From Saccostrea cucullata (lineage: Eukaryota), in contig NW_026921836.1 of the NCBI RefSeq assembly GCF_032062105.1, positions 1 to 64,000 of the forward strand: DNA of 64,000 bases, read 5' to 3'. The translations under genes and the position numbers were made by a program. Of this stretch, positions 1 to 64,000 are shown one piece after another. The notes under the pieces were generated by a model. That model saw nothing but the letters and a program-made list of their open reading frames with translations, ran no database searches and was not told where the DNA came from. Positions within the stretch are counted from its first letter, which is position 1. Each line of letters starts with the position of its first letter.

Positions 1-11635: not shown

Positions 11636-12862
11636 CTATCTGAAACCCCTTGCAGTGCCCTGCGATGGAGCGTGGCTCTGGTTATTATTTGCGTTCATAT
11701 CATAATCCATAGGATCGTTCGTGTCCCAATCTTTTTCCTCTGCGTACATGTAGCTATGATTGTCCGGGTCATACTGCCGACCGTTCACAATTAACTTATC
11801 GCGCACAAGTTTGACATGCGCCCCCTCGCCACGTAGTTGGCGCATGATTGGTATGAGCTCCCGTCGACGTTTTTCCATGGTCACTGGATATTGTCTATGT
11901 ACTCCAAAGGATGTTCCCCGTAGCCAACTTGATCGTTCCAATACCATATCCAGATCTTCTTGATACAGGAGGCGAGCAACAATTGGTCGGGGTTTCCCTT
12001 TAGTGAAGCGTCCGAAGCGATGGACGTTACTGAATTCTACGTGATGCGTAACCTCCAGCTCGTTGTAAAGAAATTGACGCAGCTTTTCCTGTGTATTTTC
12101 ATTCTTTCTCTCTCCTCCCAAACCACTAAATACCAAGTTCATTTTCATGGACCTAAACTGTAAATCTGTTATTGTTTCTTGCATTTGAATTTTATCTCGT
12201 CTTAAGTGGTCCATATTTTTTGCCATGCCTTCTATCATCTTTGAATGTCTTGAAAGCTCAGTGTCAGCATTCTTGATCTTGCTTTGGGCTGTTCGTACCT
12301 GGCCTTGGACGGTTTCTGTATCGAGCTTTGTTTGTTGGGTAATTTGTTTTACAGAGGACATCGCAACTGTCATTTCTGTGACATTTTTTTTACTAGTTTC
12401 AAAAGTCTGATTCATAAATTCCATCGCCTTTTCAACTTCGGTTATTCTTTTATCCGCTAAGCAGACTGTATTTTTAACTGTTCTTAATTCCGTTTCAAAC
12501 TGGCTTAGTTTCATTTCAATAATGTCCAGTTTTTGTAATTTCCGATTCATTTCATTAACTGTCTGGGTAAGTAAGTCAATTCTACCACAAAGGGACTCAT
12601 TTAATTTGTTGATTGGTGAAAGAATTTCCATTCCCACAAAGGTTGCCTGAGGGCCTTGGGGACCTTCGGAAATCATTGTCGCCCCATTCAACCCGTTTTC
12701 TCTGTCTTTCGTGGTCGATACAGGCGTCGAGCTCATGCGTGGAGCTGAGAAGTCTTCACTCTGAGTATTCTTTACTGGTATTTTACTATAACTTTCACCA
12801 CTGATATTTGGATTGTCATTTTTTCTCTTTGGATTTCTCTTTTGAGTTTCACTTGCCATCAT
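11636..12862 (-). CDS. LINE ORF1 protein (coiled coil plus RRM/CTD-like region)
   Basis: 408-aa ORF with a long heptad region, then RSMKMNLVFSGL, VHRFG, PRPIVARL and KLVRDKLIVNG, typical of this ORF1 type. Confidence 0.88.
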   Translation of the reverse strand: MMASETQKRNPKRKNDNPNISGESYSKIPVKNTQSEDFSAPRMSSTPVSTTKDRENGLNGATMISEGPQGPQATFVGMEILSPINKLNESLCGRIDLLTQTVNEMNRKLQKLDIIEMKLSQFETELRTVKNTVCLADKRITEVEKAMEFMNQTFETSKKNVTEMTVAMSSVKQITQQTKLDTETVQGQVRTAQSKIKNADTELSRHSKMIEGMAKNMDHLRRDKIQMQETITDLQFRSMKMNLVFSGLGGERKNENTQEKLRQFLYNELEVTHHVEFSNVHRFGRFTKGKPRPIVARLLYQEDLDMVLERSSWLRGTSFGVHRQYPVTMEKRRRELIPIMRQLRGEGAHVKLVRDKLIVNGRQYDPDNHSYMYAEEKDWDTNDPMDYDMNANNNQSHAPSQGTARGFR

Positions 12863-13669
12863 TAGGGATCATATTACACAAATGTACACATATACACAAT
12901 CACAAACAGAATATTTTATATTCCTAAGCAAAAAATCCAAAAAACTTACAGAGCACAAAATCCACCACCTTCTCATCCCGCGCATGCGCAGACGTGCCTA
13001 CCCTTCCGCTTTTGGCGTAATTCTTCCGCTTTTTAGCTCAAAATTACGCTATTACGCCACCTATATAAATTTTACGCTTTGGATATTTTGGTTAAAATTC
13101 CATCTAAAATTCCGTCTAAATTAAGGGTTAACGTACGAAATGCTGAAATGATAAAAGTAATTCAAAGAGGACAAGTTCGATAATGTACGTAATACAACCA
13201 GTTGTTACATGTAAACTGGTATGGCGAAGATTCGGAAGAAGACGAAAAGGCACTACTGATGTTAACTATTTAACGATGTTCAATTTAGTTTATTTTAACA
13301 TTGCTTAGAACAAAATACAGAGATGCGAGTGTTAAGAAGATAAAAAAGAATGTTATAATGTACAATTTGTTTTAACATTCAAATGCAAGCCTTCAATTAA
13401 GAGATTTGATACAAATTTATCAAATGCTCTATTAAGGGTGTACGGTTGATTTGAGTTTGATATAGGATACTGGAATTTTACCACACTTTTCTGCCACTGG
13501 ATGATTCGAAAAATTAAGATAAGTTTATACAAGCTTAGTTTAGTAATGTACAATTTCAGTTGTTTTGAAAAAAAAGGATTATAGTAAAAAAGAAAATACG
13601 AAAACATGATTGATTACGCTTTTACTTCTGAAATTCCACCAAAAAATGTACTGAAATTACACCCTTGCA

Positions 13670-14200
13670 ATGAAAAGGGTAGGCAGGTCTGCATGCGTAT
13701 TCGATCAATATCTCAGGATTTCCACTGCTCTTCCCTCCAACCCAAAGGACTTTAAGATGACAGAATTCCTTCTGCTAGAGACGTACGGCATGAACATCTC
13801 GGAGCAAACCAATCCATCCGACCAAGCTGTAGATGAGGTATCCAGAGACATCTTTAAACAGTTTCACCCGGTAATTCTGTCAGAAGTATTCCCGGCTTAA
13901 ACTGGTAATTGTATGGATCGTGCTGTCTCTTGGGCTATGACGGGATCAGAATCACATCATACCCACTTTCGATTATTGACCGCGATAGAGATACTGCAAA
14001 ATAAGTATTATTATGACCCTGATCATAAAAAATGTGTTGTCCTAGTAAATGACTATAGGATTGTTTGTTCTGCATACTCAGAAGCAACACGAGACACCGT
14101 CTCACTATACTCATTCTCTTCCATGACTCACATTTATGCCCTGAGTGCTGCTTTACGTCAGCCAATAAGATCTTACAATCCACCCCAACTGTCCGGAGAT
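13670..14200 (+). pseudogene. Vertnin-like OTU-fold protein fragment, probably transposon-borne
   Basis: In-frame stop at 13898-13900, then TGNCMDRAVSWAMTGSESHHTHFRLLTAIEILQNKYYYD...HIYALSAALRQPIRSY, resembling the vertnin-like GNCLxRAxS...LRL pattern. Confidence 0.6.
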
Positions 14201-14439
14201 GAGTTGTTGCCCTTGTTGGGTAGTACACACGGTTTGCACTGCTTCGCAAGATATGTAATTAATTCCGTGCAGCAGTGTGGTATGTGGTGATGGGTGAAAG
14301 TAAGAGTTGGAGACATCATTTTTGAGGGACGAATGAGTAAACTTTTCATGAAATTATTCCCTAGAGGCAATTTTTACTGGTTTTTTTTCCATCTTCCAAA
14401 GAATATCAAACACGAGTTTAGGAATTATACGAACAATCA

Positions 14440-14620
14440 AAGACAAAAATGATATGATGAAATATTTGGAGATAATGAACAGTATTCAATATCAAAGTCT
14501 ATAAAACAATACAAAATAGGGGCATAGGAATCACGGACCTCTGAAACATCAGAGGTAAGACCAGATGTCAGAGAGGAATAAGCATCCCTTGCCGACCGGT
14601 CACACCCAAACCATAAGACC
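14440..14620 (-). mobile_element. Penelope-like element 3' end fragment
   Basis: Reverse complement of the tail (GGGTGTGACCGGTC...CCTCTGATGTTTCAGAGGTCCGTG) seen at 24160, 26750 and 33830. Confidence 0.75.
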
Positions 14621-15017
14621 AACACAAAGAATAAATCAGTTACCATCGACCTTATATGAGTATTACGCCAATAAATTGTGAATAACGGAGACAAGAAACT
14701 GCACTGGGAATGACCTCAGCACCTATATGGCGTCAAGTCATGTGATCCAAACATGGCGGCACCAATAACTAAGGTTAGAGAATTGTGTATACTTGTTGAT
14801 CCTTTCTTGATTTCACATAGTTTTAAAGAAAAAATATTCTCGTGCGTCATGATAGGAAAAGTTGCACCAATCTTTGCAGAAATGAACATTGCATATATCG
14901 GGCATGGGCTCATTGAAAAATTTAATCAATTAATAATCGATGACGTAGAGGAATTTTGTGTTATCGATTAATATTTTTTTTTTCAGTCAGTTTTGTCTTG
15001 TAATCGATTACTTTAGA

Positions 15018-15978
15018 CCACAGGCTTTCGGATCGCTTGAAAAAAAAATTATGTGTGTAAAAAAAAGAAAAAGGTACTGAACTCTTACACCGGGCACCAA
15101 ATTGCGCTAATGAAATATTTTTACTCACATGCTCTAAAATTCTACTTTCTATTTAAATTTATTCATACATAAACATTCTTCATTTCTACCAAAGCCCATT
15201 CCGAAATTCCATATATTTCTCGAGATATTCTGAAATCAATTTAAAAAATAACCTACTTTCTTTTACTCGACATTAGCTTGGGCCCCTAGCCATTCACATG
15301 TAAACAGACGGTGTTTGAAGTGCGCCGATGAGTTGCATAGTATTTGCAAGATCTTTCAACATTTAGAAATTGATTTCTTACCATGGTTTGTAAGGTTAAG
15401 TCTGCATTAATTCCTTTCGCTAAAAATTAAGTTAAAAACGTCTGCATCAACAACTACACCACCAGTTGATTATGAATGTAAAAGAAGCTATGGTCGAACG
15501 ATTTTTTCCCGGAATGCAATATATACCTTTCGATTTTCAAAACAGTTAGACCGCTAAAATGTTGTTTGACTTAGTAAGATCATATGATCAAATTAGAGAA
15601 AATCCGTGTAAAGCTCGAATGCAAATGAGTAAATATTCATTGAGTTTAGAATAAACTCCGGGGAAAATTTGTCCCATCGTTCCTGCTTAAAAATTAGTGT
15701 AACCCTCCGAAGGCCCAAGTTGATGTCGAGTAAAAAAATTAAGGTCAATTTTGAATTTATTTCAGAATATCTCTAGAAGTAAAAAGAGTTACGGAATGAA
15801 ATTTGGTAGTAATGAAGATTGTTTATATTTGAATAAATATGGGTAAAAAGTAAAATTGTAAAGCATTTGGTTTAGAAGAATTTTATTGGCGAAAGTAGGT
15901 ACCTTATGAAAAGAGTTCCATACCTTTATTTTTTTCCAACACCTCAATTTTTGTTCTAAGCGATTTAAAGGCCTGTGG
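15018..15978. mobile_element. Foldback MITE with ~270-bp imperfect TIRs and 6-bp TSD
   Basis: Ends CCACAGG...CCTGTGG; TTTAGA at 15012-15017 and 15979-15984; arms 15018-15285 and 15712-15978 align as inverted repeats. Confidence 0.85.
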
Positions 15979-16987
15979 TTTAGACAACGTACATTGTAAT
16001 TGATTACTTTCAATTTCCTTCCACCCTCAAATACCAAAAAAGTACATATAATGTAGTAATGATGATAGCTTCTGAAGTGTGAATGTATTTACTCAGTGTT
16101 GGTTTGAACCTCCATATTTAATACCGGTAACTTCATTGCTGCAGAAATTATTTAATATTTTACTGTGATTTACACGCATTTGAACATTCTGCATGTTGGC
16201 AGTACGCATATACACAATCAGTGTTTTAATTTATTTAATAATTTTTTCGAAAAAAAAATAAATTACAGCTCTTAGCAATGAGCATGTAAACTCAATATAC
16301 CTTTAAGTATAACTAATATGACTAATAGCACACATTCTTTTGCTAGAATAATTGTTTTTAGATATATCAATGACTCTGTAAGATTTTTTGTCTACAGTGG
16401 AATTATTAATAATAAATTACTATTAAGGTCACATTTCACATCTCATTATCTGCAGTCAGGGATATCCCAACCAATTAGCCAAGATAAACACAGTGACACT
16501 TAATACCCCATCTCTTTTGAAATACAGACTCTCAATGAAAAAACAAGTAAGTTTTGAATGAAAACTTTGAAATGATTTTGCAAATTTAAAACACAAGCAG
16601 ATATGATAAAATATTTTTCTGTTACTTTGAGGGATATACATAAACTTTTATATTCACTTGTCCTTCGGGCAAGTGAACTACAATTTTGACTTGTCCGAAG
16701 GTAAAACTTGGTTGCCCAACTTTTTTTTAAAGAACATACAGTAACTGTACCTTATAAAGAGTGACATTTTGTAAATCTATGTAAACCACTTTCCTGTCAT
16801 TTAGTATCCTGAAAACACACACAGCAATGCAGGAATATTATTTTCTTGCGATTTATTTCTAAATTTAAATTTTCCCCCTAAAATTGAGGTCGCGCTGAAA
16901 GAAAAACAGTTGTCATGTTTTGAATTAGGATACATCAAGCACAGAGAATAACTGGTATTCTTTATCTTGTTTGTATTTTATATATAA

Positions 16988-17286
16988 TTGATTGATTGTA
17001 TGTTGTTCAACGTCCCTCTCGAGAATTTTTGTAGAGTCACGAAGTAAGGAGTCAATCTTCGAATCCCACTGTGGGACGTGGAGACCGGTCGTTGGGATGA
17101 GACTGTATAAACTGAGGTTCCGTGTCACAGTAGGTGCTGGCACGAGAATTATCCCTCCCTGTTCAATGGCCCTGAGTGCCGAGTCTAGGACAAAATTTGC
17201 AGCTCTCCACCGGCAAATGGTGGCGTCTCCATATGAGTAAAAATATCTCGAGAGGGACGTTAAACAATACAAAAACCAACCAATCA
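16988..17286 (+). mobile_element. tRNA-derived SINE (5' truncated) preceded by an inverted SINE tail
   Basis: Central GGATGAGAC...AAACTGAGG...GGCACG and the 3' tail match the SINE at 56967-57314; 16988-17030 is an inverted copy of the tail. Confidence 0.75.
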
Positions 17287-19280
17287 TTTTTTCTTTGGCC
17301 CAATGTGACTTGACTCATGCCTGGGATAGTTTTTTTTCATATAAGATTTATGCCATTCAACCAAAGCCGTAGATTGCGAAGCGACTTCACCGCCAGTTGT
17401 AGAAGCTGAATAAAAAATAAAGTTTGCCTATAGCTGGGCTACAGAAGTTGAACAAAATGAAAGAATAATGGAGGAAGAAACTTCGTTTCAAACTGGAAGG
17501 CAAGAAGTAAACAACAAAAATCTTAGGATCCGGTCCCACCATAGAGGGAAAGGGGACTATTAAACCTTAGGTTCCACCCCCACCATAGAAGGAAAAGGGA
17601 CTACGAAGTATCAGTCGCAGCGTGTTGTGCTAGAAATTGTTTGGATTGTTTGGTGTTAACATAAATAATTTAATTTATATAAATATAAAATATTTTTTTC
17701 TGGCAGGGAAAAGAAACAAACACTTCCTTAGTTTTCTTATCTATAATTAATCTTTGTGTACACTATTAATGACACAATTAAAGAAGATCTTCTGCAGTAG
17801 ATAGTATAGCCAGTTTAACGGCATGGATATCGCCGAAACTCCTGATTATTTTTCCTTAAAAAAATTATACCATATGTAATGGAGAATCCCATTTTAATTG
17901 TCTTGCCTTCGAAGAAGAAGTCGAATGACAAGTTTTAAATATAAGCTTATAACATTACATTTCATTCACAAAAAGCTCCAAGTGTAACAAAAAATCTGTG
18001 AGCCACCGCTCTGATGTGAAATGTATATTATTATAACAGTAACTTGAACCGAAGGGTCGTATTACATCGAGTTGATTCTGCAAAATTTAATAAATGACCA
18101 AAGTTGTCTTAGTCGTAAGTTCTTTTGGTTCTCTTTTCTTGAACAGCAAAGACATTACCAGTCATATGATGAAGAAACATCATCAGCTCGCCCTTTGTAT
18201 ATTGCATATAAATATTGATAATCGCTTTGATAGATCATTTCTTTTTGCTTGACATTTGAAGCGGTTATTTTCCTAACAAGTTGCTGTTCGACACATTTCG
18301 AAGAAAGTGTTATTATTCTAATTTTTATTTTAGAAAAAATATGGTCTTATTTCAAGGTAAGAATATTTATTTACGTTTTTTAGGTTAAGAAACGGATACA
18401 TTACGATTTCATCGGATGTAATTTTCCCTAAATTCTTAAATCTTTAAGAAAAAAATTAAGAGTAACCATCTGCCTTATCATAATAGCTTTTGTAAAATAT
18501 TTGAAGACAATGAAAATTTCCCCAGAAATTTAAAGTTAAACTAAGAGAAATACATTTTTGCACGAATTTTATTATTCCGAATGTTTAATGTTTTTTCGAG
18601 CATGAAATTTATCATAAATGAATATATTGAAGTTTCAATATAGTGCAGATGTATTAAAACAGTGATAAAGCAAAGGAATTTAAATCTTAAAAAAAAAAAT
18701 ACACATTCATACGCCTTTTAAAGCATTTCTAATCACCTTTCCTCAGTCGGTCCGTCCATCTGTAAACTTTCCATATTTTGTAATTTCTTCTAAAGAATAA
18801 CTTTGTTAACCAAACTTCGTACAAAGCATTCTTGCGTGAAAGAAAGTTGATTTTTTTGTGCAAATGAAGGCCCAAATCCCCTTAAAATGGGGAGATAATC
18901 AAGTAAACCGAAAGTGGGTTGGGGTCATTAAAAATCTTTTGTCAAAAACCTCTTGGTCAGAAAAGCTGAAACTTTATGTGTAAGAATCCTAAGGTAAAGT
19001 GGATTTTGAATAGTTTAAATCATGACCCCTTGGTTTCTTCTCACGATCCATTTGGCCAGAAAAGCTGTAACTGAAATGGAAGCATCCTGGGATATAGTGT
19101 AGATACTAATTTGTCCAAATTATGATTCTGAAGAAGGGCGGGACCACAATAGGGAATCCAACTTTAACATTAACATATTTAGGGAAAAAAACACTTTTAA
19201 AAATCAACGTCTCAAAAAGTCCCAAGTAATAGAGACAGGTTTAAGCAGGGTTGATATAGTTTGGAGCTATACACGAAATA

Positions 19281-19988
19281 CTGACACGGAAAAGAAACGC
19301 AACACCCTACTTTAGGGGGGAAATAGTTATGTAAACTAAAAAAAACTGTATCTTAAAATTATGGATATCTTCAATCGGTAATTTAACGGTTGAACGATTT
19401 TCTTACCATAACCGGAAGTCAAGTTTGAGTCTGCGTAACAGAAATCGAAAATTGCACGTTTCACAAAACAGCTGGCAATATTATGGAGTTTTAAGGGTTT
19501 GTACTGTTCATCTTAAGTAATGCAGCAATATTTCAAAATATAAAATCTCCTTTCGTTTCCCGTAACGACGTTAAAGCTTCTTGAAAATGGCTTAAGTGCG
19601 CATTTCCATTGCTCTAGCTGGAAAATCACAAAGTAAAGGCGATGGAGAGTTTATGATGCAAAAATACACTACATTACGTCTCAACAGGGTCTTACGTATT
19701 TTATTCGCTCAGATTTCGATATTGATTAACCTATTGTATCCTAGAAATTAAGCTGCTAATGTTGTTTAGGACAGTCTTGCACATTGTAATTGAGTGGCTG
19801 GGAGGGGGGTGTTTTAAAACTCATATGTTACTTAGTAAAGTTAAAAGATAAACATTTAACATTTTTATCAAATCTCTGATGTTCTGAAAAGTGAGTTTAG
19901 CCTTACTGTATTCTTTTTTTAAAAATCATTAGATAAAAAATTCAAACATTTGTAGATTACTGCTTGTTGCGTTTCTTTTGCGTGTCAG
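19281..19988. mobile_element. Tc1/mariner-type MITE
   Basis: TIRs CTGACACG(G/C)AAAAGAAACGCAACA at both ends, flanked by TA on each side. Confidence 0.85.
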
Positions 19989-20107
19989 TATATATATGTA
20001 CGCTGATATATGTACACTGTGTCTTTATCATCTGATTGAAAAAATGCTAGTATTTGATTTCCCATATTCTTACATTTTCAACAGTGAAATACTTTAATGT
20101 ATCAATA

Positions 20108-20900
20108 AACTAGAGTTACTATGAACAATAAGTTCTCTTAATGATACCCCAGCCTCCCATATGGCTATAATCGAAAAGTCAATGTTTTGTATTGGGAGAC
20201 CCGAAATAAGTGTCAGACCAAAAAGTAAAATAGGAGATGCACAATGACATTATATAACAAGCATTCTGAGAGTATTGCATAAGCAATACATGTCCCCTAC
20301 CGGGTTCCCCTTCTTCTTTAGGATGACACTTCATAATATGCAAAAGTTATGTCCAAGGAAAGACTGCTTGATTTTGAGGTTGTGAATGCCTTTAACATAA
20401 TAAAATAATCCACATTAAGACGAAAATTCAATTCATTTTTTCAACGTCTTTATCTAGCTTCATATTTATGTTGACATAGGAATTTAGCGCAGCACGAACC
20501 CGATCTTAAATGATTAAGAAAAATTAAAAATGACTTAATTTTGTTAAAAATCAATGAAGCGAAACGACATTCAAACTTGATCTGTAACTCATCATAATAC
20601 ATTCACATACCAAAATTCAGTTCAATATCTGCAAGCGTTAAGAAAAAAAGTGCGTAAAACCAAGTAGAACAGACGGACGGGCGGACAGAGGTAGAGGAAA
20701 CCTATAGTCCTCTCCGGTTTCAGCGTTAGGGGACTAATAAAGAATCTATGAGAATATCAGTAACTTTTATTCGGTGGAGGAGATGCGGATAAGAGATGGG
20801 TATCCTTCAATAATATAGAGATATTGGCCGTGTTCATGTTTTCTTCAGGGAAACCCAATGTACTTTTTCCATCAAAAAATAAAAAAGAAAATACATAATG
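20108..20900. mobile_element. Copy of the 3462-3800 family interrupted by a nested element (~20270-20740)
   Basis: 20108-20268 and 20740-20805 align consecutively to 3462-3690; the insert has a (GACG)n tract and an AGTCC...GGACT terminal hairpin. Confidence 0.6.
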
Positions 20901-21142
20901 ATGCTACATAACAATGATATTCATGTTTACAATGTATTAAATTTCGCGACACTAAAGTGAAAAAAGTTCCATATCGAACATTGAACATCCCCTACATATA
21001 ATGAAGATAATAACTACAAAAGCAAACGATAAAATGAAAGATTATATCTGTGCTTGTAAAGACATCCTTTTACTTTAGTATTTCTTTCTTTTTATCTTTA
21101 ACAGGAAATTTTAATAGACTACTATGCGCATGTGTCTACATA

Positions 21143-22372
21143 ATGGCACAATCAGTACAGGTGTGTCCTAATCCTCGAGGAACGGCGGTGAAGAAAGCTG
21201 AGCTGCTTGTCATGATAAATGTTACAGAGGTCTTTTCATCTAATTCATCATTTTCAACAGATGGAAATAACCAGTCGATGTCTGTTTTGAAACTCCGAAA
21301 TATATCGAATGACTTCAACATCAAAGAAAAACTTGACGATTGTTTAAAAAATGGTTCTCAGTTGCTTGAATGCATTCTCCTTTTGAACATTGAATTTGGT
21401 GTGGATGATCGATCACTGGGTGTTATGTTTAAAGATATGTGCTCATCGACCTCATCCGAAAACTTGATTGGCCAGGAAGATTTAAATCAATTCATGGGAT
21501 CGACTTCCGGAGAATTGACTTCCCATCATGATAAGAAGTTTGGCTTGCTTTTATATTTAGCTTCAACGATTTCCGGCATAGGAATCATTTGTAACTTATT
21601 AACTATTGTAGTAATTTTAGAGAGCAGTAAGCTTAGAAAACCATTTTACATGAGTATTTTGAGTTTAGCTGTTGCTGATATCATGTATCAGGTAAATTTT
21701 TTTGTCAAAGAATATTTCGAAAATCCATCAGATTTCTGTGAAATTTTATGGTTCAAAAACCTATTTGATTTAACGACGTATACAACGAAAATGTTTTCTT
21801 CTTTGAACGTCATGGTACTTTTAACACTGAGGTATGTATTGTTTGTCCATCCATTAAAATGCCGTGCATACCTCACGAATCGTAAAATATATATCGCGTC
21901 AGTTGTTTGTTTGATATTAAGTATTGTATACGGAGTTGTTATTGTAGAAGTTATGTGGTATCTCAAATTGCCTAATTTGTATTTCTTGTACATAGCTGAT
22001 GACGGACTCCTCCTCATTGTTATCGTCATCCTGAACATCTACTTCGTTGTCAATCGATGTAAAACGATGAAATCATCGCTAGCTGGCAGGAATCTCAAAA
22101 AGCGTATGATGTTAATGGTTTTGTTAATTCTTTTTCTGAGAACGGTCAATTCTTTATTTTCGATTGCTCAAAGTTTCTTCTCAGAAGGAATAGCGATGGA
22201 GGTTTCTTATGCTGAGAATTCGTATGAGGATTTCGATCATGGCATTATTATTATTCATGTAAGTAAAGTGTTAAAGGTTCTTGTTCACTCGGTCAATCCA
22301 TTCATTTACTTCTTTAGCTCTGCGCATGTGTTAAAAGTATTTTCATCTTGTTGCCGATGTCGAAATGAGTGA
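21143..22372 (+). CDS. Class A (rhodopsin-like) GPCR, single coding exon
   Basis: Seven hydrophobic segments; TM1 CN, TM2 SLAVAD, TM3 LRY..VHP, TM7 NPFIY. A splice acceptor ends at 21104 upstream of ATG 21143; AATAAA at 22591. Confidence 0.9.
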   Translation: MAQSVQVCPNPRGTAVKKAELLVMINVTEVFSSNSSFSTDGNNQSMSVLKLRNISNDFNIKEKLDDCLKNGSQLLECILLLNIEFGVDDRSLGVMFKDMCSSTSSENLIGQEDLNQFMGSTSGELTSHHDKKFGLLLYLASTISGIGIICNLLTIVVILESSKLRKPFYMSILSLAVADIMYQVNFFVKEYFENPSDFCEILWFKNLFDLTTYTTKMFSSLNVMVLLTLRYVLFVHPLKCRAYLTNRKIYIASVVCLILSIVYGVVIVEVMWYLKLPNLYFLYIADDGLLLIVIVILNIYFVVNRCKTMKSSLAGRNLKKRMMLMVLLILFLRTVNSLFSIAQSFFSEGIAMEVSYAENSYEDFDHGIIIIHVSKVLKVLVHSVNPFIYFFSSAHVLKVFSSCCRCRNE

Positions 22373-22621
22373 CGTCTAATGGAAGAATCCATTAATGTTG
22401 TACGCATAATTAAGGATTTGTATTATGATCAGTAACCATGCTAAAACTCCAATGAAGCAGTATTTATCAGAAGCAGAGACAAACATGTCGACATTTAACT
22501 GAGAAAAGACTTGGAGTCAAAATTTAGACTTACAATGATTTAAGTTCCAATATTTACATTTACTGATGTATTTTCTTACATATCAATGATAATAAAATTG
22601 AAATTCAATAATTATTATAAA

Positions 22622-23552
22622 CAAGTTTTAATTGTAACGGGGACCGTTACAGATGTTCCCCAAATGCTCCCCAACTCCCTTGTTGTGCCAATTTCCTTTA
22701 AAACTGTTTTAATATGCTCAGTATCGCAGGATTTTTATAAAAGAATAATTTAAAACATACAGTGATATCAACTTTTTGTAATTTAATGCATTGCACGCAA
22801 ACGCACGTGCATGCACACGCAAGGTGATCATGGCATGTTGTCTAAACCATTAACATATCTTTATATTCCAAGAATCAATAAAAAGTCATAAAAATATAAA
22901 TGTTATCGTTTTTCAAATATATTGTTCATTTTACGCATTGCGCGTGCGCAATTGCATGCAAGCACGTCCTTGCATTCAATTTTGATAGTAGTATCATGTA
23001 GGAATCCATTATACCTATTCGTATTCTAAATTTCATCCTGTTTTGTCGAGAAACAAGAAAGTTATAGGCATTAAAAGTTTCAGCCAGTCAGATTGCAGCA
23101 CACGTGAATTTACGTAATTTCTTTATAATTCTGATATATCATGCTGTAGATCTTCATAATGTATGACTATTTTCAAAATTTCAAAGGATTGTGACGTAAA
23201 GCAAGAAAGATATTGAGAATTTAGTTTCAGCCAATCAGAGCGAAGCGCACGTGCATGCGCGTAAGATCTTGCTTTTTTGACTATGTCATCATGTCTATAC
23301 TACTAATATATCCTCACATTATGAGTTTCAAAGCATTTCATCAAAAAATAAGAAAAAGTTACGGCTATATCTATTATATTGGTCATTTCAAGTGTAGCAC
23401 GTGTACGCTCTTGCAAGCACGTGAGCGCAAAATAACCTTGATTTCGCAAATCTACATAACATGTCTACTGACCCTAAAAAGATTTTACCTACATCGGATG
23501 AACATTGAACAAGATCACTCCCCAAAAAAAAGTACAAGAAAGAAGAAGAAAA
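22622..23552 (-). mobile_element. Helitron-type non-autonomous element, same family as 40950-43417
   Basis: Reverse-complement homolog including the TGTAACGG-n3-CCGTTACA subterminal hairpin and GCACGTGC-rich subunits. Confidence 0.75.
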
Positions 23553-23637
23553 ACTAGAAAGTCTACTATTGCAAGCAATAGCTTATGTCGCCCGGAACTG
23601 GACAAGACTTTCATTTTTTTTTCATCACAAAAACAGT

Positions 23638-24310
23638 AATAATATCGACGACGTATTGTCAATTAACAATAGTCATTCCCATTACTACGTCGATAAGATA
23701 TATCCTGGTGAGCTTGAGATAAAAGATACAACAGAGTCTGACACATCTGTTTCATACATGGATATTTTACTTTAAAAAGACGTTAATGGTTATCTAACAA
23801 CCAAGCTATATGCTAAACATGATGACGTTCACTTTTCTATTGTCAACTTCCCTTTCTTATGCAGCAATATACCTTCATCACCTGCATACGGAGTGTATAT
23901 ATCTCAATTGATTCAATACGCTAGAGCATGCTCTACGTATGAACAATTTCTAAAACGAGGTAAATTATTGACAAGCAAGTCGATGAAACAAGAATATCAA
24001 CAGTCTTGTTTAAAGTCATCATTTTGTAAATTTTATGGACGATACAATGACCTTGTCAGCAAATACAATTTATCATTGAGCCAAATGGTGACTGACGTTT
24101 TTCATATTAATTGTGAGTTCATTATTTATACACTGAATTGACGATCATGACAAGGACGACACGGCGGGTGTGACCGGTCGACAGGGGATGCTCACTCCTC
24201 CATGGAATCTGATCCCACCTCTGATGTTTCGGAGGTCCTTGTTTGCTCTGTTACTGTTTTGTATTCTTACTGTTTTGATATTGAATACTGTTCGTTATCT
24301 CCATATCCCC
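23638..24310 (+). mobile_element. Penelope-like retroelement 3' fragment (RT C-terminus plus structured tail)
   Basis: IDDVLSINN, IYPGELEIKDTTES, YISQLIQYARAC, FYGRY; no C-terminal GIY-YIG seen, consistent with Naiad/Chlamys-type domain order (inference). Confidence 0.8.
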
Positions 24311-25479
24311 TATCACTTGTATCCTTCTTGTACTAAATGTAAAAACTCGGGGGAAAAAAAATCTTGAACCTTTATATGAAATCATTTTTTTAAAAATAAA
24401 TATAACTTGTATTACTATTCTTTGCGTTTTTAATGACTGATATGTTTTTTAAAAAGTAATGCTTAGTAAAATGAGAACACAACCTGGGGTGTGATGAGGA
24501 CTTAATGGCACCCGATGAGTTTAAGTTCTTTCTTATTCTGTTAAGAATTGATCAGTCTTGGAAACTAATATTGTTGGAATCTCGATTCAATATACCTGCC
24601 AAATGTCTTACTTTCAATTTTCAATAAAAGACATCAATCAACAAGTCTTGAAAAAGAATAGTTCATTAGACGCGAGTGCTTCGTCACTGTAACAGTACGC
24701 TTACCATTATAACGATCAATTTGATCGGAATAATGAGATCGTTATGCTATTAAAGTGGTTTATATCGTCACGTCCTATTAAGTTATTATAAGATTATGTT
24801 TATTTCTGATGTTTATTAAATTTGTAAATCAATTTTATCGACTGTGTATAATTCTGGAATTTATATGTCAGTTGTATAACTGTCATAAAATTCACTATAT
24901 TTTTTTTAACAGTTATTTTTTGGGATACAGAAGCCTAGCTTTCTTAAACAGCTGATCCTATGTTGACTTTTTCAGTTTTTCATTTCGATGAACGGTGTTG
25001 CCGTGGTTACTAAAAATAGAAATTTCTTTGAAATTCTTTCAAAATGGGGGGTCTGTGTTTATTATGCTGTGTCGTAGTACGTTACGGGGTCGATTATTTA
25101 AAGAATAATTCTTAACTCTTTAAATTTAAATAAAAATCGTTCAAAGAAGCTGTGGCTGTAAAATATTTAAATATAAGGTTATTTTTACATATTTCTAGGC
25201 CCCTTTTATTACATTAAGACCATTAAACTTATAACCTAGTAAAAATTATAATAAAGTGCATCTTTTTTAAGTTTGTAGTTTAAACAATTGTTTATTTTCC
25301 ATTTAGAATAACATCGTAAATTCAAAATTCAAAAATAAAAATTAGTTCATGTCATTTACAAATCTCAAGGTTTTTCCATACCGCGATACAATGAGACACT
25401 CCAATTCAGGAGGTATGTAAGACTTCCTGTTTTAAAATCAGACCACACATTAAACTATGCACGTTTGGATCATATTTGA

Positions 25480-25859
25480 CACGATCGTATTTATCGTATC
25501 GCGACATATCACGATTTTTTCCCAAAATATCATGATATTTTTGCAAGCAAATTTTACAATGAGTTTAAATAAATAGTCAAAGTTTTTCTTAAAACTATGC
25601 TAGAAAAAACCAAATTTCACTTTTTATGCACATAAAAGTAATCATGTCTGGAAGGTAAGATAACGGTTTTTTCACCTTTTACAACATTTTTTTTAGACTT
25701 CCTGTAATTGTAATTTGAAAGATTGAACAAATAAATGAATAATTTCTGGACTTTATAATATGTACCTAAATACCGGTATTAAGGTCTCTGTATCACGATA
25801 CGTATCACGTAACAAAAAATCGCGATATACCGGTATACCGAAAATATCGCATATCCCTA
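25480..25859. mobile_element. hAT-like MITE remnant
   Basis: CGATA/TATCG subterminal motifs and a ...ATATCCCTA end. Confidence 0.4.
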
Positions 25860-26197
25860 CAAAAAAGTTAGGCAAGAGTTAGAATTATAAGTATGACTTT
25901 ATATAAGTTAAAGTAAAAATTTACACTTTCTATGCAAAAGAATTGAGTACCGCGATGTAATGAGACAACATGAATTTTATAGCTTAAATTGTTAGGATGT
26001 TGTACATGTTTTCCTTTTTCTGAAAAATAATACAAAATCCGACTATAGTTTGTGGCGTCACAAAAACTTGTCAATAACCTACTTTGAAACTATAAAATGT
26101 TTTGTTAAATTATATTTCTCATAAAATTTCGGCAAGTGGGGGTATCTCCATATGAGAGAAGAATTGACGAAAGGGACCTTAAACAAGATACAATCAA

Positions 26198-26905
26198 TCA
26201 TATAAATACAAAAATAGGTTTGCTAATAACGGGGCGCATTTGGTACCCATGGGAAATCCAATGGATTGGTGGAAAATCTGTTCTCCATAATACTAAAACA
26301 TGAAGAGCAAGGCAAAATCTACCTGTATTATTGTCACTCTCAGTGGCCTTTCCGAGGAATAAGAATTGCGATCCATACAATATCAAAATCGGTGCAAATA
26401 TATAAATCAATGTAAATATTTGTGTCATCTGTGTAAGGTTCATAAGGAGCAACACGACCTTTTTGTTTGTCATCTGTGCACTCAGAGTCTTGTGAAATTA
26501 TTAAATTTTATATACACAAGACCACGCTCTACGTATGAACAATTTGTATAACGATATAAATTATTGAAAAGCAAGTTGATGAAGCAGGAATGTCAACAGT
26601 CTCATTTAAACTCATCATTTCGTAAGTTCTATGTTCGATACAATGATCTTGTCAGCAAATACAATTCATCATTGAGCCAAATGGTGACTGACATTTTTCA
26701 TACTAATTGACGACGGATTTTCATCGTTATTTTCCGATCATGACAAAGAGCACACAGCGGGTGTGACCGGTCAAGAGGGGATGCTCACTCCTCCATGGCA
26801 CCTGACCCCACCTCTGATGTGTCGGAGGTCCGTGTTTGCTCTGCTGCTATTTTGTATTGTTTATGGACTTTTATATTGAATACTCTTCGTTATCTCCATA
26901 TCCTT
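26198..26905. mobile_element. Penelope-like fragments: minus-strand RT core piece (26198-26292) and plus-strand 3' end (26525-26905)
   Basis: Minus strand reads IGFPMGTKCAPLLANLFLY; plus strand reads STYEQF... followed by the conserved tail. Confidence 0.75.
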
Positions 26906-26914
26906 CTTTCACTC

Positions 26915-27158
26915 TTTTAGAGACGCTATTTGCCGACGGAGGGCTACAAAGTTTTTCCTACACTAGGAACTTATGGCCATTGAGTAGTGAGGGATCTTCT
27001 TCGTGCCATCACCTACAGCGACCTTAGTTTATAGGGTCCAATCCGAAGGATCGGTCTCCAAATCCCATAGTGGGATTTGATCCCGCGACGTAAGCGTTGA
27101 CTTTTACCTCGCGATCTAAAGAGCAGACACTCGAAAAACTGCACCACACGGGCGACCA
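26915..27158 (-). mobile_element. Degenerate tRNA-derived SINE
   Basis: Similar to 56967-57314 (GGCCATTGAG...GAGGGATCTT...TCGTGCCA, ATCCGAAGGA) with a tRNA-like head. Confidence 0.6.
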
Positions 27159-27594
27159 GTAAAAGAGATATACCTTAGGAATGCGACGAAAACAGGGCTT
27201 GTACTGGTTCTGTTCAAGGCTCTGATCAAATCATTCTTATCATTTGACTTCTTGAGATTTCATAAATAGTTATTTTTTTTACATCATATTTGGTGTGAAT
27301 TGGTTAATTAATGACATTTACTACTAGATTTTTCCATTTTTTGTGACAAAGTACAAGATCATCAGTTTTACTCTCGTGTTTTATTTTTGGGTATCCCCGT
27401 ATTTTGAAGATTAATTTTTTCGTCGAGTATTGTTCCTCTTCTTTCATTCGGTATTTGATTACTGTTACTTTCTGACGAAGGGATGAAACCTCAGAGACTA
27501 GCACCCCTTTAATCTCGTTTTTAGAGCTTTCACTTTGTAAAATTACAATAATTGGCTGCGTAAAGGAATATTAATCCCTGGACATATTCACACT

Positions 27595-27810
27595 TACGTT
27601 GCGGGTTCGAATTCTGGTCCATCGGATGAGACCATAAAAACCGAGACCCCGTGTCGCAGTAGCTGCTCAGTGCTGGCACGAAATCGATCCCTCCCTGCTC
27701 AATGTCCCTAAGTGCCGCGTATAGGACAAAATTTGTAGCTCTCCAACCGCAAGTGGTAGCATTTCCATCTCTGTAGAAAAATTCTCGAGATGGATGTTCA
27801 ACAATATATA
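27595..27810 (+). mobile_element. Degenerate tRNA-derived SINE
   Basis: B box GGTTCGAATTC, then CGGATGAGACCATAAAAACCGAG...GGCACGA...TCCCTCCCTGCTCAATG. Confidence 0.7.
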
Positions 27811-28257
27811 TTCAAAATTTCAACTGTAGGTCACTGTGATCTACTTTTTCACATATATGTTTCAAGGCCCCAAGATGCATCAACGTTCAAGATTTGATGA
27901 TTGTTAACCTCTCAGTACCTAAATAAAAGAAAAGCATTAAGATTAAGGAAGTATGTCAAGGTCAAAATATAAGGAAACTTCGAATAATTGGAATCTACGT
28001 CCAAGGGGCATAAATCTGTACAAAATGGCTCACTCGAACTGTAAAAATTGATTTACATATTTTTTGTGAGAAATCTATATGCCAGTTTCATTTTAATATG
28101 TGCAACCTCTGCAAACAAAATAAACTGGAATAGCAAATAAAAAACTACATAAAACACAAAACAAAGAAATGGCGAGGCACACATTAAAATCACTTTAAAT
28201 TGTGTAACCACACAAATTAAATACTCTAATAAATTTTCTTAATTTGACCAAGATACA

Positions 28258-28599
28258 TTAATTCATAATAATATCCTCAGGCGGGTTTGTTGAAGCACTT
28301 TGACTTTCAGGAAAGTAATTTTTCCACATTGGTTCTACTATATTTATATCCATAGAGACACATGGCCTGTAGATCTGACACTTCTGTATGTAGGAGTTAT
28401 ATCCAAAACACTCACAATGTACTCCACACATCGCCGCACAAAATATCAAGGAGTCATTGTACTCCGAAAAAGCATTTTTCGACTTTTTGTTATCAAAGTC
28501 CACATTAGCAAAATAATGACGAATCACGGCCTCAGAAATCTGAAGGAAGACTGCCATCAGGAAAAGTTTTCCTAAAAATCGTCCTCTGCATCTAGACAT
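28258..28599 (-). CDS. Secreted PAN/apple-like Cys-rich protein, or first exon of a larger gene
   Basis: Signal-peptide-like LFLMAVFLQISEA; pattern SLIFCAAMC-x3-CECFGYN-x4-KC-x5-C...W..Y. Confidence 0.7.
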   Translation of the reverse strand: MSRCRGRFLGKLFLMAVFLQISEAVIRHYFANVDFDNKKSKNAFSEYNDSLIFCAAMCGVHCECFGYNSYIQKCQIYRPCVSMDINIVEPMWKNYFPESQSASTNPPEDIIMN

Positions 28600-30374
28600 A
28601 ATTTTGTGTTTGTTGGTGTTTTAAATCTTCAGGCGCGTTTTAAAATAGATCAATAAATATCCCGATAGGAAGGTCCTATTTAATTCCGCAATTGATTGGT
28701 TACTCACAATCGCAACTTCTCATGCCTGTCCAATGATCGGAAAAACAACTTCGAATGCATATGGTAGACAACATGACAAACACCCCTTTTCAAATGCATG
28801 GAGACCTTTTATCTATGGAATATGGGGTTGAACTTTATTCAATGTAATGACATTACCTAAAATAACTACAGAAGTGACTTCTACCTCCGTTTATCCAATA
28901 TTTGAATAAACAGCACATGTATGAATTTTTAAAATCCGGTGATGTTAATACATTCGAGTTTGTTTTTCCGACCTCTGACGGAGAGACCTGAGATGATGCG
29001 ATTGTGTTTACTCACAATCGTATTGGATATATTTGTTTGATCAGTCACATTGAACGCTTCTCTTGGCTGGTCCCATACTGCGGATAAGGCAGAATCATCT
29101 GAGCGTAATCTTTTCATTGTCAAAAGCAGTATAATAAATATTTGTTCCTAATGTGCACGCTCCGTAAAATGGAGAAATGACGTACAATAATTTCTGGTCT
29201 CTAAGAGCAAAGCATGGCCTTAAATTGCTGATAATATACCCCAAGGATTAGATTGATAGAAGCCGGGAAGGACATTCTGACCAATATATAACCCCTCCCC
29301 CATGTACTCCAAAAAAAGTAATTTGATTTCTTACATTTCAACTAAGAAAATATCATGCAAGTTTCGAAATATCCAGACTTTCTATCTTTTTGTGAAGGAA
29401 TCGTTTCGTAATTAATTTCAGTGTCTGAAAAAAAGAAAAGATTATACATTTATTGACTGTGTTCGAGGGTGTAACATGCGTTTAACAGCCTCAGGCAGAC
29501 AGTTTGGTTCGAAGGTCTTCAAAGCGCTTCCGTGATGTATTATCAGATCCGTCACTGTGCACACCAATGAAATCAAATGAGATTAATTAAGCTCCGCCCA
29601 TTGTGTGACGTAAGTGGTCCAACATCTCACTCAGTAGTCAAGCATATATTTTTTTATGCCCACTAAGTATAAATTTACAAATGCTAAACTTTTTCACTGA
29701 TAAATTTAAAAAGGTACAAATTAGTAAAGGTATAACAACATTTTTTTTTGTATTTAAAAAAGTAAGATCTCATTTATTTCCAAAGGTTGTCGTGTCAACA
29801 AATGGGAATTACTCCTATGCATCATAAAAGAAGAAGTAAGTTTAATTCAGAGTCGATACCAATAATAATTTCAAGATAATTACTTCGTATATACATGTAT
29901 TAAAGTAATCATAAAATCCTAATGCTACTTTTGTTTCACGGAAATGAATAATTCTAAAAATGAACAGGATTAATTAGGATCTTTCAAACTTGATGAACCA
30001 ACGTCCGTTCATGCAACGGATATTAAGTGTCTATTAAGAGGGATAAAATTGAAATATGATATTGATCACAACAAAAATCCTACGAAGAATACCTAATGGA
30101 GAGAAAAAATTCTACAGAAGGAATTGTGCAACTATACAAATGTCATAAACACTTAAAATTTCAAATCTGGAATACGATTTAAGAAGACATATAAATATCA
30201 CGCTATTAATTGTTTTAAAGAAGAATATATTTTTGAAGTAGTATTTTGGGATCTTCTGATATCTTAGTCTATTATTGTGAGGACATTCCGTAGTGAACCC
30301 CCAAGTCTTTCTGAGTAACAAACATGGCTTGATTAAAAGCATGTACATGTATAAAGCCACATTTAAAGGTAAAT

Positions 30375-30552
30375 AACCGCACACGAAGCGTAGTAGTAAG
30401 AGGGATCCTTTTTCGTGCCAGCAACTACTGCAATACTGTACATCTCGTGTTACATCAGAAAGACAGGTCTCCACGTCCTACAGATGGACTTGAACCCGCG
30501 ACTAAAGAAGCAACACCTTACTCAGCTCTAACAACTGCGCCAAACGGGCTTC
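30375..30552 (-). mobile_element. Degenerate SINE fragment
   Basis: Minus strand has TGGCGCAGTTG (A box) and GGTTCAAGTCC (B box); GAGGGATCCTTTTTCGTGCCA matches the other SINE copies. Confidence 0.55.
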
Positions 30553-30721
30553 TTAAAAATCATGGATCAAGAATTGTTCCTAGAAGTAAGCTCGGATGAA
30601 CAAATATTTTAACCAAAACCATTATTCTTAAATAAATCAACATTTTATCAATTTTAATTAGGTTTCCTTAAAATTCGACTGTTCTTTAGATCTTCAATAT
30701 TAAGTGTTATTATGTTAGCTG

Positions 30722-30947
30722 GCCCCGGGATCATGAAACATCTTAAGCTCAAGTTAAAATCTATATTTGGTAATAAAATGTCGTAGAAGTCAAGCAGAGG
30801 AAAATTAGAATGTTTTTCAATATTATTTCACAGAGGTGTTGTTGCCTGCAAAATTAAAAAAAAATTCCTTAATTAATAGATATTTTATAGGCTATTAAAA
30901 ATTTGACTGAATGACTGAAGTCTAAATTTGTTTCATGATCCCGAGGC
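30722..30947. mobile_element. PIF/Harbinger-like MITE
   Basis: TIR GCC(C/T)CGGGATCATGAAACA at both ends; 3-bp CTG on both flanks. Confidence 0.75.
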
Positions 30948-31350
30948 CTGGATTAATATGTGAGTTATCAGTAAGGATTGGTGGGGATACTTTTCTTTTT
31001 ATTTTGAAACATATGAATCCTTTCAAGATATTGGTTAGCTGATGCTGCTATTGTGCAATGCAAATTAATATACTTTGGAGGAAAATGGCGTAAAAAGCGA
31101 TTGTTTGATGTACATTCTTTTATTATCTGACGATAAAAACCCTAATGCAATTATTTGCCCTGAGAAAGAGTACATGTAGTAAGTTAGTTATCGTGAAATA
31201 TTATATAACTTTATGTATTTTACTTGAAAAAGACTTTAATTGTAATCTAACGACCGAGTTCTATGATAGACGTGATGACTTTAACTTTTCTATCGTCAAC
31301 TTCCCTTACTTATGCAGCAATATACCTTCATCACCTGCATACGAAGTGTA

Positions 31351-33541
31351 CGAGGGTTGTCCAAAAATTTCTTAGACTGAGCTCATACCTTTTAAAGGAA
31401 TAAATGTATCTTTATAAAATGTTCAGGGTGGAAAAAGCGTGTTCTTGGCAGATAAATTAGGAAGTTTATTCATGTTTACTTGAAAACTTTTCGAGTAATA
31501 AGATTTAAAGCACTCGCACCTGACGTTACTTATTTGCCTGTGATTTAAAGTATTATCGTTCTATTACACCCGAAGCAATTTGCAACGTCAAAAAAACAAA
31601 AAACAAAACAAAAACAAACATGTCAACGGTTCAAATTTTTGGAGAAAATATTTCAATTACCATAATCAAATTCTTAAATTAAACGAAACGGTTATAGTTA
31701 TAAATGTTAAATATCTTAATTATTATGATATGATCAAACATTAAAATATGTAAACAAAGCATAAACATGTACAGGTATGATAAATAATTTGAAAACGCTA
31801 TATTTCTACGGTCTTTTCGTCTGTTTTAGCTAATGGAGTTTCACAATGGAACTCTTGTCTATTTCTTAGCCCTGTCTTTTATTTTAGTTACTGTTTTTCA
31901 CATATACGTAGACAAACCGTTTTAGTCATTTTAAATACCAAGGACGAGAGAAAGTTTCCTAGTCTAACAAACATTTATGACTGGTACATTTCTGTAAGAG
32001 TGCATTCAGGATCAAAACACTTGATCAGAGTCCAGTGCGCCGCCTGACCAAACGCAGCCGCCATTTTTCAAAAAGTCGGATTTCCCATGTATATAAAACG
32101 TTATAAAATTCATATTTATAAAAACATAAACACCAAAATTTGATTAAATATAGTTAATAAAACAGTACTAAGAATGTTCATTTCCATTAAAAAAAATACA
32201 GGGTAGTACTAGTAATTACTTTCCGGTAGAATTTTAAATATAATATACCAAATTTTAATTAAAATTTTGAGTATTGCTCCGCCTTCCTACACCAGAGAAT
32301 GAAATATGTCATTTAAATAGGATTTATGTTAAAACTTTACTTGCAGACCTAGGCAGCATAGCAGTTCTGTTTGTTTCCAAAATTCATAACAGAAGACATG
32401 TTAAGTGAAAAATCTTGTCATTTATTTAAATGACGAAAAATGAAATCCATTTATAAAAACAATTACCAAAGAATTTTGGCTGGGAGACATACCAGAATCA
32501 TGGAAAGCTTGACCAGAAATGCAGTTCAATAAATGATTACAAAACAGTGGTTTCCCAGGCACAAAATTGTTACAACATACAGATGTGATAATGCGGTAAA
32601 ATACAACATCAAACTTTATTGGAAACAAAAGTGGTGCATGAAAAGCGCCTCTGGACACACAAATAAAAATTATGTGGTTAATTAAAAAAAAAATGTGGGG
32701 TATGGAGTGGAGGTGGTGGTTGCTTTTTTGTTCACAAAAATTTCGCGGCAGCACTCCGAGTAAACAAGAAGTATACAGGGACGTAGCAACGTGGGGGGGG
32801 GGGGCAGGCCCCCCACTTTTTTCCCCCAACAGTACCTTTACTATTGAAAATGTCCATTGAAATGTTAGTTGGCCCCCCACTTCTTACCACAGAATAGTAA
32901 TATGAAGGAAATGTAGTATTGTATGGGAAAAAATTGGAAGTGAAAGGAAGCTGGCCTTGAAGAAAGTTGCCCCCCCCCCACCACGAAAATAGGATTTTTG
33001 AGTTATGGCAATTTCTTTCTTTCTTTTTTTTGGGGGGGGGGGGCTTGTTAACTTTTACAGGTAAGGAAAAAAAAATTTTTTCCTCTGGTTGGTCCCCCAC
33101 TTTCAAAAACGATGCTACATGCCTGGTATATAAATAGGATGCCTTGCGCGGCAATCTGATTGGCTGAAAACAGCTAAGGCCTTGACAAAATTTATGGACG
33201 CGGTAAAAATGGTCACTGGAAGAACCGGGTTTACAAATTAAAAGGTTTTGTAAAATAACAAAAAGATAAACACATTGACAATCCACAAAAATACATACAT
33301 GAAATTTTTAACATAAATCGCTTTATTTGAAAATAAACCTTATTTAATTTGTGTAGTTACTCGATAGTTGTCCATAAATTTATTAGATAGTGCTGATTTA
33401 ATCTATATACGAAGTTTCATTAATGTATGACATAGGGTCCCTACAAAACAACGGTTTAATCTATATACGAAGTTTCATTAATGTATGACATAGGGTCCCT
33501 ACAAAACAACGCTTGTCTACGGAATTTTGGGACAACCCTCG
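31351..33541. mobile_element. Mariner-type non-autonomous DNA transposon
   Basis: TIRs CGAGGGTTGTCC(A/C)AAAATT...TAGAC with TA TSD; contains a 59-bp tandem duplication at 33396-33511. Confidence 0.88.
32776..33125. mobile_element. Nested MITE with poly-G/poly-C subterminal tracts
   Basis: Ends CAGGGACGTAGCA and TGCTACATGCCTG; GTATA on both flanks. Confidence 0.7.
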
Positions 33542-34970
33542 TATATATCTCTGTTGATTCGATACGCAAGAGCATGCTCTACGTATGAACAATTTTTTTA
33601 AAGGAGGTAAATTATTGACAAGCAAGTTGATGAAACAAGAATATCAGCAGTATCGTTTAAAATCATCATTTCGTAAGTTTTATGGTCGATACAATGACCT
33701 TGTCAGCAATACAATGCATCATTAATTGAGTCAAATGCTGACCGACTTTTTCATTCTAATTGATAGCCCATTATTTATACACTGAACTGACGACGGATTT
33801 TTTCCGTTATTTTTCGATCAGGATTTGGAGCACACGGCGGGTGTGACCGGTGAGCAGGGGATGCTCACTCCTCCATGGCACCTGATCCCATCTCTGATGT
33901 TTCGGAGGTCCGTGTTTGCTCTGCTCCTATTTTGTATTGTTTTATGGACTTTAATGTTGAATACTGTTCATTATCTCCATAATCTTCTGTTTGAAAGCCA
34001 GTAATTTGATTGGTACAGCTAATAGCGAATAATTACTCGCACTAGCTGCCGCATTTTAACTTTCGTTTCAGTCAAAAGTATATATGAAAAACGAAAGTCT
34101 GTCAGTTGTAGTGAAGAATATTTAAAACTCTGAGGCTGAGAATACAAAACGATTAACAAGGATTCCTGTTAAGGTCTTTCCACCCTCAAAACTTTAATGT
34201 TTCGAAATACAAAAACTGCGTTTATTTTTATTCAATATAGTTCAAATTTACTAATTATTGCAAAAAATGTATAGGTTGCCATAATATTTAAAATAGGAGA
34301 CATGATATACAGAAGTGTATGTCAACATTTAAAAAAGTACAGTGTTTGTTAATAATATGATAAAAATTATGTAAAAACTGGTTCAAATGCGTAATTCCGA
34401 TGCTGAAAATACTTGCTACCGATAAGAAACTTATGTATTGTAAATACCAGGGAAACTACTTTACATAAGAAGACTATAAGAAAATGCCCAAATGAAGATA
34501 CATGAGAAAAGGTTATTGTCCTTGTCAACATTTTGAAATTTTTACTCAATAATATTTATCATTAAACCTTTTGAAAAGCATTCTTATCAAAATTATTGTT
34601 CTACTTGGCATGAAGTTTAGTGGAAAAGTCGAATTCAACCATAAAATAGTATGCCCTTGATGACATAGGTTTTTGTAAAAAAAATTAATTAATAAATGCT
34701 CCCTACACTTCTAAAATATTGAACGTGCAAACTCATTTTTGAGCTGTTTTTACATCAAAATTCAAATTGGTTTAAGTGATTATTACATTTAGAAATTGTT
34801 TAGAGATATTGACCTTCTTTAATGTAGTACTTTGAAGGGTAATTATTTCCACCACATGAAGTGACCTTTTAGATATATTAAATCTACATTAACTTCAAAG
34901 GACACAGGACCAACGATCTATAAGTGACATTTAACATTTCGATAGTTAATTGTTATGAAATAAGCGGTTC

Positions 34971-34981
34971 TTTATATATAA
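34971..34981 (+). promoter_or_regulatory. Candidate TATA box of the orphan gene (paralogous site at ~45868)
   Basis: TTATATATAA about 90 bp upstream of the ATG, present in both copies. Confidence 0.4.
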
Positions 34982-35065
34982 TCTACTTGTAGTATCCCGC
35001 CCATTCCTACCAGACGTAACTTTGATTTCGTTACTTCTATAGCGGCAGAGATAATTCGGAACAAG

Positions 35066-37802
35066 ATGAGGATACTTACAAGCTTGATTGGTAAAGTAAC
35101 AAGGATTCTCTTGCTGTGGAACTTAGGGGCTGATTGTGTAAGGTTCTTCAAATTTTTTTTTTTAATATTTTAACGCTTTATCATCGGTTAATTAATTAAA
35201 AATTAAAACCATCTGTTGTTTAATGTTTTTATAGAACATCAAGCAAGTAACTTAGGCTGTTAATTAAGAATTTCTACTCCACATTTTCCCTTTACTTTCG
35301 AAAAGAAATGCAATGAGAATCCATCTTACTAGCTACTGTATAGGTTTTAACTGTTTTGTTGAATCGGTATGGAGAGGGAATGTATAAAATCAGATGATGT
35401 GTGTGCAAAAAATATCAAGGATGCAGCATATAAGAATTTTTGGCATATATTAAGCTCAAAAATACTTTTCAAAATTCGTCAATTTAGTGAATAGATCAAC
35501 AAAATTTCATCAGGCTTCGTTATATTCATTCAAATTTCAATCTACTTAAAATTAGATCCTTTACGCTCCTTTATTTTGTTTTGTCGCTGTAAGGCAAATT
35601 ATAATTAGATTGTTCAAATTTGGTATATAGCACATATTGTACAGATGTGCCTGTTTGCAGGAAATTCATATTCATTTTGAGAGTAACGCTTCTTTTGAAC
35701 AAAAATATATTATTTTGTGCAATGTTAAAGAGAAGCTATTTTCTCGTTTTGAAATGCTTTTTAAAGTATAACTGTTATTAAAATCTTATTTTTGAGGAAA
35801 AAGGGGAGATTCTATCGTTAGAAGGAAAAAAAAAACAATAATTTTAAAGGAAGTAGATTTTGTTATGTAAAATTCACATAAATTATCATAAATTAATTAA
35901 ATATCTAACTCTATCTATAGGTTTCTCGTTTGATCAGTTCCTTTGAACTTTATTTCCAGTTAATGGAGACGTTGCGACCATTAGGAGTGAGTAAAATTAA
36001 ACCCGTGCTTTGGACAATGACGTCAACTGCAGACGAGAGAGTTAAGTCCTACTACGGCAGATTTCAGGGACCTCGTGATCTGAAACTTAATTACGCCAAC
36101 AACCTTCGTGGAACATTTATCCAAGGCAAATTTCATAATTAATATATATTTTTTTAATTAGAATATAAAATTTGGGAACATCTTTTAATTTTGAATTGTG
36201 TTCTTACTTTAAATAAATCCTAGCCGTATTTAAACTCGAATTCTTTCACTCTTACGCTTACTCAGCTACTATTACTTCAAAATTTGTTCCTCTTACGGTT
36301 TTGTTTTAATTTCGTAAAGATTTTATTTAGCACGCTTTTCTAAGATACTTGTATATATACATTCTATGTATTATGGTTTTTTATGCCCCGCCATTAATAT
36401 GGCCGGGGCATATAGTGTTTGTCATGTCCGTCTTCCGTCATTCAGTCCTTCCGTCAAACTTTGCGTTTAGCTCTGTTCAAAGCAAAGTTTCAAAGAAACT
36501 ATCCAAGATATTTTCATCAAACTTCATATGCTGATAGATATTGATGAGAGCTATGCAACTGCATCAACATTTTTTTGACCTTGACCTTTCCTTTGACCTT
36601 GACCTCATTTTTCTTAAATTAGTGTTTATTTCAGTTTTATACATACCATTCAAGATGGTGTTATCAAACTTTACATGTTGATACAAACTTGCACGGATGA
36701 TGCATCTAGGGATGAACACTACCAGACTTGCTTCGGATGTGGGATCTGACCTATATTTTCCAGATGAGTGACCAGGTTTAAGTTTTTGGAGCAGGTCAAT
36801 TCCTAAGAAACTATAAGCCCTACTTGGACCAAACTTGCATGGACGATGCATCTAAGGATGGACACTACCAGACTTGCTTCGGATACTGGATCTGAGTCAT
36901 CTGAACTTCATTTTAGTCCCTAGTTACTATAAGCCTTACCTGAACCAAATTTTATACACATACAAATTTTTATGTTTCTTTACTAATGTATCCTCGGCGC
37001 GGCATTCATGTCCTATGGACATATTTCTAGTTTTTTAAATTTCGACAAAGGGTGTTGCCATGATTATTAGAATAAAAATTAATGTTAAATCCTTTTATAA
37101 GCAATCCTACATTTTAAGCTTGCTTTCAAAATGCTTTATACTTAAATCAGTTCACTAAAATAGTCTAAGATCATACCATTAAAGATACAGTCCCATCAAA
37201 GATTTCTAATTTTCAATTAGTGTACATTTCTTGTAGTTTTGTTGAGGGTAATTGGTATAAACAGGGATAGTATATCCTTCATTTTGAATTCTTAATTTTT
37301 TTTTTTAGTTTCAGACAGTCAGGAAAATTCGGAATTTGAAGCAAACTATACTGGATCGTTCAGTAAATATTCGTACCCAGTTTTATCCTTACGATCGGCG
37401 TCGGCGTCCGAAATATTGATGCTTCGACTAGAAACACCTTATTCAGGAAACATGACTCAGACTGAATTCATACCAACAAGCTGCAAGTTTGGAATAAAAC
37501 GATCCAAGAAAAGAAAATTCACAAAATATAAAGGATTTGTAAGAAACTGCGGACCAAATGAGGGGAGCGAGATTCAGTCGTTTTTTAACTTTGCTTTCAA
37601 TAAATTTGGAGCATCAAAATACGTTCAGGAAACGACAAGCTATGACAACTGGCCGGAGAATTCAGCCAGCGTCATTGTTAACAATGCTAAAGTAGCAAAG
37701 GACGGTGTCGTGATGACATTTCTTGATTTCACATCGTCAAAAGTTGGTACTAGGGAATATCCCCGAATAGCGGACGTGTACTGGACATTTAGTATCATTT
37801 GA
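35066..37802 (+). CDS. Uncharacterised putatively secreted 256-aa protein, copy 1; exons 35066-35137, 35921-36125, 37309-37802
   Basis: Exon phases match (0, then 1); 771 nt open to the stop; intron 1 GT-AG, intron 2 GC-AG; signal-like MRILTSLIGKVTRILLLWNLGADC; AATAAA at 37999. Confidence 0.8.
36376..37032. mobile_element. Intronic Helentron-type non-autonomous element (paralog at 47317-47972)
   Basis: TTTTTATGCCCCG...CGGGGCATA 5' hairpin, TCCGTC repeats, GACCTTGACC motifs, and a 3' ATGTCC..GGACAT hairpin before CTAG-TT. Confidence 0.7.
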
Positions 37803-38368
37803 TTGATTAATATAACCGATAGTTTAGACTGCTCTGTGTTTGCCTTGTGAGTCACAGCAAACGATAAGTGCATTAGTTATTAAACAGAAATCTCATTCCG
37901 CGGAGTTTTGATTCTGTAACAAAGATGTATTGTAAATTTATATCAGAAAAAAATCTTTTGTATCCCTACATGTGTAAATTATATAGTTCTGTGGTTTCAA
38001 TAAATTGAAGAGACATCTTGACACACAAAGGTGAAAATTGACAAACGTAGAATTTTCGAATGACCTTTGTGAATTATGTTCAATTCCTAGAAGTATAAGG
38101 TTTCAGAAAATAATAGTTTTCAGAACCTAAAAAATCTATTTTATAAAAGTAAAAATGATATCATAACGAAAATATAGCTGTACTAGCTTCTTCCTCCCTT
38201 TTGTACGCCTGTGCGAAAAAAAGTTTCATAGTTACCATGGTCTCAAGTACCCGGAAATGAATGTAGGAAGATAAAGAAATTTGACGCAATCCTTTAAAAA
38301 TATATTTTTAAACATTTTCTAATCTTGGCATGCTCCAGTTGAATTTTGTTTACAAGTTTGAGTTTTTT

Positions 38369-39504
38369 TGCACTTTACCGGTACGTACAAATTACATGGA
38401 AATAGCACGTGCTCTCTCTCTCTAAGAGAGTCACGCGTCAGCTTGACGATTTCGTTAAAACGGCAATAAAATGCAAAAGTAACCTATTTTTTGAATTCTT
38501 CGTCTTTGTTCATGTTAATAAACTTCGTTTTAATAAACGAAGTTTATCAATTACAATTTTCTGCGATTCCAAAACAATCCTCTTACATCTTAGTTCTTGA
38601 CCGCATTCCAAAGTCATGACGTTGCTAGTAACGTGACCCAGACGTGCTCTCTGATTGGTTTAGAGGTAAGTTACGTCATTTGAAGTTGTAAACACAAAAC
38701 AGCTGATTTTACTATGCCCTTTGTCTCTGGCGATATTTACGAGGTTCGCATCGATGAAAGCAAATTCGGTAAACGAAAGTATCACCGTGGAAAAAGAGTG
38801 GATGGTGTCTGGATATTCGGTGGCATTGAGAGGGAATCTAAAAAATGCTTCTTTGAGGTCGTAAGTTACAGAAGTGCAGCCACGCTTATTCCTATAATTC
38901 AGAAATACGTTGAGCCTGGAACCACAATTTATTCTGACTGCTGGAAAGCGTATTCCTCTTTAGAAAAAGAAAGATATCCCCATCTGACAGTGAACCATTC
39001 AATAGAGTTCAAAAACAAGGAAACAGGTGCATGTACTAATTTAATAGAGTCAACATGGAATGCTGTAAAAAAAATCATTGCCAAAAACTGGAACCCAGAA
39101 ACATTTTTATGACGGTTACCTGGTGGAATAGTGTGTGCGTAAAAATACTTGCAGCATGTTGATGACAAATTTATAACATTCTTGGACCTAATCAAAAGGG
39201 TATACACCTGTAAGAGGAGACTCCCACTAAAACCAAAAATTGAAGAGTTCAATAGCAGTTCCGATTTATTTGACAAAGGTGAGTTTCTTTTTATATTTGT
39301 CAAAAGTATGGACAGGTGCTAACCCCCCCCCTTCTTCCAAATTCCGATTAAAAATGCTGAAACCCGCAGTTCCACCCAACTCTCGCTTCCCTACAAAACA
39401 AAATGGCGTCGCCCATCATAGTTGATACGTTGCTAAGTTTTTTTCGCCGGGCCACCTCACACGCGGATCTAGAATCAAAATGGCGACCGTACCGGTAAAG
39501 TGCA
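38369..39504 (+). mobile_element. Merlin (IS1016/ISXO2-like DDE) transposon, internally deleted, copy 1
   Basis: 17-bp TIR TGCACTTTACCGGTACG; ORF 38714-39112 has IDESKFGKRKYHRG, SDCWKAY, VNHS and TNLIESTW. TSD ambiguous. Confidence 0.88.
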
Positions 39505-40949
39505 GTTTATCCAAAATAAAAATGGCGTGACCTTGACATACACGAAAACAACGAAACGATAAATACAGCCTTCTTTATTCCGGCACTTATATTGTGCAGT
39601 CTTTTTTTGCTTTACTTATGCAGTTAGTTGTCATATTCTTGCTAAATACTATCAGGATCGATATCAGTCTGTCTCAAATAGAATTGCAATTTTATCGTGT
39701 GTACATGTACATTTCTTGAAATTGTAAATGTACAAAAAATACAAAAAAGCTTTCCATAACATTAATCTTCTTGACTTTAAATTAGATCATTCAGACACAT
39801 GAATTGTTTTTATTACACAAATCGAAACGAATTGATGATCAAGACTAATTCCCACGGTTATTGGAAGAATTTGGAGACAAATCAATGGAACAAAATCATA
39901 ATATTTTACCCCATTAATTTTCCAGGCGACAATTGATGGCAACATCTTTATATACAATGAAAGTGAGGCCTTATTGTCATTTTATTCTTAAACAATTCCT
40001 ATAATAAGTGTGTAAGTGAGCTGTAAATATTCTCCCCAAGTAATGGAATTAACATCGATAAATAATTTTTCATGGATTTCTTGTATTGGGTTTCTTGTTC
40101 AAAAACATCTCTGAAGTTCATAGTCTCGTCCACTGAATATCTTTCTGTTGATGGTCCATTTATTTTGAAAAAAGTTGGATAGTCATATTTATCCTATGTT
40201 TACCCCTTTATCTCGTGGATATAGCTCATGCTATATCGTTTTCATATCCCACACAGAAATGCAGATATGACGTCACAAAGGTTTTTGCGTCAGTGTGATG
40301 AAGTAAAATATAGCAGCAATGTAAAACATCGGTTGTGAAGTTTTAAACATGGGATAAAAAGAATCTTCCATGATTTGTAGTTGGATAGTCATTCATTTGT
40401 ATGAACAAGTTTTTAGGAAACAGGCTCTCTCAGCATGTTGATAAATATGAAAGAACATATATATTGTTGGAATGGACTTTTGAGCTCGAATACTGTTCAT
40501 TATTTGCTAATATCACATTCTTCCAAATTTTTCATGAAGGTGTGAACGTTTTACTTTACTGTTCTTATTTGAAATAATAAAATGAAAATCACAGATTGTA
40601 GAATTCAGGAAAAAAAGAATAGACTCAGGGTAAAACTTGATATCATTGAGATGTTGGCCATCTGAAATGGTCCTGCTTTTAGCAATAAACATGAAAATGT
40701 AACGTAGCTTAAAAGGGTTTATTTTGAAGGTGTTTGAGATTAAAGGGGACAAAAAGAATTACTCCCTGAAAAATAGTACATTAAAAAAAGATACTATGTG
40801 GGTTAAGTATGAACCAGATTGGGCCAAGGAGAGAGAAGATATGCTCCGGACAAGAAATCTCGGACGGACAAACGGACAGCTAGATGGACGGACAGACTGA
40901 TCACTATAGGGCGCCCAATGAGCGGGGCACTAATTATACATGTACTGTT

Positions 40950-43417
40950 ATTATTATTTTTCTTCTCGGGAAAATTTTGTCCGCAAATGATCTTGTAAAG
41001 TACACATCCGATTAAGGGGAAACCTTTTTAGGGTAAGTAGGCATGTTATGTAGATTTGCGGAATCAAGGTCATTTTGCGCGCACGTGCTTGCAAGAGCGC
41101 GCACGTGCAAAACTTGAAATGACCAATATATAATGGATATAACCGTAACTTTTCTATTTTTAGACGAAATGTTTTGAAACTCATAATGTAAGGATATATG
41201 AGTAGTATGCACAAGATGACATGGTCAAAATAGCAAAATCGCACGTGCAAGCACGTGCGCTTCGCTCTGATTGGCTGAAACTAAAGTCTCAATATCTTTA
41301 TTGTTTTTTGATAAAATCATTTGAAATTTTGAAAATAGTCATAAATTAGGGAGATCTACAGCCCGTAATAAAAGAAATATTATGAAAGCATGTGCATGCA
41401 CGTGTGCTTGCAAGAGCTCGCACGTGCAACACGAGAAATGTCCAATATAATTGATACAGACGTAACTATTTAAATTATTGATGATATGCTTTAAAACTTA
41501 TATTAGAAGTATATATTAGAAGCATAGACAAGGTGACATGGTCAAAAAAGCAAGATCTCACGCGCATGCACGTGTTCTTTGCTCTGATTGGCTGAAACTT
41601 AAGTCTCAATATCTTTCTTGTTTTTTGACGAAATCCTTTGAAATCTTAAATATAGGCATGCATTAGGATATCCTACAATAAGATATATAGCAATTATTTT
41701 GAAAACGCGTGCATGCACGTGCGCTGCAATCTGATTGGCTTATGCTTTAAATAGCTATAACTCCCTTGGTTTTCAACCAAACAGGATGGGATTTGGAACA
41801 TGGATAGATATAATGGACATCTACAAGAAGACATGGTCACCATGCACATGCATACACGTGCATGTACGTGCGCTGCAATCTGATTGGCTGAAACTTTGAA
41901 CAGCTATAACTCCCTTGGTTTTCAACCAAACGGGGTGGGATTTAGAACATAGATAGATGTAATGGACTTCTACAAGAAAGTATGGTCGCCATGCTCATGT
42001 GAGCACGTGCGTGCACGTGAAATGAGTAAAATCAAAAATACACTTGAACTAGCGTATTTTTTAATACGTTTGGATTAAATACTTTGATATTTAGTATATT
42101 AAAATCTATATATTGTAAAGAAAAGATTGTATGGTCATTACGCACATGCATTCACATGCGCACGCGTGCAATGCTAAAATTTGAATGAAATTGGTACACT
42201 TCTGGGTAAACGTTGTTAAAGTCTCAAATGCGTAGAGTTTGTCTTATTTAATGAAGCTTATAGGGAATATGGCACCAAAAGGGAGTTGGGGAGCGTTTGG
42301 GGAACATCTGTAACGGTCCCCGTTACAATTAGCACTAGTTATTATTATTTTTCTTCTCGGGAAAATTTTGTCCGCGAATGATCTTGTAAACTACACATCC
42401 GATTTAGGTGAAATGTTTTTAGGGTCAGTAGACATGTTATGTAGCTTTGCGGAACGAAGGTCATTTTGCGCGCACGTGCTTGCAAGAGCGTGCACGTGCA
42501 ACACGTGAAATGACCGATTTAATTTATATACGCGTAACTTTTTACATTTTTGATTAAATGCTTTAAAACTTATAATATAAGGATATATTAGTAGCATAGA
42601 CAATATGACATGATCAAAATAGCAAGATCTCACGCGCATGCACATGCGCTTCGCTCTGATTGGCTGAAACTAAAGTCTCAATATCTTTCTTGTTTTTTGA
42701 CAAAATCCTTTGAAATTTGGAACATAGCCATGCATTAGGATGTCCTACAATATAATATATAGCAATTATCATAAAAACACGTTCATGCACGTGCGCTGCA
42801 ATCTGATAGGCTGAAACTTTAAATAGCTATAACTCCCTTGGTTTACAACCAAACGGGATGGGATTTGGAGCATAGATAGATATAAAGGACTTCTACAAGA
42901 AGGTATGGTCACCATGCACATGCATGCACGTCCGTGTACGTGCACTGCAATCTGATTGTCTTAAACTTTAAACAGCTATAACTCCCTTGGTTTACAACCA
43001 AACAGGGTGGGATTTAGAGCAAAGATAGATGTAATGGACTTCTACAAGAAGGTATAGTCACCATGCTCATGTATGCACGTGGCACGTGCGTGCACGTGAA
43101 AAGAGTAAAATAAAAAATACACTTGAATGAGCGTATTTTTTAATACTTTTGGATTAAATACTTTAATATTTAGTATATCAAAATATATAGATTGTGTAGA
43201 CAAGATGAGATGGTCATTACGCACATGCATTCACATGCGCAAGCGTGCAATGCTTAAATATGAATGAACTTGGTACACTTCTGGGTAAACGTTGTTAAAG
43301 TCTTAAATGCATAGAGTTTGTCCTATTTAATGAAGCCTCCAACTAACATGGCACCAAAAGGGAGTTGGGGAGCGTTTGGGGAACATCTGTAACGGTCCCC
43401 GTTACAATTAGCACTAG
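40950..43417 (+). mobile_element. Two head-to-tail Helitron-type non-autonomous elements (40950-42338 and 42339-43417)
   Basis: Each starts ATTATTATTTTT(T)CTTCTCGGG and ends with a TGTAACGG-TCC-CCGTTACA hairpin plus ATTAGCACTAG; internal ~120-bp subunits. Confidence 0.85.
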
Positions 43418-43426
43418 TTACTATTC

Positions 43427-44413
43427 TGTTAGGTAGAATATTTATACATATTTTATTTTGCAGAATGGGAAATACAGTGTAGATATTTGTTTTTGTAAAT
43501 AGCGTTTGGTAGATTTTTTTAAAATGCAGTTATGTGTTTTCTTATGCGAGGGCGCATAAAGCTGGGGTGGGGGTGATGAAGTGGAAAGCTGTATTTTATA
43601 TTTTTATTATTGCGAGAATTATCGCCCTTGTCATTATTAATTACTTATTATGTTCGTTAAAAATAAATACTTAATTAGTGTTAAATTCCAATTAAAGTGA
43701 TCAATTATAATCATTGTATGTTTCTTTAGTTGGTTTGATAAAGATTTGTTGATGGGAAGCTTGATTAGTGTTTTAATTAGTTTGTAAATAAATAATCACT
43801 AAGTATTTGATATGGTACTTGGGATACATAGGGTTTTTACTGCCGTGTATACGAAAAAAGGTTCTAGAGGTAAAACTCGACAAATCTTGTTAGTGCATAT
43901 AAGTGTGTGGACTTCCCTGCTTATATTGTACTGTGATAAGTGATAAGTGTGCTGTCATCCCTGCTTATTACTTGACAGAGTGTGTGGTCATCCCTGCTCT
44001 GTAATTGGCATCTCATAGCAGCAAGTGTGCGGACATCCCTGCTTGTTGCTGCGCAAGATCAGGTGTGTGGACATCCCTGCATGCATCTTGTGGTAGAGCA
44101 TTGGTGTGCGGACATCCCTGCCAGTGTCTCTAGACTAGAACCGTATTAGTGTCAAATGTGTGGTCATCCCTGCTTGTCACTGCGCAAGGGCGAGTGTGCG
44201 GTCATCCCTGCTTGTCTCTTGTGGAAGTGCGCTGGTGTGTGGACTTCCCTGCCAGTGTCACTTGTTCGCTACCAGTAAAGACCTTATATATCGCAGTACA
44301 AAGTGATTAAGACTGCGCATTGTACATATTTGCAGCATCTCAAGGCTATCCGTTTTTATCACGGGTACGAGCCTGCGGGGGTTCACAGGCAGTGACCTCC
44401 CTTGCACGTTACA
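43427..44413 (+). mobile_element. Probable LTR fragment carrying a hairpin array; 5' boundary uncertain
   Basis: Ends ...GCACGTTACA exactly at the duplication breakpoint; AGTAAA poly(A)-like signal at 44274; no clean TSD. Confidence 0.5.
43903..44252 (+). repeat. Nine 18-bp repeats GTGTGYGGWCWTCCCTGC separated by 15-34 bp spacers
   Basis: Repeats start at 43903, 43947, 43980, 44025, 44063, 44104, 44156, 44194 and 44235. Confidence 0.95.
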
Positions 44414-45962
44414 ATACATGAGAAGAGGTTATTGTCCTTGTCAACATTTTGAAATTTTTACTTAATAATATTTATCATTAAACCTTTTGAAAAGCATTCT
44501 TATCAAAATTATTGTTCTACTTGGCATGAAGTTTAATTAATTAATTTTTTTTTTACAAAAACCTATGACATCAAGGGCAGACTATTTTATTGGTTGAATT
44601 CGACTTTTCCACTCGGCGAGCAGAGTTTTGATGCTGCTCACGGGTACTAAAGAAAAAAGACGAGCATCTCAAGCATGTCATATATGGTTTTGAAGATTAA
44701 TTATCGCGGAAGAAATAGGTATCAACATTTTGTCAGCGCATTTTCTCTCCAGTGTAAATGAGTGTGATTCTGGTGGAGGGGGTACTCTGAGTTTACTCAG
44801 AGTTACAGAATATACTTGTGTCATGAATATGTCATGGGTTAGAAATTATAACCGGAACCAGTGCTTGTGAGTAACATTCAATTTGTTTTTAAACATTGCA
44901 TTCAACTTATTTATGGTTTACAACAAAGGCATATCATTATCTCTCTAAACATTTGGAAGATATTCATTGTTCAAATAAATTTGAGAAATGATATATTAAT
45001 ATAATATATATGGAGTCAATGCACACATTGACCTACATTGAATTCATATTTGTGTAAGAGTTAATTTGGAATTGGGTAAAATATGTATGGTTTTGATAAA
45101 ATCCCTTATTAATTCCTGGAAAAACAGGTTTTTGTTGGTGACGTCAAAGGACACATCTGATGACGTCTAAAAGTAGGCTTCTATATTTCTCTATAAGCTT
45201 CTCTCTTAAGAAATTTACAGATGTTAAAACTTTGCAAAAAGGACATGTAAAGGGGTTCTTCGAGTTTTGTAATCTTCACCACTGACTAGTTTTTTTTCTA
45301 GAAGTTTAAACGACGAATATATTTGTCCAATTTTTAGCTGGGATGGACAACATATCTTAAACTTTAGTTTGGAATTAACGAATTTTAAAATGTGAATATG
45401 AATATATTTATTTACCCCACTCCGAAGGAAGAAGTACACTGTTTTGCCCTGTCTCAGTGTCTGTCCATTTTTTTTTACATGCAGTAAACGCCATCAAAAA
45501 ACTAAATCGGAATTCTACAATTCTTTGAAGACTACTATTGGAAGCAACAAAAACCTTTTTTTTCAAAAGTTTGCATTGTGATTTCTCTGTATAAATGCTC
45601 CCTACACTTCTAAAATATTGAACGCGCAAACTCATTTTTGAGCTGTTTTTACATCAAAATTCAAATTGGTTTAAGTGATTACATTTAGAAATTGTTTAGA
45701 GATATTGACTTTCTTTAATTTAGTACTTTGAAGGGTAATTATTTCCACCACATGAAGTGACCTTTTAGATATAATTAAATCTACATTAACTTCAAAGGAC
45801 ACAGGACCAACGATCTATAAGTGACATTTAACATTTCGATAGTTAATTGTTATGAAATAAGCGGTTCTTTATATATAATCTACTTGTAGTATCCCGCCCA
45901 TTCCTACCATACGTAACTTTGATTTCGTTACTTCTATAGCGACAGAGATAATTCGGAACAAG

Positions 45963-59192: not shown

Positions 59193-59671
59193 TTAGATCA
59201 ATTTATAAATAAATATACAATTAAGATAATAATTTTTGAAATAAGTAAAAGAATAACAATTTGCTACATAAGGTTTCATTAAATAATACACACCCTTATT
59301 ACGTTTCAACATTGAAAACCTGTAATTTATCCTCTGCATAAAAGTGATCATTTTGAAAGTTATTTAAAACATAAGAAGTGAAGCAATATTCTCAATGCTA
59401 CTTCCCTTCACTTACAAAATTAACTATAGTAAACCATGTCTTATCTTTATAATGTATATATGTCTAGTCTTATACGAGGCGATATTTAAATTCATTTCAT
59501 TAAATATGATTCTTAAAATGTTTTTGTAATCAAAATAACATCTAGTCTGGATAAGACAGGCTGTCCTGTATATGGTACCAAACCAGTCGTCTGCCAAAAG
59601 CTTTACAGTCATTGTGTTGGTTGTGAAAAAAAGACAATAAAATTTTCTGACAAAAACAATATTGAACAGTA

Positions 59672-61342
59672 CTAGTGAGCTTTAATCATCATAAGAGTCT
59701 CTTTAATCTCTTCACCATCCCTGACTGTAGGAGACCATGGAGCGGACCAGTACTCCGGTGACCAGGGACCGTTAAGGAAGGCCCAGTGACAGGCGTTAAA
59801 CCACCAGCCTCCTCTACGGTCACTGAGAGCAGCACAGTTAATATTATTTCTGTCATTATCCCTGTCCGGGGTGGAGAAGGACATCCCAGACAGATCGTGG
59901 TCGCTTCTCATGCTGTCTCCTGAAATACAATATTATAACAATATAAATAGACACAACAGTCATCTCCAGTCAATCTGTCATTATCTTCTCATGCTGTCTC
60001 CTGTAATACAATATCATAACAGTATAAATAGACACAACAGTCATCTTCAGTCAATCTGTCATTATCTTCTCATGCTGTCTCCTGAAATACAATATTATGA
60101 CAGTAAAATAGATACAATAATAATCTCCGGTCAGTCTGTCATTATCTCTGTCCGGGGTGGAGAAGTACATCCGAGACAGATCGTGATAAGAATAACCAGT
60201 GTCTAACATACTGTCCCCTGTATAAGTAAAGAAAATGAAAATTAAGAAAAACAAGTAATATGACTTCATAAACGTCGGCAATGAGATTTCATTCCTTCTT
60301 ACACAATATTATTGTGTTAGTTAGTCGATTTGTAATTTGATTGATAATTTATCCAATGTAACTCTCATCTTTACATCTGTAAAAAAGTTGGAAAACATGG
60401 GTACCTATCCGATTTAATTGATGAAATAAATTATGAATAAAGTTAAAGAAGAAAAAAAACTCATTATGAACATAATTTTCAGGGATTGCGATCTTATCCA
60501 TTCCCAGATATTAAATCCATGACATTATTCGGCCTTTTATCACCCACAAATGTATGTACTGTTAGAGTGTTTGATTATAATTTAATTTAGTTTGTATTCT
60601 AGACTTTCTTTGGTTGATATCCAAAAAGGAACGCAAATTATTTCTCAATAACCTGGCTTGGTATGGGGACACCCCCCCCCCCTTAACAACAGCTGAAACA
60701 TCTGTATCCATGCAATCCCGTCATTTACAGTCCCTGTGATTCATGGAAATTCCAGATATAATAAATGTACCTGTAACTTCAAACAGTAGCTTGATCTTAC
60801 CTCATTTAAACAAATATCATGACTGCTAGATTTGTGTATCAGTTATTACCTCCCCTTGTTTCATATCACTTCCGTTACTAGGGATGTATTATTGAGCGGC
60901 AAATTTGAACTCATAAAAAGCAGCACAACTTTACACCCAGTGTTGTTAGATTATTTTGAAATCAAAATATAAGGAATGATTTTAATACTTGGCCAAATTA
61001 TTCGATTTTAACAGAATATATGAATACATATCTTTGCGGATTATAAAGTGTAAACTGACCCAAACCAGATTATAATCGAATAATTTGGCCAAGAATTAGA
61101 GTCATTCCTTAATTATCAATTATTTACAAATGTATAAAGATTCTATATTCATCCAACTAAGTAGTCTGACGACCCACCTAATGTCCCTTCGGTCGGTCCA
61201 GCAAGGTAAAGTCTGTAGTTGTCCGTCTCATTATTTACAGAGAATTCCCCGTACTGTTGATATAGAGTAGTTCCATTGGTCAAAGTAATGGACACATAGA
61301 GAGCCGGTCTATTCTTGGTTAATTGATGAATGATGTCATTTC
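59672..61342 (-). CDS. Fibrinogen-related domain (FReD/ficolin-like) gene, last two exons (61178-61342 and 59672-59919); upstream exons not seen in the window
   Basis: Phase-1 exon GNDIIHQLTK...YRLYLAGPTEGTL splices in frame to GDSM...FSTPDRDND...C...GGWWFNACHWAFLNG...MMIKAH*. Confidence 0.88.
59904..60146. repeat. 81-bp tandem repeat (~3 units) spanning the FReD splice acceptor
   Basis: Units start at 59904, 59985 and 60066. Confidence 0.9.
60970..61111. repeat. Intronic inverted repeat
   Basis: TAAGGAATGATTTTAATACTTGGCCAAATTATTCGATT pairs with AATCGAATAATTTGGCCAAGAATTAGAGTCATTCCTTA. Confidence 0.75.
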
Positions 61343-61448
61343 CTAAAATAGAATAGTGAAGGACATGGCATGATCAACTTTCTTGAAATAGATCTATTTT
61401 ATGGAGGGATTCTTGTCTGGTTTCCGATTAAATTAAATATTTAAAGTA

Positions 61449-62516
61449 CGAGGGTCATTCAAAAAATACGTAGACAATGCTTCTCATTGTCATATGATTA
61501 TTACAAGATTATATATCAACACATTTCCGTAAACATAAACATTTATTTTGTCGAACTGTGAAGTTTCATTCCATTTAATTAAACAGAACTCACGTTAGAC
61601 AAAATTAAAAGCAACATGTTTTGTTACCACGGAGCACGGTTAACCAATATTGTAACGTCAAAAACAACGCTGTCAAAAGTATACACATTTTTGTTACTTC
61701 ATACACTGTTTGTTGCGTCTTCTCCATTCAAAACACATATCCACAATACTTAACACCTGGTTTGCTAACAATTGTACGAATATAGCTTGAATTAGAATGT
61801 TATTGTTTTCAAATTCTTTGATTTACCATGCAACTTTATTAATTCTGCAACATTGAAGCACACATCACGTTCAGATACGTTCCTAACTCTTTTGACAATA
61901 TTTTTAACTTTAACCTGTTTCTTTGCAGACAATCCATCGTCCGATTCAAACTCGCTACCACTCAAAAATTGTATTTTCAACTTAATACAAATACACAGAT
62001 TTTTTTTCATACAGATCCTGATTTATAAGGATTTTTTTAAGCTTGTAGAAAAAGTTTCCCGAATGTAAAGTCTAATTTTATTGCTACTTGCTGCTCCGTG
62101 ACGTCCTCCAACGTCATGGATTTTTGCCTTTTTTAATCAAGTCCATATGTATTAAGAAGCTGATATCTTTTAAGCAGAACGAGATATTACATAACCTGAT
62201 TTCATTCTAATTAATACAGCAATAATTGATTTAAACATGTAAATTTTATTTCGTTTCAGCTCCATTTATTAGATGTATAGCTGTAAATACTATAAAGATA
62301 AAAATTAGAAAATTACTCAATTTTGACGGTGCTCCGTGACCCCATTTTTGCTGTTCTAAATCCTTGGTAATTTTAATAAATATGAGGATACATTCTAATT
62401 TTTTTACTCAAATTATCTGAATCTGTTGTTAAAATATTTGCACCAAATCTGGATATAATATGACGTTAAATAAAAAAGATAGGACAAAAGTCTACGAACT
62501 TTTTGAATGACCCTCG
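61449..62516. mobile_element. Mariner-type MITE
   Basis: TIRs CGAGGGTCATTCAAAAA...CGTAGAC with TA TSD; TIR related to that of 31351-33541. Confidence 0.88.
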
Positions 62517-62847
62517 TATATCTGCTAAATTATTTTCATATGTGTTTTGGTGTTGTATATTCTTACCAACATGATCATGGATATCTAATTTTTCTCCAAA
62601 ACCACTGAGCCAAATTCAGCAGATCAAAGATTTAGAAAGGAATATTTAAGAAAATTTGTTTATTTTTTTTTCTCAAGAACAACACAGCCATTACTAGTCA
62701 TATCTATATGGAAGCATCCTTATGAAGCGTAGAATCAAATTTGTTCAAAACATGACCCCTGGGCTAGGTTAGGGCCAAAAATAAAGTTCAAACTTATGGG
62801 CGAAAAAGCCACAGTGAGACAATGAATATGCAAGAATTCTTAGTTAA

Positions 62848-63420
62848 TTATGTCAATTAATAATCATGGTAATTTCAATTCCTACGTTGATACGATATAT
62901 CCTGTTGAGCTTGAGATAAAAGATACCAAAGAGTCCGACACTTCTGTTTCATACTTGGATATTCTACTTGTAAAAGACACTTATGGTAATATAACAACCA
63001 AGCTATATGATAAACGTGATGACTTTACCTTTTTTATCGTCAACTTCTCTTACTTATGCAGCAATATACCTTCATCACCTGCATACGGAGTCTATATATC
63101 TCAGTTGATTCGATATGCAAGAGCATGCTAAATTTCTAAAACGAGGTAAATTATTGACAAGCAAGTTGACGAAACAAAAATATCAGCAGTCTCGTTTAAA
63201 GTCATCATTACTTAAGTTTTTTGGTCGATACAATGACCTTGTCAAAAAAAAAAAATTATGATTGAGTCAAATGCTGACTGACGTTTTTCATATCAATTGT
63301 TAGTCCATTATTTATACACTGAACTGACGACGGGTTTTTCTTTTTCTTTGTTTGCCCTCCTCCTGTTTTGTATTGTTTAATGTACTTTGAGATTGAATAC
63401 TGTTTGTTATCTCCATATCC
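62848..63420 (+). mobile_element. Penelope-like 3' fragment with the structured tail deleted
   Basis: ORF 62850-63131 YVDTIYPVELEIKDT...YISQLIRYARAC. Confidence 0.85.
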
Positions 63421-63744
63421 TTATTAGTTAAGATTCAAGGCAATTAAAATCATAACCCTCCTACCTCCATTTAGAAATAGATTGGGTTCCCCTTATGCAA
63501 TTAAGCTTTTCAATGCTGGATTAATTTTTGCTTTAAGTTCAATCGCATTATGTTCAATGATAAAATGAAAAAAATGGTCTTTCGGTTTAAGGAGAAATGA
63601 TACAAACATTTTTTTTTCTTTGAAGGGGACTTAATATCAGGTCACAAGTTTAGAAAAGTGGATAAATCTTAGAATTTTTTTCTCCTAAGAACTTGAAAAT
63701 GAAATAGACCTAAAAATATTCGTAATATTTCAATAATAATAATA

Positions 63745-63754
63745 AACTAGATGA

Positions 63755-63787
<33 letters not shown>

Positions 63788-64000
63788 TGAATTTCTCGAT
63801 AAGATGAGATGTGATTTTGACTGAGATATTCGTTAAAAGAGAATGACATTAAGTTTTCCTTCAATGAATTTAAAGTTTCTCATTTTTATCACGATTTTCT
63901 GAACATCTTTTGTTCAATATGGCTTATAAAAATATCCCCCCCCCTTTTCAAGACGTAAAGCATGACAAAAAATAGCATTTTGGCCCCTTTGCAACCCCTT
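63745..64000. mobile_element. End of a Helitron/Helentron-type element running off the window
   Basis: AACTAG followed by the hairpin CTCGTTGCGAGCAACGAG. Confidence 0.5.

What the first reader, a model, noticed from the sequence alone, without database searches (positions are those of the whole stretch)
43892..44258. Nine hairpins with a shared 18-nt apex on stems of differing sequence: candidate multivalent structured RNA in an LTR-like element
Seen: nine copies of GTGTGYGGWCWTCCCTGC with 15-34 nt spacers, superficially CRISPR-like. The sequences on either side of each repeat are complementary, so each repeat caps its own stem. Examples: AAGTGATAAGT/GCTTATTACTT (11 bp, R2), AGCAGCAAGT/GCTTGTTGCT (10 bp, R4), ACAGAGT/GCTCTGT (R3), GCATTGGT/GCCAGTGT extended by TAGA/TCTA (R6), GCGCTGGT/GCCAGTGT (R9), AGTGCATATAAGT/GCTTATATTGTACT (R1). 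Stem sequences differ while pairing is kept, and most non-Watson-Crick pairs are G-U on the + strand, which points to RNA of that strand. The apex can close as GG-[WCWU]-CC. R7-R9 are a 131-bp duplicate of R4-R6. The array lies just upstream of an AGTAAA signal and a TTACA end. Inference: a protein-binding array (packaging, export or sponge, by analogy to CsrB-type arrays) or a set of processing substrates. I do not recognise it as a described family.
Basis: partly seen in the sequence, partly recalled or inferred. Interest (0 to 1): 0.85.

Follow-up and report, generated by a model that had tools for sequence, protein, structure and literature searches.

The report
Retrotransposon LTR array of identical-tipped RNA hairpins
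A young Ty3/gypsy retrotransposon of this oyster-like bivalve carries nine RNA hairpins in its long terminal repeat that share one invariant tip on different, co-varying stems, and a Pacific-oyster relative has the same tip, so it is probably a repeated docking site for one RNA-binding protein.

Summary
Window 43891-44262 holds nine adjacent hairpins. Each is capped by GTGTGYGGWCWTCCCTGC (9 matches, 0 expected by chance).

- **Strand:** only the + strand folds well (-134.7 kcal/mol, z -2.9, against -93.6, z +0.1). Stem mismatches are 21 G.U against 0 A.C.
- **Parent element:** the array lies in the 837-bp LTR (43577-44413) of a 5'-truncated copy of a recently active Ty3/gypsy family. The family has paired LTRs, a 4-bp target duplication, a PBS, a PPT and gag-PR-RT-RNaseH-IN. 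The genome holds about 1,280 motif hits, and every locus I examined belongs to this family.
- **Cross-species conservation:** a Magallana gigas relative (Gag 54% identical) has seven hairpins at the same LTR position. The tip is the same and the stems are entirely different. Across the 16 hairpins, 92% of cells pair (47-56% when slid), and 0 of 500 shuffles reach the covariation score.

My reading is a cis-acting, multivalent protein-binding RNA of the sense genomic transcript. The most likely partner is the element's own Gag/NC, for packaging. A host export, stability or translation factor is the main rival.

Not settled: whether the array lies in R or U3, and whether it is transcribed at all.

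No Rfam family matches. The scan has noted comparable hairpin arrays in other retroelements of this genome (Ngaro, another Gypsy family), but not in this family.

The parts
43415..43576 (+). Last ~160 nt of the internal region of a 5'-truncated element copy, ending in the polypurine tract AAAGCTGGGGTGGGGGTGA (43558-43576)
   Evidence: BLAST to full elements L031 and L065 begins at 43415 and nothing upstream matches. The same PPT precedes the 3' LTR of L031.
43577..44413 (+). 837-bp LTR (TG...CA) of a Ty3/gypsy retrotransposon family. This copy is 90-93% identical to the other copies.
   Evidence: Paired LTRs 98.8-99.8% identical flank gag-PR or gag-PR-RT-RH-IN in other loci.
43821..43833 (+). 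Upstream TATA-like box. It is decayed here (GGGATACATAGGG). Other family copies and M. gigas have ATATATAGG at this place.
   Evidence: this is an island of identity with the M. gigas LTR in an otherwise unalignable region, about 65 nt before the first hairpin.
43869..43881 (+). Conserved block GGTAAAACTCGAC about 40 nt after the upstream TATA-like box. It is a candidate transcription start region.
   Evidence: GGTAAAACT is found in 23 of 34 family copies and in M. gigas (GGTAAAACTTGAAC) at the same relative place.
43891..43933 (+). Hairpin R1 (apex 43903-43920)
43937..43974 (+). Hairpin R2 (apex 43947-43964; this copy has G7 to T in the apex)
43975..44002 (+). Hairpin R3 (apex 43980-43997)
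44017..44050 (+). Hairpin R4 (apex 44025-44042)
44051..44093 (+). Hairpin R5 (apex 44063-44080). The stem next to the apex is damaged in this old copy and intact in young copies.
44094..44132 (+). Hairpin R6 (apex 44104-44121)
44148..44181 (+). Hairpin R7 (apex 44156-44173; G1 to A in this copy). It is a duplicate of R4 with compensated stem changes.
44183..44223 (+). Hairpin R8 (apex 44194-44211), a duplicate of R5
44226..44262 (+). Hairpin R9 (apex 44235-44252), a duplicate of R6
44274..44332 (+). Signal cluster after the array: AGTAAA (44274-44279), second TATA-like box TATATAT (44285-44291; TATATAA in most copies), ATTAAG (44306-44311; ATTAAA in M. gigas) and GT-rich TTGTACATATTTG (44320-44332)
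   Evidence: The layout of TATA, AATAAA-like signal and GT-rich stretch is the general LTR plan described in PMC3601003.
44333..44413 (+). Conserved LTR tail (probable U5) with two predicted hairpins, ending ...CACGTTACA
   Evidence: About 84% identical to M. gigas over roughly the last 110 nt. Within-family diversity is 0.0245. Folds.

Best explanation
The array is a cis-acting structured RNA module of a Ty3/gypsy LTR retrotransposon. The sense (gag-strand) transcript folds into 7-9 independent hairpins. Each has a lower stem of free sequence (7-14 bp, rich in G.U) and an invariant 18-nt cap. The cap is predicted to fold as G-C, U.G, G.U, a bulged U, G-C, a bulged Y, a GG/CC clamp and a WCWU tetraloop. 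Shown here: the hairpins exist, they are + strand specific, their stems covary, their tip is under purifying selection, and they are conserved in position between two oyster lineages. Inferred: the identical tips are repeated docking sites for one sequence-specific RNA-binding protein. I take the element's own Gag (a single CCHC zinc knuckle, nearly identical in the two lineages) as the most likely partner. Several Gag molecules loaded side by side would nucleate assembly on the element's RNA and mark it for packaging, including the RNA of the many internally deleted copies that keep the LTR. The different stems let each hairpin fold locally. They also limit exact direct repeats to 18 nt, which should reduce deletions during reverse transcription. 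The general claim, a selected + strand RNA hairpin array that binds protein, I put at about 0.85. The score given here (0.42) is for Gag packaging as the specific function.
For: - **Hairpins and strand:** + strand MFE -134.7 (z -2.9) against - strand -93.6 (z +0.14). Per hairpin the + strand gives about -15.7 against -8.9 kcal/mol. Stem mismatches are 21 G.U: 0 A.C under strand-symmetric scoring.
- **Stems belong to their own unit:** 0 of 5000 arm permutations reach the real energy.
- **Covariation over 16 distinct hairpins from two species:** 92.4% of cells are paired against 47-56% when slid. There are 42 double-change cells against 14.1 in shuffles. The score is 0.526 against 0.167, reached by 0 of 500 shuffles. 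RNAalifold finds the same structure on its own.
- **Selection on the tip:** it is identical in the M. gigas relative, although Gag is 54% identical, the stems share nothing and most of the LTR is unalignable. Within-family diversity is 0.029 in the tip, 0.065 in stems and 0.137 in the upstream LTR. Shared stem variants give 15 changes to G.U against 4 to A.C (p 0.019); singletons give 10 against 6.
- **Retroelement context:** LTR pairs, TSD, PBS, PPT, gag-PR and RT-RH-IN.
- **Gag as partner:** the capsid-like and NC core is 70-79% identical between the lineages, and the knuckle CYFCRKPGHLRKDC / CYYCRKPGHIRKDC matches at 12 of 14 positions. The 5' side of the tip is GUGUGYGG, held by weak G.U pairs and bulges. 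Retroviral NC knuckles bind exposed guanosines (PMC4576207). Relatives at 36-43% Gag identity lack this tip, which fits an element-encoded partner better than a shared host partner.
- **Known mechanism:** several stem-loops that present one short motif are how coat proteins select genomes in packaging-signal-mediated assembly (PMC6281560, PMC9065705).
Against: - No binding, transcription or packaging data exist.
- The six pairs inside the tip never vary, so its fold is only predicted.
- The position within the transcript is unresolved. One conserved TATA-like box lies upstream of the array and another lies downstream.
- Classical retroviral packaging signals lie between the PBS and gag, not inside the LTR.
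- A tip conserved unchanged while Gag has diverged to 54% overall fits a slowly evolving host protein equally well.
- Within the family, 19 shared transversions break predicted pairs, mostly outermost ones.
- Part of the G.U excess could come from A-to-I editing of the RNA rather than from selection, although that also requires + strand RNA hairpins.
Confidence: 0.42

Rival explanations
1. The array is a docking platform for a host factor. The hairpins recruit a conserved host RNA-binding protein to the unspliced retrotransposon RNA. The outcome would be nuclear export (like the constitutive transport element that recruits NXF1), stabilisation, localisation, or helicase-assisted translation (like the 5' post-transcriptional control element in R-U5 of several retroviruses).
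For: All the structural and conservation evidence applies equally. The tip is unchanged between lineages whose Gag is only 54% identical overall. Retroelements must secure export of full-length RNA, for example the Cer1 gypsy element of C. elegans (PMC10309623, abstract). Location in R or U3 is typical of the Rex, Rec and Rem response elements and lies close to CTE positions (my own knowledge).
Against: The tip is confined to one element lineage. Every motif locus I examined lies in this LTR family. Related Gypsy families in other bivalves carry other motifs or none. A useful host handle would be expected to be shared more widely. No similarity to any Rfam family was found.
Confidence: 0.25
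2. The array is a DNA-level enhancer. The 18-bp units are repeated transcription-factor sites in the LTR promoter region, like NF-kB/Sp1 sites or enhancer repeats of retroviral U3, and the hairpin potential is incidental.
For: If the downstream TATATAA is the promoter, the array lies at about -20 to -400 from that box, where U3 enhancers sit. Copy number changes by tandem duplication, with 7 units in M. gigas and 9 here. The reverse strand reads GGGAWGWCC, loosely Rel/ETS-like (my own reading, not tested).
Against: A DNA site needs no flanking complementarity. Here every unit has its own compensated stem. Mismatches are 21 G.U: 0 A.C on one strand only. All 16 units point the same way. The variable tip positions are the predicted bulge and loop bases, while the paired bases are invariant.
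Confidence: 0.1
3. The array is a replication or 3'-end processing structure. Hairpins in R or U3 would modulate strand transfer, RT pausing and recombination, or use of the nearby poly(A) signal, without a dedicated binding protein.
For: The array ends about 45 nt before the ATTAAR signal and GT-rich stretch. R-region hairpins such as TAR and the poly(A) hairpin have such roles in lentiviruses (my own knowledge).
Against: Structure alone would not require an invariant 14-nt tip across nine paralogues and two species while the stems drift freely.
Confidence: 0.08
4. The array is a precursor of small RNAs, or a CsrB-like sponge transcript that acts apart from the element.
For: Multiple hairpins lie in tandem.
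Against: Stems of 7-14 bp are well below Dicer or Drosha substrates. Every copy I examined sits inside the LTR of one retrotransposon family, and I saw no free-standing copy. No miRNA family matches the region.
Confidence: 0.03

Closest known systems
Packaging-signal-mediated assembly of ssRNA viruses (MS2, STNV, parechovirus, HBV pgRNA)
   Same: Several stem-loops of differing stem sequence each present one short recognition motif for one capsid protein (PMC6281560, PMC9065705). The tip anatomy (single-base 5' bulge, 2-bp GG/CC clamp, tetraloop) resembles the MS2 operator in architecture (my own knowledge).
   Different: Those signals are dispersed over the genome and degenerate. Here they are clustered in tandem in the LTR and almost invariant. 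No capsid binding has been shown, and there is no sequence relation.
Retroviral Psi packaging signals bound by Gag NC
   Same: They are structured RNA in the genomic transcript that offers exposed guanosines to CCHC zinc knuckles (PMC4576207). The element here encodes a Gag with one CCHC knuckle.
   Different: Psi lies between the PBS and gag and is a single complex fold, not a tandem array of like hairpins inside the LTR.
Retroviral export and response elements in or near the 3' LTR (MPMV CTE, HTLV RexRE, HERV-K RcRE, MMTV RmRE) and TAR in R
   Same: They are cis-acting, + strand, protein-binding structures located in U3/R. TAR-type hairpins combine a bulge with an apical loop.
   Different: Those are one large fold or one to three hairpins. 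No accessory Rev/Rex/Tat-like gene was seen here, and there is no sequence or Rfam similarity.
LTRs that carry small-RNA-like modules (Cassandra 5S, Helenus and Ajax; PMC10886601)
   Same: A structured RNA module is embedded in the LTR of LTR retrotransposons, some of them from bivalves.
   Different: Those modules derive from tRNA, 5S or other small RNA genes. This tip matches no Rfam family, and I did not test it for tRNA likeness.
Hairpin arrays noted by this scan in other retroelements of the same genome (Ngaro, loop TATGGTCC; another Gypsy family, CCTGAATAAGGCA)
   Same: The design is the same: a shared loop on covarying stems inside a retroelement.
   Different: The element classes, loop sequences and positions differ. 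Those are unchecked AI notes, except that I saw CUGAAUAAG-capped hairpins myself in Pinctada and Mytilus relatives.

Membership tests
Ty3/gypsy (Metaviridae) LTR retrotransposon, as the parent element | Paired direct LTRs with TG...CA ends and a short target-site duplication | tested here: met
   LTR pairs are 98.8-99.8% identical in L031, L032 and L034. L031 has the 4-bp duplication GTTG.
Ty3/gypsy (Metaviridae) LTR retrotransposon, as the parent element | PBS after the 5' LTR and a polypurine tract before the 3' LTR | tested here: met
   TGGTGGCAGCGGTGGGAT begins 7 nt after the LTR, and AAAGCTGGGGTGGGGGTGA abuts the 3' LTR. The match of the PBS to tRNA-Leu is from memory and was not tested.
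Ty3/gypsy (Metaviridae) LTR retrotransposon, as the parent element | Domain order gag, protease, RT, RNase H, integrase | tested here: met
   Pfam hits: Retrotrans_gag, zf-CCHC and Asp_protease in the gag-PR ORF; RVT_1, RT_RNaseH, Integrase_H2C2 and rve in the 808-aa ORF of L065.
CRISPR array | Near-identical repeats separated by unrelated spacers, in a prokaryote, with a leader and cas genes | tested here: not met
   The genome is a 1.17-Gb eukaryote. The 'spacers' are the two arms of stems that pair across each repeat. The unit lies in a retrotransposon LTR.
CsrB/RsmZ-type protein sponge RNA | A free-standing bacterial sRNA gene with many GGA-containing loops that bind CsrA | tested here: not met
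   It is not a separate gene: every copy I examined lies in LTRs. There is no GGA loop motif and no Rfam match.
miRNA or siRNA hairpin cluster | Stems of about 20 bp or more that yield 21-24 nt duplexes | tested here: not met
   Stems are 7-14 bp plus the tip. No miRNA family matches 43892-44258.
Any Rfam 15 family | A covariance-model match | tested here: not met
   cmscan of 40000-48000 at E up to 1 found no match overlapping the array.
Retroviral Psi | Location in the leader between the PBS and gag | tested here: not met
   The array ends 151 nt before the LTR end, upstream of the PBS.
Retroviral Psi | Specific binding by Gag/NC and a requirement for encapsidation | not testable with these tools
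   This needs binding and packaging experiments.
Packaging-signal (PS) arrays | Multiple stem-loops that share a recognition motif on variable stems | tested here: met
   16 hairpins, an invariant tip and covarying stems.
Packaging-signal (PS) arrays | Binding of the cognate capsid protein, and dispersal along the genome | not testable with these tools
   Binding could not be tested. Dispersal is not met, because the hairpins are clustered in tandem.

The most novel reading that the evidence does not exclude
Bivalve retroelements carry natural, MS2-array-like RNA 'barcodes'. These are tandem hairpins with a lineage-specific invariant tip on deliberately diversified stems, read by the element's own Gag to select its RNA (and that of parasitic deletion derivatives) for encapsidation. 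This Gypsy lineage uses GUGYGGWCWUCCCU. Other Gypsy lineages appear to use CUGAAUAAG-type tips, and per an earlier unchecked note of this scan Ngaro elements use another. If so, RNA-protein specificity codes evolved repeatedly in unrelated retroelement classes.
Probability: 0.3. Interest if true: 0.78.

Novelty: new variant of a known kind. Interest (0 to 1): 0.62.

Why it matters
How LTR retrotransposons outside yeast and vertebrate retroviruses choose their own RNA for packaging or export is almost unknown.

This element offers a compact, strongly supported candidate signal:
- It is a 34-nt hairpin with an invariant tip.
- It is repeated 7-9 times.
- It is conserved between oyster genera while everything around it has changed.

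That makes the question directly testable with a short RNA and one recombinant protein. The result could give a new orthogonal RNA tag and binder pair. It also adds a clear example of selection keeping repeats functional while diversifying their stems.

Tried and rejected
- **More genome sequence:** The 69%, 50% and 44% Gag relatives in this genome were therefore not examined for arrays.
- **Metagenome scan for the 18-mer:** 59 contigs had one match each and none had an array. I take these as chance matches.
- **Closest Gag relative:** the DNA for the 69% relative (ENA) and for a 68% Pol relative was not retrievable. A Logan contig and a JGI contig ended at the LTR edges and gave no transcript ends.
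- **CRISPR, CsrB-type sponge and miRNA cluster readings:** rejected (see Membership tests).
- **Upstream TATATAT at LTR position 21 as promoter:** it is not conserved in M. gigas.
- **The CGTTACA at 43400:** I considered it as a remnant of a 5' LTR, but nothing upstream of 43415 matches the element.
- **Consensus sequences:** Only a 34-column alignment of hairpin units (A1) and a covariance model of it (R1) were made.

Full report
**1.

The motif GTGTGYGGWCWTCCCTGC occurs nine times on the + strand between 43903 and 44252. Seven copies are exact and two have one mismatch. None occurred in 100 dinucleotide-preserving shuffles of the window. Spacers are 15-34 nt. TRF confirms that R7-R9 are a 131-bp duplicate of R4-R6 at 81% identity.

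Folded as RNA, the + strand of 43885-44265 reaches -134.7 kcal/mol (z -2.9; 0 of 100 shuffles as good). Its MFE contains a hairpin over each repeat. The - strand reaches only -93.6 kcal/mol (z +0.14). Each unit folds alone into the same shape, and all nine hairpins persist when the whole 837-nt LTR is folded.

**2. The stems are specific and the structure is selected on one strand**

- I joined the left arm and tip of one unit to the right arm of another. Own arms give a mean of -14.4 kcal/mol in the window copy (-15.7 in a young copy). Chimeras give -10.4 (-10.7). None of 5000 permutations of the right arms reaches the real total.
- I aligned the arms with a scoring scheme that treats both kinds of transition mismatch alike. 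The stems hold 10 G.U and 0 A.C in this family and 11 G.U and 0 A.C in the oyster relative described below. A double-stranded DNA palindrome decaying neutrally should show the two kinds equally. 21:0 therefore points to pairing in a single + strand, most simply RNA.
- A-to-I editing of such RNA could add to the G.U excess, but it would also require + strand RNA hairpins.

**3. What the array sits in**

The array is part of an 837-bp LTR (43577-44413, TG...CA).

- The genome (1.17 Gb, 23,869 contigs) has 1,280 matches to the 16-nt core with at most one mismatch, against 63 for the reversed control. At least 40 LTR copies were scored.
- Of 38 distinct arrays that I extracted, 28 have exactly the same nine-unit spacing.
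- Isolated or odd-spaced hits that I checked are older copies of the same family. A covariance-model search of the whole genome listed only places with the family's characteristic spacing, many of them in the LTR copies listed.
- Complete elements have LTR pairs 98.8-99.8% identical. They also have a 4-bp target duplication, a PBS (TGGTGGCAGCGGTGGGAT) and a polypurine tract.
- They encode either a 677-aa Gag-protease ORF (Retrotrans_gag, zf-CCHC, aspartyl protease) or, in the longest version seen, gag-PR (interrupted by one stop codon in that copy) followed by an 808-aa RT-RNaseH-integrase ORF. This is a Ty3/gypsy family with many internally deleted derivatives. LTR spacings are about 2.3, 3.8 and 6.2 kb.
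- The window copy is an older (90-93% identical), 5'-truncated fragment. It has the last ~160 nt of the internal region plus the 3' LTR.
- The + strand of the window is the sense strand of gag.

**4. Conservation across species**

The closest named relative of the Gag-protease protein is from Magallana gigas, at 54% identity. Its locus L068 is a full element with 779-783-bp LTRs that are 98.5% identical.

- At the same relative position (LTR 333-650), this LTR carries seven hairpins with the same tip, GTGTGCGGWCATCCCTGC. Their lower stems share nothing with those of this genome (for example GAGCACUAGU/GCUGGUGUUC).
- All seven fold much better on the + strand.
- Outside the hairpin tips, only about the last 110 nt of the LTR and two short upstream blocks are alignable.

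I aligned the 16 distinct hairpins (9 + 7) into an ungapped 34-column alignment, A1.

| Measure | As aligned | Control |
|---|---|---|
| Cells forming standard pairs | 92.4% | 47-56% with partners slid by 1-3 columns |
| Cells with both sides changed | 42 | 14.1 in shuffles |
| Covariation score | 0.526 | 0.167; reached by 0 of 500 shuffles |

All eight lower-stem pairs show compensatory changes. RNAalifold predicts the same structure independently.

The six pairs inside the tip never vary. The internal fold of the tip (two G.U pairs, bulged U4 and Y6, GG/CC clamp, WCWU loop) therefore rests on thermodynamics alone. The variable tip positions are the predicted bulge (position 6) and loop positions 9-12, which is consistent with that fold.

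**5. Selection within the family**

Over 34 distinct LTR copies, nucleotide diversity falls in this order:

| Region | Diversity |
|---|---|
| LTR upstream of the array | 0.137 |
| Lower stems | 0.065 |
| 18-nt tips | 0.029 |
| LTR tail | 0.0245 |

Stem variants shared by two or more copies arose in propagating lineages. They give 15 changes to G.U against 4 to A.C (p 0.019). Singletons are mostly post-insertion decay and give 10 against 6, which is not significant.

One pair switches C-G to A-U in eight copies. After the R4-R6 duplication, several pairs were replaced by compensated changes.

Against this, 19 shared transversions break predicted pairs, mainly the outermost ones.

**6. Where in the transcript?**

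The sequence gives two candidate core promoters.

*Upstream candidate.*
- ATATATAGG lies about 65 nt before the first hairpin, and GGTAAAACTYGA lies about 40 nt after it.
- Both are conserved between the two species inside an otherwise diverged region.
- Related Gypsy elements from other bivalves have a canonical TATAAAAG in the first third of their LTRs, upstream of their own hairpins.

*Downstream candidate.*
- TATATAA (TATATAT in the window) lies about 20-25 nt after the last hairpin.
- It is followed by ATTAAG here or ATTAAA in M. gigas, and then by a GT-rich stretch.
- This matches the general order of TATA, AATAAA and GT-rich stretch in LTRs (PMC3601003).

If the upstream box is used and ATTAAR is the poly(A) signal, the array is in R and stands at both ends of the genomic RNA, starting a few tens of nt from the cap. 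If the downstream box is used, the array is in U3 and stands in the 3' UTR only. AATAAA and ATTAAA hexamers in the first 310 nt leave a third option, U5.

My odds are R about 0.5, U3 about 0.35 and U5 about 0.15. In all three cases the sense full-length RNA would contain the array at least once.

**7. How it most likely works**

An invariant, asymmetric, bulged tip on stems of free sequence, repeated 7-9 times in one orientation, is the anatomy of a repeated binding site for one sequence-specific RNA-binding protein.

I favour the element's own Gag, for five reasons:
- The tip is confined to this element lineage in this genome, as far as sampled.
- The tip is absent from Gypsy relatives at 36-43% Gag identity in Pinctada, Ostrea and Mytilus.
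- The capsid-like and NC core of Gag is 70-79% identical between the two lineages that share the tip, and the zinc knuckle is nearly identical.
- The 5' side of the tip is a GU-rich run held by weak pairs and bulges. Retroviral NC knuckles bind exposed guanosines (PMC4576207).
- Multiple stem-loops with a common motif are how several capsid proteins select and condense their genomes (PMC6281560, PMC9065705).

Side-by-side sites would nucleate Gag multimers on the element's RNA. They would also serve the deleted, non-autonomous copies. This step is inferred, not shown.

The main rival is a host factor acting in export, stability or translation. It explains the unchanged tip equally well, and location in R or U3 is typical for such elements.

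A purely DNA-level enhancer is unlikely, given the compensated stems and the 21:0 G.U bias. It could still coexist with an RNA role.

**8. Comparison with known systems and novelty**

No Rfam family matches the array. Literature searches for such arrays in LTR retrotransposons found nothing equivalent. I could not consult Dfam or Repbase.

The thing works like packaging-signal arrays, Psi or response elements, but it is not a member of any of them (see Membership tests). It is best called a new variant of a known kind: a cis-acting protein-binding RNA structure of a retroelement, in an unusual tandem, barcode-like form.

Earlier notes of this scan report similar designs in an Ngaro element and in another Gypsy family of this genome. 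I saw CUGAAUAAG-capped hairpins myself in Pinctada and Mytilus relatives. The design may therefore be general in bivalve retroelements.

**9. Limits**

- There is no expression, binding or probing evidence.
- Only two lineages carry this tip in the data I could reach.

Noticed in passing
L134:2135-2203 (Pinctada imbricata relative, LTR positions 190-258) and L071:15271-15291, 15371-15391 (Mytilus edulis relative): LTRs of related Gypsy elements (Pol 63% and Gag 42% identical) carry two or three small hairpins capped by CUGAAUAAG, downstream of a canonical TATA box. It may be a second tip type of the same design.
   Followed up: partly
L070:13897-14078 (Ostrea edulis relative, LTR positions 79-260): Four perfect-stem hairpins with G-rich loops (GGGCAU, GGGUAG, GGUGU, GGUGGCGA) lie in the LTR of a relative with 39% Gag identity. 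No shared long tip was seen.
   Followed up: no
window 44290-44317: A short hairpin (CGCAGU...ACUGCG) encloses the ATTAAG hexamer. The M. gigas relative can form GUGCAG...CUGCAC around ATTAAA with one compensated pair. It may be a poly(A)-signal hairpin.
   Followed up: partly
window 44341-44405: Two further predicted hairpins lie in the conserved LTR tail (GGCUAUCCG...CGGGUACGAGCC and GCGGGGGUUCAC...GUGACCUCCCUUGC). Both are also present, with changes, in M. gigas.
   Followed up: partly
window 42778-43080: A 149-bp tandem repeat, 2.0 copies at 88% identity, lies just upstream of the truncated element.
   Followed up: no
window 46451-46530: A palindromic stretch matches the mir-4875 and mir-5014 models on both strands, far below the gathering score (38.7 against 90 bits). 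It is probably an inverted-repeat element and not a miRNA.
   Followed up: no
G000 contigs C18714, C7300, C2777 (LTR spacing 2.26 kb); C2739, C3628, C16030 (3.7-3.9 kb); C23417 (6.2 kb): The family exists in at least three size classes. Several short classes keep open Gag or Gag-protease frames, which suggests non-autonomous derivatives that rely on full-length copies.
   Followed up: partly
L031:6559-7059: A 166-aa ORF without a Pfam match lies between gag-PR and the 3' LTR of a deletion derivative. It may be a remnant of the integrase C-terminus.
   Followed up: no
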